A stretch of 60,078 bases of DNA from Actinomycetota bacterium (GCA_023481285.1 JAMCWL010000071.1:1-60078); one strand, 5' to 3'; positions 1-60,078 are shown, counted from the first letter of the stretch. Numbers and translations are program-made. The notes: generated by a model not told the origin, from the sequence alone.

Positions 1-363
1 CGCTCGCTCAAGGTCGTTCAGGAAGGGAGGGTTAAGAGACTGGCGCCCCTTGAAGCCCTTGATTGCTATACTAAGGAAGTCGCCCGGAATACCTTGCATC
101 CAATTAATTGAGCCGACGCGGAACCCGGGGCGATTCAGAGCATTGAAGTGCCGGCCTGTGTTACGGATATAGTCTTGTTCCGGCTTCATGAAGGAATCGA
201 CCCCATAATCCGATTCTGCCACAAGTGACGCCGGCTGGTTAGGATTATCAGGGGGTCCTTGCATGACCGTGCGGGCAACAGAATATGTATGATCTCGATG
301 GACCGATTTCCACCACCTGCCGTCCGGATCGACGGCGTTCGTCGGGTTGTCTTGAGCGTACAT
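1..363 (-). CDS. Orphan Rhs C-terminal toxin cassette 2 (3' end outside window)
   Basis: Not in the ORF track because it runs off the window. ATG at 363 follows AGGAAGA. Translates MYAQDNPTNAVDPDGRWWKSVHRDHTYSVART...GRHFNA, 67/75 aa identical to the Rhs core/tip junction (ungapped DNA match 140-365 vs 1984-2209), then diverges (LNRPGFRVGSINW...). Confidence 0.85.
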   Translation of the reverse strand, partial: MYAQDNPTNAVDPDGRWWKSVHRDHTYSVARTVMQGPPDNPNQPASLVAESDYGVDSFMKPEQDYIRNTGRHFNALNRPGFRVGSINWMQGIPGDFLSIAIKGFKGRQSLNPPFLNDLERA

Positions 364-371
364 ATTTCTTC

Positions 372-785
372 CTATGATTTCCTGGCAACCATATTCCTGC
401 TGATAATCCCGCCGATAAGACTACCTGCAGACGCTAAAAACACGATCGTCAGGAACAATATCAACTCTAATTGACGCCAGTTTGGCGCTGCGCCCGGTCC
501 TGCATAAGGCTGAATTGCTGATAGAAAGAGCAAGTAAATTATCCAAGCGTTGGCTAGGATTCCATAGTGGACTGTGGGTTTGCGCACAATAAGCCCGGCA
601 AGAAAACCGGCCATGAAAGGTGGAAGAAAATAAACTAGTATCCCTCCCAGCAAACCTGGACCTTTTTCAGCCCCATAAATAGTTATAAAAACACCAGCCC
701 CAACTAGCATAGCCGCATATGAAACTGCGTTTCCGGCGACCACGATGATGATTATGCGTCCAAGAATGCTCATGGTGTGTTTCAT
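372..785 (-). CDS. Putative membrane immunity protein, paralog 2 (about 4 TM)
   Basis: Follows an orphan toxin cassette. Shares PxFxAGFLAGxIVxKPxxHYGILANA and ASAGSLIGGIxxRxMxARKS with 1152-1562. Start moved to ATG 785 (AGGACAGG upstream). Confidence 0.75.
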   Translation of the reverse strand: MKHTMSILGRIIIIVVAGNAVSYAAMLVGAGVFITIYGAEKGPGLLGGILVYFLPPFMAGFLAGLIVRKPTVHYGILANAWIIYLLFLSAIQPYAGPGAAPNWRQLELILFLTIVFLASAGSLIGGIISRNMVARKS

Positions 786-814
786 ATCATCCTGTCCTTT
801 TTGAAGAGCATAGA

Positions 815-1150
815 TCACTGCCAGGTGAGATAGACATAAGCTTCTATCCAGTCATACGTAGCCATTATTGTTTCGCGTAGCGGTTCTTGATTTTGTGGTT
901 TGGTATCGTCGTCGGGTTTGACCGGCCAGAGCCCTGGAAAATGTTTTGAAAAAGGCCATTCCCAACCTTTCCCGCCGTGCGCATACAAATCCTGCAGGCT
1001 GTGAAGTCCTATCCCAAGACGATTTAAGCTTCTGAACTCCGCTTCCTTGGCAAGGTCGAGAGCCTTATTGCGAGTATCCGGTGAACTGGCGCTTACAGCA
1101 AGGGCGTAGGCTCTCTGAGCGAGTCCCGCGTAGTCGAGCGCCAATTTCAT
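815..1150 (-). CDS. Orphan toxin cassette 1 (C-terminal half of the Rhs tip only)
   Basis: MKLALDYAGLAQRAYALAV...LNRLGIGLHSLQDLYAHG...WPVKPDDDTK parallels the end of the main Rhs protein. 28-nt exact match 1114-1141 = 1889-1916. ATG at 1150 lies 1 nt after the immunity gene stop. Confidence 0.8.
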   Translation of the reverse strand: MKLALDYAGLAQRAYALAVSASSPDTRNKALDLAKEAEFRSLNRLGIGLHSLQDLYAHGGKGWEWPFSKHFPGLWPVKPDDDTKPQNQEPLRETIMATYDWIEAYVYLTWQ

Positions 1151-1151
1151 T

Positions 1152-1562
1152 TCATGATTTCCTGGCAAGCATATACCTGCCAACAATTCCTCCTATAAGA
1201 CTACCGGCAGAAGCTGGGATGATAACAACCAGCAAAAGGAACAAGTATTGTTTTGGCTCAAATCCAGGGCTTTGATAAGCTTGGATTCCTCCCAGAAGGA
1301 GCGAAGAGATTATGAAGGCGTTGGCTAGAATCCCATAGTGGATCGCGGGTTTTTGAACAATAAAGCCTGCTAAGAAGCCCGCTAAAAAAGTTGGTAAAAT
1401 ATACATTAGTATACCACCAAGCCAAGCTGGAACAGCTTCAAGCCCAAAGATCTTTGCGACAAGCGTGCCACCAATCATCATAAACACGTAGGAGGCAAGA
1501 TTGCCAAAAACCAAGACGGCTGCCACTTGCTCAAGAATGCTTTTGTCGTCTTTCATGTCCAT
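1152..1562 (-). CDS. Putative cognate immunity protein of the Rhs toxin (about 4 TM)
   Basis: Small hydrophobic ORF immediately downstream of the Rhs gene; paralog of 372-785. Confidence 0.75.
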   Translation of the reverse strand: MDMKDDKSILEQVAAVLVFGNLASYVFMMIGGTLVAKIFGLEAVPAWLGGILMYILPTFLAGFLAGFIVQKPAIHYGILANAFIISSLLLGGIQAYQSPGFEPKQYLFLLLVVIIPASAGSLIGGIVGRYMLARKS

Positions 1563-1589
1563 CCGATTCTCATTGACTGCTTGAGCAAA

Positions 1590-4500
1590 TCAGTCCCAGG
1601 CGCTGTAGACATACCACCATATCCAGTAACCCGTGTCTGCGTATGTTTTCATGAGGGCTTCCTGGTTTTGTTGTTTGGTGTCGTCGTCAGGATTGACGGG
1701 CCAACCATTATGGTGTTTGTCATAAAAAGGCGGAGCGCCTGTGCCGTGCGCGTACAAATCTTGAATGCTATGGAGGCCGATGCCGAGCCGATTCAAGCTT
1801 TCAAATTCCGCTTCTTGGGCAATGGCGCGAGCCTTATTGTAAATATCCTGGGAATACGGCTTGGCGTACACTGCAAGCGCATAAGCCTTCTGAGCGAGTC
1901 CCGCGTAGTCGAGCGCGAATTGGAACTCTTCGATCATGTGGCCAGCTTGAGACGGATTGCCGTACGAAGGCCATTCCCAAAACGCATTGAAGTGCCGGCC
2001 CGTGTTGCCGATATAATCTTGTTCCGGCTTCATGTTAAAGTCGACTCCGTAATCCGATTCAGCCACGAGCGACGCCGGCCAGTCAGGATTATCAGGAGGT
2101 CCCTGCATAACTGAGCGAGCAACATCAAATGTATGATCCCGATGGACCGATTTCCACCACCTACCGTCCGGGTCGACGGCGTTCGTCGGGTTGTCTTGAG
2201 CGTACATATACCGGTTGGTAGAGCGGACAGGGTCTTCGCTCAAGAACCTCTTGACCGTCGGCGAGTAGTATCTCGCTTTCAAGTAGTAGAGACCGATCTC
2301 CTTGTCATAGTAGTAGCCGGCGTAGCGGATTGGGTTGTCGGCTCCGGGAGTTGAAGTTGGCTCGCTCGTGACTTTGCCCCACGGATCATATGCGTACGTC
2401 CCCTGATCGAGACCGATCACGTCGCCATGGCCGTTGAGCTCATAGTAATAGGTGGCGCCATCCCTTGTCACCGAGAAGGGCCTCCCCAAATTATCCCAGG
2501 TGTAGACGGCGGTAATGACGCCGCTCGAATTGGTCTCTGAGACTAAGTTGCCTTTGTTGTCGTAGTGGAAGTAGATGGTAACACCGTTGACCTTTTTAGA
2601 CTTCCTCAGGCCGTTGTAGTAGTAAGTATATTCCGCAACTACGGTCCCTCCCCTCTCAACTTTGGTGAGCTGCCCATAGGCGTTGTATGTATATGTATTG
2701 GTTCCGTCGAAGGTCAGGTTGCCGTTGGCATCGTAGGTGAAGCCCGTGTTGGCCACCGTGTCCGTGCTTATCTGATTTGCGATGTCATAGGTAAATGATT
2801 GTGCGGTGGTCGTGCCTTCTTTAACCGAGAGAAGGTTCCCCATGATGTCATATGAATAAGTGGACGTCGTATCTCGCGACGGGTCATACCAGCTCATAAG
2901 CCTGTTGAGTTCGTTATAAGTAAATCTTTCGGTCTTACCGGTATCGGTCCTGAACACCGATGTTATGTTGCCGTTCTTGTCATAGCCGTAGGTTAATTGG
3001 TATGCTCCCGGTCGTCCACCGGTTCTGCTCTGCTGAATGATGCTTATAAGCCTTCCACCGGCGTCATAGTTGTATGCCTGGATAATACCGCCTTTCGCCA
3101 CCTGGATGAGGCGACCCGCCGAGTCATAAGCGTACGTATTCTGAGTGCCGCTGGGATCGGTTAGCGTCGAGACTTGACCGCGAACGTTGTAGGTCTTGTG
3201 CATCGCATACGTCTTGGTATCGCCGCTCGACGTTATCGACAGGTCATTTTCCGTCTCGCCGATGTAAGGCGTACGGCTTATCGTACCGCCCACGGTATCG
3301 GATATAGAGGTTGGTTGACCGACGCTGTTGTAGGTATACGAGTAGATTTTTGCAGTGTTATCGGCAGTATTTGATTCGGTAACGCTGTCCAAATACCCGG
3401 TTACGGTATTGTAGTTATACGCGAACACCATCGGGCCTGTGGAAGAGCTTCCCACCGTCAACCTGTTGAGCGAATCATATTTCTTGGTCAGCTGGTCGCC
3501 TCGAGGAAGTATTTCGGTAACCTGCTCACCCTGAGAAGTCGTGCTGTATTGGTAACGCCTTATCCTTTTGAGGGGATCCGTCACACTCTCGACATTGTTC
3601 GTCGGCGTCCACGTGTAATTGGTTGTATAGAGGTCGGCGGGATTGTAACGGACGAACACGTCTTTGACGCCATTCGTGTCGCCGGAAATCAGGTTGCTCG
3701 CGTCGGATGCGAATGCGACAACACTACCGTTTGAGCTGATCACGAGTTGATCGCTTGTACCGTTGCCTTGAAGGCCGCTATCAGAGACACTAATCCTTGT
3801 GGTGGTGTGGTTTAAGCGGTTGTAAACGAAAACATCCTGAGCATTGTTTGTATCACCTGGAACGAGGTTGCTGGCCATCGAACTGAAAGCTACCGAGACT
3901 CCATCCGCACTGATAAAGGGGTTGGTGCTGTTGTCGTTGCCCTGTTCGCCGGAGCTCGAGACGCTCACGCGCTCGGTAGTGTGATTCGTGCGGTCATGGA
4001 CAAAGACGTCCGATTTGTTGTTGGTATCCCCCGGAACTAGATTGCTTGCATTAGACTCAAACGCTACATAGCGCCCGTCGGCGCTAAACGACAGGCGATA
4101 GTTGCCGCTTTGCCCGTTTCCCTCTGCTCCTGAACTGGAGACGCTAACGCGCTCAATTGTGCGGTTCGTGCGATCGTAGACGAAGACGTCCTGCTGTCCG
4201 TTGGTATCGTTAGGAACGAGGTTATTCGCATAGGACTGGAATGCCACATAGCGCCCGTCCGCGCTGATCACAGGTTTTTCGCTCCAGTTATTTCCTTGAA
4301 CCCCCGAATTTGAGACGCTCACGCGCTCGATAGTGTGATTCGTACGGTCGTAGACAAAGACGTCCGAGCTATTGTTTGTGTCGTTCGGAACGAGGTTAGT
4401 CGCCCAGGAATTGAAGGCGACGTAGCGCCCGTCCGCACTGATGGAGGGGTGTCCACTTATCGTAATGCTATGTCCTGAGTCATATGCTTGTTCACCTGAA

Positions 4501-7500
4501 CTCGAGATATTGACGCGCTCGGTCGTTCCGGCAGCGCGGTCGCGGACGAAAATGTCCGGCGAGCCGTTAGTATCGTTGGGGACGAGGTTACTGAAGAACG
4601 AAACAAAGGCGACAAAGCGCCCATCATAGCTCACCGATGAGAGGTAACTGCCGTTATCGATACCGCCGGGATTGTCGCCTTGCGCTCCGGTGCTCGAGAC
4701 GCTGACGCGCTCGATCGTACCCGTTTGGCGATCATAGAGAAAGACGTCGTTCGTGTTGTTGGTGTCGTTTGGCACCAGATTGTTAGCAGCGGAGCTGAAT
4801 GATACGTAGCGACCGTCAGCGCTGATGGAAGGAGTGTATTCGCTTGCACCGTTTGCCTGCGCACCGGAACTCGAGACGCTCACCCGCGCTATATTACCAT
4901 AGACGGCATCGATGGCCGAGGCGGTGCGCGCATCCCTTACCTTTACGAGTCTCCCTAACCAATCGTAGTTATACCAGGAGGTATTGCCTTTGGCATCAGT
5001 AAACGATGTAAGGTTATCTTGCGAATTGTAAGCACGACGTGTAACATTCCCGCTAAAATCCGTGGTTGTAGTTTCGCGACCGAGACTGTCGTATTCGTGG
5101 AAAGCGGTATTTCCAAGCGGATCTATTTGGCTCGTTACTCGATCAAAGCTATCGTACGTGTATGAGGTAATCTCAGTGCGTGTAAGTTTGACGTTATCAA
5201 ACCAAGCGCTTCCGACGGCAGAATGCATCTGTGCGGATACATAAGCCCAACGAGCTCCATTCGGCGCTATCGTACGGACAATATAGCGCTTCCAGCCGGT
5301 ATCCCCAGACACCATGGCAGTTGCATAGGTGCCAAGATTATTGTCATTAGCATCCCGGTAGTTGATCTCAATTCGCACACCACCTTTATAGTATCTAGGA
5401 TAAGGAGGGGCTCCCTGAATTGCTCCTTGCCCCCAATAAACGTTGTCTCCAATCACGCTTTGCGTCTTGATGGAGCCCGATAGCGCCATATCTTCTCCTC
5501 CCGTTACGCCAATCTTGGCCGACGTGTAGGATGCGCTTCCTGAAGATTCGAGCGAGAGCTTTGCGGATTTAGCCCCGCTCCACATCTCGCTTGTGTCAAG
5601 CGAAGCTCCTGATGGGCTTGCGGTCCAGTAGTTAGTAGAACCCGAGGTTGCGCTTTCAAAGCTTGAATTCTCGACATAATCGAAGAGCGTTAAAGCGTAG
5701 TCCTCCCCGGAAATTATGGGCGATTCGAGCTGCACGCCGTCAAACCACACATCTCCGGTCGCATTCATTAATCGAAGCGCCACAACCGCAGTTACAGCGT
5801 TAGATGGCGCTGTAGCGATTACAGGCTGCGAGTAGTTGCCGGTGCCGGCCCATGCCAATGAATAAGCGGTCCCGGCGATGATGAGGTTATTGGATGAGTC
5901 ATAGAACTGGATACCGTAGTCGGCTCCACCGGTCCCTGAGGGTACGGTGACGTTACTTAACCGCATATTGGCGGAAAGAGTTAGCTTCTGATTTGGGCTG
6001 ACGCTTATTGCATTGTTGCTATTACTATAGTAATTTGTGCCAGCAACAGAAGCTGAGATCTTAACGCTATTTTGTCCGTAATTAGCAATGCCCGTGTCTA
6101 CCGAAAAAGTTGCGTTACCCGTGCTTGTCCAGCGATCAGCTACTCCGCCTGTCAACCTCTCAAAGCTCCCGTTCTCTACGAGATTAAAAGTAGGTGCGAC
6201 CGGATTGGTATTCGCCGTTACGTTTCCCCTATCATCATAGGTAGATGCATATGCATCCTTTGCGGGGGCACTCATATCTGAGAGCCGATTGGCCTCATTT
6301 TTGACATCTGTTAAGCTGGACGGTGGTTGCGTGGATTGTGCCGAGGACTGTGCCGAGAAGACAGTTCCTGTCGACCCCTTCGTAACCGTGCCATCTCCAT
6401 TAAAGATAAGTCTGATCGATGATCCATCCGGTCTGCGATAGCCGGCCAGATGGTTGCGGCCATCCCAGTAATATTCGGAAACGCTGCCAAAGGGATCGGT
6501 AACCTTGGTTACATCTCCGTGAAGGTTATAATTGTAGCGAGTTGATTGCCAAGACGCATCCGCAATTGTCAGGTAGCCCTGTCCCGCGGTAAAGACCGCA
6601 ATTTGCACGCCAAGCGCATCTTTTACATATTGAGCACTGCCATCGCCAGCCACCCCATATGTCGTGAGTTGCTGATCTCCAGCGCTCGCAAAGGTTCTAA
6701 TACCGCTTAGTAGGTTACTGTTGTCTGAATAAGTAAACGTGGTGGGATGGGCATCGCTATTTCGTACCGAGACAAGACGGTTTTGCGAGATCTCGTGGCT
6801 GAATTTCCCAAGCTCCGTCCCTGCCGTATCCGAATCATTCAGAGTCACATCGACCAGGCCGGTGGTATAGGCAAAGTTTAGGCTCCTACCTGAAGGATAG
6901 GTGATCTTAGAGATTTTCCCCTGATCATACGAATAGTTTGTTGTATTGCTGCTTGAGCCAATGACTTTTATGGGATTGCCCTGCGTACTGAAGGTAACCG
7001 TTGAGCTATCAGACCTGGTCCACTCGTACGTTCCGTCAGCCTTCTTGATAATATCCTCGTCGAGACCGGCTGGACGTGCGTAGGAGCCGTCCGGTTTTTT
7101 ACCATAGTAGAACCGGGTACCCGTGGCCTCCGTTAACACCAAAGTGCCGTCAGCCCGTGAAATGTCAAGTGTGGGTATGCCAAATCGCCATCCGCCACCA
7201 ACCGGAGCGATGGAAGAAGCGGTTGTGGAGTCAACTGAGTTGTAGTAGAGAGATAGCTCGATGGCCGCTCCTTTAACATCGGGAACCTTAAACTCATCCT
7301 TTGAGACGATCAGATTACGGTTGGCTACGTTGACGCTAGCACGGTAGCGATCTCCGAGACCATAACTCCAATACTCCCAGTAGGGCTGGATGCCGAGCAT
7401 CGGCGTCGACTCCACCGTAAAGGTGGATTCCGTCGATTGGCGCACGTTTCCGGCCTTGTCGAAGGCTTTGACGTACCAGCTGTGGGCTCCATCTGTAAGG

Positions 7501-10376
7501 GCCGAGGCCGTCTGCGTCTCGGTCGATGATGGCGGGATGTTGTCGACCTTCAAAGCGCCGTCGACGTAGAGCTGGTACTTGTCGAGCCCCGAGCCGGTAT
7601 CGGTGGAGTCGCTCCAATCGAAGAGCGGCCAGGTATCGTTCGTGGTGGACCCGTGCGGCGGGCTCTCTAACGTGAAAGAATCGGGCGCCGTTGCATCGAT
7701 CTTGACCGTCCAGGTGCTTGTCGACTGCTTGATGCTGCCTATACCAACCGCCTTAACATACCAGGTATGCGAGCCCTCTGGAAGAGGAGATGACGGTGTA
7801 GTCGAAGTCTGCGTCTTTGGGATGTTGTCTTTGTTGAGCGCCCCGTCTATCCATAGCTCATAATGATCGAAGTTGTTGCTCGCTTCCCAGGTAAATGCTG
7901 GCATATTCCCCGTTTTTGACCCGTTGCCTGGAGATACTAGATCGAACGCCCTGGGAGCGGAATAGGTTATAGTTAGATAGGGCTTGTTGGATGAGGATTC
8001 GCTGGAAGCATAATTCAGGAAATAGCGTAGACCCATTCCTTCGCCACGGAAGTAGTAAGCTCTGGTAGCGCTCACGCCGGCATTGGTGAAGGCAGTAATA
8101 TCTTCTGTACCATCGCCGGTAAAATCTCCTCCGACGTATGAGGCGTTGTTGTTATCCCAACCGCCGGCCGCGCTCTGCCAGAAATTATACGGATTCTTAA
8201 ACCGAGAAAAATCATTGACAAAACTGTACCCCGCTGTGGTTGAAGCACCCACACCCTTAAAGGCGACCGCATCCATTAAACGATCGCCATTGACGTCGGA
8301 AGCAACGAATTTCGATGCGCTCCAATCCCAACCGCCAGGTCCGGAATCCCACCATATCCTAGGAGATTGGAAGGAAGCCCTGTTAGATGGGAACATCATC
8401 GCCTGGGTCTGCCCGTCGGCGTAACCCTGGAAAGCGACAATATCTGCGTAACCCCCGATGTTGCCATAGTCGCCCTCCGAAATGTACTTAGCGGAACCTG
8501 CCGCCCAGTGCGTGTCGCTCCACCAGGTAGCAGGAGCGTTGAAGGAAGTTCCGGTGGACGTAAGCACCTTTATCGCTGTGCTCGTGCCGCCATTGTCATA
8601 AACGATAGCGAGGTCCCACTTGCCATCGTTGTTGTAGTCGCCTGATAACGGCGTCGAGCGGTTCCAATCCCAGCTCGTCGAGCTCCACCAGGTCGCGTTG
8701 ATGCTTGAAAATCCGGTGCCGGTCGAGTTGGTCAGAAACAGACGGGCGTTCGTGATGTTGGTGCCGCCATTGTAGAGTATCAGGACATCGGATCGGCCGT
8801 TGCCGTCAAAGTCACCGGTCACCACTTTTGAGGAACTCCAGTTGAGCTCTCCAGGAGCGGATGTATACCATACGTTAGGACCGCTAAGCGATGAGCCGTT
8901 CGAGGGAAAGACCAGAATGCTTACGGTGCCGTCACCGTTATCGTAAAGAGAGACGGCATCCATATAAGAGTCTGGGTTGAACCTACCTGATGCAAACTTA
9001 TGCCTTGCCCATGCCGATGAAGTGCTCTCCCATGCTAAGAAAGGCCCGACGGCGATAGTCGTGTCCTCGTGGAGAAGAAAGCCGTAATTAGTCCAGACGC
9101 CGCTGAGGTAATTCTGCACGGCGGATTTGACATCGAAGCTAAGCCAACCGTTTTGAAGCCCTTGCGGAGTTCTCGTATTCGTAAGCGATTCGCTTACTGG
9201 GCGTGTGTTCCACGTGACGGTGCTCTTGTCCCACGAGGAGGTTATTCTATTCAGATATTCGGGCGTGCTTGAGGGCTGAGCAACACCGCTTGCGTACATG
9301 CTTAGGGTCGCCGTATCGATGATGTAGCCGTTCAGCAAAGAGACGTCGAATTTGATGAGGGAATAATTATTTTTCTGGCGATCATCAAAGCCACTATAGA
9401 GAGTTGTTCCGACAGAGTAGTTAGAAGTCGGATATCTCTCAGATACGTAAGTATCAGCGCTCGGATTTAGGGTAAGCGTCGGGTCGATATAGACTGGATA
9501 GACTCTCTTTGAATCGTTTAGCCAGCTTGCGCTGGGCATCATCTCCACGAAAAGGCTTTCTCTGACAGACGTTATGCTTTGGGTTATATCCTCGGAGAAG
9601 CTCGGCTCTCCGATGGAAGCTGTTGCATCCTTACTCGAGTCGATCATGTAGGGCTTCGTCATATGGAAAGCCAGCTCACCGGTCTTTTTATCGATGAAAG
9701 AAACCTCCTTGTCCTTTTCCTGGCGGTAAGAAAGACCGGATAAGTCGAGGCTATATGAGAGGTTCTTTGCCGCTTCTTTGTTCGGAATGACTATCGTCTC
9801 TTTTAGGCCAGTTGAGGTAACCGAGTAGAAGATATCGGGACCGCCGGTGGCTGAGACATAGTAGGCCGACTCCCCCAGAACCAGCGCAAAGGGAGATAAA
9901 CCATCGGGAAGGAAGAAAGAGACTGACTTACCATTCACCTCGAAGTAGGCTTTGTCTATATTGATTTTTGGAAGGAAGACCTTAAAGGAGTTCGCCTTGT
10001 TGGTATAGCCGTTGCCATCAGGAGTCTCGATGAGTGTGTTATCGATATCCTCCCATTTTCCCATATCGCCTTTAAAATGGATGGGGCCGGAGTAGATTTT
10101 CGCCTGGAAGGTTCCGTCACTCATGAGGTAGGTTTTCGAGGTCTGAGTTCTCTTCCTAACGATCTCCTCGACTATCTTAGGCTCTTTTTGGGGCTTTGGC
10201 GTCGACGTGGTTTCAGAAGGAGGCAATGGCTGCTCGCTCGGCAATGCGGAGGTTGTGGCGGCATCAATCGCATAGGCGACCGGGATGCTAAATAACAGAG
10301 GCTCTGAGAAGAGGAGCAAAGAGAGAATAGCGGCGGTTATGTAAGATAGGGCTTCTTTCTTCAGGTGCGAGATCAT
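1590..10376 (-). CDS. Secreted WapA-like Rhs/YD-repeat polymorphic toxin (DNRLRE, FG-GAP-like, Ig-like, CBM-like and TolB-like domains; Zn-PLC/S1-P1/Het-C-like tip)
   Basis: Signal peptide ending VAYA; many YD repeats; Rhs core NPIRYAGYYYDKEIGLYYLKARYY...DPVR...NPTNAVDPDG; tip motif LGIGLHSIQDLYAH. Confidence 0.93.
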   Translation of the reverse strand: MISHLKKEALSYITAAILSLLLFSEPLLFSIPVAYAIDAATTSALPSEQPLPPSETTSTPKPQKEPKIVEEIVRKRTQTSKTYLMSDGTFQAKIYSGPIHFKGDMGKWEDIDNTLIETPDGNGYTNKANSFKVFLPKINIDKAYFEVNGKSVSFFLPDGLSPFALVLGESAYYVSATGGPDIFYSVTSTGLKETIVIPNKEAAKNLSYSLDLSGLSYRQEKDKEVSFIDKKTGELAFHMTKPYMIDSSKDATASIGEPSFSEDITQSITSVRESLFVEMMPSASWLNDSKRVYPVYIDPTLTLNPSADTYVSERYPTSNYSVGTTLYSGFDDRQKNNYSLIKFDVSLLNGYIIDTATLSMYASGVAQPSSTPEYLNRITSSWDKSTVTWNTRPVSESLTNTRTPQGLQNGWLSFDVKSAVQNYLSGVWTNYGFLLHEDTTIAVGPFLAWESTSSAWARHKFASGRFNPDSYMDAVSLYDNGDGTVSILVFPSNGSSLSGPNVWYTSAPGELNWSSSKVVTGDFDGNGRSDVLILYNGGTNITNARLFLTNSTGTGFSSINATWWSSTSWDWNRSTPLSGDYNNDGKWDLAIVYDNGGTSTAIKVLTSTGTSFNAPATWWSDTHWAAGSAKYISEGDYGNIGGYADIVAFQGYADGQTQAMMFPSNRASFQSPRIWWDSGPGGWDWSASKFVASDVNGDRLMDAVAFKGVGASTTAGYSFVNDFSRFKNPYNFWQSAAGGWDNNNASYVGGDFTGDGTEDITAFTNAGVSATRAYYFRGEGMGLRYFLNYASSESSSNKPYLTITYSAPRAFDLVSPGNGSKTGNMPAFTWEASNNFDHYELWIDGALNKDNIPKTQTSTTPSSPLPEGSHTWYVKAVGIGSIKQSTSTWTVKIDATAPDSFTLESPPHGSTTNDTWPLFDWSDSTDTGSGLDKYQLYVDGALKVDNIPPSSTETQTASALTDGAHSWYVKAFDKAGNVRQSTESTFTVESTPMLGIQPYWEYWSYGLGDRYRASVNVANRNLIVSKDEFKVPDVKGAAIELSLYYNSVDSTTASSIAPVGGGWRFGIPTLDISRADGTLVLTEATGTRFYYGKKPDGSYARPAGLDEDIIKKADGTYEWTRSDSSTVTFSTQGNPIKVIGSSSNTTNYSYDQGKISKITYPSGRSLNFAYTTGLVDVTLNDSDTAGTELGKFSHEISQNRLVSVRNSDAHPTTFTYSDNSNLLSGIRTFASAGDQQLTTYGVAGDGSAQYVKDALGVQIAVFTAGQGYLTIADASWQSTRYNYNLHGDVTKVTDPFGSVSEYYWDGRNHLAGYRRPDGSSIRLIFNGDGTVTKGSTGTVFSAQSSAQSTQPPSSLTDVKNEANRLSDMSAPAKDAYASTYDDRGNVTANTNPVAPTFNLVENGSFERLTGGVADRWTSTGNATFSVDTGIANYGQNSVKISASVAGTNYYSNSNNAISVSPNQKLTLSANMRLSNVTVPSGTGGADYGIQFYDSSNNLIIAGTAYSLAWAGTGNYSQPVIATAPSNAVTAVVALRLMNATGDVWFDGVQLESPIISGEDYALTLFDYVENSSFESATSGSTNYWTASPSGASLDTSEMWSGAKSAKLSLESSGSASYTSAKIGVTGGEDMALSGSIKTQSVIGDNVYWGQGAIQGAPPYPRYYKGGVRIEINYRDANDNNLGTYATAMVSGDTGWKRYIVRTIAPNGARWAYVSAQMHSAVGSAWFDNVKLTRTEITSYTYDSFDRVTSQIDPLGNTAFHEYDSLGRETTTTDFSGNVTRRAYNSQDNLTSFTDAKGNTSWYNYDWLGRLVKVRDARTASAIDAVYGNIARVSVSSSGAQANGASEYTPSISADGRYVSFSSAANNLVPNDTNNTNDVFLYDRQTGTIERVSVSSTGAQGDNPGGIDNGSYLSSVSYDGRFVAFVSFFSNLVPNDTNGSPDIFVRDRAAGTTERVNISSSGEQAYDSGHSITISGHPSISADGRYVAFNSWATNLVPNDTNNSSDVFVYDRTNHTIERVSVSNSGVQGNNWSEKPVISADGRYVAFQSYANNLVPNDTNGQQDVFVYDRTNRTIERVSVSSSGAEGNGQSGNYRLSFSADGRYVAFESNASNLVPGDTNNKSDVFVHDRTNHTTERVSVSSSGEQGNDNSTNPFISADGVSVAFSSMASNLVPGDTNNAQDVFVYNRLNHTTTRISVSDSGLQGNGTSDQLVISSNGSVVAFASDASNLISGDTNGVKDVFVRYNPADLYTTNYTWTPTNNVESVTDPLKRIRRYQYSTTSQGEQVTEILPRGDQLTKKYDSLNRLTVGSSSTGPMVFAYNYNTVTGYLDSVTESNTADNTAKIYSYTYNSVGQPTSISDTVGGTISRTPYIGETENDLSITSSGDTKTYAMHKTYNVRGQVSTLTDPSGTQNTYAYDSAGRLIQVAKGGIIQAYNYDAGGRLISIIQQSRTGGRPGAYQLTYGYDKNGNITSVFRTDTGKTERFTYNELNRLMSWYDPSRDTTSTYSYDIMGNLLSVKEGTTTAQSFTYDIANQISTDTVANTGFTYDANGNLTFDGTNTYTYNAYGQLTKVERGGTVVAEYTYYYNGLRKSKKVNGVTIYFHYDNKGNLVSETNSSGVITAVYTWDNLGRPFSVTRDGATYYYELNGHGDVIGLDQGTYAYDPWGKVTSEPTSTPGADNPIRYAGYYYDKEIGLYYLKARYYSPTVKRFLSEDPVRSTNRYMYAQDNPTNAVDPDGRWWKSVHRDHTFDVARSVMQGPPDNPDWPASLVAESDYGVDFNMKPEQDYIGNTGRHFNAFWEWPSYGNPSQAGHMIEEFQFALDYAGLAQKAYALAVYAKPYSQDIYNKARAIAQEAEFESLNRLGIGLHSIQDLYAHGTGAPPFYDKHHNGWPVNPDDDTKQQNQEALMKTYADTGYWIWWYVYSAWD

Positions 10377-10642
10377 CGGGTGTCTCCTTCCTTTAGGCCG
10401 GGTTTTAGATCATCCGGTGGCTTTCTGCGATCATCAGCCAGAATTCTTGGAATCGGTCTTATTCCTTCGACCGAGGTAGAACCCGGCCCCGTGCTTCTTA
10501 AGTTCTGGGTTGTAAGCTGCCAGGGCTCTTTTTTGTTGCGGTCAGTCTTTGCGTAAGTCTTAAAAAATACAAGTGCGGTTAGCAGGAGGAGAATGAAAAG
10601 GAGAACTATTGCAAGTTGCCGACGCCTGGAAATAGCGCTCAT
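10373..10642 (-). CDS. Small single-TM/signal-anchored hypothetical protein coupled to the Rhs gene
   Basis: MSAISRRRQLAIVLLFILLLLTALVFF; its stop overlaps the Rhs start (ATGA); AAAGGG upstream of ATG 10642. Confidence 0.6.
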   Translation of the reverse strand: MSAISRRRQLAIVLLFILLLLTALVFFKTYAKTDRNKKEPWQLTTQNLRSTGPGSTSVEGIRPIPRILADDRRKPPDDLKPGLKEGDTR

Positions 10643-10847
10643 CGGTGTCCCTTTGGAATAGGTGTTGTCAAACAGCGCTTTATCTAGTATACAAACGTTC
10701 AAATATCTAGCCCATGCAATAACTGCTATCATGTTTGTGGATTGATTGTCAATAGTTGACAGATCGATAAGGCATCTATTTTAATCAGTGCCTTCTTAGT
10801 GAGAATACTCTCAGCGGAAATATGCTAGGGGTAGCCCGACGGTCTGT

Positions 10848-11972
10848 TCACGCGAATCGGCTGAATACTTCGTTGCCCAAAAAAACTCCTCGTCTGGTTA
10901 AGCGCAGTCGCCCATCCACCTCAACGAGCAGACCATCCTTTATTAGGTTGGCGATTTCCCAGGAATAGCGGTTGAGCGCTTCCTTACCGAACCGGGCGGC
11001 AAGATCATCAAGATCGATGCCCTCGATCTTTCTGAGACCCAAGAATAGAGTTTCAGAAAGCCGGTCGGCAGCGACAAGAAGCTTCCGTTGGACTATTTGC
11101 TCCCCGGCGGCGACGCCGTCGATATACTCGGCGACGCCGGCAACGTTTTCCAGGCGTTCATTATCGATTTTAGAGTGAGCCCCGGCCCCAAAGCCCAGGT
11201 AATCCCCCGACTCCCAGTAGATCATATTATGCCTACATCCCTTGCCCGCCAGGGCGAAGTTCGATATCTCGTAATGCTCGAAGCCTTTCTCAACCAAAAA
11301 GTCGATGGACAGCTCGAACATCTCAGCGACTTCATCCTCGCCGGGCGGTAGGATTTCCCCGTCCTCGACAAGGTTGGCGAGGGGCGTCCCTTCCTCAACG
11401 GTGAGCGAGTAGGCCGAGACGTGCTCGGGAGAGAGAACCGCGATCTGCGACAAAGTTCCCGCCCAACCGGCCAGGGTCTGTCCGGGAATTCCAAAGATGA
11501 GATCGACCGAGATATTGTCGAAGCCGGCCTCCCTGGCCGCCCTGAAAGCGCCGATGGCGTCGATCGCCGAATGACCCCGTCCAAGGAACTTCAAAAGCTC
11601 GTCGTCGAGGGATTGGAAGCCGAGGCTCAGCCTGTTGAAGCCGCTCTTTTTGAGGCTCTCGATCTTATCGACGTCGATCGTCTCGGGATTGGCTTCAATT
11701 GAAACCTCGGCGGCGGCCACAACGTCGAATGAGTCTCGAACGTGGTTGAGGATACGCTCAAGTGCTCTTACCGGAAGAAGGGTCGGCGTTCCGCCACCGA
11801 AATAGATTGAATAGACGGGAGTTCCCACAGCGGCGGACCGGTTCTCGATCTCGCTGCAAAGAGCGTGCGTATACCCATCGATCAGCCGCTCAAGCCCCAC
11901 ATAAGAGTTGAAGTCACAATAGAGGCACTTGCGCCTGCAAAACGGCAGATGGATGTAGATTCCTAACATCAA
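10848..11972 (-). CDS. hemW: Radical SAM heme chaperone HemW (HemN-like)
   Basis: YIHLPFCRRKCLYCDF, YFGGGTPT, HYEISNFA and HNxxYW motifs; adjacent to lepA. Confidence 0.92.
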   Translation of the reverse strand: MMLGIYIHLPFCRRKCLYCDFNSYVGLERLIDGYTHALCSEIENRSAAVGTPVYSIYFGGGTPTLLPVRALERILNHVRDSFDVVAAAEVSIEANPETIDVDKIESLKKSGFNRLSLGFQSLDDELLKFLGRGHSAIDAIGAFRAAREAGFDNISVDLIFGIPGQTLAGWAGTLSQIAVLSPEHVSAYSLTVEEGTPLANLVEDGEILPPGEDEVAEMFELSIDFLVEKGFEHYEISNFALAGKGCRHNMIYWESGDYLGFGAGAHSKIDNERLENVAGVAEYIDGVAAGEQIVQRKLLVAADRLSETLFLGLRKIEGIDLDDLAARFGKEALNRYSWEIANLIKDGLLVEVDGRLRLTRRGVFLGNEVFSRFA

Positions 11973-12039
11973 AAAACTACCTCATCAAGTGCGGATGCAA
12001 TACTCTTTACCGGCCTTCACAAGGCCCCCACATAGATCA

Positions 12040-13014
12040 TTATGACGTGCCCCTCTCATGGTCCGCGCTCTCTTTGGGAGACACGGCTCTATAAGGTGAG
12101 TACTCCTCCGAATAAGAGGCCGGGCGCACGACATGACCGGGAACCGGGCCGGCTTTTGGCACGGGGAGGTCACCTCCGGCGCCCGCCGACCCCCCTTTAG
12201 AAGAAGCACCGTCTCTCGTAAAAACCTTGACCTTACCGATAGAGTGGCGACCATCAGGTATGCCTTGATCAGTGCTCTTCCTGCGAAAGAGCGATTTGAG
12301 TGAAAAACCGGCTCGAGCTCGTCTCTCTTTGTAAGTGCTTCCTGACTTTCCCGGGTCCGACTCCTCCTCAGCGCTTTGAATAAGTGCGCTTCCACCGATT
12401 TTATCCCGGCGCGCCTTAGTGAAGGGTTCGCTCGATAGATCAAGCTCTACCGTCTCGTCCTCACTGGAAAAGACAAGCTCAGCGGCTTGGGAAATTATTT
12501 TAATAGAGATCTTCATTGAACGGTCGCCCTTCACGACGAGCGAGCCGGCCGCCAGATCGTGCAAACCGCGCTTTTGCCGTCTCAGAGCAACCGGCAAAAA
12601 GCCGATCCCCAAGGATAGAAAGGAGGCTAGAAAGAGGATAAACCTGACTACCGAGCGAGCGAGCGTTAACCGGCGCCCATCTTTGCCGATGACTTTGAGC
12701 CCGAGAGCGCTCTGACCAAGGGTGCCCCCGGCGTGCCACAGAAGGATGAAGTATAAACAGTCCAGAAGGAGAATCGAGACCGCCAGGACCAGTTGCCCGC
12801 GACCCAGTATGACGATTACTCTGAGCAACTCGGCGATTATCGCAAGCCCTACAATTATGAGATCGAAGAGTAGAAGGGCAAAGAGATCGATTAAAAAAGC
12901 GAGCAAGCGCTGTATGAAGCCGGCGGGTTTCGTCCCTGAACCGGCTTCCACCCAGCCCTTGCTGACATGCTCGTCACGCTCGATCCTATGGCGACCAATA
13001 GAGTGTCGACCCAT
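12040..13014 (-). CDS. RDD family membrane protein with a long low-complexity C-terminal tail
   Basis: AGFIQRLLAFLID, TLGQSALGLKV and RGLHDLAAGS motifs. Confidence 0.8.
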   Translation of the reverse strand: MGRHSIGRHRIERDEHVSKGWVEAGSGTKPAGFIQRLLAFLIDLFALLLFDLIIVGLAIIAELLRVIVILGRGQLVLAVSILLLDCLYFILLWHAGGTLGQSALGLKVIGKDGRRLTLARSVVRFILFLASFLSLGIGFLPVALRRQKRGLHDLAAGSLVVKGDRSMKISIKIISQAAELVFSSEDETVELDLSSEPFTKARRDKIGGSALIQSAEEESDPGKSGSTYKERRARAGFSLKSLFRRKSTDQGIPDGRHSIGKVKVFTRDGASSKGGSAGAGGDLPVPKAGPVPGHVVRPASYSEEYSPYRAVSPKESADHERGTS

Positions 13015-13018
13015 ATTT

Positions 13019-14824
13019 TTACTTCTCGCTGACGCGGAGAACTTGCATAAACGCTTCCTGGGGAACCGCTATGCGGCCGATCTGCTTCATCCGCCGCTTC
13101 CCGGCCTTCTGCTTCTCCAAAAGCTTTCGCTTCCTCGTTATATCACCGCCATAACACTTGGCGAGAACATCCTTACGCTTGGCCTTGACCGTCTCTCGAG
13201 CGATAACCTTGCTACCGATCGCCGCCTGGATGGCCACCTCGAAGAGCTGGCGGGGAATAATCTCTCTCAGTTTATCGACGAGCTCCCGGCCCCGCGGATA
13301 GGCCTTCTCTTTCGGAACAATGAGGGAAAAGGCGTCCACGGGCTGGCCGGCCAGAAGGATGTCTAGTCTAACAAGTTGGGATGCGCGGTAACCGGCGTGC
13401 TCGTAGTCGAGAGAAGCGTACCCTTTCGTCCTCCCTTTAAGCTGGCTGAAGAAGTCGAGCAGTATTTCAGCGAGGGGTAGAACGTACTCCAGCTCTACCC
13501 GGTTCGCGCTCAAGTACCGGATCATCGCGAATTCGCCCCGTCTCTCCTGGCAGAGATCCATAACAGCGCCGACAAAGTCGGGAGGCGTGAGTATCACCGC
13601 TTTAACGTACGGCTCTTCCATCTTCGCAATCTGACCTGCATCCGGCATCTCGGAAGGATTTCGAATCAACGACCCCTCGCCGCCGGTTTTTGTGATGCGG
13701 TAGGCCACCGACGGAGCCGTCGCCACGAGCTCTAGATCATACTCCCGTTCGAGTCTCTCTTTGACTATCTCCATATGAAGAAGACCGAGGAAGCCGCAGC
13801 GAAAGCCGAATCCGAGCGCCCCGGAGGTTTCGGGTTCGTACGCGAGCGACGGGTCGTTAAGCGCCAGTTTGCCGAGAGCGTCTCTCAGGTCCTCGTACTG
13901 ACCGCCGTCAGCCGGGTAGAGGCCCGTAAAGACCATCGGTTTAGCCTCGTGGTAGCCGGGGAGCGGTCTGCTCGTGGCCCCTTTTGCCAGGGTGACCGTG
14001 TCGCCAACCTTCGTGTGCGCCACCTCTTTGATGCCGGCGATCAGGTAACCGACCTCGCCTGCCGAAAGCTCGTCGATCTCGACGAGATCGGGCCTCAAGA
14101 CCCCGACCTCTTCGACTTGCGCAACCCGTCCGGTTGCCATCATTTTGATCCGCTGGCCGGGCTTTATGACGCCGTCAACCACCCTGATAAAAACGATTAC
14201 ACCCCGGTAAGGGTCGTAAAAGGAATCAAAGATGAGGGCTTTGAGGGGCGCCGCCCGGTCGCCAGAGGGAGGTGGAATCCTCCCCACGATCGTTTCGAGA
14301 ACGTGCTCGACACCCTCGCCCGTCTTGGCCGAAACCATCAGGGCGTCGCTCGCGTCTACACCGAGGCTCTCCTCGATCTCGCGCTTCACGCGCTCAGGCT
14401 CGGCGGCCGGCAAGTCTATCTTGTTTATGACCGGAATAACTTCAAGATCGTTGTCAAGCGCAAGATAGGTATTGGCGATCGTCTGAGCTTCTACGCCCTG
14501 GACCGCATCGACCACAAGGAGTGCGCCTTCGCAGGCGGCCAGGCTGCGCGAAACCTCGTAATTGAAGTCGACGTGGCCTGGCGTGTCGATTAGATTGAGC
14601 GCGTAATCACGCCCATCTCGCGATCTGTAAATGATGCGCACTGCCCGCGCCTTGATGGTAATTCCCCGCTCGCGCTCGAGCTCCATGGAATCGAGAACCT
14701 GCTCCATCATCTGGCGCCCGGAAAGCGTCTGCGTCAGCTCCAGAAGCCTGTCCGCGAGAGTCGATTTGCCATGGTCAATATGGGCAATGATTGAAAAGTT
14801 GCGTATCCGCTCTTGCTCCATCAT
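13019..14824 (-). CDS. lepA: Elongation factor 4
   Basis: [38 protein letters not shown]. Confidence 0.98.
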
Positions 14825-14928
14825 CTTGGTCTAGCTTCACCTTTGGATTCTTACCGCAAGTGCGCTCAAGCTCCGGCCATTCACTGGCTAATCCAGCTTA
14901 CATGCCATTTAGAGTGCGCAAATACGGT

Positions 14929-16584
14929 TCACGATCTCACTAATAATATCAGACGACGCCCAAATCTCTTAATGATGGAAACCTCTTCGACTCTTAGCAA
15001 GTAGATGGCGATGATGTAAATGATAAGGCCCGCCAGGGCGGCGGCCGTGAGTTGCCCGCCCTTGAATAGCGCTCCGGCCACCTTGGCCAACCGGTCGGCA
15101 CCAAAACCAAGCTCCCAGTAGCGGCTTGAAATCATCTGAAAAGCGAAGTAGGAAGTAAGCCCCAGCAACAGGCTCGCCAGCGCATACTTGGACGTCGAGG
15201 AGATAATTCGCCGGACACCCAGGGGGCCGACCCGGAGGCGCAGCAGGTAAAAGACGATGAAGGTCGTGAAAGTAAAGGTGATCGTCTGGGCGAGGGCCAA
15301 TCCCGATACTCCCATGTACTTCACGAGGATGAAGTTGAGAGCGATGCACACCGGTACGCCGATTGCGTTCACCTTCATCGGGGTCATGGTGTCCTGCATC
15401 GCGTAAAAAGTACGGACGATCAGCATGTAAATGGCGTAGAAATAGACGCCGAAGCCGAAATAGAAGAGCATCTTCGACGTGATGGCCGTCGCGCTGGCGT
15501 CAAAGCGCCCGTATTCCAGGGCGACCTGGATGAGGGGTTTTGAGAAGATGACCAGGAAGACGCTGAGTGGGATCATGATAAGCCCCAGGCTTCGCACCCC
15601 AAGCGAGACCGTCCTTTTGAAGCCATCCATATCGCCGGTGGCGATCTGTTCGGAAAGCTCGGGGTATATCGCCGTGATTATCGAGACCGCGAAGATGCCG
15701 AAGGGTAACTGAAAGAACTGCCATGAGTACTGAAAACCGGTGACCCCGCCGGTATACCGCCAGGCTATCAAGTTGGTAACCCAGAGACCGATCTGCCCGA
15801 AGGTTGTGTAAGCAAGAATGGGAACGGCAAGCTTCCCAAGCTTCCTGATGGACGGATGGGCGAAGTCCATGACGAACCGGTAGCGAAGGCCTATTTTAAT
15901 CAGTGGGGGCACCTGGACGGCCGCCATCAAGACGACGCCGAGCGTGGTCCCGACCGCCAGGATGATGAGCGCCAGGTTGAAATCTCGGGGCGCGAGCGCC
16001 GCGAAGATGAAGCCGGTCGCAATGACGATGACGTTGTTCGCCAGAGGCGCCACGACGGGCGCGACGAAATGACGATACGCGTTCAGGACGCCGGTGAAAA
16101 CGGCGCAGAGACCGTAGAAGAACATCTGCCAGGTGAAGAAGCGGAAGAACCAGACGGCGAGAGCGGCCTCCGCCGGAGCTCGCGACGCGGTCATGAGCCT
16201 GGTTATCGGTCCCGCCAGGACGAAGCCGGCAACGCTCAGCAAGAGCGCGAAGACCGCGGTGGCGTTGATCATGCTGCTCGCGACGTGCCAGACCTCCTCC
16301 TCGTCCCCCCCGGACATCTTCTCGACGATGATGGGTAGGAAGAGCGAGTAAAGGATGCCCCCGACAAGAAGATCGAATATTATGTTTGGAATAACATTTG
16401 AGAGGTTGTAGGAGTCGCCGATGCCGACTTTTGCGGCGCCAAAAGAGACAACCGCCGTCGCACCGAGTGCGTACGCCATGACGGCGATACGCATGTAACC
16501 GGTGATGCGACTTACGACCGTGATCGAAGACATCACAACGCTGCGCTTGGCTATGGATTGCGACTTGCCCGCAACTTCGGCCAA
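14929..16584 (-). CDS. murJ: Lipid II flippase MurJ (MviN)
   Basis: SRITGYMR, PNIIFDL, QLPFGIF and FYAMQDTMTP motifs. Start set at TTG 16584 after AAGGAG (ORF track extends to 16674). Confidence 0.92.
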   Translation of the reverse strand: MAEVAGKSQSIAKRSVVMSSITVVSRITGYMRIAVMAYALGATAVVSFGAAKVGIGDSYNLSNVIPNIIFDLLVGGILYSLFLPIIVEKMSGGDEEEVWHVASSMINATAVFALLLSVAGFVLAGPITRLMTASRAPAEAALAVWFFRFFTWQMFFYGLCAVFTGVLNAYRHFVAPVVAPLANNVIVIATGFIFAALAPRDFNLALIILAVGTTLGVVLMAAVQVPPLIKIGLRYRFVMDFAHPSIRKLGKLAVPILAYTTFGQIGLWVTNLIAWRYTGGVTGFQYSWQFFQLPFGIFAVSIITAIYPELSEQIATGDMDGFKRTVSLGVRSLGLIMIPLSVFLVIFSKPLIQVALEYGRFDASATAITSKMLFYFGFGVYFYAIYMLIVRTFYAMQDTMTPMKVNAIGVPVCIALNFILVKYMGVSGLALAQTITFTFTTFIVFYLLRLRVGPLGVRRIISSTSKYALASLLLGLTSYFAFQMISSRYWELGFGADRLAKVAGALFKGGQLTAAALAGLIIYIIAIYLLRVEEVSIIKRFGRRLILLVRS

Positions 16585-16839
16585 AAAAGACTCCTTGGGA
16601 TGCGTTTTAATAAACAGATCGAGCTTTCTGAGAGATAAGCTGTTCCGGGAAGATGCTCGCGGTAAAAAGAGCAAGCCGCTCTTACTGCCGGCGACGGTCT
16701 CGGCCGGCGCTTTTCAACCCATCATCTCAGGCTCGAAGCTCCGAACATTATATCATAGTGCGAGCAGGCAAAATCGCTTGCAGAGCTCGCGTTCACGTGC
16801 TAAAATACGGCATTGTTCTTGGGAATCAGGAGGAAAGTC

Positions 16840-17103
16840 TTGGCGAATATCAAGAGTCAGATAAAGAGGATTCGGCAGAACGAGCGCCGGAGAATCCGAA
16901 ACAAGAGTACGAGGTCGGAGATTAAGACGTACATGGCGCGCTTCCGCAAAGCGGCCGATGCGGGCGACAAAGAGGTTGCGGCGAGCGAACTCAAGTCGGC
17001 CGTGCAAAAGCTCGATAGAGCTGCGGAGAAGGGAATTATTCACAAAAACAACGCGGCGAACAAGAAGTCGAGCCTGACGAAGCAGTTCGACCGGATGGCC
17101 TAA
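16840..17103 (+). CDS. rpsT: 30S ribosomal protein S20
   Basis: (M)ANIKSQIKRIRQNERRR...KGIIHKNNAANKKS; TTG start after AGGAGG. Confidence 0.97.
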   Translation: MANIKSQIKRIRQNERRRIRNKSTRSEIKTYMARFRKAADAGDKEVAASELKSAVQKLDRAAEKGIIHKNNAANKKSSLTKQFDRMA

Positions 17104-17797
17104 GGCTAAAGTTATGATGCCATAACTCTCCAACCAGAAGTCCGCTAAGCGCGACGGATAACGCGAGCAAAATCATGAGGACGTATCCTGGCAGAAGAGG
17201 TTGAAGAGCCCCGCCTCCCACCTTCATCGCAAAATCGAAGGGAGAAAAGGTCCGGTAGATATAGAAGAGCATATCACCGGCCGCCCGGTCATCGTTGACA
17301 TAGAGAGATCCTTCGCGATACCTGTCCTTCTTCGTGCTCCAGATGAAAACGCCGTTCTTTTGTCCATCGGATTCCACGGCCACCTTTAGGACGTAAGACT
17401 TTCCAACCTTGACCTTTATTGGAGAAAAGCGTAGGACCTCCACTGCGTTTCTTTGAAGGCCGTCGAAGTTCGCCTCAACCGTAACGAGGGGGCGCTCCCG
17501 CCAGGCCGAGGGGGGCTTGGGCAGTTCTTTTTCCTCGACATCGACGACCGATACGAAAGCGCGGCCGCCCGAGGGCAGGTGAGCCTTGTCGAAGACCACT
17601 CCGACCCCGCTCATCCGATCGGCGGTGGCCTTAAAGGTCTGGCGAACAACATGACGAGGGGAGACCGGTCCGAAGGGGTACTGATCCGTGCCCTTGCGAA
17701 TATTGATCTCGCTAACAGCGAGCGGCCTAAGTAGAATAGCCAGACTAAGAAGGATAAGCGCACCGGCCGACCATATCAGACGCTTGAACATCGCCAT
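17036..17797 (-). CDS. Hypothetical membrane protein (N- and C-terminal TM, beta-rich middle), paralog of 19245-19961
   Basis: Shares QxFKA, Y.EGSL and GDxLxF.IY...S.FD with 19245-19961; 3' end overlaps rpsT convergently by 68 nt. Confidence 0.7.
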   Translation of the reverse strand: MAMFKRLIWSAGALILLSLAILLRPLAVSEINIRKGTDQYPFGPVSPRHVVRQTFKATADRMSGVGVVFDKAHLPSGGRAFVSVVDVEEKELPKPPSAWRERPLVTVEANFDGLQRNAVEVLRFSPIKVKVGKSYVLKVAVESDGQKNGVFIWSTKKDRYREGSLYVNDDRAAGDMLFYIYRTFSPFDFAMKVGGGALQPLLPGYVLMILLALSVALSGLLVGELWHHNFSLRPSGRTASSGSTSCSPRCFCE

Positions 17798-17809
17798 CCC
17801 TTCATCTTC

Positions 17810-19015
17810 TTAGTAGTAGAGCGGTAGCAAGGTATACAAGAGCGCATCAAGATTGGCCACTGCAAGAGTGGCAATCAAAATGGCGGCCGCCTGGAAGTGC
17901 CATCTCTTGGGGACCAGCTCGGCGAGCCCCAGTGAGATCAAGAGAACGTGTGGAATGAGAGAGACGAAGAGGTAGCGTCCCTGGCCACCCCCGATATTCC
18001 CCTCGTAAGTCATTACTCCAAAAAAGGAGGAAAATGCGAATACCAAGAGCATCAGCATCTGAACGGCTCTTGGGTTCTTCAGTTGTTTCTGAAGGCCGTT
18101 CAGTAAGCCATCCATTGCCAAACCTTCCAGCGTTCGGCGAACCACCAAGATGAGGCCGGCCAACGCCAAGAGAGAGATCAACCCGGAAAACCAGTAGTAG
18201 CTTGTCGCCATGGCCACCTCGTTCGATTGCCCAAGATAACCCCAGAACTGGCGGAAGAGCTCGATGACAAAGGACCAGAACGGTCTTCTTATCTGAAAAG
18301 CCCCGAATGGGCTGAGGATCGCACTAGCCGGAATAACGCCCGCGAATATCCCGGTTTTCTTAAAGGCGAAACCCGGGACCGCCGCCGTCGCCAGACCAAG
18401 CGCCGTCGCCGTAGGGATGGCGACCCAGAGCCACTTGGGCCCGCCACCGGATGATGATTTTCGATGCCTTATCAAGCCGTAAAGCGTGGCCAACGCCAGG
18501 GGGATGAGCGCAATGAGGAACCTCTGCTTCGTGAAGATTCCGGCGCCCGCCGTAAGAAGTAAGGCGACGGTAAGCTTTGGCTTAAGTCCTTCTCTGATAA
18601 TGCGTATGGCTATATAAAATGCGAGCGTCGAGAAAGCGATGAGCATGGCGTCACTGTTAACCGACGCGCTTATGTAGGTGAATTGAGGGTTGAAGGTGAC
18701 GATCGCGGGGGCCAACACCTGGATCAAGCCGCGATCCGGGAATAGCTCCCGTGCGACCAGGAAAGCGAGCCAGACGGCGGCGACCGCGAAAAGGACGCTT
18801 ACAAGCCTTGCGGATAGAAAACGTGCGCCTTCGCCGGGCGAGAGTTTATACGGCAGGTAGGCGGCGACCGCGTATAGAAGCGGGTGACCGCTGACGCTTG
18901 TGAAGTGACCCTTCTCGGCTAACATCGAGATCTCGAGGAAGTAAGGCGGCTCGTCGGGACCTTCCCAGGCTGGTATCGCCGAGGCGAAAAGGACGCCCTT
19001 TGCCAAGACGATCAT
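17810..19015 (-). CDS. GT-C fold membrane glycosyltransferase (ArnT/PMT_2/DUF2142-like)
   Basis: PAWEGPDEP, GHPLLY, VNSDAM and QGRYL motifs; multi-TM. Confidence 0.78.
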   Translation of the reverse strand: MIVLAKGVLFASAIPAWEGPDEPPYFLEISMLAEKGHFTSVSGHPLLYAVAAYLPYKLSPGEGARFLSARLVSVLFAVAAVWLAFLVARELFPDRGLIQVLAPAIVTFNPQFTYISASVNSDAMLIAFSTLAFYIAIRIIREGLKPKLTVALLLTAGAGIFTKQRFLIALIPLALATLYGLIRHRKSSSGGGPKWLWVAIPTATALGLATAAVPGFAFKKTGIFAGVIPASAILSPFGAFQIRRPFWSFVIELFRQFWGYLGQSNEVAMATSYYWFSGLISLLALAGLILVVRRTLEGLAMDGLLNGLQKQLKNPRAVQMLMLLVFAFSSFFGVMTYEGNIGGGQGRYLFVSLIPHVLLISLGLAELVPKRWHFQAAAILIATLAVANLDALLYTLLPLYY

Positions 19016-19244
19016 TAATATAACTAGGGTTGTTCTCTTCGCAAATCGGTGATCTATTTTACAATCCCTTTAACCGTCAGCGGCTGCTAGTATTGTATGA
19101 TAATTTTATCATGATTTTATCATGAGCGATGGTTGGTCTGCCATAAGTTTAAGAGGCATAGGCCCATCCTCCATGGCCCAGCAGATTCTACAACCGGTCT
19201 CTTTGTCTCTTGGTCCCTTGCAAGTAGACCGCGTTGCGTCTCCG

Positions 19245-19961
19245 CTAATGCCGACCGGCTCTCCGACTCGGCCTCCTCCTTCTCGCCACCGCCGGCTCCG
19301 GAACCAACAGCGTGCCGACTAGAAGACCACCGGCAAAAAGAAATGCGACGAGAAGAGCGATGATCCCGGAAGCGCTTAAAATCGGCTGCACGCCGCCCGA
19401 GTCAATCAAGCGATAGAGATCAAAAGCGGATGGCATACCATAGATCCTGAAAGAGAGCGTGTCACCTGATCTGACATCGCCCTGGAAGAGACTCCCTTCC
19501 GGATAAACGGACCGGTGTTCGGCAAAGAGGGTGAATTGCTCCTTTTTACCGACGTCGCTCTCGATGGCCAGGGTGTAGGTCTTCTGTGGATCGAGCTCGA
19601 TAGGGCGAAAGCTAAAAACCCAATGCCCCCTCCTTGGAAGGCGCGAAATATCGACCGAATCTTCAGCGAGCAATCTTTGGCGCCAATTTCCCGGAGAACC
19701 CCCGCTTGGCACCTCTGATATCGAGCATCTTACCCGGCCGCGCCGATTTCGTTCCCCGAGGTTGAAATCGACGCCGGCCCCCGAAATCCAGCCGGACGCC
19801 TTAAATATCTGAGTGAATCCGTGCCCACGGTATGTTGGCTGTGTCGTCCCGCTAAACCTCGGCTGTACCACCACCGCCGGAGTTGGTGGGTCGAGAATCG
19901 TAACCGATATGCCGATCAGCGTTATCGATATTGCTATCAATACTCGTTTCAGATTCATCAT
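19245..19961 (-). CDS. Hypothetical membrane protein, partner of the GT-C gene
   Basis: Two terminal hydrophobic segments; paralog of 17036-17797. Confidence 0.7.
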   Translation of the reverse strand: MMNLKRVLIAISITLIGISVTILDPPTPAVVVQPRFSGTTQPTYRGHGFTQIFKASGWISGAGVDFNLGERNRRGRVRCSISEVPSGGSPGNWRQRLLAEDSVDISRLPRRGHWVFSFRPIELDPQKTYTLAIESDVGKKEQFTLFAEHRSVYPEGSLFQGDVRSGDTLSFRIYGMPSAFDLYRLIDSGGVQPILSASGIIALLVAFLFAGGLLVGTLLVPEPAVARRRRPSRRAGRH

Positions 19962-19974
19962 GCCTCTTTGGGGG

Positions 19975-21237
19975 TTAGTAGTAGTACGGTATCACCCGAA
20001 AGACGATCTCCGAAAAATTAACGGCCAAAAGCGATAGGATGATAACCGCAAGAGCGGGGCGCCAGTAGCGACCGGGAACCAGCTCGGACAGGCCCCTCCC
20101 GAGGATCAGGGCGATGGGGCCGATCGCTATGAAAAGGTAACGCCCCTGAGCGCCGCCCCCCATCTGTATGTAGTACTGCGCTACCGCGTACACTGCCAGG
20201 CTTAAAGCCGCCAAGAAGGTTATCCACGCAACCGCTCTCCACCCGGTGAGCGCCTTGATAAGACCCAGACGAGCGGCGCGCCTCAACCCGGCCAAGAGAA
20301 TTCCGATCGCAGCCAATCCCGTAAGAAAGAGAAAGTAGATGTATGTCCCATTGCGCATGGGAAGCGACAGCCAATCGAAGTAGCCCCAGAACTCAAAGAA
20401 GAGCTTGGGCAGAAACCCAGGGAGCGTCAGGATGGACCAGACTTTCTCAAGCGAAGTGAGCACTTCTAATTTCGGGAATCCCGTCGGGGCGAGGCTGGTG
20501 ACGAGGAAGACAAGTATGAGAGCGGCGAGCAAAACCAACCCCCCTACAGCGCTCCACATGCCGATCCCCTTCTTCATCATAGCTTTCCCTTCTTGCCTAG
20601 AGCGGCGGTAAACCGAAACGGCGATCACCGGAAGGTAAAGCGGCAAGATTACGAAGAAGCGCTGTTTTGACAGGACTCCAAGTAGAGCGACGCTGGCGAG
20701 CGCTGAACCCTGGCGGAGATTCATCGACGATTTCATCACCTTTATACCCAGGTAGAAGAAGAGGGTTGAGAAAAGGATCAGCAAGGCATCGCTGTTTATC
20801 GATGCCCCGATGAAATTAAATTGAGGATTGAAAGCGACAAGCGCCGGCGGAATCAGTATGGCGAGCCGCCGTTCTTGGAAGAGTATGAACGCCGCTTTGT
20901 AAGTAAACCAGACGGTGAGTGAGTTGAAAAGGACTCCGGCAAACCGAACGAGAAATATCTTCTTGAGGAGTGAGCCTCCCAGAAGATAAGGGATCGATGC
21001 CAGCACCGGGTAGAGAGGCGGGTGCCCGGTCAGGCTCTTGAACTCACCCTTTCCGGCAAGGGATTCGATCTCTTTAAAGTACTGTGGTTCGTCGGGAGCC
21101 CGCCAAGCTGGGGTTACGGCCGCGAAAACAGCCCCCTCGATCAGACCGACCAGGATCATGAGTATGACCAGATAGCGCTCGCGTTTTAAGCTTTGCGCAT
21201 CGAGGCGTCTATCATGGAGTCTATCGATCCGGGTCAC
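19975..21237 (-). CDS. GT-C fold membrane glycosyltransferase (ArnT/PMT_2/DUF2142-like)
   Basis: PAWRAPDEP, GHPPLY, INSDAL and QGRYL motifs; paralog of 17810-19015. Confidence 0.78.
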   Translation of the reverse strand: MTRIDRLHDRRLDAQSLKRERYLVILMILVGLIEGAVFAAVTPAWRAPDEPQYFKEIESLAGKGEFKSLTGHPPLYPVLASIPYLLGGSLLKKIFLVRFAGVLFNSLTVWFTYKAAFILFQERRLAILIPPALVAFNPQFNFIGASINSDALLILFSTLFFYLGIKVMKSSMNLRQGSALASVALLGVLSKQRFFVILPLYLPVIAVSVYRRSRQEGKAMMKKGIGMWSAVGGLVLLAALILVFLVTSLAPTGFPKLEVLTSLEKVWSILTLPGFLPKLFFEFWGYFDWLSLPMRNGTYIYFLFLTGLAAIGILLAGLRRAARLGLIKALTGWRAVAWITFLAALSLAVYAVAQYYIQMGGGAQGRYLFIAIGPIALILGRGLSELVPGRYWRPALAVIILSLLAVNFSEIVFRVIPYYY

Positions 21238-21442
21238 GTCCCTGATTATACAAGAGTAAAGGATTCGGTTGCATAAGCAATTATCAATTAGCAGCTATCA
21301 GCTATGAGCTATGAGCCCTAAGCTTTGGGCTAAAACCCAACGTTTGGAAGCGCCCGGTTAAAGACCGACCGACGACCGCCGTAAAGGCTGTAGGCCGGAG
21401 GCTGAAGCAACCTCACGCCGGCACCTCGTACACGGCGGTCGG

Positions 21443-22528
21443 TTAGAGCGAGGTGAGAGAGACGACGAGCATTTCGAGCACGCCATCCGGAGGTTGACCG
21501 GTCGATTTTAGAGCAAGATCGGCCTTTGAAAAGAGATAGGTCGCCCGCTTAAGCTCATCAATCGCAAAATTTTGGCTCTGCTGGCGGTACTTATTAAAGA
21601 GGAAGCTTTTCGTCTTGTCCGTTCCCTTGATTGACAGCTTCTGAATAATTTGATGGCCGTCGGCTCCATCTTCGAGCAGGGCTTTAGCCCTCAACAATGC
21701 ACGAAAATGGTTCGCCAAAAGGTAGAGTATCAACCTGGCGTGCTCTTCCTTGCTTACCACCCGAAAACCGGCCTCGCCCGTCCGCCGCCAACCTGGACGC
21801 CCCTCGACGGCTGAAGCGCTCTTGGGCCTCGGCTTGCGCTCAAAACTGACCTGGGTAAGCTGTTCAAGCGCTCGCAAAGCGCCAAGAACATCGCGTCTCC
21901 CTATCCGGTCGGTGAGCTCGAATATCCTGGTCTCGTCCGCGTGGCTGACGACGTGCCGGGCTTCTTCAAGGCTGATCACCTTCTCCCCCTGGCAGTAGAG
22001 GCTGATCTTCTCTATCTCATTTCCCAGCCTGTTGAGGTCCTCGCCCACCGCCGAAATGAGGTATTTAACCAGAGCGTCGCTCGCCACCTGACCCCTTTTA
22101 TGAAAGCCCTTCTTGATCATGGCGGGTATCTTGCCTCGTTCGAGGTTTCGGATGATAACCTCGCCGACCGCCGAAACCCCCTTATAAAGAGCGCTCTTAT
22201 CGCTTACCCCCTCCCCCACCAGAACCAGACAGGTCGTCGGGAAAGGATTCTTCAAATAGTCGAGGAGGTGAACTGTCTCCCCCTTGGAAAGCTTGTCAAC
22301 GTCCTTGACGACGATGAGTCGCCAGTCAGACATGAAAGGTGGAGTATCCGCCTTGGAGATTATCTCCAGACCTGTTACCTGGAGAGCGTCAAGTTGATCG
22401 TAGTTGAAGTCGAGCGTGGCGCGACCCATCCGCCTCTTGATCTTCTCGATCTCCAGATTAATAAGGGCGGGCTGATCACTCACGATTAGATAGACGGGCT
22501 GCACTTGCCCATCGACCGGCCTTGTCAT
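21443..22528 (-). CDS. holA: DNA polymerase III subunit delta
   Basis: VYLI, TPPFMSDWRLIVV, NEIEK, IFELTD and ADLALKS motifs; conserved comEC-holA-rpsT context. Confidence 0.88.
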   Translation of the reverse strand: MTRPVDGQVQPVYLIVSDQPALINLEIEKIKRRMGRATLDFNYDQLDALQVTGLEIISKADTPPFMSDWRLIVVKDVDKLSKGETVHLLDYLKNPFPTTCLVLVGEGVSDKSALYKGVSAVGEVIIRNLERGKIPAMIKKGFHKRGQVASDALVKYLISAVGEDLNRLGNEIEKISLYCQGEKVISLEEARHVVSHADETRIFELTDRIGRRDVLGALRALEQLTQVSFERKPRPKSASAVEGRPGWRRTGEAGFRVVSKEEHARLILYLLANHFRALLRAKALLEDGADGHQIIQKLSIKGTDKTKSFLFNKYRQQSQNFAIDELKRATYLFSKADLALKSTGQPPDGVLEMLVVSLTSL

Positions 22529-24834
22529 CGCTCCGTCGCCACTTCCATTGTTTTACCGTCGGTGACAATTCTAACACTTCCATCCCGGTCGGTGCGAAAG
22601 ATCGACGAGCCGGTAGATTTAAGACGGCCAATCGCCGTCGAAGAGGGCAGGCCATAACGGTTTTTCGCCCCAACCGAGATGACGGCGATCTTCGGAGAGA
22701 CCGCCTTGAGAAAGTCGGGGTCAGCGGCGGTCGCTCCTCCGTGATGCGCCACTTTTAAGACGGACGAACGCAAGTTCCAGTGAGACAGCAGGCTTCTTTC
22801 CGCCTCCTCTTCGGCGTCCCCGGGCAGAAGGAGCGAGAAATCGCCAACTGAGAGCTTTAGAATGGTCGAGCTGTCGTTCTCCTTTTCTCCCAACGGACCG
22901 GAAGATAGGACTTCGAGGGAGAGAGAGCCCAGATGGTAGACCCTCCCCGGTTTACTCTCTTCGACCGCCACCCCGCGGGAGCGTGCGACTTTCGTTAGTT
23001 CGGTGAGCTCCGCCGCCGGACGCCTGGAGACCGGCATGATGAAACGACCGACACCGGTGGTTTTAAGAACCACGGGAAAGCCCCCACGGTGGTCCGCGTG
23101 CGGGTGGGTGAGAATCGCGAGATCGATCCGGCGGATTCCTTTGGCCGCTAGATGGCGAGAGAGGAGAGCGCCGTCCGGTCCCGCATCAACCAGAGCGGTC
23201 GCCCCTCCGGGGTCCCTGATAAGGGTGGCGTCCCCCTGGCCGACGTCGAGAAATAATATCTCGACCCCCGATGGTGGGGGCGTTAGAAAAGCCTGCCAAA
23301 CGACCACCGCCACCGCCGGTACCAGGAGGAGCGCCAGGAGATGGGCAAAGGAGAGGCGCCCCCTCCACCTGGCAAGGATGGTCGCTCCAATAATGAGCGC
23401 TAAATAATAGAAGAGAATGGCGGCCGCCCCCGGAGACGGCATTGGTATCGAGGAGGCCGGGAGGGAGGCAAAGAACCTCGCACCCGCCGTCATCAGACGG
23501 ATGAAGAGCCCGGCGACGCGGTAGATGGGTGAAGCCAGTGACGGCGATACGTAGCCGGCGACAACGGCGACCACGCCGAGAACGGTTGGCGGGGCGCTGA
23601 TGGGGACGACCACCAGGTTGGCTGGAAGAGTGACGATTGAGAGCTGGCCGAAATAGGCGGCGATCACGGGAGCCACGCCAAGTTGAGCGGCGAGAGAGGT
23701 TGAAGCGGCGGCGGCAAGCCGCCTTGGCATGGAGGCGAACTTCTCAGCTATGATCGGCGAGAGCTTGACGAGGGCCAGAGTGGCGGCGAAAGAAAGCTGG
23801 AAACCGACGTCGAAGATGAAAAAGGGGTGGATCGCGAGAAGAACGAATCCCGCCAGGGAAACCGCCGCCGTGGCGTCCCTATTTCTTCCCGTGAGCCAGG
23901 CCAAAATGATGACTTCGGCCATGATCGAAGCGCGTAAAACGGAGGGCGTCCCCTCCGCCATTACGGCGTAGAACCAGATAGCGGCCGAGAGCAGGACGAA
24001 TTGGAGTATGGAAGAAGCCCGCGCCAGCTTCAGGAGGGGCCAGAAGGCTGCGACCAGGAACATGACGTTAAGCCCGCTGACCGCCAGCACGTGAGATAGC
24101 CCAGTGACGCGAAAGCTCTCTTTGGTTTCGTCGTCGATCCCCCTGGTATCTCCCAGGATGAGGCCGACGAGGAGCCCGGCCGTATTCGGTTCAAGATTGC
24201 GGGCGGCGCCTCGCTTAAGCTCATTTCGGGTCCTGTTGACGATGGTGTTGAGCCGGCCGGTATCCTCTTCTAAGCGCTCGATTCGTCCGGGTGAGACCGT
24301 CAGTTGGGCCGAGATGCCCTTGTGGTAGAAGTACTCGCGCCAGCCGACGTCGCGCCCGCCAGGAATGGACGGGCGGCCGTAGACCGCGAGCCTGCTCCCG
24401 GTTTCAGCCACGAGGCCGGGCGGCGAGCACACGACCCTAGCCGTTTCCGAAGTCGTGAAGGCCTCCCCGCCAACACTCACCTTTTCTACCGCCAGCTCGA
24501 TAACGGTGCCCCGCTCGGATGCAGTCGGCTCGCGGACGACTGAGCCCTCTATAACCGCCTCCCGCCCGGCAAGGGCGGCGCGGCGGAGCGGCCCGGATTC
24601 GATCCCGGCGATAAGGAGAGAGGTCAACAAGAGCCCGGTCAGGAAGAAAAGAGCGTACGGTAGCCCCGCCCCTCCCCTCCAAGGACGGCGCGAGTTCAGG
24701 AGTGATCCAACAGCCGCCATGATGAGCGGAATGATGAGGAGCGCAGGCTGGAGATGCAGCCTATCTTCAATCAACACACCGGCGGCAAAGAGCAGCGCGA
24801 AGAAGAAGATGGGCGGGAAGCGGAGGGCTTTCAC
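22525..24834 (-). CDS. comEC: DNA uptake channel ComEC/Rec2
   Basis: GLSHVLAVSGLNV, GFQLSF, FLDVGQGD and THPHADH (metallo-beta-lactamase) motifs. Confidence 0.95.
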   Translation of the reverse strand: MKALRFPPIFFFALLFAAGVLIEDRLHLQPALLIIPLIMAAVGSLLNSRRPWRGGAGLPYALFFLTGLLLTSLLIAGIESGPLRRAALAGREAVIEGSVVREPTASERGTVIELAVEKVSVGGEAFTTSETARVVCSPPGLVAETGSRLAVYGRPSIPGGRDVGWREYFYHKGISAQLTVSPGRIERLEEDTGRLNTIVNRTRNELKRGAARNLEPNTAGLLVGLILGDTRGIDDETKESFRVTGLSHVLAVSGLNVMFLVAAFWPLLKLARASSILQFVLLSAAIWFYAVMAEGTPSVLRASIMAEVIILAWLTGRNRDATAAVSLAGFVLLAIHPFFIFDVGFQLSFAATLALVKLSPIIAEKFASMPRRLAAAASTSLAAQLGVAPVIAAYFGQLSIVTLPANLVVVPISAPPTVLGVVAVVAGYVSPSLASPIYRVAGLFIRLMTAGARFFASLPASSIPMPSPGAAAILFYYLALIIGATILARWRGRLSFAHLLALLLVPAVAVVVWQAFLTPPPSGVEILFLDVGQGDATLIRDPGGATALVDAGPDGALLSRHLAAKGIRRIDLAILTHPHADHRGGFPVVLKTTGVGRFIMPVSRRPAAELTELTKVARSRGVAVEESKPGRVYHLGSLSLEVLSSGPLGEKENDSSTILKLSVGDFSLLLPGDAEEEAERSLLSHWNLRSSVLKVAHHGGATAADPDFLKAVSPKIAVISVGAKNRYGLPSSTAIGRLKSTGSSIFRTDRDGSVRIVTDGKTMEVATER

Positions 24835-25469
24835 TCCACCCTTACCTGATCTTTAAGATTTTCGAACTTGCGTGCGCCTATCCCTTCAACCCGCTGAAGC
24901 TCCTCGACCCTCCTGAAGCCACCATGGGCCGTGCGGTAGTTGACGATCCTCTTCGCGAGTACCTCGCCGACGCCGGGGAGCTTATCGAGCTCCTCAATAG
25001 TGGCCGTATTGAGATCCAAGGGCAACCTAGCGGCCGCACCACCCGAGCCACCAGCCTGGACCGCCGGGGCCGACTCGCCCTTCTTGGGAAGGTAGACGCG
25101 TTGCCCATCCATCAGCTTTGACGCCAGGTTCACCGAGTTCAGGTCCGCCTCGGGCAACGGCTGGCCGGCCGCCGTGAAAGCGTCATTCACTCGCGACCCT
25201 TTAGGGAGCTCATAAATCCCCGGACGGGCCACCGACCCGCTCACGTGAACGACCACCTTTTCGACAACTCTTGCTTTTGTCTCCTCCCTCTTGGGAGCGG
25301 CGTTCAGAACCATCACTCTGGCGGGGCGGCTGCGGGAATAGAGCAGCAAAATCCCGGCTACTAGGATGATGACAAGCGCCGTAATCGAGATCAACTGGGC
25401 CCTGGTGAGTCCCAAACCCCAATCCTCTATTCGATCTCTAATCGCGAAGCGCAAGCTTTCGATATCCAT
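24831..25469 (-). CDS. comEA: Competence DNA receptor ComEA
   Basis: SLBB domain VHVSGSVARPG and HhH motif LNTATIEELDKLPGVG. Confidence 0.95.
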   Translation of the reverse strand: MDIESLRFAIRDRIEDWGLGLTRAQLISITALVIILVAGILLLYSRSRPARVMVLNAAPKREETKARVVEKVVVHVSGSVARPGIYELPKGSRVNDAFTAAGQPLPEADLNSVNLASKLMDGQRVYLPKKGESAPAVQAGGSGGAAARLPLDLNTATIEELDKLPGVGEVLAKRIVNYRTAHGGFRRVEELQRVEGIGARKFENLKDQVRVE

Positions 25470-25513
25470 AGTCTCTAGTCTCTGGTCTCTGGTCTCTGGT
25501 TTCTACTTTCTAG
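25470..25513. repeat. Heptamer tandem repeat (GTCTCTR)n directly upstream of comEA
   Basis: gtctcta gtctctg gtctctg gtctctg gtttcta ctttcta. Confidence 0.75.
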
Positions 25514-25655
25514 ACGGCCTCCTCAGAATGAAAGCGTATGAAGTGCCATCTGAGAAAGCCCTTATATATTAGAGAGGAAACCATGCCCCCTTAAGCGCTA
25601 TTATACAATTGTGCCGTTGGTACTTCAATCTAATTCCTCACGCCGCCTTTTCCGC

Positions 25656-25683
25656 TAACGTGAACCGAAACATCTGCCGATAA
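25656..25683 (+). promoter_or_regulatory. Possible sigma28-type promoter
   Basis: TAAC-N16-GCCGATAA upstream of 25707; the -10 box is a perfect match, the -35 box is not. Confidence 0.3.
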
Positions 25684-25706
25684 GTAAGCTAGCAATAAGA
25701 AGAAGT

Positions 25707-26222
25707 GTGGTTGGTATGCTTCTAAGTAAAGAGCAAGCGCTCGGCCTCTGGCAAAAATATTCGGGGACGATCCTTTCCCGCCCGGAGCGGCTGGCGTTCT
25801 ATGAGAACTGCAAGCCACTTTTGCACTTCGACGAGGATACCCTGCGGACGGCGCTTAATTTCTGTAAGAAAGAGGGCGATTTCAGCATAAAGCGGATCGC
25901 CCAACTTGCGACGGCCGTTAGGCGTGGCACCGTCCCCAAAATCTTGCGCCGGAGCGATAAGGACAAGCTCATCGAGAGAATAATTTTTGAGAGAACGCAG
26001 CTCGTCTCGCTATCCCACCTGGAGAGGCGATTCCGTGAGAAGACCGAAGGTTCGAAAATCGAGCTGGCCTACACGGACGTGGAGAGGGCCTGGCGTATCG
26101 CCGCCTTGACCCTTCTTGCCGAAGGCGATGAGCGTTTGATATCTGATCTTAACCCGCGAGAGAAAAAGGCTTCCCCTTTAGAGAGAATCTTCTCCCTAAA
26201 GATCTTCGACGGCGACCTATAA
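25707..26222 (+). CDS. Hypothetical protein
   Basis: 171-aa ORF with natural composition filling the gap; no recognised motif; ATG 25716 is an alternative start. Confidence 0.65.
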   Translation: MVGMLLSKEQALGLWQKYSGTILSRPERLAFYENCKPLLHFDEDTLRTALNFCKKEGDFSIKRIAQLATAVRRGTVPKILRRSDKDKLIERIIFERTQLVSLSHLERRFREKTEGSKIELAYTDVERAWRIAALTLLAEGDERLISDLNPREKKASPLERIFSLKIFDGDL

Positions 26223-26367
26223 GCTTCAGCGTTGTCCTTGAAGGCGCCGCAGGATCGAAACCCACGTGAAAAGCCGCTCTTCGTACTCCGTAGGCGATGG
26301 CCCATCCCACAAGGCCTATTGTGAATTATTTACTCATTCAATCCCCAAAAAGCGTCGGAAAAATCGC

Positions 26368-26396
26368 TTGACTATTAATGTTAGGAACCTTATTAT
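26368..26396 (+). promoter_or_regulatory. Sigma70-type promoter of the marR-arsM operon
   Basis: TTGACT-17 nt-TATTAT; the spacer contains a short AGG-AA-CCT dyad. Confidence 0.7.
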
Positions 26397-26425
26397 TAGG
26401 TTATAAATTAGTAGCCGAGGTGGGT

Positions 26426-26881
26426 ATGGCTAAAGAAGTTTGCTGTTCGTTCACGAAAGACCCAGTGGAATCGGGACCCGAAGTCTTTCAACTGATCGAT
26501 GTGGTGAACAAGAAATTAAAGCGACTTCAAAGGCGGGTGATCAGGGAGGCCGATCTTACGCCGCCCCAATACTCCATCCTCGCCATGCTGTGGGAAAAGG
26601 ACGGGCGACCTTTCAACGAGCTGGCCTCAGCCTGCTGTTGCTCGCGGGCGACGATCACCGGCATCATAGACACCATGGAGAAAAAGGGGTTGGTAAAACG
26701 CGAACCGAACCCGGGCGATAGGAGAAGTCTCCTGGTAAAGCTAACCGAGAAAGGCGAGGCGCTGCGGCGCTCTGCCCCCACACCGCAGAGTATTTTTGGG
26801 AACTGCTGTTCCGGCATCGAGCCCGAAGAGTTCGGGCAACTCGATCGGCTTCTCAGAAAACTGAATGACACTCTGGCCTAA
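26426..26881 (+). CDS. Cys-rich MarR family regulator
   Basis: LTPPQYSIL...RATITGIIDTMEKKGLV.R...DRR...V.LTEKG; contains CC, CCC and CC clusters; ATG after GAGGTG. Confidence 0.88.
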   Translation: MAKEVCCSFTKDPVESGPEVFQLIDVVNKKLKRLQRRVIREADLTPPQYSILAMLWEKDGRPFNELASACCCSRATITGIIDTMEKKGLVKREPNPGDRRSLLVKLTEKGEALRRSAPTPQSIFGNCCSGIEPEEFGQLDRLLRKLNDTLA

Positions 26882-26899
26882 TAAGGAGGAAGAGCTTCG

Positions 26900-27751
26900 A
26901 TGGACGAGTCACGCGAAATGCGAATCAAAGAAGAAGTGAGGGCGGAGTACGCCAGGCGCATTACTGGCGATTCTGCTTGCTGCGGTCAAAGCTCCGGTCA
27001 AAGGACCGCCCCCGGGCCAACCGGAAAGACCGCCCGAAAAATCGGGTATACCGATCAAGAGCTGGCCTCCCTGCCCGGCGATGTAGCTGAAAGCTCCTTT
27101 GGCTGCGGGAATCCCCTGGCCTTCTCGGAGGTCCGGGAGGGGGAAGTGGTCCTCGATCTTGGATCGGGCGCCGGCATGGACGTGATCCTTGCCGCAAGGA
27201 AAGTCGGCGAAAAAGGTAAGATCATCGGGCTGGACATGACTCCCGAGATGGTCGAAACGGCAAGGCAAAACGCCGAGCGGGCGGGGGTCGAGAACGTGGT
27301 CGACTTCCGCCTGGGAGAGATCGAGGACATGCCCGTCGACGACGACAGCGTTGATTGGATCATCTCGAACTGCGTTATCAACCTTTCTCCCAACAAGGAA
27401 GCGGTCTTTAAAGAAGCGTACCGGGTACTCAAGCCCGGCGGGAAGGTGCTCGTTTCGGATCTGGTCTCCTCCAACCTTCCTCAAGAGTTGAGAAAGGACT
27501 TCGAATCCTGGGCGGGATGCGTGGCCGGAACTCTGGAGGAATCGGAATACTTGGATGTTATTGAAAGAGCCGGATTTAAGGAGGTCTTCGTCGTGGATAA
27601 AGCCGATTTCACCGACGCCGTCCTTCAAAAAGCATCCATCAAAACCATCACCGATCCGGCAAACCCTCCGAAGCTTTATAGCGTCAAGGTGCGAGCCACA
27701 AAACCCTACGGAGCCGGCGATACGGAGCCGGCAAGATCAGGTCCGGGATAA
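26900..27751 (+). CDS. arsM: Arsenite S-adenosylmethyltransferase
   Basis: SACCG, SFGCGNP, LDLGSGAG, ISNCVINL and WAGCVAG motifs. Confidence 0.88.
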   Translation: MDESREMRIKEEVRAEYARRITGDSACCGQSSGQRTAPGPTGKTARKIGYTDQELASLPGDVAESSFGCGNPLAFSEVREGEVVLDLGSGAGMDVILAARKVGEKGKIIGLDMTPEMVETARQNAERAGVENVVDFRLGEIEDMPVDDDSVDWIISNCVINLSPNKEAVFKEAYRVLKPGGKVLVSDLVSSNLPQELRKDFESWAGCVAGTLEESEYLDVIERAGFKEVFVVDKADFTDAVLQKASIKTITDPANPPKLYSVKVRATKPYGAGDTEPARSGPG

Positions 27752-27871
27752 TTACCGTTCTGAATTTGGAGAATGCCGAGAGAACCGTTTCCTAGCTGAT
27801 GGCTGATCTGATTGCTGATTGCTGGAAAGCCTAAACGTTAATTGGCTACCTGATGTAAACGATAACCGAAG

Positions 27872-30337
27872 CTAGCGGACGACTACATTGACAAGACGAC
27901 CGGGGACGGTAAAGACCTTTACGATCTTCTTGCCATCCGTATAGCGCCTGACGGTCTCGGAGGCGAGCGCCGTTTCTCGCATGTTCTCCTCCGAGATGTC
28001 CGCCGGTACGCTTATGCGATCCCTGACCTTACCGTTTACTTGGACCACGAGGGTGATTTCCGGTGCCTTAGCGATCTCCGGGTCGTACGACGGCCAGGAT
28101 ACATGGTAGACGCTCTCCTTGTTGCCCACCGTCTCCCAGAGCTCCTCGGAGATGAATGGGGCGAATGGGGCGAGAAGAAGGATCAGCCTCTCGGTGACTT
28201 CCTTAACGACCGCAGGGTTGGCCTGATCACCTCTCGCTTCGTTGTAATCTCTCATCCCGTTGACGAGCTCCATAATCGCGGAGATGGAGGTATTTAAGCC
28301 AAAGGAGTCGATATCTTCGCCAACCTTTTTCACCGTCTGGTGGGCAAGTCGTAGGAGCGCATTATCGGCGTCGCCCATCTCTCGCTCCGGGCGGCGTATG
28401 GCCGTCGCGTTCTCCTCGACCAGGCGCCAGACCCGGTTGAGGAAGCGGAATGAACCTTCGACCCCGCGGTCGCTCCATTCGAGCTCTTTCTCAGGGGGCG
28501 AGGCGAAAAGGATGAAGAGCCGTGCGGTATCGGCTCCATACCGGTTGATGATATCCATTGGGTCGACGATATTCCCTTTGGATTTTGACATCTTGGCGCC
28601 GTCTTTGATGACCATCCCCTGTGTCAAGAGGTTGGTAAAGGGCTCGACGACTTTTACAAGGCCCATATCGTAAAAGACCTTGGTGAAGAAGCGCGAGTAG
28701 AGCAGGTGGAGGATGGCGTGCTCGATGCCGCCGATGTACTGGTCGACCGGCGACCAGTACGACACCTTCTCCGAGTTAAAAACTTGCCTATCGTTTTTTG
28801 GATTCGTAAAGCGCAGGTAGTACCATGACGAATCGACGAAGGTGTCCATGGTGTCGGTCTCGCGTCTGGCTCGCCCGCCGCACTTCGGACAGCTCGTGTT
28901 TACAAAATCAGATACCTGCTTAAGAGGCGAGCCGCCCATCTGCGTTATCTTGACGTTTTTCGGCAAGACGACCGGCAGCTCATCCTCGGGAACCGGCACC
29001 ACGCCACAGTGCTCGCAGTAGAGCATCGGGATGGGGGTCCCCCAATAGCGCTGGCGGGAGATGAGCCAGTCACGTAGGCGGTAGGTGATGGCGAAGTCGC
29101 CCTCGCCCCGCTCCTTCAACCACCCGGTGACTGCACGGGCGCCCTCGTCCTTCCAGAGGCCGTCGAACCGGCCGGAGTTGACCATCCGGCCGTCGCCGAC
29201 GTACGCCTCGGCCATCTCTTCGGCCTTGAATTCCTCCCCTTCCGGCTGGATGACGACCTCGATAGGGATGCCGTACCGGCGCGCGAACTCGAAGTCGCGC
29301 TGGTCGTGGGCTGGAACCGCCATCACGGCGCCCGTTCCATACTCCATGAGCACGTAGTCGGCAAGCCAGATGGGAAGCTCCTCCCCGTTGACCGGGTTCA
29401 CGACATAGCGCCCGGTGAAGACGCCCTTCTTTTCGATCTCGACGGACGTCCGATCGATCTCCGTTTCCTTCGACACCTCTTCGCGGAAGGCGGCAACCTC
29501 CGCCTCGCGTCCCGTTCCGGCGACGAGCTCGTCGACGAGCGGATGCTCGGGAGCGAGCAGGAAAAAGGTCGCGCCGAAGAGGGTATCCGCCCTCGTCGTG
29601 AAGACCTTGATCTTCTCGGTCGTTCCGGCGATGGCAAAATCGACGTAAGCGCCCTCGCTACGACCGATCCAGTTCCGCTGCATCGTGCGGACGCGCTCCG
29701 GCCAGCCTTCCAGGAGGTCAAGGTCGTTTAGCAGGCGCTCCGCATAGTCGGTGATCTTGAAGAACCACTGTTCGAGCTGGCGCTTCTCGACGTCGCTGCC
29801 GCAGCGCCAGCAAACACCCGCTTCGACCTGCTCGTTCGCGAGGACGGTTTCGCACGCCGGGCACCAATTGACGCTGGCCTCTTTTCGGTAAACGAGCCCC
29901 CGCTCGTAAAACTTGAGGAATATCCACTGGTTCCAGCGGTAGTACTCGGGTTCGGCGGTGATCATCTCCCGACCCCAGTCGTAGGAGATACCGAGGAGCT
30001 TGAGCTGCTCGTGCATCGTCTTGATGTTCTTATTCGTCCAGTCGGCGGGATGAACTCCCCGCGCGATGGCCGCGTTCTCCGCCGGCATGCCGAAGGCATC
30101 GTAGCCGATCGGATGGAGGACGTTAAAGCCCCGTGCTGTATTGAAGCGGGCGACTACGTCGCCGATGGTGTAGTTCCTAACGTGTCCCATGTGAAGGTCG
30201 CCCGATGGATAAGGAAACATCTCGAGGATGTATCGCTTGGTCTTCGCGGAGTCCTCACCCACCCGGAAGAGGTCCCGGGCGTTCCAACGCTCCCGCCACT
30301 TCTTCTCAACCGCTTTGAAATCGTACGCGCCCGCCAT
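27872..30337 (-). CDS. leuS: Leucine--tRNA ligase
   Basis: MFPYPSGDLHMGH and KMSKS motifs; true start ATG 30337 after AAGGAGG. Confidence 0.97.
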   Translation of the reverse strand: MAGAYDFKAVEKKWRERWNARDLFRVGEDSAKTKRYILEMFPYPSGDLHMGHVRNYTIGDVVARFNTARGFNVLHPIGYDAFGMPAENAAIARGVHPADWTNKNIKTMHEQLKLLGISYDWGREMITAEPEYYRWNQWIFLKFYERGLVYRKEASVNWCPACETVLANEQVEAGVCWRCGSDVEKRQLEQWFFKITDYAERLLNDLDLLEGWPERVRTMQRNWIGRSEGAYVDFAIAGTTEKIKVFTTRADTLFGATFFLLAPEHPLVDELVAGTGREAEVAAFREEVSKETEIDRTSVEIEKKGVFTGRYVVNPVNGEELPIWLADYVLMEYGTGAVMAVPAHDQRDFEFARRYGIPIEVVIQPEGEEFKAEEMAEAYVGDGRMVNSGRFDGLWKDEGARAVTGWLKERGEGDFAITYRLRDWLISRQRYWGTPIPMLYCEHCGVVPVPEDELPVVLPKNVKITQMGGSPLKQVSDFVNTSCPKCGGRARRETDTMDTFVDSSWYYLRFTNPKNDRQVFNSEKVSYWSPVDQYIGGIEHAILHLLYSRFFTKVFYDMGLVKVVEPFTNLLTQGMVIKDGAKMSKSKGNIVDPMDIINRYGADTARLFILFASPPEKELEWSDRGVEGSFRFLNRVWRLVEENATAIRRPEREMGDADNALLRLAHQTVKKVGEDIDSFGLNTSISAIMELVNGMRDYNEARGDQANPAVVKEVTERLILLLAPFAPFISEELWETVGNKESVYHVSWPSYDPEIAKAPEITLVVQVNGKVRDRISVPADISEENMRETALASETVRRYTDGKKIVKVFTVPGRLVNVVVR

Positions 30338-30464
30338 GCGCCTCCTTAATAAAACCTTCCGGCGTAACCACTCGGAGGGTCTTTGACTTCGTCTTATTTT
30401 AAAGAAGCCGGGTGCGTTGGACAAGTCAATGCGGGTCTCGGCTGGCTTTTGCTCGATTCGTCGA

Positions 30465-30510
30465 TTGACATTTTGGGCCCGCAGATGGATTATATGCATA
30501 GTTATGCATA
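30465..30510 (+). promoter_or_regulatory. vapBC promoter with tandem palindromic operator
   Basis: TTGACA at 30465; two TATGCATA palindromes at 30493-30510, before AAGGAGG. Confidence 0.6.
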
Positions 30511-30526
30511 TCAAGGAGGCATAAGA

Positions 30527-30733
30527 ATGAAGCGCACTACCGTCGTACTCGACGAGCAGCTTCTTAAGCGGGCCATGGAAGTTACCCAAGCGAAAACCAA
30601 GAAAGAGGCGATAGAAAAAGGGCTCAAAGAGCTTATCAGGCGGAAGAATGCCGAGTTGCTGCGCGAAGAGCTGGGAACATACGACATAGCTTTGACGCCT
30701 GAAGAACTCGAAAGGCTGCGTGATGAGGGGTAG
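30527..30733 (+). CDS. vapB: VapB antitoxin (RHH)
   Basis: MKRTTVVLDEQLLKRAM...KTKKEAIEKGL; strong RBS; overlaps the PIN gene. Confidence 0.88.
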   Translation: MKRTTVVLDEQLLKRAMEVTQAKTKKEAIEKGLKELIRRKNAELLREELGTYDIALTPEELERLRDEG

Positions 30734-31148
30734 GATACCAGTTGAACAGCTCGTCCTCATCGACACATCCGCCTGGATTCACGCTCTGCGCCGTGATGCA
30801 GACGAACGGATCAAGGAGCGAGTCGGCGATGCCATCCAGTCCGGCCGCGCGGCCATTGCGCCGATTATACGCCTCGAGCTGCTGGGCGGAACGCGCACGC
30901 AAGCGGAGTTCAACAGGCTGAGGCAACGCCTCGACGCGCTCCACCTGATAGGCAACGACGACCATACCTGGGATATAGCTGCTGAAATGGCCTTTGTGTT
31001 AAGAAGACAAGGGATAACGGTCCCTTACACGGATACCTTGATTGCGGCCTGTGCGATCTCCGGGGATGCCGTACTGCTCCATGCGGATGGGCATTTCGAC
31101 CTACTTTCAAAGAAGATCGATTTGGCGGTCGAGAGCTTAGCTCGCTAA
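30723..31148 (+). CDS. vapC: VapC PIN-domain toxin
   Basis: VLIDTSAWI, ELL.G, DTLIAA and DGHF motifs. Confidence 0.9.
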   Translation: MRGRIPVEQLVLIDTSAWIHALRRDADERIKERVGDAIQSGRAAIAPIIRLELLGGTRTQAEFNRLRQRLDALHLIGNDDHTWDIAAEMAFVLRRQGITVPYTDTLIAACAISGDAVLLHADGHFDLLSKKIDLAVESLAR

Positions 31149-31520
31149 CACACTCGTTGCTAAGCCTTTCGAGCAAAAGAATGCTTATAACCGCTGAATC
31201 CAGTTAAAGCGTTTCGTCAAACCACCCGCATATTACACTGGCCGCTTCTTTTGGGTGAGAGAGCATCCAGTAAACGCGGTTCTTTTAGTACCTTCGATCT
31301 TTCATAGTCATATTCTCACCGCCTTAATCCACCGGACGGACCGCCAGGGCGGTGCCAGGCACCACACGCTTTAGCTACCTGGCCATTTGAGCCTAGAACG
31401 GGCAGTTACTCCGATTCTCTCATCTCTTTAGAAACCCAGCTCGTCATGATGGGTAGGGCCGCAGGCGAACCGGAACCGTAGCTAACAACGTCCCCTTATC
31501 ACCGTGGAATTAGTGAAGCC

Positions 31521-31622
31521 ATGAAAGGAAAAATCGAAATTCCCCAGAGAGCGTTGATAGAGCTGGCCAAGCGCCATGGCCTGCCGGACTCCCAGCTTAG
31601 GCAGCTTTCTTCTTCGCTTTGA
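31521..31622 (+). pseudogene. Possible remnant of a minimal nucleotidyltransferase (MNT) antitoxin N-terminus
   Basis: MKGKIEIPQRALIELAKRHG resembles MNT N-termini, but the LFGS motif is absent and the frame stops early. Confidence 0.3.
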
Positions 31623-31959
31623 TTAGGGCCTCTTCCAAGTTGTTGACAACAACACAACCCATGCCAAGGGGCATCTGATCAGCCGCTTTTAGAACTTCAG
31701 GCTTGGGGTTGATTAGGATTAGGTATCCTTCCACATTAAGTATGTTCTTGCAGCAATCATTCAAGATTCGATAGCTGGCTTCGTCTGTAAAAACTAAGTC
31801 GGACATATCAAGCAGGATGGTACGCTCGTCCATGTCTAATAAGCCTTGAATGATCTTCTTGGTAGCCGTCGCCGTAAGTTTGTCACAGACACCCCTTAAC
31901 GCTAAGAGGGGCATGCCATCGACCATCTTTCGATGTATCGAGCATCCCGATCTATTCAT
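31597..31959 (-). CDS. STAS / anti-sigma factor antagonist-like protein
   Basis: LALRG..D, ILLDMSDLVFTD and LILINPKPEV motifs; the canonical DSSG is replaced by DEAS. Confidence 0.7.
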   Translation of the reverse strand: MNRSGCSIHRKMVDGMPLLALRGVCDKLTATATKKIIQGLLDMDERTILLDMSDLVFTDEASYRILNDCCKNILNVEGYLILINPKPEVLKAADQMPLGMGCVVVNNLEEALIKAKKKAA

Positions 31960-32154
31960 GACTCTTACTTACCCATGTTCCTAAGTGGGGTGTCCGTTAT
32001 ATAAAGCTTCAACAAACCCACAAGAAAACAGCCAAGAAGGAAATGTCTTGTTTGAATAACCCAAGGCGTGAACCCACTTTTATCGTGGGAGTATATTGAC
32101 GCGAACAGGGTAAACTCGCTCTTTGAAAGAGTCTGAATGCGAGGAGCGTATCGA

Positions 32155-33354
32155 ATGCAACATCTCAATAAAACTCCAGAAAGATCTAGGTTCTCAAAGC
32201 CAGCTTGGGAGCTTTTCATTACGGTGATAATTCTAGCTGCGCTTCTTGGTTTTCCCGGCATTGCACAAGGACAGCCAGTGAGGGCGCCATGGCCAATGTT
32301 CCGGCATGACGTCGGGCATTCGAGTCGAAGTCCTTTTATAGGACCTTCAGAACCGGTCATAAATTGGGAGTTCGAGACGGGGCGAAACCAGCCCGTTGGC
32401 AGCTCTCCGGCCGTCGATAAAGATGGGACGGTGTATCAGGGAGCAAGCGACGGAAGATTCTACGCTTTCAATCCCGATGGAACGGTGAAGTGGGCAGCAG
32501 CGGTAGGCGGGATAGTTCTTTCATCGCCGGCTATTGGACCTGATGGAACGGTTTACTTAGCGGGCTTCTATGATGGAACGCTTTACGCCGTCAACCCTGA
32601 CGGGACTAGCAAGTGGTCATTTATCACCAAAGGGCGTATTTACTCAAGCCCAGTTGTAGCGGCTGACGGCACGATCTATGTGGGAAGCTTCGACAACCAT
32701 CTCTACGCCATTGACCCCGATACCGGAAACGAGAAGTGGAGCTTTTCTACCGGTGGGCAAGTGGAATCTTCGCCCGCCATCGGCAAAGATGGAACCATCT
32801 ATTTCGGAAGCGACGATAATAGACTCTATGCGGTAAGGCCTAACGGCAAGAAACGGTGGAGCTACGTGACCTTTGGACCGGTTATATCGTCACCCGCCAT
32901 TGACGATAGAGGCAACATCTATTTTGGGAGCGGTTCCGCCTCGGAGGGCTCCGACGATACAAGAATATACGCCTTGAATCCACAGGGAAGAAAGCTATGG
33001 TCTTTCAGCACCGGGGGAGCGGTTAGGAGCTCTCCGGCAATCGGCAGAGACGGAACGATCTACGTCGGCAGCACTGATAATCGTTTATATGCAATAAATC
33101 CGTCCGGCCGACAAAAGTGGGCTTATACCACAGGAGGGCCGATAATCTCATCGCCGGCCATTGGAGGCGACTCGACCGTCTATTTTGGCAGTGGCGATGA
33201 TCACCTTTACGCCATCGACTCGAGTGGCAAGCTTGCATGGATCTTACCAACCGGTGGAGACGTTAATACTTCACCTGCCATTGGTGACGATGGCACTATC
33301 TACTACGGCAGCGACGACGGATCGATTTATGCTGTAGGCCAAGCCGGGCGCTAG
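32155..33354 (+). CDS. Secreted PQQ-like (BamB-type) beta-propeller protein
   Basis: Signal peptide, WPMFRHD, and eight SSPA(I/V)..DG.IY.GS.D..LYA repeats. Confidence 0.88.
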   Translation: MQHLNKTPERSRFSKPAWELFITVIILAALLGFPGIAQGQPVRAPWPMFRHDVGHSSRSPFIGPSEPVINWEFETGRNQPVGSSPAVDKDGTVYQGASDGRFYAFNPDGTVKWAAAVGGIVLSSPAIGPDGTVYLAGFYDGTLYAVNPDGTSKWSFITKGRIYSSPVVAADGTIYVGSFDNHLYAIDPDTGNEKWSFSTGGQVESSPAIGKDGTIYFGSDDNRLYAVRPNGKKRWSYVTFGPVISSPAIDDRGNIYFGSGSASEGSDDTRIYALNPQGRKLWSFSTGGAVRSSPAIGRDGTIYVGSTDNRLYAINPSGRQKWAYTTGGPIISSPAIGGDSTVYFGSGDDHLYAIDSSGKLAWILPTGGDVNTSPAIGDDGTIYYGSDDGSIYAVGQAGR

Positions 33355-33386
33355 AAACCGAACGAAACCTGTAGGGGGCTTTCGAA

Positions 33387-33829
33387 ATGAAAGCAATAAG
33401 AAAAGAACCGGCACCTGAACCGAAACAGCTTGGGAAGATTGTTAAATCAACGTCTGCAGCAGGACTCGCCCTTATTTTTCCGCTTATTTACACAGGTTAC
33501 TGGGCTTACCGGGTCAATAAAGAGATCGCCGAGCATGACTCCTCAATAGATGTCGACCCAGTTATATGTCCGGACTTGCTTTTTCAATTGGAGGCCTGCT
33601 TGTCATTCCAACGGTAATTTCAGCTTACACAACACTTGGGCGCTTGAGAGTAATGCAAAGCCATTGCGGCCAGCATAAGGAATTTGACCTTAAGGACATG
33701 TTCACTCTTCTTGTTACATCTTTCTTGTTTGTCTTGGGTCTCTCATTCTTCGCCTACTACATTCAAGATGCGTTAAACGAGCATTGGCTGATCCATGAGG
33801 GAGAAGAGGAAGAGAGCATTGCAGCATAG
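33387..33829 (+). pseudogene. DUF4234-like membrane protein, frameshifted
   Basis: YW.YRVNKEI...IQDALN motifs. Removing the extra AT at 33564-33565 gives DVDPVMSGLAFS, which aligns with the paralog HVRPWLSAIAFS. Confidence 0.7.
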
Positions 33830-33848
33830 ATGTACAGGAGCGTGAACC

Positions 33849-34333
33849 ATGGAAGCACCGATAGCTAAACGTATCGGAAGATTAGAAGCCCGGCGTTTGT
33901 CTATGTTGTCAGCTTGGCTACGTTTGGCTTCTATTCAATTTACTGGTGGTACAAGGTCAACGATGAGGTGCGAAAACATGACCCTGCTGAAATCCACGTC
34001 AGGCCATGGTTGTCGGCAATCGCCTTTTCCATTATTGGAATAGCACTCCTATTCATTCCTGCAGTAATTACCGTTCATAGTACAGCTAATCAAATCAGCG
34101 AAATGGAAAAGCACTGCCAAGTTAAGCGAGTTTTGGACCCAGACCGCGCCACGTGGCTTTATATCACTAGCTGGTTATCGATACCTTTACTCCTCGGATT
34201 CTTCATTCCTCTCTGCTTTTTCCTGGCATTTTTCTTTGTTGCAGAGATACAAGATGACTTGAATGGACACTGGAAGTGGCATAAACGAATGGAAGTTGAG
34301 AAAGCGCCGTCTAGGCAAGGAAAAGCTGCGTAG
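33849..34333 (+). pseudogene. DUF4234-like membrane protein, frameshifted
   Basis: Restoring one A near 33878 gives IGKIRSPAFVYVVSLATFGFYSIYWWYKVNDEV...IQDDLN. Confidence 0.7.
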
Positions 34334-34755
34334 GTGTGTTAAGTCTTGTTGGACTCCTCACGAGTTAATCAGATGTTCGAAATTTTGCAGAATTGGAGTA
34401 GCTTCCTACAATGCTGGTATCTGTATATATGTATAGCAAAACCCGCGAAACCAAGTGGGTTTGTTGTTTTGCATATTGCCTGGTCAACGTATCGCTTGCC
34501 TTCTTAAGCAAACTGGTACCACAAACTGGTACCAGGTACTGCACGCTTCAACTACCAGGTCTTTTACTCCTAGAATGGACGGTTTCTTTCGATTCCCCTC
34601 ATCTCCTTGGTACACCCATCAAGAATCCAATTGGGAACTGAGCAGCCCATCTACCAAAGAAATCGCCCGTTTTTTAGTTAAATGTGCTGGTAAGAGAGTC
34701 AGGTGGTACCTGGTACCACCAGATTGGATTGCCAAGATTGCCACGCGTCAGTGGA

Positions 34756-35619
34756 TCAGACGGCGTGGGCTCCTTCTCCGGCGATGAATTTTTCGGGATT
34801 TTCCTGGAATTCGCCCGCGCAGCCTTTGGAGCAGAAGTAATAAGTCTTATCCTTGTAGGTCACGCTGGCGGCCGCTTTTTCTCGTTCGATCGACATCTCG
34901 CAAACCGGATCGTGTTCCATGACGGCCATCTGCTTGAACTCTCCGTCTTCGAGCCAGAGAACCCTGTCGGCGTGCTCTTTGATGCGAGCATCGTGGCTCA
35001 CGATCACCACGCTCTTTCTCTGATTCTTTGCGATCTGCTGCAGCCGCCTGATGATATCGTGGCCGATCTTGGAATCCAGGTTGGCGGTGGGCTCGTCGCA
35101 GAGGAGGATGTCCGGCTCGTTCGCCAGGGCCCTCGCTATGGCCACCCGCTGCTTCTCCCCGCCCGAGAGCTTTTCAGGGCGAAAGTCAAGGCGCTCTCCG
35201 AGCCCGAGATCTGTAAGAAAGGCCTCGGCTCTCTTGCGCGCCTCGGCTCCCTTGACGCCAGCGAGGTTCAAGACGACCTCGACGTTCTCTCGCGCCGTAA
35301 GAGCCGAAAGCAGGTTGAAGTCCTGAAAGATGAAGCCGAGGTGGTTCAGACGGACATCGGGCAGCTCGCTCTCCGAAAGAACGGCGATGTCCTCCCCGCC
35401 GAGGCTGACGCTGCCCGAAGAGGGCTTAAGAAGAGCGCCGAGGATCGAGAGTAAAGTCGTCTTTCCGCTTCCCGAAGGACCCATGATCAGGACGACTTCG
35501 CCCCTCTTAACCTCCAGGGAAACGTTCCTCAGCGCCGTTACCTCCGTCTCGCCCTCGCCGTACTTCTTGGTCAGGTTCGATGCTTCGATGACCGATTCTT
35601 TTGCTGCTTCCACGATCAT
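34756..35619 (-). CDS. LolD/MacB-type ABC ATPase with C-terminal YHS domain
   Basis: [16 protein letters not shown] and DEPTANLD motifs; C-terminal DPVCEM...YYFCSKGC...F.ENPEKF. Confidence 0.9.
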
Positions 35620-36725
35620 CTCCTAAAGACTTCCGCCGGGTTGAGCCCGGCTATTCTTAATATCGGAATCGACGACGCGAGAATCGTTATGAGCCCCGCG
35701 CCGAGGATGACTTTCAGCAATGACGGCGGTCCGATGACGAGCGAAACGCCGGCCTGCGCCGCCCCAAGACCGAAAGCGACGGCAAAAGCCAGCGCCACGG
35801 CGATGACGAACCCCCCGACGACGCTTATGATCGCCTGCTTGAAGACGACGCCGATCAGCTTGCGGTTCTTTGCGCCGATGGCCTTCAGGATGCCGTACTC
35901 CCGCACTTTGGAGAGGGTCGCCGTGTACGCGGTCAAGCCCAGAACGGCGAGGCCGATCAGAAAACCGACCAAGTTCATCATCTTGATGACGTCGCCCGCC
36001 ATGTCGCTTACCAGGCGCTTTTCATTGTCGGCGAACTCTTCGCGGGTCATCACGTTGATCCCTTTGACTTCGTCCTTGATCCTGCCGATGACGTCCCTGG
36101 GGTTCTCTCCCCGCTTGACGGTCACCAGAGAGTAGCTCACGACGCCTCGCAAGCCGCGCGCCCGCTCGAAATCGTCATACCTGACGAACGCTATCGAGTT
36201 CGTGATGTTCACCGTTCCCTTGGCCAGGCCGCCGACCTTAAAGGAGCGCCCCAGGACGGTCAAGCGGTCCCCGATCTTCAGGTCGTACTTGTCGGCGATC
36301 CGCTCGTCGACGATGATCTCGCCCGGCTTGAGGTCGGCAGAGCCCTCGGCCATCTCCCATGGCCCGCCCAGCTTGCCCGGCTGATAACCGATCACATAGG
36401 CCAAACTGCGGTTTTCACCAATGACCAGATAATCCGAGTTGTAAAAGATCGAATCGACCCCTTTTACGCCGCGAACCTTTTTAACCGCGCCGGCTTTGGA
36501 GGCCGGGAAGAAAGAGCTGGTCATGTGGAGGTTGCCCACCCCTTCCTGCGCGAGCGTGATGTCGTAGGGAGTCTTATCCATGTAGAAGGTGAGCTGCTTC
36601 ATCGCGCCGGCGAAGACCCCGTCCAGCACCAGGATCAGGAGGATCGCCAGGGCGACTCCGCCGACGCTCATCAAGAATCTCGCCCTTCCCTCGAATAAGT
36701 TTTTCCAAGCGATCGAAACCGTCAT
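35616..36725 (-). CDS. FtsX/MacB-like ABC permease
   Basis: N-terminal TM, extracytoplasmic domain, REYGILKAIGA, three C-terminal TMs. Confidence 0.9.
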   Translation of the reverse strand: MTVSIAWKNLFEGRARFLMSVGGVALAILLILVLDGVFAGAMKQLTFYMDKTPYDITLAQEGVGNLHMTSSFFPASKAGAVKKVRGVKGVDSIFYNSDYLVIGENRSLAYVIGYQPGKLGGPWEMAEGSADLKPGEIIVDERIADKYDLKIGDRLTVLGRSFKVGGLAKGTVNITNSIAFVRYDDFERARGLRGVVSYSLVTVKRGENPRDVIGRIKDEVKGINVMTREEFADNEKRLVSDMAGDVIKMMNLVGFLIGLAVLGLTAYTATLSKVREYGILKAIGAKNRKLIGVVFKQAIISVVGGFVIAVALAFAVAFGLGAAQAGVSLVIGPPSLLKVILGAGLITILASSIPILRIAGLNPAEVFRR

Positions 36726-36729
36726 AACG

Positions 36730-37842
36730 TCATGCCCCCCTGCGGAAAGCGATCGCCGGATCGATCCTCGCGACCGTCCGAACCGGGACGTACGAGGCGA
36801 GGATACCGATCACGAGCGCCAGAGGTAGAACCCTGGCGATATACGACCATTCGACGAGGATGAGGAATTGCGGCCTCACGACCTCGATCAGCTTGGCCGC
36901 CCCGAATACGAGCGCCAAGCCGAGGATCGATCCGACGAGAGCGGAGACCAGCGCTTGCTCGAAGACGATCAGATAAAGCCGCCTGTTTCTGGTCCCAATG
37001 GCCTTAAGCACGCCGTACTCCTTCGCCCGCTCGACCGTCGCCGTGTAGATGGTCAGCCCGACCAGCATGAGCCCGATCAGGAAAGATATCGCCACCATCA
37101 ACCTTAAGGGGCCGCTGAAAACGCCGGTGAAAAGCTCGACGTCGCGCGCCGCCACCTGCTCTTTGGAGACCACGCTCAAGCCGTCGACCTTGCCCGCTAT
37201 ATCTTTCCGAAGGGAATCGATGTTCGTTCCCTTCGCCGCCGAGACGAAGAGGAAGTTCGCTGTGCCGGGGGCCTGGCGCAACTTCGCGGCGGAGTCGAAT
37301 GGAATGAAAAAGGTGCCCGTCATCCAGGTGGACGTCCCGCCGGAAAGACCGACGATGGTGAACTCCTTCCCCAATATCTTGATCTTGTCTCCAAGCTTGA
37401 GGTCGTTTTTCCAGGCATGCGTGCGATCGAATATCACCTCGTCGTCCTTGAGGTTGGAGCGGCCCTCCGCCATCTGCCAAGGCCCGCCGCCTTTGGCCCG
37501 GTCGTAGCCGATCATCTGCGTGAATACCTTTCTGCCCTTGATGTCGAGGACGACGTACGAGGCGAAGACGGGGATCACTTTCTCGACGCCTTTCACGTCC
37601 TCGACTTTCTTCACCGTCGAAAGGGGCACGACCGAGCTCGCCCCGACGAAGTTCTTGAGGTCCTTCTGCGCCACGATGAGGTCGACCGGCTCGTTGTCCA
37701 AGTACGCCGTGACTTGCCGGTTCGTCCCGGCCAGGAAGCCGTTGAGAAGAAGGATGAGCATGATCGCGAGCGCCACCCCGCTACTGCTTATGGCGAAGCG
37801 CAGTTTCTCCTGAAACAGATTTCTTCTGGCGACATCTACCAT
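36730..37842 (-). CDS. FtsX/MacB-like ABC permease
   Basis: KEYGVLKAIG; paralog of the adjacent permease. Confidence 0.9.
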   Translation of the reverse strand: MVDVARRNLFQEKLRFAISSSGVALAIMLILLLNGFLAGTNRQVTAYLDNEPVDLIVAQKDLKNFVGASSVVPLSTVKKVEDVKGVEKVIPVFASYVVLDIKGRKVFTQMIGYDRAKGGGPWQMAEGRSNLKDDEVIFDRTHAWKNDLKLGDKIKILGKEFTIVGLSGGTSTWMTGTFFIPFDSAAKLRQAPGTANFLFVSAAKGTNIDSLRKDIAGKVDGLSVVSKEQVAARDVELFTGVFSGPLRLMVAISFLIGLMLVGLTIYTATVERAKEYGVLKAIGTRNRRLYLIVFEQALVSALVGSILGLALVFGAAKLIEVVRPQFLILVEWSYIARVLPLALVIGILASYVPVRTVARIDPAIAFRRGA

Positions 37843-37893
37843 GCTGCACCCCTCGCCGAAAATCTCGATGGATACTTTCGCGAAGGTGACGGT

Positions 37894-38553
37894 TTAATGA
37901 GGGTGCTTACCGTGACCCGGCGCGACGTGCCCGTGTATCCTGTCAACAAGATACGACAGGTGTTTTCCCACGTCGTTCTCGATCTTGCTAAAAAAGCGCT
38001 GTTTCTTGCTCTTCGAAGGATCCTTTCGGTACGCCAGTGGAGTCAGGCCGAAATGCTTCTTGAACTGCTTTGAGAAGTGGCTCGTGCTGTTGAGACCCAC
38101 CTCAAAACAGACGTCCAGGATCGGGCGCTCCGTTTCGCGCAGGAGTTGTGCGGCACGCTCCATTCGCGTGCGCGCGATGAACTCCTGAAGCGTTTCGCCT
38201 TCGAGCAGCGAGAACGTCCGGCTCAGGTGGAACGGGCTTACCAGCATGGTTCGCGAGAGAAGTGAGAGGCGCAGCGCCTCGGGGTCGGAGAGATGCTCTC
38301 TGACGTACTCCTTGACCTCCTCGATCTTCTGCTCTTTGAGGAGCGTCATGACTTCGAACCCGGCATCCGCGACCGCCTCGTGAATCCTCTCAAGCGAGGT
38401 GCTTTCCTCATCAAACTCGATTTCCACCTCGCCGATTCTTACGGTGAGCCTGACCGGGGAGAGTGCCGATAACTCCTCTCGAAGCGTACGCACGCAGCTC
38501 AAACAACACATTCCCTTGACGCTCAATGTTTCTCTTCTTAAGTTACCTGCCAT
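37894..38553 (-). CDS. AraC family regulator with N-terminal HMA domain
   Basis: VKGMCCLSC...AVADAGF (HMA) followed by an AraC HTH (GLNSTSHFSKQFKKHFGLTPLAYR). Confidence 0.88.
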   Translation of the reverse strand: MAGNLRRETLSVKGMCCLSCVRTLREELSALSPVRLTVRIGEVEIEFDEESTSLERIHEAVADAGFEVMTLLKEQKIEEVKEYVREHLSDPEALRLSLLSRTMLVSPFHLSRTFSLLEGETLQEFIARTRMERAAQLLRETERPILDVCFEVGLNSTSHFSKQFKKHFGLTPLAYRKDPSKSKKQRFFSKIENDVGKHLSYLVDRIHGHVAPGHGKHPH

Positions 38554-38868
38554 TTTAAGATTTCCCTCTGCATAGTTTTGTTACACCAGTTTAAAGAGAG
38601 AACGCATTTTTTAAAAGAGTCAGCCGTAGAAGCCGCCTCGCGACGCAAAAATGGCGAGTGCCTGCCGATTAAAGAAAGGGTTGTTAATTATTTTTTTAAC
38701 CAAGTGCTTGTTAAGCAAGTGCTTTTAAGCTCAGGGTGGGGGGTCTTCCGAAGCGACAGGAGCATGGACTTGGCGATCTTGGGCTGGAAGGCACGGCGAG
38801 TCGGGGGAATGGCGTCGCGAGAATTCCAAAACTACCGGGGCGGCCAGCACTTTCATTGTTCGTCTCGA

Positions 38869-38897
38869 TTGACATCGACGCCCTCTTAAAGTACTAT
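38869..38897 (+). promoter_or_regulatory. Sigma70 promoter of the tRNA operon
   Basis: TTGACA-17 nt-TACTAT. Confidence 0.8.
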
Positions 38898-38916
38898 TTT
38901 TTTCGTTGTTTTACGC

Positions 38917-38998
38917 GGGGGGATACCCGAGTGGCCAAAGGGGGCAGACTGTAAATCTGCTGGCGACGCCTTCGGAGGTTCGAATCCTCCTCCCCCCA
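38917..38998 (+). tRNA. tRNA-Tyr(GTA)
   Basis: GGGGGGA/TCCCCCC acceptor stem, GCAGA-CTGTAAA-TCTGC anticodon arm, long variable arm, GGTTCGAATCC; CCA not encoded. Confidence 0.96.
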
Positions 38999-39023
38999 CA
39001 AAATCCGGCTTTGCCGGATTTTG
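38999..39023 (+). terminator. 11-bp hairpin after tRNA-Tyr (terminator- or REP-like)
   Basis: CAAAATCCGGC-TTT-GCCGGATTTTG. Confidence 0.45.
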
Positions 39024-39108
39024 TAGAGCATTAGAGCACTAGACGGTAGAATTTCACCGTTGTCCTAGCCGCCCTTTCGTGGCAAAATATTCGAGTCGGA
39101 ATCTACAC

Positions 39109-39181
39109 GCCCGCGTAGCTCAGTCGGCAGAGCACATCCATGGTAAGGATGGGGTCAACGGTTCAAGTCCGTTCGCGGGCT
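39109..39181 (+). tRNA. tRNA-Thr(GGT)
   Basis: GCCCGCG/CGCGGGC acceptor stem, CATCC-ATGGTAA-GGATG anticodon arm, GGTTCAAGTCC. Confidence 0.96.
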
Positions 39182-39702
39182 CACAACAAAGGCTGTTTCT
39201 TACGAACGAGCACTTATGGTTGATGGCTTAGAACTTTGAGCCGTTGGCCAAGGGGGGTATCTCCCGGGGGGAAGAATTCCCCCCGTGGTCTCTTATAGGA
39301 GAGGGGGATACCAGGGGGAGAACTGTGAGTTCGCCCCCTGGGGAGGCGGCTTCAGCCGCCGACGTCAACGGTTCAAGTCCGTTCGCGGGCTCACAACAAA
39401 GGCTGTTTCTTACGAACGAGCACTTATGGTTGATGGCTTAGAACTTTGAGCCGTTGGCCAAGGGGGGTATCTCCCGGGGGGAAGAATTCCCCCCGTGGTC
39501 TCTTATAGGAGAGGGGGATACCAGGGGGAGAACTGTGAGTTCGCCCCCTGGGGAGGCGGCTTCAGCCGCCGACGTCAACGGTTCAAGTCCGTTCGCGGGC
39601 TCACAACAAAGGCTGTTTCTTACGAACGAGCACTTATGGTTGATGGCTTAGAACTTTGAGCCGTTGGCCAAGGGGGGTATCTCCCGGGGGGAAGAATTCC
39701 CC
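39154..39702 (+). repeat. Perfect 210-bp tandem repeat, about 2.6 copies, each starting with the tRNA-Thr 3' end
   Basis: Units start at 39154, 39364 and 39574 with identical sequence; the last copy is truncated at 39702. Confidence 0.95.
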
Positions 39703-39722
39703 GGTTTATAACTGGTTTACTT

Positions 39723-39798
39723 GGCGGCGTAGCTCAGTGGTTAGAGCACACGGTTCATACCCGTGGAGTCGGTGGTTCAAATCCACCCGCCGCTACCA
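39723..39798 (+). tRNA. tRNA-Met(CAT), elongator type
   Basis: GGCGGCG/CGCCGCT acceptor stem, CACGG-TTCATAC-CCGTG anticodon arm, encoded CCA; lacks the initiator GGG/CCC anticodon stem. Confidence 0.93.
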
Positions 39799-39813
39799 AA
39801 AAAAGGTGTGAAT

Positions 39814-40095
39814 ATGCCCGTCTATGGATACCGCTGCTTTAAATGCGAGAAAGAGTTTGAGACCCTTCAAAACATGGGTGAAAGCGCGGTTCAACCTTGC
39901 CCCGAATGTGGAAGTGAGGCTAAGCGCCTTTACTATCCAGTCGGCATTATCTTCAAGGGTTCCGGCTTCCACGTCAACGACTATCCCAGCAAGCACAGGA
40001 AGACCCCCGAAGATCCCAAAGGAGAGTCAGGCGAGACCTTAAAAAGCCCGGAGGACGCGTCTTCCTCAAAACCAGCGGACGTGAAAGTAGATTAG
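39814..40095 (+). CDS. FmdB family zinc-ribbon protein
   Basis: MPVYGYRCFKC...CPECG...IIFKGSGF. Confidence 0.9.
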   Translation: MPVYGYRCFKCEKEFETLQNMGESAVQPCPECGSEAKRLYYPVGIIFKGSGFHVNDYPSKHRKTPEDPKGESGETLKSPEDASSSKPADVKVD

Positions 40096-40126
40096 CGCTA
40101 GGATTGGAGCATGTTTTAGCCGACCG

Positions 40127-41059
40127 CTAGATTTTGGTTCCTCCGGTCGCTTGCTCTGCTAAAATTTCTTCCGTCGCACTTTCGACGTCCGCCTTGACGC
40201 TCTCTACCCAGCGAAAGTCCTCCAAGTATTTGGGATCCCTAAGACCGGCCGACCGGTTTTTTTGATAGACGCTTAACATCCTGTTGCGCAGCTTCTTGAT
40301 CTCCCACCGCACTCTGTACTGATCGGCCGCTTGGATGCTTTTATACTGGACGCTTACCGTTTTAATATGCTTCTTCACCTGGTCGAGAGACTTTCCAAGC
40401 AGGCCAAACTTTTGTTCTCCGTAAAAGCGCTCATACTCTTCAAGATGCCTCTCGATAAAGTCAAGCTCTAAGTCCAGCTTGTTCAAATTGCTTATCGGCA
40501 ACCCAAGAACGATGCTCTCTGCGGACTCCCTGAGAGCATAGAGCGACGAGCCAGGAAGCGCGTTGCTGCTTGCAATCAATGAGGAGCCAAAAGCGACTAG
40601 AACCAGAGCCGCCGCCAAAGCCACGATCGTCCTCGGCCGCTTAAGCTGAGCGGGAACGAGTGGACGATAAAAGGTCAGATTGACGGTGGTTCCAAAACCG
40701 GGAACGGTCTCGCAGGTAAATCGGTCGCAAAGCTTTCGCATAAGCATAATGCCATAGCCGCCGTCACCAGGAAATTCTACCTCCTTCTCGGAGACCGTGA
40801 GGCCTTTACCGGTATCCTTGACTGCGAGAAATAGAGAGAAGGGCGTCATCGACCCATAAATCGTTATTAAAGAGGAAGTGTGCTTGTCGTCGTAAGCGTG
40901 GCGGATAACGTTTGTGCTCGCTTCCGACATGGCCACCTTGATTTCGTTAGAGCGGTCTTCGAACGGAGTACCCTCGATGAACTTATCGATGAACTTCCTT
41001 ATCAAAGTCAAATTCATACCGTTGGCGGGCAATGACAACCTAATGCGCTTAACCAGCAT
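40127..41059 (-). CDS. RsbW-like HATPase (anti-sigma kinase) fused to a TM and a DUF5667-like helical domain
   Basis: EASTNVIRHAY, DTGKG, GGYG and GT.V motifs, then a TM, then ALPGSSLYALRESAE. Confidence 0.75.
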   Translation of the reverse strand: MLVKRIRLSLPANGMNLTLIRKFIDKFIEGTPFEDRSNEIKVAMSEASTNVIRHAYDDKHTSSLITIYGSMTPFSLFLAVKDTGKGLTVSEKEVEFPGDGGYGIMLMRKLCDRFTCETVPGFGTTVNLTFYRPLVPAQLKRPRTIVALAAALVLVAFGSSLIASSNALPGSSLYALRESAESIVLGLPISNLNKLDLELDFIERHLEEYERFYGEQKFGLLGKSLDQVKKHIKTVSVQYKSIQAADQYRVRWEIKKLRNRMLSVYQKNRSAGLRDPKYLEDFRWVESVKADVESATEEILAEQATGGTKI

Positions 41060-41448
41060 GGCCCCTCTTACGCTCGTTCGCCTCTGCCAAATAATACCCG
41101 GACCCGTCGCCTACTAAACATTCAAGCGATGAATTTTTACTCTGACCGACCGATGCTCCCCCTCTTCTCAAGGGATTTTAGAATATTTAACCCCACCTGT
41201 CAGTAGGTTTGCGCACGCTAGTTGCTCAAGCAGGTGATGGTCATGGAAGAAAATATGCCAGGTAAAAGACGTATTGCGGAATAGACGGCGATTCACAATT
41301 CAACCCTCAATGGAAACGGCCGTAACCAGCGAACTCCTGGTGACGATTTTCCCAGTCTCCCATGTCGCCGCCGCACCCGTTGACCGCACAGTTTGTAGGC
41401 ATTATCCTGAGATTTACTAAGCACACCGACTGGAGGGTTGAGTTTACA

Positions 41449-41697
41449 ATGATGTTTTTCGGACCCTGGGACTTCGGTTCCGGTTATTATTGGCTGATGA
41501 CGCTTTCGATGATCTTTTGGTGGATCGCCTTGATTGTCGCGATGGTTTTTGGCGTCCGCTGGCTGATAGGGACTTCGTCTTCTCAAAATGCAGGATCTCA
41601 ACCGAACGCCGCCCTGGAGATATTAAAGATGCGCTACGCGCGCGGCGAGATTGAGAAAGAAGAGTTCGAGACGGTGAAAAAGGCGATATCGCGATAG
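41449..41697 (+). CDS. SHOCT-domain small membrane protein
   Basis: TM followed by ALEILKMRYARGEIEKEEFE. Confidence 0.85.
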   Translation: MMFFGPWDFGSGYYWLMTLSMIFWWIALIVAMVFGVRWLIGTSSSQNAGSQPNAALEILKMRYARGEIEKEEFETVKKAISR

Positions 41698-41746
41698 GGC
41701 AAGATTAAATTTTAAAAACTATAACGTCGCTAGTGAAGCGGAATGT

Positions 41747-41819
41747 GCGCCTGTAGCTCAGGGGATAGAGCGTTGGTCTCCGGAACCAAAGGCCGCAGGT
41801 TCGAATCCTGCCAGGCGCA
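41747..41819 (+). tRNA. tRNA-Arg(CCG)
   Basis: GCGCCTG/CAGGCGC acceptor stem, TTGGT-CTCCGGA-ACCAA anticodon arm, GGTTCGAATCC. Confidence 0.95.
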
Positions 41820-41824
41820 CAAAA

Positions 41825-42442
41825 TTACAGTTCCTGCCCCTCAACCTTGTCCGTCCCGCGTTTTCTCGGGCGACGTCGCCGGCGAAATCGCTGCTCGGCG
41901 ACCTCGCGTCTCCGAAGCGCATTTGGGGAATCGCGTTCGGTCGGGAATTCCGGTTCATCAGGTGGAATATATGAGAATCCCTGATCAACGGCGTCAATAT
42001 AATTCTCGGTCGCCTCGCGGTCGCCGGGAATGACTTCGACGTCTTCAAGCTCGGCTTCCTCCTTCACGTCGGCGCCCGGCCAGGGCGCCTGGGTGTGGCT
42101 CGACTTAAGCACATAGAGATCGTTGACGACGTCTATCACGCCGTCGACTATCTGGGCTATCGATTCGGCCATCTCCGCTTCTTCGGCGCTTTCCGCCGTG
42201 CCGCTCAGCTTAACGACGCCATTCACCACATCAACATCGATGTCGATGTCGTCGACGCGAGAGTCTTCTCCCAGCTTTGAGGCAACATCTTCGGCGATTT
42301 CATCGTCCGAACGAAACCAGGGATTATACTCTGGACTTGCTTCCATCAAATGCTCCTCTATGGCGGTTTCGTTAAGAAGTACCCAGTCGCCGGGAGAAGT
42401 ACTCACACGCCAAAGTAGATTCTTTGCTTGTTTGGAAGACAT
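41825..42442 (-). CDS. BON domain protein (acidic)
   Basis: RSDDEIAEDV...IDVDVVNGVVKLSG...GVIDVVNDL; start codon uncertain. Confidence 0.8.
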   Translation of the reverse strand: MSSKQAKNLLWRVSTSPGDWVLLNETAIEEHLMEASPEYNPWFRSDDEIAEDVASKLGEDSRVDDIDIDVDVVNGVVKLSGTAESAEEAEMAESIAQIVDGVIDVVNDLYVLKSSHTQAPWPGADVKEEAELEDVEVIPGDREATENYIDAVDQGFSYIPPDEPEFPTERDSPNALRRREVAEQRFRRRRRPRKRGTDKVEGQEL

Positions 42443-42479
42443 TCGGCCGCCAACATACCAGCGACTAAAAGCCTGCAGA

Positions 42480-43805
42480 TCAATTCGGCCTCCCTGTTTG
42501 AGCTTTCTTCTTGCTCAGCCTGTCGAGCGCTTCGACGGCTTCTTTCGAATCCGGACTGAATCGAACGGCGTCTTGCAAGAGCTCGACGGCCCTCCCGGCC
42601 TTTCCGGTCTTCTCGTAACTCATGGCGAGATAGTAAAGAATATCGGCCGCGTACGGCTCGATCCGAGCAGCCGCTTCATAGACTTCGATTGCCCCTGGAA
42701 AATCGCCCTTGGCGTAGAGCATGTCACCAAGCTCCGCGTTGCTGAAGAGCTGGCGGGGGAGATCTTTAGCCTTGCTCTCTTTAACCGCCTGGCGCAGTTG
42801 GATCTCTCTCTCGTTAATCACCTTCTCCAAACGCTTAACGTCGTCGCGCCCTGGGTCAAGCTCCATCGCGACCTTAAGATGGTAGATCGCCTCGGCATAC
42901 TTATCGATTCTGAAGTAAGCGTTCGCGCCTTTCACATGAGCGATGATATCTCGAGGATTCTTCTCGAGTGCCTGATTGGCGCTCATGATAGCGATCTGAA
43001 CCTCGTCCCCGGTAATGATGGTCGGCTTCTTCTCCTGCTTGGGCTCGAAGACGCTCTTTATCGCCGAGACTACGTCGCTCTGCTGCTCCGTCGTCTTATA
43101 GAGCCTGGCTATTATATTGAGACGAGCCTGGGCGGAGTACTTGGGGGTACAGGTGGTCAGGGTCAACCGGAAATCCCCGGTCGGCTTGAGGTTCGTGACG
43201 TCGCTCGGAGCCCTAGTCTCCGAGTACGCGACCTTATATTCATAAGTGGCGTCGATGGTCTCGATGATTATTGGGTCTCCGGGAGCCAGCTCGTCAAGAC
43301 GGTTGAAGGGGCGGGTATAGGTGACACGGTGACCGGCTATCCCGACATTCCCCTTGCCGCCAGGGTTGACGGTCTCCGGATAGTGTCCGGGGCCGTTCTT
43401 GAGAACTTCGGTATCCGTGCCTTCCAGGACTACCTGATCAAGCTCGATTTTTGGAATGATGATCCTGGTGTTGGGAAAGGGTGCGCGCTTCTCATTCGAC
43501 TTTTGGGAGGATTTGATTTTGAGCACCGACTCTTCCGCCTCGAACTTGCGCTGGCCGTAGACTTTGAGCTGCTCTTCCTGAAGCTTTCGAGAGATTGACT
43601 GCTGCTCTTTGGCCCTCTCTTCCCACTCCAGCCTAAGCTCGTACTGGGAGATGGCGCCGTAAACCTCCGTCGCCAGGGGAAAGAGCATGATTAGAAGACC
43701 GCCGATTATTAAGAGCTTGGAGACGCCATCCCGGTGCCTGTCGATAAACTTCCTCGCCGGGGAGAAGAACGCATTGAAGAGTCGCGAACGATCCCCTCTA
43801 TGCAT
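42480..43805 (-). CDS. Class E/D-like sortase fused to C-terminal TPR repeats
   Basis: N-terminal TM; GPGHYP, IAGHR and LTLTTCTP...R catalytic His/Cys/Arg; TPR-like C-terminus (AEAIYHLKVAMELDP, LYYLAMSYEKTG). Confidence 0.9.
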   Translation of the reverse strand: MHRGDRSRLFNAFFSPARKFIDRHRDGVSKLLIIGGLLIMLFPLATEVYGAISQYELRLEWEERAKEQQSISRKLQEEQLKVYGQRKFEAEESVLKIKSSQKSNEKRAPFPNTRIIIPKIELDQVVLEGTDTEVLKNGPGHYPETVNPGGKGNVGIAGHRVTYTRPFNRLDELAPGDPIIIETIDATYEYKVAYSETRAPSDVTNLKPTGDFRLTLTTCTPKYSAQARLNIIARLYKTTEQQSDVVSAIKSVFEPKQEKKPTIITGDEVQIAIMSANQALEKNPRDIIAHVKGANAYFRIDKYAEAIYHLKVAMELDPGRDDVKRLEKVINEREIQLRQAVKESKAKDLPRQLFSNAELGDMLYAKGDFPGAIEVYEAAARIEPYAADILYYLAMSYEKTGKAGRAVELLQDAVRFSPDSKEAVEALDRLSKKKAQTGRPN

Positions 43806-43809
43806 TTTG

Positions 43810-44271
43810 TTAAGACCTCTTCTTGTGCCTCATCTTCAAGCCAGAGGTCATCATACTGCCGCCACCCAGCAAATAGAGCCAGACCTCAGCGCCGGTATTT
43901 GCCTGCTCTTTTGGTGTAGTGGGTGCAGTAGGGGTCGCAGTCTGGGCGACCGCCGGTTGAGTGGTAACGGCGACCGTCCTCGCCGCCTCGGGAGCTCCCT
44001 GACTAACCAGATAATCGATGATCTGTAATTCCTGAACGCCTGAGATATACTCGGACGCACCGTTGCGGTCCATCCGGTCGATGACCTTGCTCCAATCTTC
44101 CCTGGCTTTCTTCACGCCCCTCCAAACATCGTCCTTATGGCAGCGAACGCAGTTCTGCTCAGTCAAGCTCTTTCCATCGGCCGCGAAGGACACGCCGGCT
44201 AACCCCAAGGTGATGGCGATGGCCATCGCCAATATGGAAAAAAACCTCCTGATATCCACGCCCTCCATCAC
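43810..44271 (-). CDS. Monoheme c-type cytochrome with a putative sortase sorting signal
   Basis: Signal peptide ending VSFA; CVRCH; W..VIDRM; Thr/Pro/Ala linker; QANTG, hydrophobic segment, KMRHKKRS tail. Confidence 0.8.
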   Translation of the reverse strand: MMEGVDIRRFFSILAMAIAITLGLAGVSFAADGKSLTEQNCVRCHKDDVWRGVKKAREDWSKVIDRMDRNGASEYISGVQELQIIDYLVSQGAPEAARTVAVTTQPAVAQTATPTAPTTPKEQANTGAEVWLYLLGGGSMMTSGLKMRHKKRS

Positions 44272-44390
44272 ACCTCCACAGCCTGTGAAGCTTTTCTCTA
44301 GCTTACCAAAATGCTAGCACATCTGTCTACCGATTAATTGAATAAACCATCTGGTAAGCACGCGGTTTATGCTATCGGTTACGCTCTCCA

Positions 44391-45050
44391 TCAGCCCTGG
44401 GTGGACTTTCTTTTTAGGTAGACGTCGATCTTCCTTTTGACCCTCTGGAGAGCGTTATCTACGGATTTTACATGCCGTTTTAGCTCTTCCGCTATTTCCT
44501 GATAAGACTTCGCGTCTATGTAAAGCCGCAGTACATCCGCTTCGAAATCACTCAATATCTGCCCGAAGCTCGAGCGTATTGTCTTCGCCTCTTCCCCGCT
44601 GATCACGAGCTCCATTGGATCGGCGATCTCGCAGCCGGCGAGGATGTCAACGAGCGTCCGCTCCGATTCCCCTTCGGCAAAGATGGATCTGCTAAGGGAG
44701 ATATACGAATTCAGCGGGATGTGCTTCTGACGGGTGGCGGTCTTTATCGCCGTGATCATCTGGCGAGTTATGCAAAGCTCGGCGAAGACCCTGAACGAGC
44801 TCTGCTTGTCTTCCCGATAGTCACGAATGGCCTTGTAAAGCCCGATCATTCCTTCCTGGACGAGGTCTTCTCGGTCAGCGCCGATTAGAAAGTAGGAGCG
44901 GGCTTTAACTTTGACGAAGTTCTTATACTTTTCCAACAGAAATTCGAGTGCCAGGTTATCTCCGGCGCGGGCGCTGATGACAAGTTGTGGGTCCGACAAT
45001 GCTGCGAAGAGAGAGGAGGCGTACTGGCTGGTCTTGGTGTTAGTCTGCAC
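44391..45050 (-). CDS. sigH: RNA polymerase sigma factor, SigH (spo0H)-like
   Basis: ARSYFLIGADREDLVQEGMIGLYKA, ATRQKHIPLNSYISL and KSVDNALQRVK. Confidence 0.92.
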   Translation of the reverse strand: MQTNTKTSQYASSLFAALSDPQLVISARAGDNLALEFLLEKYKNFVKVKARSYFLIGADREDLVQEGMIGLYKAIRDYREDKQSSFRVFAELCITRQMITAIKTATRQKHIPLNSYISLSRSIFAEGESERTLVDILAGCEIADPMELVISGEEAKTIRSSFGQILSDFEADVLRLYIDAKSYQEIAEELKRHVKSVDNALQRVKRKIDVYLKRKSTQG

Positions 45051-45164
45051 CTGATTCGCCCTTAATCCTTAAGTAGTCCGAAAATCCGGTGCGCGCAATC
45101 ACGTCCCGGGCTCAGGGGGTGACGGCTTTGATTATAGTCGCCCCTTCACTCTGGGTCAACAATG

Positions 45165-45680
45165 TTAAAAGTCCCTGATTAACTTATCAAGCACTCGTTT
45201 GACGGTGCCGTCGATTCTATCCTCCAGCCTGGGCCGACGGTTCGGTCCTCTTGACTCTATGTAGGAGCGTCCGGCTTCCCTAAGCACCTCGGAGATCTCC
45301 ATGGAAAGCTGGCGTGCGCTCTTAATGATAACGCCCGGCCTAAAGACGACCTTCTGTTGCGCATAGTCGGACGTGGCAACGACGACCGGCCGCCCGGCGC
45401 TTAATTCATAAGACAGGCGCTCTATAACCGAATCGGCGCTCTCGCCGCTACGAGTAAAACAGACCTCGATTCCCAGGATCGTCGCCGTCTGCCTCTCTTT
45501 GTTGCTCGTTCCACCGGCGTCAAAGACAATGATGACGTCATAATCGGAGAGAGTGGCGACCGCGGCAAGGTCCTCCACCAGCCGGACGCGCGCGCGCTCA
45601 AGATCCGCCTCCTTGACCCTCTTATAACGAGCGTCGTGATTTATGAGGTTGTAGCCGTCGACGATTAGAATCTGTTTCAT
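45165..45680 (-). CDS. NYN/YacP (Rae1-like) ribonuclease
   Basis: LIVDGYN, VFD, SADSVIE and VATSD motifs; conserved rlmB-yacP-sigH context. Confidence 0.88.
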   Translation of the reverse strand: MKQILIVDGYNLINHDARYKRVKEADLERARVRLVEDLAAVATLSDYDVIIVFDAGGTSNKERQTATILGIEVCFTRSGESADSVIERLSYELSAGRPVVVATSDYAQQKVVFRPGVIIKSARQLSMEISEVLREAGRSYIESRGPNRRPRLEDRIDGTVKRVLDKLIRDF

Positions 45681-46435
45681 GTTTCCGCTTTCTTCCTAAA
45701 TACTTCATACATTAGCAGGGCTCCTGCCACACTGACGTTTAGAGAGGAAACTTTCCCCATCATTGGGATGCGGACGAGCAAATCGCATTTCTCCCTGACA
45801 AGACGGGATAAACCCTCACCTTCGCTACCCAGAACGAGGAGCGCCTTGCGGCCTAAATCGGCTTGGAAAAGAGTGAGCTCCGCCTTGGCGTCCGCGCCGT
45901 AAACCCAGAAGCCGGCCCTTTTGACCTCTTCAAGGGCGCTTACGAGGTTTCCCACCCGGGTGATCCTTATGTGCTCAACGGCCCCCGCCGACGCTTTATA
46001 GACGGTCGTGGAGATGGGCGCCGACCGCCTTTTTGGCAATATCACCGCCGTCACCCCGGTCGCCTCAGCCGTCCGGATGAGCGCTCCCACGTTGTGGGGG
46101 TCCGTAATACCGTCGAGTGCCAGAAGAAGGGCTTCTTCCACGCCCTTAAGTCCGGCGAGCACATCCGGGAGTTCGGCGAATCGATATGGCTCAACTAAAG
46201 CGACGACGCCCTGATGGACGCCGCCTCCGGTCAGATCATCGATCGTGCGCCGCTCTACCCTTGTAACTTCGACTCCCTTGGCCTGCGCCAGAGCCCCGAT
46301 TTCACCGACGACCGGGTGCGGCTTAAGGCCCTTCGCCAGGATGATCTTTTTTACCGGCCGCTCCCCATTCAGAAGCTCAAGAACGCCGCGCCGACCCGCA
46401 ACGATGTTCACTCTTACTTCCCTCTGATCCGCCAC
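45677..46435 (-). CDS. rlmB: 23S rRNA (G2251-2'-O)-methyltransferase RlmB
   Basis: HQGVVA, DPHNVGA, GSEGEG and SLNVSVA motifs. Confidence 0.92.
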   Translation of the reverse strand: MADQREVRVNIVAGRRGVLELLNGERPVKKIILAKGLKPHPVVGEIGALAQAKGVEVTRVERRTIDDLTGGGVHQGVVALVEPYRFAELPDVLAGLKGVEEALLLALDGITDPHNVGALIRTAEATGVTAVILPKRRSAPISTTVYKASAGAVEHIRITRVGNLVSALEEVKRAGFWVYGADAKAELTLFQADLGRKALLVLGSEGEGLSRLVREKCDLLVRIPMMGKVSSLNVSVAGALLMYEVFRKKAET

Positions 46436-47931
46436 TCCGGACCGGCCGGCGTGTCCTCGATTTCGATACCCATATCGACCAGGCCTTTTCTAATAAAATC
46501 AGCCGTCACCCAATCCTTTTTCGACCTGGCGACCTCTCTTAAGGCCAGCACCTGGTCAATCAACTCGCGCTTCGAGGCCCCGACGACGTCCGCCTTTAGA
46601 ACTTCGGCGGCCAGAGTGTAGACGGCCTCCGGCAGCAAATCTTCCACATCCTCTTCTTCTGGAAGCTTTATCTCAAGGCCCAACGCTCCGGTAAGCTCGA
46701 AGAGGACTCCCCGGGCGTCCTCCAGCGCGTCGCGCGCTTCCATCGAGAGGGCGGCGTCATGCCCCTCCAGAAACATATTGATCTCTTTTACGAGCTCAAA
46801 GATGGACGCAAGGGCGGCGGCCGTGTTGAAGTCATCGTCCATCGCCGCACCGAATTCCTCTCTTGCTCGTCGAGAGGCGCTCGAGAGAGCATTGACCGCT
46901 TGAGGGTTTTCCCCAAACGAAGAGGCTGTTGTGGAGTCGAGTCGGCGCTCGATCCGGCGCACCGCATTTACCACCCTGTCATAGGCGGCGGTCGCTTCTT
47001 TAATCTTATCCGGGCCGAAATCGATCGGGCTCCGGTAGTGGGTTGAGAGGGCAAGAAGCCTCAAAACGTCCTTCCCGTGTTCGGCCAGTAGATCGCGAAC
47101 GAGGATCACGTTACCGAGCGACTTGGCCATCTTCTCCTCGCCGATGTTGACCATCCCGCCATGCAACCAGTACTTGACGAAAGAGCCCCCGGCGCTCGCC
47201 CCTTCAGACTGAGCAATCTCATTCTCGTGATGGGGGAATATCAGGTCTTGGCCTCCACCGTGAATGTCGAAGCCCATCCCAAGGTACTTTTCGGACATGG
47301 CCGAGCACTCGATATGCCAGCCGGGCCTTCCCGTACCCCACGGCGAGTCCCAATGGGGCTCTCCCGGTTTTGAAGACTTCCAGAGCGCAAAGTCCATCGG
47401 GTGGCGCTTACGGGGATCGACGTCGACGCGCTCTCCGGCCCTCATGTCCTCGAGGGTCCGGTTGGCAAGCTTGCCGTAACCGGGGAACTTCGTTACTTCG
47501 AAGTAGACGTCGCCGTCGACGGCGTAGGCCAGATCCTTTTCAATCAAGCGCTTGATTATCGAGATCATCTCCCGAATGTGCTCGGTAGCCTTGGGCTCTA
47601 CAGTGGGCTTGGCAAGCCCTAGACCTTTGGCGTCCTCGTGGAAAGCGCGGGTGAAGCGCTCGGCTATCTCAGCGGGCTCGACGCCCTCTTCTTTGGCTTT
47701 GTTGATGATCTTGTCTTCGACGTCGGTGATGTTGCGGACGTAGACCACGTCGTGGCCGCCGTACTTGAGGTAGCGGTAGATCACGTCGAAGGAGAGATAG
47801 GTGCGGGCGTTGCCGACATGGATGTAGTTATAGACGGTCGGGCCGCAGACGTACATGCCGACGCGAGCGGGTTCTCGCGGCGTAAAATCCTCTTTTCGCC
47901 TGGTAAGAGTATTAAAGACTCTTAAGGCCAT
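46414..47931 (-). CDS. cysS: Cysteine--tRNA ligase
   Basis: MYVCGPTVY, HVGN, GRPGWHIECSAM and KMAKS motifs. Confidence 0.97.
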   Translation of the reverse strand: MALRVFNTLTRRKEDFTPREPARVGMYVCGPTVYNYIHVGNARTYLSFDVIYRYLKYGGHDVVYVRNITDVEDKIINKAKEEGVEPAEIAERFTRAFHEDAKGLGLAKPTVEPKATEHIREMISIIKRLIEKDLAYAVDGDVYFEVTKFPGYGKLANRTLEDMRAGERVDVDPRKRHPMDFALWKSSKPGEPHWDSPWGTGRPGWHIECSAMSEKYLGMGFDIHGGGQDLIFPHHENEIAQSEGASAGGSFVKYWLHGGMVNIGEEKMAKSLGNVILVRDLLAEHGKDVLRLLALSTHYRSPIDFGPDKIKEATAAYDRVVNAVRRIERRLDSTTASSFGENPQAVNALSSASRRAREEFGAAMDDDFNTAAALASIFELVKEINMFLEGHDAALSMEARDALEDARGVLFELTGALGLEIKLPEEEDVEDLLPEAVYTLAAEVLKADVVGASKRELIDQVLALREVARSKKDWVTADFIRKGLVDMGIEIEDTPAGPEWRIRGK

Positions 47932-47934
47932 GTT

Positions 47935-49413
47935 TTAATCCTCCGACTCCTCGCTCAAAAGTTCGTTTGCCAGATCATACGAGCGACTTAATCGCTGAAA
48001 GACTTCGTCTTTGCCCAATAGCACGATCGTACGGATCAGGTCCGGCCCGACATTCTGACCGGTAAGCGCGACGCGCATGGGGTGGAAGAGCTCTCGCCCG
48101 CGGATGCCGAGGGGCTTGAAGCTCTCCCGCATCGAGGCGAGAACGCCCTCAGCGCCCTCCAGGTCAAGCTCGTCGGTAGCCACGACGAGGGAACGAAACG
48201 CGTCCAGCACCTGTGGAACATATCCCTTCGCGAGCTCCTCTTTGGCTTCTTCCTGCACCTCGAACGGGCCGAGGAATATTCTAGCATAGGTGGGAATGTC
48301 AACGAGCAGAATCGAGTTTTCGCGGGCGGCGTCGACGGCTTTGACGACGAGTTCGAAATCGTCGACTGGAAGACCGGCCCTTTCAAGAAATGGTATGGCA
48401 AGCCGGGCGACCTGGTCCGGCGGGGTGGCGCGCAAATGCCGGCCGTTAAACCAGTCAAGTCTTGAACGCTCGAATGTCACAGGCGATTTATTGACCTTCT
48501 CGAGCTCAAAAGCGTCGGCTACTTCCTCCAATCCCAGGATTTCCCCGGAGGGTGGCGTCCAACCGAGGAGAGCGAGGTAATTATTGAGCGCCTCCGGCAG
48601 ATAACCCGCTTCGCGGTATTCGAAGACGGAGACGGCGCCGTGCCTTTTTGAGAGCTTTGCGCCATCCTCGCCGACGATGAGCCCGAAGTGAGCGAAGAGG
48701 GGAGCTCGATAGCCGAGCGCTTCGAAGAGTGGAACGTGCCGGACCGAGTTGGGCAAGTGATCGTTTCCTCGGATGACATGGGTGATTTCCATTTCGCCGT
48801 CGTCTACGACGACTGCAAAGTGAAAACCAGCGCCGCCATCGGAGCGCTGGATGATGAAATCACCGACCTCCGACCCGTCGAACTCAACCTCTCCGTGGAG
48901 GACGTCGCTGACGGTGATTTTCTTCTCGGGCATGCGGAACCTTAAAGTCGGCTTCCGCCCTTCGGCCAAGAATCTCTCAATCTGAGCCTGGGAAATATCC
49001 CGGCAGGTGCCCTCGTAACGAGGGGGCCTGCCGGCGGCCAATTGCTTCTCGCGGCTCTCTTCGAGCTCGTCAGGAGTGCAAAAGCAATTATAAGCAAGCC
49101 CCTTCCTCAGAAGATCATCGGCCTTCGCACGATAGAGTTCGCCCCGTTCGCTCTGCCGGTAGGGCCCATAGCCGCCGCCGATATCCGGACCCTCGTCCCA
49201 ATTCAACCCCAACCAGGCAAGCTGCTCGATAATCGATTTCTCGAAAAGCAATGTCGATCTGCTCCGGTCCGTGTCCTCGATGCGAAGAAGAAAATCGCCC
49301 TCGTTATGCCTGGCAAATAGCCAGTTAAAGAGGGCGGTTCTGGCCGATCCGATATGCAGATGACCCGTGGGGCTGGGAGCGAAACGCACCCGCACTCTAT
49401 TATTTTCAACCAT
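47935..49413 (-). CDS. gltX: Glutamate--tRNA ligase
   Basis: RFAPSPTGHLHIG and KLSKR motifs. Confidence 0.97.
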   Translation of the reverse strand: MVENNRVRVRFAPSPTGHLHIGSARTALFNWLFARHNEGDFLLRIEDTDRSRSTLLFEKSIIEQLAWLGLNWDEGPDIGGGYGPYRQSERGELYRAKADDLLRKGLAYNCFCTPDELEESREKQLAAGRPPRYEGTCRDISQAQIERFLAEGRKPTLRFRMPEKKITVSDVLHGEVEFDGSEVGDFIIQRSDGGAGFHFAVVVDDGEMEITHVIRGNDHLPNSVRHVPLFEALGYRAPLFAHFGLIVGEDGAKLSKRHGAVSVFEYREAGYLPEALNNYLALLGWTPPSGEILGLEEVADAFELEKVNKSPVTFERSRLDWFNGRHLRATPPDQVARLAIPFLERAGLPVDDFELVVKAVDAARENSILLVDIPTYARIFLGPFEVQEEAKEELAKGYVPQVLDAFRSLVVATDELDLEGAEGVLASMRESFKPLGIRGRELFHPMRVALTGQNVGPDLIRTIVLLGKDEVFQRLSRSYDLANELLSEESED

Positions 49414-49481
49414 CGCCAGCGGAATCGCCTCCTAAACCGACCCCTACCCTGAAAATACGACCGCCGACCGCCGCTAAACCG

Positions 49482-49511
49482 AAAAAGTAAGGCGCGCTCC
49501 CCGAGCGCGCC
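49482..49511 (-). terminator. Intrinsic terminator-like hairpin between ispF and gltX
   Basis: Minus strand GGCGCGCTC-GGG-GAGCGCGCC followed by TTACTTTTT. Confidence 0.65.
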
Positions 49512-49613
49512 GCCATGCACACGGCCGAGGACCTTCTGTCGGCCCGTTCGGGGAACGGGTCCTCAATTTTCATTGCCATGACGGTGCCTGCCAGTTGCTA
49601 CTTGCTACTTGCC

Positions 49614-50084
49614 TTACCCTTCAAGCAAGACGACCGCATATGCTGCTATACCCTCTCCTCGGCCGGTGAATCCCATCCCCTCGCTCGTCTTCGCCTTAAC
49701 GCTCACCCGGTCGAAGGGAAGCAAAAGCGCCTCCGCGATGCACTCTCTAATCCTGTCGCGGTGGGCGCGCAAGCTCGGTTCTTGCAGGATTACGACTGAA
49801 TCGACACCGGAGAGGGTGAACCCCTTATCTTCAACTACATTCCGCGTCAAAGCTAAGAGCTTGAGACTTGATATCCCTCGATACGCCGGATCGGCGTCCG
49901 GGAAGTGCTCGCCGATATCGCCGGCGGCGGCGGCGCCGAGCATCGCGTCGATTATCGCGTGAAGAAGCACGTCGGCATCGGACCAACCTTCAAGGCCAAG
50001 CCGGTACGGGATCTCAACGCCCCCGAGGACCAGAGGTCGCCCCTCAACTAAACGATGTGCGTCATACCCGATGCCCACCCGCAT
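49614..50084 (-). CDS. ispF: 2-C-methyl-D-erythritol 2,4-cyclodiphosphate synthase
   Basis: RVGIGYDAH, SDADV, GDIGEHFP and KAKTSE motifs. Confidence 0.96.
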   Translation of the reverse strand: MRVGIGYDAHRLVEGRPLVLGGVEIPYRLGLEGWSDADVLLHAIIDAMLGAAAAGDIGEHFPDADPAYRGISSLKLLALTRNVVEDKGFTLSGVDSVVILQEPSLRAHRDRIRECIAEALLLPFDRVSVKAKTSEGMGFTGRGEGIAAYAVVLLEG

Positions 50085-50113
50085 GATCAGCTCCTAATTG
50101 GAAACGACAACTT

Positions 50114-50827
50114 CTACGGCGGTCGGCGGTCGGCGGTCGGCGGTCGTTTCTTGGCCGCCAATATCGCTTCCGCGATCACCAAGTCCGATAGTGTCGTTAT
50201 CTTGATATTCTCATCGCTTCCCGGTACTAGCCGAATGCGCCCGCCCAACCTCTCGACAAGTGAAGCGTCGTCGGTGCCGAGGAAATCTTCCAGTTCTGCT
50301 CTCTCGTGAGCTTCGCGAATGACGTCCACCTGAAAGACCTGGGGCGTTTGCGCCAACCAGACCTCCTTCCGGTCGAGGGTTTTCACGATCATTTCGCCGG
50401 AGACCATCTTCGGCGTGTCCTTCAACGGGACGGCGGCCACCGTTCCCTCCCAGCCGGAAAGCGCGTTGAAACAGGCGTCGATCAAGCCGGGGGTCACCAG
50501 AGGACGGGCGCCATCGTGGATCGCGACGACGCTCGCATCTCTCGGAAGAGCGGCCAGCCCCCTGGCGACGGAGTCTTGCCGCTCGACTCCACCACCGACG
50601 ACCTTGGCCACCTTGCCCAGCCCAAACTTCTGGACGATCTCCCTTTGACAGAAATCAACGTCGTTCCGGTTGACGACGACTACTGTAGACTCGACCGATG
50701 GGGCCAACTCAAAGGCGCGGATCGTATGGACGAGCAAAGGCACCCCAGCCAGAGGAAAGTACTGCTTTCCTTCCGGGACGCCCATGCGGACGCCGAACCC
50801 GGCCGCTGCGATCACCGCCACCCTCAC
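50114..50827 (-). CDS. ispD: 2-C-methyl-D-erythritol 4-phosphate cytidylyltransferase
   Basis: AAAGFGVRM, RQDSV, HDGARP, QTPQ and TDD motifs. Confidence 0.96.
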   Translation of the reverse strand: MRVAVIAAAGFGVRMGVPEGKQYFPLAGVPLLVHTIRAFELAPSVESTVVVVNRNDVDFCQREIVQKFGLGKVAKVVGGGVERQDSVARGLAALPRDASVVAIHDGARPLVTPGLIDACFNALSGWEGTVAAVPLKDTPKMVSGEMIVKTLDRKEVWLAQTPQVFQVDVIREAHERAELEDFLGTDDASLVERLGGRIRLVPGSDENIKITTLSDLVIAEAILAAKKRPPTADRRPP

Positions 50828-50830
50828 GCC

Positions 50831-51907
50831 CTACTCCTTCAACTTGCTAAAGATCATGCGACCAGCCGGCGTCTGAAGGACGCTGGTCACGAGGACCTCA
50901 ACCTCTCGCCCAACATGCGTCTTTCCGCCGTCGACAACGACCATCGTCCCATCGTCCAGATAGCCGACCCCTTGACCAACCTCCTTGCCCTCGCGGATCA
51001 GATCAACAACCATATTCTCGCCGGGAAGAACGACGGGTCGCAAAGCATCGGCAACCTCATTCAGGTTGAGAACCGGCGTTCCTTGAAGGTCGGCCACCTT
51101 ATTGAGATTATAGTCGTTCGTGACGATAACGCCGCCATTGTTCAGGGCCAGCCTGACGAGCTTGGCGTCAACATCCGAGAGTTCCGGATAATCGCGCTCC
51201 AGGATTTCAAGGCGACCGTCCGATTCCCGCTGGAGCGTTTTCAGAATGTCCAGCCCGCGCCGGCCCCGGTTTCGCTTCAGTTGATCATCCGAGTCGGCTA
51301 CCATCTGCAATTCGCGCAAGACGAACCCGGGGACGACCAGCTTGCCTTCGAGAAACCCCGTCCTGACTATATCGGCTATCCTTCCATCTATTATTGCGCT
51401 GGTATCGAGGATCTTAGCCCTGGCAATTCCGCCAAGCTCGTCGATGACCGTCCCGCTCTCACCAAGCCTGCGAATGGGCACTTTGAGATCGCGACTCTTC
51501 TTGAGGGCGATGTGAACGCCAAGATATCCGAAGATGGCGAAGGCGAAGACCGCCACGGTAAATTGTAGAAAGTCGATCTTGAGGTACCCGAATGGCAAAG
51601 AAACCAGCCAGGCCAAAATGAGCCCGACTAATAGACCAGCGGTGGTGAAGACTATCTCAAAAGGGGATATCTTTTGAATTTTCGATTCAAACCAGGCGTA
51701 AGTTTTGACCAGCCGACGCCCGACGATGCCTCCGACCACGTAGCCGACGCCCGCGCCGATTATGACGAAGATTATGATTGCGAGAAATTTATAATCGTTA
51801 AATGGGGCGGGCAGCGACGACAATCCCATGCCGAACTGGTAGGCACCGATGGTTCCGACGACCACGAAGATCAATCGGATAAATTCCACCATTATAATCA
51901 CCTCCAA
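50831..51907 (-). CDS. PIN/TRAM domain membrane protein (YacL-like)
   Basis: DTSAIIDGR, TNDYNLNKVA and QGVGYLDDGTMVVV motifs. Confidence 0.92.
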   Translation of the reverse strand: MEVIIMVEFIRLIFVVVGTIGAYQFGMGLSSLPAPFNDYKFLAIIIFVIIGAGVGYVVGGIVGRRLVKTYAWFESKIQKISPFEIVFTTAGLLVGLILAWLVSLPFGYLKIDFLQFTVAVFAFAIFGYLGVHIALKKSRDLKVPIRRLGESGTVIDELGGIARAKILDTSAIIDGRIADIVRTGFLEGKLVVPGFVLRELQMVADSDDQLKRNRGRRGLDILKTLQRESDGRLEILERDYPELSDVDAKLVRLALNNGGVIVTNDYNLNKVADLQGTPVLNLNEVADALRPVVLPGENMVVDLIREGKEVGQGVGYLDDGTMVVVDGGKTHVGREVEVLVTSVLQTPAGRMIFSKLKE

Positions 51908-51980
51908 TTATGATGTAGTCGGTCTTTTATCAAGCACCTCCTCGCTGTGGAATTTATGATATATCGATACGATAAATTTT

Positions 51981-53051
51981 TTAGATGTATCTCTCTAAAA
52001 TATTGTACTCTTTGAGCCTTTGCAGTCCGTCGGCGATCGCTTGAGCGCGCATCGGGCCGACGCCGTCGACGGCGTCAAGCTCTTCGAGCGAAGCCCCCAT
52101 GACCCTTTTGAGGTCGTGGAACCTTTCGACAATGCGGTCGACCACCGCCATCGGCAGGCGGGGGATCTTGGAGAGCAGCCGGTATCCGCGAGCATGCACG
52201 GGCTGTTCGAGATCTGCCATGTCGTACCCGAGCAGGCGGCTTATGGCCGTCACATCAAGCAACGCTTCAGCCGAGAGATTCGACACCCCGGCCTGGACGT
52301 CCGCCGCCTTTTCAACATCGGTCGCATAATCCCTTACCAGCATAAGCGTCTGGAATTCAATGTTTCCAACCAGTTCGTCGAGCTGCATCTGTATAAGCCG
52401 CCCCTCCGTCCCCAGCTCGCTGATGTAGCGGCTTATCTCGCTCGACACCCGATGAAGCATCTCCGAGCGCTGAAGGCCCGTTACCACATCCGTTAATGTT
52501 ACGAGATCCTCAAACTCCAGTGCTGAGAGGTTTGATGAGACTTCGTCCAGGCGCACTCTGTACTTCTCCAGAGTCTGAAGGGCCTGGTTGGCTTTGGCCA
52601 GAAGCACGCGGATATCCTGGAGCGCGTACTTGAGATCGTCCAGGTAGAGAGAGATTATTTCCCGGCGCTGGGAGATGGATATGACAAAGGCCTCGGTCTG
52701 CTTCGCTACCCTTTCCGCCGTCCGGTGCCGCATGCCGGTCTCGGCGGTAAGAATCGACGGGTCGGGCACAAGGTGAACGTTGGCTCGCAATATCTTTTCC
52801 ATATTTTCGTCGACGATTATCGCGCCATCCATCTTGGCCAGCTCGAAAAGTCGCTGAGCGGTGAAGTCGGCGTCAAGAACGAAGCCCCCATTGCACAGGG
52901 GTTCAACGCCTTCGACATCCCCGACGACGATGAGCGCGCCGGTCTGAGCACTCAAAATGTGCTCGAGCCCCTCGCGCATCTCCGTGCCCGGGGCGACCTT
53001 CTGAAAGGCTTCTATCAACAATTCTTCCTTGGTGCGAGACGTGGATTGCAT
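51981..53051 (-). CDS. disA: DNA integrity scanning diadenylate cyclase DisA
   Basis: DGA and RHR motifs; C-terminal HhH. Confidence 0.95.
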   Translation of the reverse strand: MQSTSRTKEELLIEAFQKVAPGTEMREGLEHILSAQTGALIVVGDVEGVEPLCNGGFVLDADFTAQRLFELAKMDGAIIVDENMEKILRANVHLVPDPSILTAETGMRHRTAERVAKQTEAFVISISQRREIISLYLDDLKYALQDIRVLLAKANQALQTLEKYRVRLDEVSSNLSALEFEDLVTLTDVVTGLQRSEMLHRVSSEISRYISELGTEGRLIQMQLDELVGNIEFQTLMLVRDYATDVEKAADVQAGVSNLSAEALLDVTAISRLLGYDMADLEQPVHARGYRLLSKIPRLPMAVVDRIVERFHDLKRVMGASLEELDAVDGVGPMRAQAIADGLQRLKEYNILERYI

Positions 53052-53111
53052 ACAAGAGTAATTAAAACAAGGTGAGGCCAGGAAAACAAGGACTGATTTG
53101 TTTAGTACGCT

Positions 53112-54476
53112 TTACAGAAAACCGATTGCTTTTGTTAGCGTCTTTGCGGTCAGTATTTCCAGACCGATATTCCCGAACTGTTCCCCGGCTTGAGCTGGAA
53201 TGATAGCGTGCTTGAAGCCCAGCTTCGCAGCTTCTTTGAGGCGCCTTTCGAGCTGTGAAACGAAGCGGACCTCTCCGGCAAGGCCAACCTCACCTATAGC
53301 GACCATGTCAGCCGGAATAGGAATGTCCTTGTGCGCGGAGGCGACCGCGAGCGCCGCAGCCAAGTCGACCGCCGGCTCGCCAACCTTCACGCCGCCTACT
53401 GCATTGACGTAAACGTCGTCTTTGCCCAGATTCAAACCGACCCGGCGCTCAAGAACGGCGAGCGTTAGGCAGAGCCGGTTGTAATCGAGACCGGAGGTCA
53501 TCCGCCTGGGCACCGCGAGATGTGAAAGAGTAACGAGCGCCTGGAGTTCAACGACGATCGGCCTTGTCCCCTCCATCGTCGGTACGGCTATCGAACCCGT
53601 CGCTCCTTCCGGGCGCTGGCTCAGGAAGAAAGCCGACGGATCGGTCACCCCGATAAGACCTCGATCGGTCATCTCGAAAACGCCGATCTCGTTGGTCGAG
53701 CCATACCTGTTCTTGACCGCCCGGATGATCCTGAAGGATTGATGACGGTCACCCTCGAAGTAAAGTACCGTATCCACGATATGCTCGAGGAGCCTGGGAC
53801 CGGCTATCGAGCCCTCCTTGGTAACGTGACCGACGATAAAGACGGGGAGCCCGGTCCGTTTGGCCAGGCGCATAAGATGTCCGGTTGCCTCCCTAACCTG
53901 CGAGACCGAGCCGGGAGCGGACGATATGTCGGAGTCGAACATCGTCTGGATGGAGTCGACGACGAGAAGCGCCGGATTCATCTCCTCCGCACCTCTCGCT
54001 ATCTCCTTGATGTCGATCTCGGCCAAGATGAAGAGATCATGGGCGAGCGTTCCCAGTCGGCGGGCACGCACGCCTATCTGGCGAGCCGATTCCTCGCCTG
54101 AAACTAGAAGAACCGGCCCCGACTTGCGCGCCATTTCATTTGCCGCCTGGATGAGGAGGGTCGATTTACCCACGCCGGGTTCGCCGCCTATCAAGACAAG
54201 AGAGCCCGGGACCACACCGCCTCCGAGAACCCGGTCGAATTCGGCCAGGCCGGTCGGAAAGCGCTCCTCGGGCTCATCGGCGATCCCGGTGATGGGACGC
54301 GGCTCCTCACTTAAACCAATCGCCCGCCTTAGTGAAGAGGTTGGAGTCAGGTCAAGCGGCTCTTCAGCCATACTTCCCCATTCACCGCAGTCCGGACAGC
54401 GCCCGAGGGGTTTTGGTGCGGTATAGCCACAGACCTGGCAGCGGGCCACATATCGTATTTTCGCCATACAAGTCAT
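53112..54476 (-). CDS. radA: DNA repair protein RadA/Sms
   Basis: C4 zinc finger, GEPGVGKS and KNRYG motifs. Confidence 0.97.
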   Translation of the reverse strand: MTCMAKIRYVARCQVCGYTAPKPLGRCPDCGEWGSMAEEPLDLTPTSSLRRAIGLSEEPRPITGIADEPEERFPTGLAEFDRVLGGGVVPGSLVLIGGEPGVGKSTLLIQAANEMARKSGPVLLVSGEESARQIGVRARRLGTLAHDLFILAEIDIKEIARGAEEMNPALLVVDSIQTMFDSDISSAPGSVSQVREATGHLMRLAKRTGLPVFIVGHVTKEGSIAGPRLLEHIVDTVLYFEGDRHQSFRIIRAVKNRYGSTNEIGVFEMTDRGLIGVTDPSAFFLSQRPEGATGSIAVPTMEGTRPIVVELQALVTLSHLAVPRRMTSGLDYNRLCLTLAVLERRVGLNLGKDDVYVNAVGGVKVGEPAVDLAAALAVASAHKDIPIPADMVAIGEVGLAGEVRFVSQLERRLKEAAKLGFKHAIIPAQAGEQFGNIGLEILTAKTLTKAIGFL

Positions 54477-54506
54477 TTTAAGGCATCAGCCGAGAGCAGT
54501 CACTCT

Positions 54507-54544
54507 CTTGGTTTCTTGGTTTCTTGGTTTCTTGGTTTCTTGGT
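54507..54544. repeat. Octamer tandem repeat (CTTGGTTT)n
   Basis: About 4.7 perfect copies. Confidence 0.85.
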
Positions 54545-54545
54545 A

Positions 54546-54570
54546 GTAGGGGCGAGCCGGTGGCTCGCCC
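54546..54570 (+). repeat. GTAG-type REP-like palindrome, copy 1
   Basis: GTAG-GGGCGAGCC-GGT-GGCTCGCCC. Confidence 0.75.
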
Positions 54571-54789
54571 GAAACTTCGGCAACCCCATCTTGAGGGCAC
54601 CAACTGGGCCATCCAGCGGAAGATAAATCTTTATTACATCGCTACAGCAGTCGGATCCTTGCGTGCACTTAAAGTTTGGTGCATCACTCAACTATCTACT
54701 ATGGTACCAGGGTACTACGGTACTAAGAGACCAGAGGCGCCTCCAATAGGCATAGAGATTCTAAGAAAACAAAGAAACTATGAGACTAA

Positions 54790-54814
54790 GTAGGGGCACG
54801 CCGGTGGCGTGCCC
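54790..54814 (+). repeat. GTAG-type REP-like palindrome, copy 2
   Basis: GTAG-GGGCACGCC-GGT-GGCGTGCCC; two compensatory base pairs relative to copy 1. Confidence 0.75.
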
Positions 54815-54853
54815 GACCGATGATGATCAAAGAAAGATACAAGATGAGCGCGC

Positions 54854-57313
<2,460 letters not shown>

Positions 57314-57566
57314 CTTGCTTTCTCCCTTCTATTATAAAAATCGCATAAACGTGGTCCGCGACTTACATCTGCGCAGCTACAACGTGTAATATCCCCTAAA
57401 AATCTCCGAACAAACCGGCGCTATTATTTTACCATCAAAGTTAATCCCTGGAAAAACCCTCTTTTCCGAGCTCTTCGGGATATAGTTGCTTGCCTTAGGC
57501 TCACCCAGCAAACCCACCTTCGTTTAAGAAGCTTATCGGCATATCCGCAAGAACCGATTAGTTAAA

Positions 57567-57704
57567 CAGACGCTAGATACTAGATGGTAGACTTTGGACA
57601 GAGACATATTTTAAGGCCGCAGATCTCATGATGGCACAAATTCTTAAGTAATCCGGCGTCCAGTGTCTAGAGTCCGAAGTCTAGAGTCCGAAGTCTAGAG
57701 TCTG
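57567..57704. repeat. Inverted pair of degenerate heptamer arrays
   Basis: TAGAC-type units at 57567-57605 face GTCTAGA/GTCCGAA units at 57658-57704. Confidence 0.6.
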
Positions 57705-59179
57705 CTTTCCGGCCTCATATGTGGAAAGCTTATGACCTCCCGGATCGAATAATTATCCGTGAGAATCATAACTAGGCGGTCTATACCCAAACCAAGACCG
57801 CCGGTTGGGGGCATGCCATATTCGAGAGCGCGGAGGAAATCCTCGTCCATCGCTTGCGCTTCCTCATCGCCAGCCTCACGAGCTTTCATCTGCTCCTCAA
57901 AGCGCTCTCTCTGCTCAATTGGATTTGTGAGCTCGGAGAAAGCCGTGCCGAGCTCCAGCCCCGCGATGACAAGCTCAAACCTTTCGGTAACATCCGGATC
58001 GTCCTCGCGCTTCCGGGCGAGCGGGCTTATTTCCACGGGATAGTCGGTAATGAAAATCGGTTGGAAGAGCCCCGGCTGGACGAGCTGCTCGAAGAGCTCG
58101 TTGATCACTCTCCCTTTTCCGAAATGCTTTTCGTAATGGACGCCCTTGTCGTCGGCGACATTTGTCAGCTCTTCCAGGGTCATGTCAAATGAGACGCCGA
58201 GGCCCGCGTAGCGCTCGATCGACTCGATCATCGTGAGGCGCTCCCAGTCGCTCGAGAGATCCAGCTCTTTCCCCTGATACGATATGTTTAGCGTCCCCCT
58301 GGCAAACTCCGCGGCCGCTTTGATCAGACCTTCTGCAAGATCCATCATGTCGCGGTAGTCGGCGTACGCCTGATAGACCTCGAGCATCGTGAATTCGGGG
58401 TTGTGCCTGACGGAGATGCCCTCGTTTCGGAAGTTCCGATTCAATTCGTAAACGCGCTCCATATCTCCCACGATCAGGCGCTTCAAGTAAAGCTCCGGCG
58501 CGACTCTCATAAAAAGATCGATGTCTAAAGCGTAGTGGTGAGTGACAAAAGGCCTAGCCGTCGCTCCACCGGGTATCGGCTGAAGCATCGGCGTCTCCAC
58601 TTCCAGAAACCCCCGCTCGTCCAGATAGCTCCTGAGCGCCTTGATAATATGGGTGCGCGTAATCAGAGTCTGGCGAGCATCTTCGTTTACGATGAGGTCC
58701 GCGTAGCGCTGGCGGAAGCGAATTTCGACGTCTTTAAGCCCGTGCCATTTTTCGGGCAGGGGCCTTAAAGACTTGGTTAGAAGTTCAAAAGATTGGACGC
58801 GTACCGATAGTTCTCCCCGACGAGTCTTCACCGCGGTGCCCCGCACTCCGACGATGTCACCGATGTCGAGGGATAGAAACTCCTCGTATCGCTCCGTCCC
58901 CATGGTATCTTCGAGCAGGTAAAGCTGGAGGCGGCCGCTTCGATCCTGGATCACGGCGAATGAGACTCTCCCGTGACGGCGAATGGTCATGATCCGCCCG
59001 GCAGTTGATATGAGATCGGCCGCTTCATCTCCGGCCGCAAGACCTCCGTACTTGGCGATGATATCGCCGAGGCGATACTCTCGCTCAAACCTGGATTTAA
59101 AGGGGTTTACTCCTACCGATGAGAGCTCATCGAGCTTTTGGCGACGCTGGCCCATCAGGTCGCTTACTTCACTATTCAC
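57695..59179 (-). CDS. lysS: Lysine--tRNA ligase (class II)
   Basis: PLPEKWHGL, FRNEG, HNPEFT and GMPPTGG motifs. Confidence 0.97.
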   Translation of the reverse strand: MNSEVSDLMGQRRQKLDELSSVGVNPFKSRFEREYRLGDIIAKYGGLAAGDEAADLISTAGRIMTIRRHGRVSFAVIQDRSGRLQLYLLEDTMGTERYEEFLSLDIGDIVGVRGTAVKTRRGELSVRVQSFELLTKSLRPLPEKWHGLKDVEIRFRQRYADLIVNEDARQTLITRTHIIKALRSYLDERGFLEVETPMLQPIPGGATARPFVTHHYALDIDLFMRVAPELYLKRLIVGDMERVYELNRNFRNEGISVRHNPEFTMLEVYQAYADYRDMMDLAEGLIKAAAEFARGTLNISYQGKELDLSSDWERLTMIESIERYAGLGVSFDMTLEELTNVADDKGVHYEKHFGKGRVINELFEQLVQPGLFQPIFITDYPVEISPLARKREDDPDVTERFELVIAGLELGTAFSELTNPIEQRERFEEQMKAREAGDEEAQAMDEDFLRALEYGMPPTGGLGLGIDRLVMILTDNYSIREVISFPHMRPESRL

Positions 59180-59193
59180 AAGCGCTCCTTGCC

Positions 59194-59310
59194 GGTACCT
59201 TAGTACCCTGGTACCTTAGTACCCTGGTAGAGTGTCTTACGTGCACTTAAACCCAGGTACACCACTCAATAATCTACCATGGCACTAAGATACTAAGTCA
59301 CCAAGGTACT
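59194..59310. repeat. 37-bp imperfect inverted repeat built from octamer units
   Basis: Arms 59194-59230 and 59274-59310, 28/37 complementary. Confidence 0.75.
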
Positions 59311-59312
59311 AG

Positions 59313-59828
59313 TTAGTGCTTCGGCCTTTTGACTTTGACGATTTTATACTCGAGGATTCCTTGCGGGACCCGAACCCGCACGATGTCGCCGGCTCTTTTG
59401 TCGATAATCGCCTGGCCCACCGGAGATTCGTTCGAGATGCGATGATTGGTTGGATCAGCCTCAACGGATCCGACGAGTTGGTACTCTTCCTGCTCACCGG
59501 ATTCACGGTCTTCGAGGAGGATGATGGAACCGAGCCCGACCCGTCCACGCACCTGCTGGCCGTTGCCGTCAATGACCTTGGCGTTACAGAGGAGTTCGTT
59601 AATCTGGATAATCCTGCCCTCGACGAAAGCTTGCTCGTTTTTAGCGTCGTCATATTCCGAATTCTCGCTCAGGTCGCCAAACTCGATGGATTGCTTGATC
59701 CGCTCGGCTATTTCCCGACGCTTTTTTGTTTCCAGGAAATGAAGTTCCTCCGTCAGTTTATTGTAACCTTCAGCCGTAAGGACGATTTCTTTTTCCAAAG
59801 TCGCTTGCTCCTCCCCGGGAAGAAACAC
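59313..59828 (-). CDS. greA: Transcription elongation factor GreA
   Basis: GDLSENSEY and ISNESPVG motifs; true start may be about 10 codons downstream. Confidence 0.95.
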   Translation of the reverse strand: MFLPGEEQATLEKEIVLTAEGYNKLTEELHFLETKKRREIAERIKQSIEFGDLSENSEYDDAKNEQAFVEGRIIQINELLCNAKVIDGNGQQVRGRVGLGSIILLEDRESGEQEEYQLVGSVEADPTNHRISNESPVGQAIIDKRAGDIVRVRVPQGILEYKIVKVKRPKH

Positions 59829-59964
59829 TAACTCTTCAGTGCCTTCTCTCGAAAACTAGCTTCGTATTATATGGAAACGCGTATGCATTGTCAAAATCAG
59901 TTTAGAGAGTACGCGAGGGGGAAAAAGTGACCCTAATCGAATATCGAGGGCGTCATATAACTTC

Positions 59965-60078
59965 CTCCCAAGCGGTCCTGCAAGATCGAATCAGGGAACC
60001 GAATGGCAGCCCTAGGGAAAGCCGTAAGGCCTACGGGAAAGGTCCCAAGCGAATGGGGGTAAACTAGGGGTATGAGCC
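59965..60078 (+). ncRNA. Candidate structured RNA, family not recognised, truncated by the window edge
   Basis: CCCTAG/CTAGGG stem enclosing a GCC-GTAA-GGC GNRA hairpin and further stems; a TATAAC -10-like hexamer lies just upstream. Confidence 0.35.

Follow-up and report, generated by a model that had tools for sequence, protein, structure and literature searches.

Does the self-cleavage of an Rhs protein serve only to release its toxic tip, or can the exact position of the cut also be part of the toxin's chemistry? The question is raised by an Rhs gene in a window of 60,078 nucleotides (the whole stretch of DNA that was analysed) from an Actinomycetota bacterium, in which the predicted cut falls directly before a tryptophan. 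We propose that the Rhs protein, likely exported by the Sec route, would cut itself between Arg2739 and Trp2740, and that this cut would free a first residue likely needed for zinc binding; until then, the tip would remain unarmed. Leaving the Rhs shell and taking up zinc would likely follow as later steps. The tip would likely hydrolyse phospholipids at the outer surface of a rival cell's membrane, and an adjacent four-helix membrane protein likely gives immunity. We place the probability of this mechanism, taken as a whole, at roughly 0.6. The cut site, the main-chain binding of zinc by Trp1 and inactivity in the extended state are predicted from published relatives. Sec export, the phospholipid substrate and the immunity function are the weakest parts of the proposal, and are put forward as predictions.

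The Rhs gene and its surroundings comprise the following features.

1590..10376, minus strand: Rhs/YD-repeat polymorphic toxin gene, an open reading frame of 2928 amino acids.
10373..10732, minus strand: open reading frame of 119 amino acids with one hydrophobic stretch, overlapping the start of the Rhs gene.
2160..2390, minus strand: Rhs-associated core (aspartyl autoprotease plug), placed by TIGR03696, the Asp positions and the published cut geometry.
2234-2232, minus strand: core Asp2715.
2174-2172, minus strand: core Asp2735, within DPDGR.
2162-2160, minus strand: P1 Arg2739, the end of DPDGR.
2159-2157, minus strand: codon of Trp1 of the tip (Trp2740).
1590..2159, minus strand: toxin tip of 189 amino acids, with a predicted Zn-PLC/S1-P1 fold.

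The N-terminus of the 2928-residue protein reads like a signal peptide, with a hydrophobic stretch ending in AYA, and is followed in order by CBM96, FG-GAP, Ig-like, PD40 propeller, RHS repeats, core and tip. Its YD repeats (RHS repeats, PF05593, E 1.4e-49) and its Rhs-associated core (TIGR03696, 79.6 bits against a cut-off of 32.5, match at 2163-2390) place it among the Rhs/YD polymorphic toxins. The genes hemW and lepA lie upstream. Translation of 2162-1593 on the minus strand gives R-WWKSVH...SDYGVD...GRHF...LHSIQDLYAH...AWD-stop. All motifs quoted in the earlier note (DPDGR, WWKSVH, SDYGVD, GRHF and LHSIQDLYAH) are indeed present, and position 2162, from which that note had counted the tip, belongs to the codon of P1 Arg2739.

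The position of the cut can be predicted from several published systems, here taken from the available text of each source. In Tse5, the catalytic residue is Asp1164 and the cut lies between Leu1168 and Ile1169 by N-terminal sequencing (PMC10684867). The corresponding aspartate is Asp1346 in RhsA, where density ends at Trp1350 and the consensus is PxxxxDPxG followed by W, L or F (PMC8765631), and Asp1338 in Rhs1, whose toxin starts at Ala1343 (PMC8636562). P1 is the fourth residue past the catalytic Asp in all three (PMC10684867, PMC8636562, PMC8765631), and S. suis WapA is cut after His2716, as determined by Edman sequencing (PMC12704120). The same Asp-to-cut geometry predicts that the core of the window protein would cut itself between Arg2739 and Trp2740, leaving Trp as residue 1. 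The claim that cleavage just after DPxG-x yields Trp1 therefore holds by analogy with Tse5, RhsA, Rhs1 and WapA. Two core aspartates and a DPxG-x sequence precede the variable tip, as expected, with two non-canonical traits: the aspartates are 20 apart, compared with 22-23 in RhsA and Tse5, and P1 is Arg, which falls outside the W/L/F consensus in the available text of PMC8765631. Arg occupies P1 in 11/107 Rhs-fused relatives and in 6/40 control Rhs proteins, and DPDGR/W recurs in locus L065. A literature search of partial coverage found no paper demonstrating an Rhs cut after Arg.

Release and activation had been proposed to form a single step. The activation half of that claim is supported; the release half is overstated, since the fragments of Rhs1 stay together once it has been cleaved, and only further events set the toxin free (PMC8636562). 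For the same reason, the enzyme is likely licensed by the cut while still within the shell, with exit as a separate step.

An AlphaFold model of the window tip (pLDDT 86.6, pTM 0.86) was compared with 48,161 chains. The six best matches were three zinc phospholipases C (PLCs), namely C. absonum alpha-toxin (1olp; Z 11.6, rmsd 3.3, 149 aligned), Listeria PLC (8cqm; Z 11.0, rmsd 3.3, 150 aligned) and B. cereus PLC (1ah7; Z 10.7, rmsd 3.6, 147 aligned), followed by three S1/P1 nucleases, SmNuc1 (8qjl; Z 8.3), S1 (5fb9; Z 7.9) and 3w52 (Z 7.7). The next, unrelated chain scored Z 6.7. The model of a more central relative returned the same six, with PLCs at Z 10.4-11.8, nucleases at 8.3-9.6 and the next chain at 5.8, so that the gap between PLCs and nucleases is only 0.8 Z in that model. 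Across both models, the top six span Z 7.7-11.8 and rmsd 3.3-3.8 over 139-152 aligned residues, with 8-19% identity to the PLCs in the structural alignments. Residue 1 of the window-tip model starts on chain residues 1, 1, 1, 27, 21 and 1 of the six in rank order, which is the mature first residue of 1olp, 8cqm, 1ah7, SmNuc1 (27) and S1 (21). Two predicted models thus show the all-alpha PLC/P1 fold, as had been anticipated. The suggested likeness to P1 stands for the spacing from Trp1 to His6, which equals Trp27..His32 of SmNuc1, whereas the fold itself scores nearer to phospholipases C.

These Z scores lie below the caution level of the tool for helical proteins (about 13). In Foldseek, neither model matched the PDB at E <= 0.001, with the top 14 rows for the relative's model all being PLCs at weaker values, and the viral models also gave no match at E <= 0.001. 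Consequently, we base our case on fold, register and ligands agreeing with one another. At the level of sequence, the window tip returned no Pfam family at E 0.1, no NCBIfam family and only chance rows among PDB sequences; the rows rejected as chance included adenosine deaminases at E ~1. Searches with the tip alone yielded no relatives among 229 longer candidate proteins and four matches among 31 proteins of similar length, all ascribed by length to contigs C10 and C27 of this genome and none outside it. In the Atlas, unnamed clusters came first, and the Zn_dep_PLPC, DUF6765 and VWA7_N sets followed at 0.91-0.95, with a sub-threshold recognition value that makes them a lead only. The tip very probably combines the Zn-PLC/S1-P1 fold with the register described next.

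The wider family was reached through a second Rhs protein of the same genome, which ends in DPLGL/WGEKIH and whose tip is 36% identical to the window tip. Collections were scanned with the central pattern LGxxLHxxQD only; 33/279 matches in metagenomes and 41/53 in genomes (38 loci) were confirmed as family. The control was drawn from 201 genomes of the phylum, in which 30 loci have an Rhs core. Two of these, L110 and L113, belong to unpublished genomes (G001 and G048) and do not enter the counts; the locus from the genome studied here was taken from its own sequence file, and other cores in the flanks were added. One core lacking DxxG was dropped from the register comparison. Among 45 family tips behind a core (two of them from this genome), the residue at +1 is Trp in 42 and Tyr in 3, and His stands at +6 in 44. 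Trp at +1 together with His at +6 occurs in 41/45 family tips and in 0/40 other Rhs tips, four of which start with Trp (Fisher p ~6e-20, overstated because the rows are kin). The proposed spacing of Trp1 and His6 right after the cut is borne out by this contrast. The single exception among the 45 has Trp at +1 and His at 16. One control row, the first module of L065 (Leu1/His6), is on inspection a divergent family member.

A profile search of 1.84 billion representatives extended this comparison and returned 2,587 clusters at E <= 0.001; at 1e-10, 819 remain. Among the best 150 of the 2,587, 107 have a detectable core, and His stands at +6 in all of them; the residue at +1 is Trp in 100, Phe in 5, Tyr in 1 and Ser in 1. 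Truncated gene calls and stand-alone genes are among the other 43, as are two further classes. The distance to DxxG is absent from the search profile, though the ranking is biased towards W1 and H6. A fixed distance between cut and His is what one would predict if the tip behaves as Listeria PLC does, since that enzyme is reported to lose activity when extended. Indels are common elsewhere in the alignment, and none lies between the cut and His6 in 107/107.

The candidate ligands of the window tip are W1, H6, D40, H56, H130, D134, H138, H150 and D158. Across the 107 Rhs-fused tips, which range from 138 to 349 residues in length, W1 is kept in 100 and H6, D40, H56, H130, D134 and H138 each in 107, with the values for W1 and H6 inflated because both are in the ranking profile; His6, Asp40, His56, His130, Asp134 and His138 are likewise invariant in a 28-sequence alignment. 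The third-site candidates are present in 105 (H150) and 103 (D158) of the 107, although in the window model both lie in a low-confidence loop (pLDDT 48-54) with non-canonical spacing. SmNuc1 binds zinc through nine residues (W27, H32, D71, H88, H141, D145, H151, H175 and D179; PMC11705217). Matched by order and conservation, the nine candidates follow the same sequence, that of a trinuclear cluster. The SDYGVD motif singled out by the earlier note is there, but its Asp36 is not the key aspartate: that column holds Asn in 59, Asp in 31 and Cys in 14 of the 107, which led us to reject it as a ligand, and Asp40 is the invariant one (107/107).

The role of the first residue is documented for both halves of this fold in the available text of two papers. 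The main chain of the N-terminal Trp21 binds zinc ions in S1 nuclease (PMC5201275), and the main chain of W1 binds metal in Listeria PLC, where W1A, W1E and W1K are inactive, W1F is active, and one added N-terminal residue is reported to switch activity off (PMC10576769). The Listeria data uphold the premise that the PLC/P1 fold needs an exact N-terminus, and on this model a free Trp1 would act as a main-chain zinc ligand in the tip. Trp itself is favoured at +1 rather than strictly required. A strict requirement was rejected, as Phe, Tyr, Ser and Leu occur there and stand-alone relatives begin with Met, Ala or Gly.

The domain also occurs without an Rhs core. In ten distinct stand-alone relatives (13 loci), the distance from the assigned start codon to the His is 6 or 7 residues. 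Met would be lost where Ala or Gly stands second, and all four proteins with a start at 7 have Ala or Gly there; three of those with a start at 6 are ambiguous, as their second residue is Gly. The stand-alone relatives have no signal peptide, which indicates, at the level of sequence, that the fold would also work in the cytoplasm. In six further proteins, W1..H6 comes directly behind LGG, presumably a ubiquitin-like ending by its resemblance, and one of them has an OTU protease domain as well (E 3e-14). The LGG proteins form one clade (99/82) among Rhs tips (97/81) in a 53-row tree. Finally, in 23 loci that lack an Rhs core (three are truncated at their 5′ end), the domain lies some 200-300 residues into a protein, and the fifth residue ahead of the His is usually aromatic; where titled, they come mostly from Sericytochromatia, cyanobacteria and deltaproteobacteria. 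The 14 sampled rows of this kind form one clade (100/99), and no cut site was identified among the 23 loci. Such proteins may be proenzymes or may tolerate extension. The window tip sits on a long branch (3.59). A single origin of the Rhs fusion is not supported by this tree, which gives four changes, at least two of them forced by starred branches, with many branches weak and the placement of the window tip unsure.

A register of this kind could also have been inherited from one ancestral fusion, with extension tolerated and the cut merely freeing the tip. By definition, the cut is where any Rhs tip begins; many of the 107 are related to one another, and the internal-domain clade has long N-terminal extensions. 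We regard this account as quite improbable, because inheritance has to contend with the absence of indels between cut and His6 in a family that has them elsewhere, with the recurrence of the register behind a start codon and behind LGG, and with the loss of activity that one extra residue reportedly causes in Listeria PLC (PMC10576769, available text). A broader proposal, that a widespread, uncharacterised family of compact three-zinc PLC/P1-fold toxins uses the Rhs shell as a propeptide, with the residue behind the cut serving as a catalytic metal ligand, and has kept its register while moving among three routes to the N-terminus (Rhs autocleavage, translation start and a ubiquitin-like LGG cut, once with OTU), seems to us evenly poised between right and wrong.

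What the armed tip might attack is suggested by the genes that follow it, which are arranged as follows.

1152..1562, minus strand: membrane protein of 136 amino acids with four predicted transmembrane segments, directly after the tip.
815..1153, minus strand: orphan paralogue of the tip, 3′ half only, with 63% identity to tip residues 78-188; it begins where the first membrane gene stops.
372..785, minus strand: second membrane protein, paralogous, 53% identical to the first.
138..369, minus strand: orphan module made up of a core stub, DPDGR/WWKSVH and the first ~60 tip codons (85% identity), interrupted by the end of an insertion sequence.
1..137, minus strand: left end of a multicopy insertion-sequence-like repeat, which ends the contig and breaks the orphan tip.

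The 136-residue protein has no Pfam or NCBIfam family above cut-off and nothing at 0.9 in the Atlas (best score 0.89). Its position, and the orphan pairs of tip and membrane gene that follow, make it a candidate immunity protein. The gene after the tip encodes at least two transmembrane segments in 31 of 43 family loci and one N-terminal hydrophobic segment in another 11, so that 42/43 next genes have one or the other, compared with 25/39 in controls (p 8e-5). The remaining family gene has no hydrophobic segment by the hydropathy rule, yet reads like a signal peptide. In the controls, 14/39 next genes lack a hydrophobic segment. A membrane or outer-face target is favoured, in line with the earlier note and with statistical support, because of these neighbours, the sparse Lys/Arg at Asp+3 and the higher scores of PLCs over nucleases.

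An S1/P1-type nuclease or nucleotidase, armed by the same cut and acting in the cytoplasm of the target, would share the SmNuc1 spacing of W1..H6 and would suit the rank of nucleases (4-6 in both fold searches), the stand-alone relatives without signal peptides and the related Het-C, whose activity is left open between nuclease and phospholipase in the available text of PMC3482391. We consider a nuclease improbable, given that a next gene without a hydrophobic segment is found in 1/43 family loci against 14/39 controls, and that PLCs score higher. Further, a Lys or Arg three residues after the catalytic Asp is a feature of S1/P1 nucleases (PMC5201275, PMC11705217, available text), and it appears in only 11 of 100 scored tips, the window tip having Met43. 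A somewhat better, though still unlikely, alternative keeps the arming and the fold and changes the substrate to another extracytoplasmic phosphate ester, such as lipid II, undecaprenyl pyrophosphate or a wall-polymer linkage. The 42/43 neighbours place the target at or beyond the membrane without naming it, 11/43 look exported, and identity to PLCs is only 8-19% in the structural alignments. Against such a substrate, the solved relatives found are PLCs and nucleases, with PLCs first in both models, and the searches brought no positive evidence for a wall precursor. Judged by its nearest relative, the target of the cut-armed tip is probably a phospholipid; it may instead be another lipid-linked phosphate. 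The family carries an Asp-[Ser/Thr]-Arg motif (102 and 103 of 107), and the window tip has Pro-Ser-Gln there, so its specificity may differ from that of the family.

The array behind the Rhs gene has been disturbed. The repeat at 1-137, which we take to be IS3-like from its ends, breaks the orphan tip near codon 60 and recurs within contig C27 and at the ends of contigs C43, C62 and C63. The window flank ends in CTC; on C27, CTC stands behind the right end of the repeat, together with a frame that corresponds to tip residues 61-176. These shared flanks and the continuing frame suggest that C10 and C27 are likely neighbours across a collapsed insertion sequence. Another pair of repeat ends shares CGT. 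C27 carries a third membrane gene and another two tips of which only the 3′ half is present; the half tips begin at about residues 78-87. By their sequences, the orphans are read as variants of the same toxin. Variant tips of 63-85% identity lie in the same genome.

It is also conceivable that the family is as described here and that the window copy is degenerate, being either weakened or not cut after its Arg. The P1 Arg, the short core loop, the missing Asp-x-Arg motif, the long branch and the array broken by insertion sequences could all be read in this way. We rate this as very improbable: the 2928-residue frame, both core aspartates, all nine candidate ligands and the membrane partner are intact, DPDGR/W is found again in L065, Arg serves as P1 in 11/107 relatives, and variant tips persist in the same genome.

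If the cut-armed mechanism is true, the exact position of an Rhs cut becomes part of toxin chemistry, beyond release, and acts as a built-in safety catch during export. Cytoplasmic expression screens, in which the tip is extended by Met, would then miss the family as harmless. Further, the DUF6765-like family would gain a testable function, and several membrane or exported proteins that look unrelated to one another would become candidate immunity factors.

Each ingredient of the proposal is known, namely Rhs autocleavage, Trp1-dependent PLCs and PLC-fold Rhs tips; the coupling and the register are, as far as our search found, new. Literature searches for a coupling between cut and Trp1 returned no paper, or only PMC3482391, whose supplements may list such architectures. 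The zinc PLCs (1ah7, 8cqm and 1olp; PF00882) resemble the tip in fold (Z 10.4-11.8), in having Trp at mature position 1 and in the order of His and Asp. Listeria PLC is activated by proteolysis before Trp1, as proposed for the tip, and activation by removal of its propeptide is established (PMC10576769, available text). The tip differs in being shorter (~190 compared with ~245 residues), in its 8-19% identity and in its HxxQDxxxH spacing. Zinc PLCs are cut by Mpl or host proteases, whereas here the cut would be made in cis by the Rhs core. Among sequence profiles, PF00882 does not match the window tip and matches 7/28 members at E < 0.1 (best 0.0051), with P0099 reaching 22.1 bits against a cut-off of 26.8.

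The S1/P1 nucleases (5fb9 and 8qjl) share the fold (Z 7.7-9.6), the W1..H6 spacing and the nine-ligand order, but the tip lacks their conserved Lys/Arg at Asp+3, scores lower against them than against PLCs, and has membrane or exported neighbours. Tips with a PLC/S1-P1 fold have already been proposed, as Tox-HET-C (PMC3482391) and as YdjM on RHS proteins (PMC8557891), and Het-C has been noted on VgrG (PMC6838775). The window family is a different subfamily. In the available text of PMC3482391, Tox-HET-C is listed with a PVC-metallopeptidase, while RHS repeats and an immunity protein are absent from its entry, and neither there nor in that of PMC8557891 is autocleavage tied to a Trp1 ligand. 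Het-C (PF07217) shares the HxxxDxxxH motif with the tip; its profile matches 7/28 members (best E 0.0059, short of the cut-off) and not the window tip. The family is nearest to DUF6765 (PF20551), with 17/28 members matching (best E 1.9e-10) and P0130 exceeding the cut-off (28.5 bits over 26.6), and then to VWA7_N (PF25107; 14/28, best 5e-05). The window tip has no match to DUF6765 at E 0.1, and a literature search of partial coverage found no paper containing that term.

In architecture, the protein resembles the autocleaving Rhs/WapA toxins Tse5, RhsA, Rhs1 and S. suis WapA, with a YD shell, a two-Asp core, a predicted cut after DPxG-x, and a tip with a candidate immunity gene and orphan modules. 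According to the available text of their sources, those toxins require the cut for release of the tip; in the window protein, it would in addition provide the active site with a metal-binding residue.

Partial copies of the tip, which is the large Rhs protein's toxin domain at its C-terminus, also occur as orphans that lack a complete Rhs gene:

Window 815-1153: orphan 3′ half tip
Contig C27 of the source genome, 50277-51274 (L002): orphan 3′ half tips

Three orphan tips are 3′ halves whose first residues correspond to positions near 78-87 of the tip, and two of the three are directly preceded by a membrane gene, which suggests that the point of exchange lies within the tip and not at the Rhs core. 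The orphan tip at the window's start is interrupted by a multicopy insertion-sequence-like repeat, a second left-end piece of which (91 bp) splits, at about residue 176, the tip fragment on C27.

Window 1-137: insertion-sequence-like repeat
C27, 51273-51363 and 51721-51847: the same repeat

A 3-bp target duplication likely flanks this repeat, through which the window's contig (C10) is likely joined to C27. At 44394-45050 the window also encodes a SigH-type sigma factor whose scores exceed the NCBIfam cut-offs, and at 26900-27748 an arsenite methyltransferase; its other annotated genes are housekeeping (lepA, holA, comEC, leuS, cysS, gltX, disA, radA, a ClpC-like ATPase gene and lysS).

The source genome carries a second Rhs module with a tip of this family, neighboured by a four-TM protein (slash, predicted cut).

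L001 (contig C54), 7958-8401, minus strand: family tip, DPLGL/WGEKIH
C54, 3167-6394, and C92, 16554-22366: paralogous TPR-plus-membrane protein arrays

These arrays come after other Rhs tips, beginning DxxGL/GPK. Elsewhere, five loci (L049, L056, L067, L071, L095) hold tandem Rhs modules with two different family tips.

Outside Rhs proteins, the family domain immediately follows an LGG motif in six relatives, behind a leader of 80-100 residues.

L088, 1214-4246: LGG-fused protein, additionally bearing an OTU protease domain and TPR repeats
P0089, P0095, P0098, P0109, P0130: LGG-fused proteins

Given LGG right before the family domain, and the OTU protease domain in L088, cleavage at GG could offer a second way of arriving at Trp1, the first tip residue. 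Members holding the domain internally (L028, L037, L039, L044, L083, L085, L089, L090 and related loci) carry a [YF]DPxG[FY]L-like motif ~100-150 residues N-terminal of it, which may be a processing site or may reflect chance.

The L001 tip shares 47-50% identity with stand-alone genes of related genomes. Stand-alone family genes (L005-L011, L019, L057, L076) lie in housekeeping surroundings and encode proteins of ~135-160 aa that lack a signal peptide; these are possibly cytoplasmic phosphoesterases of the same fold as the tip.
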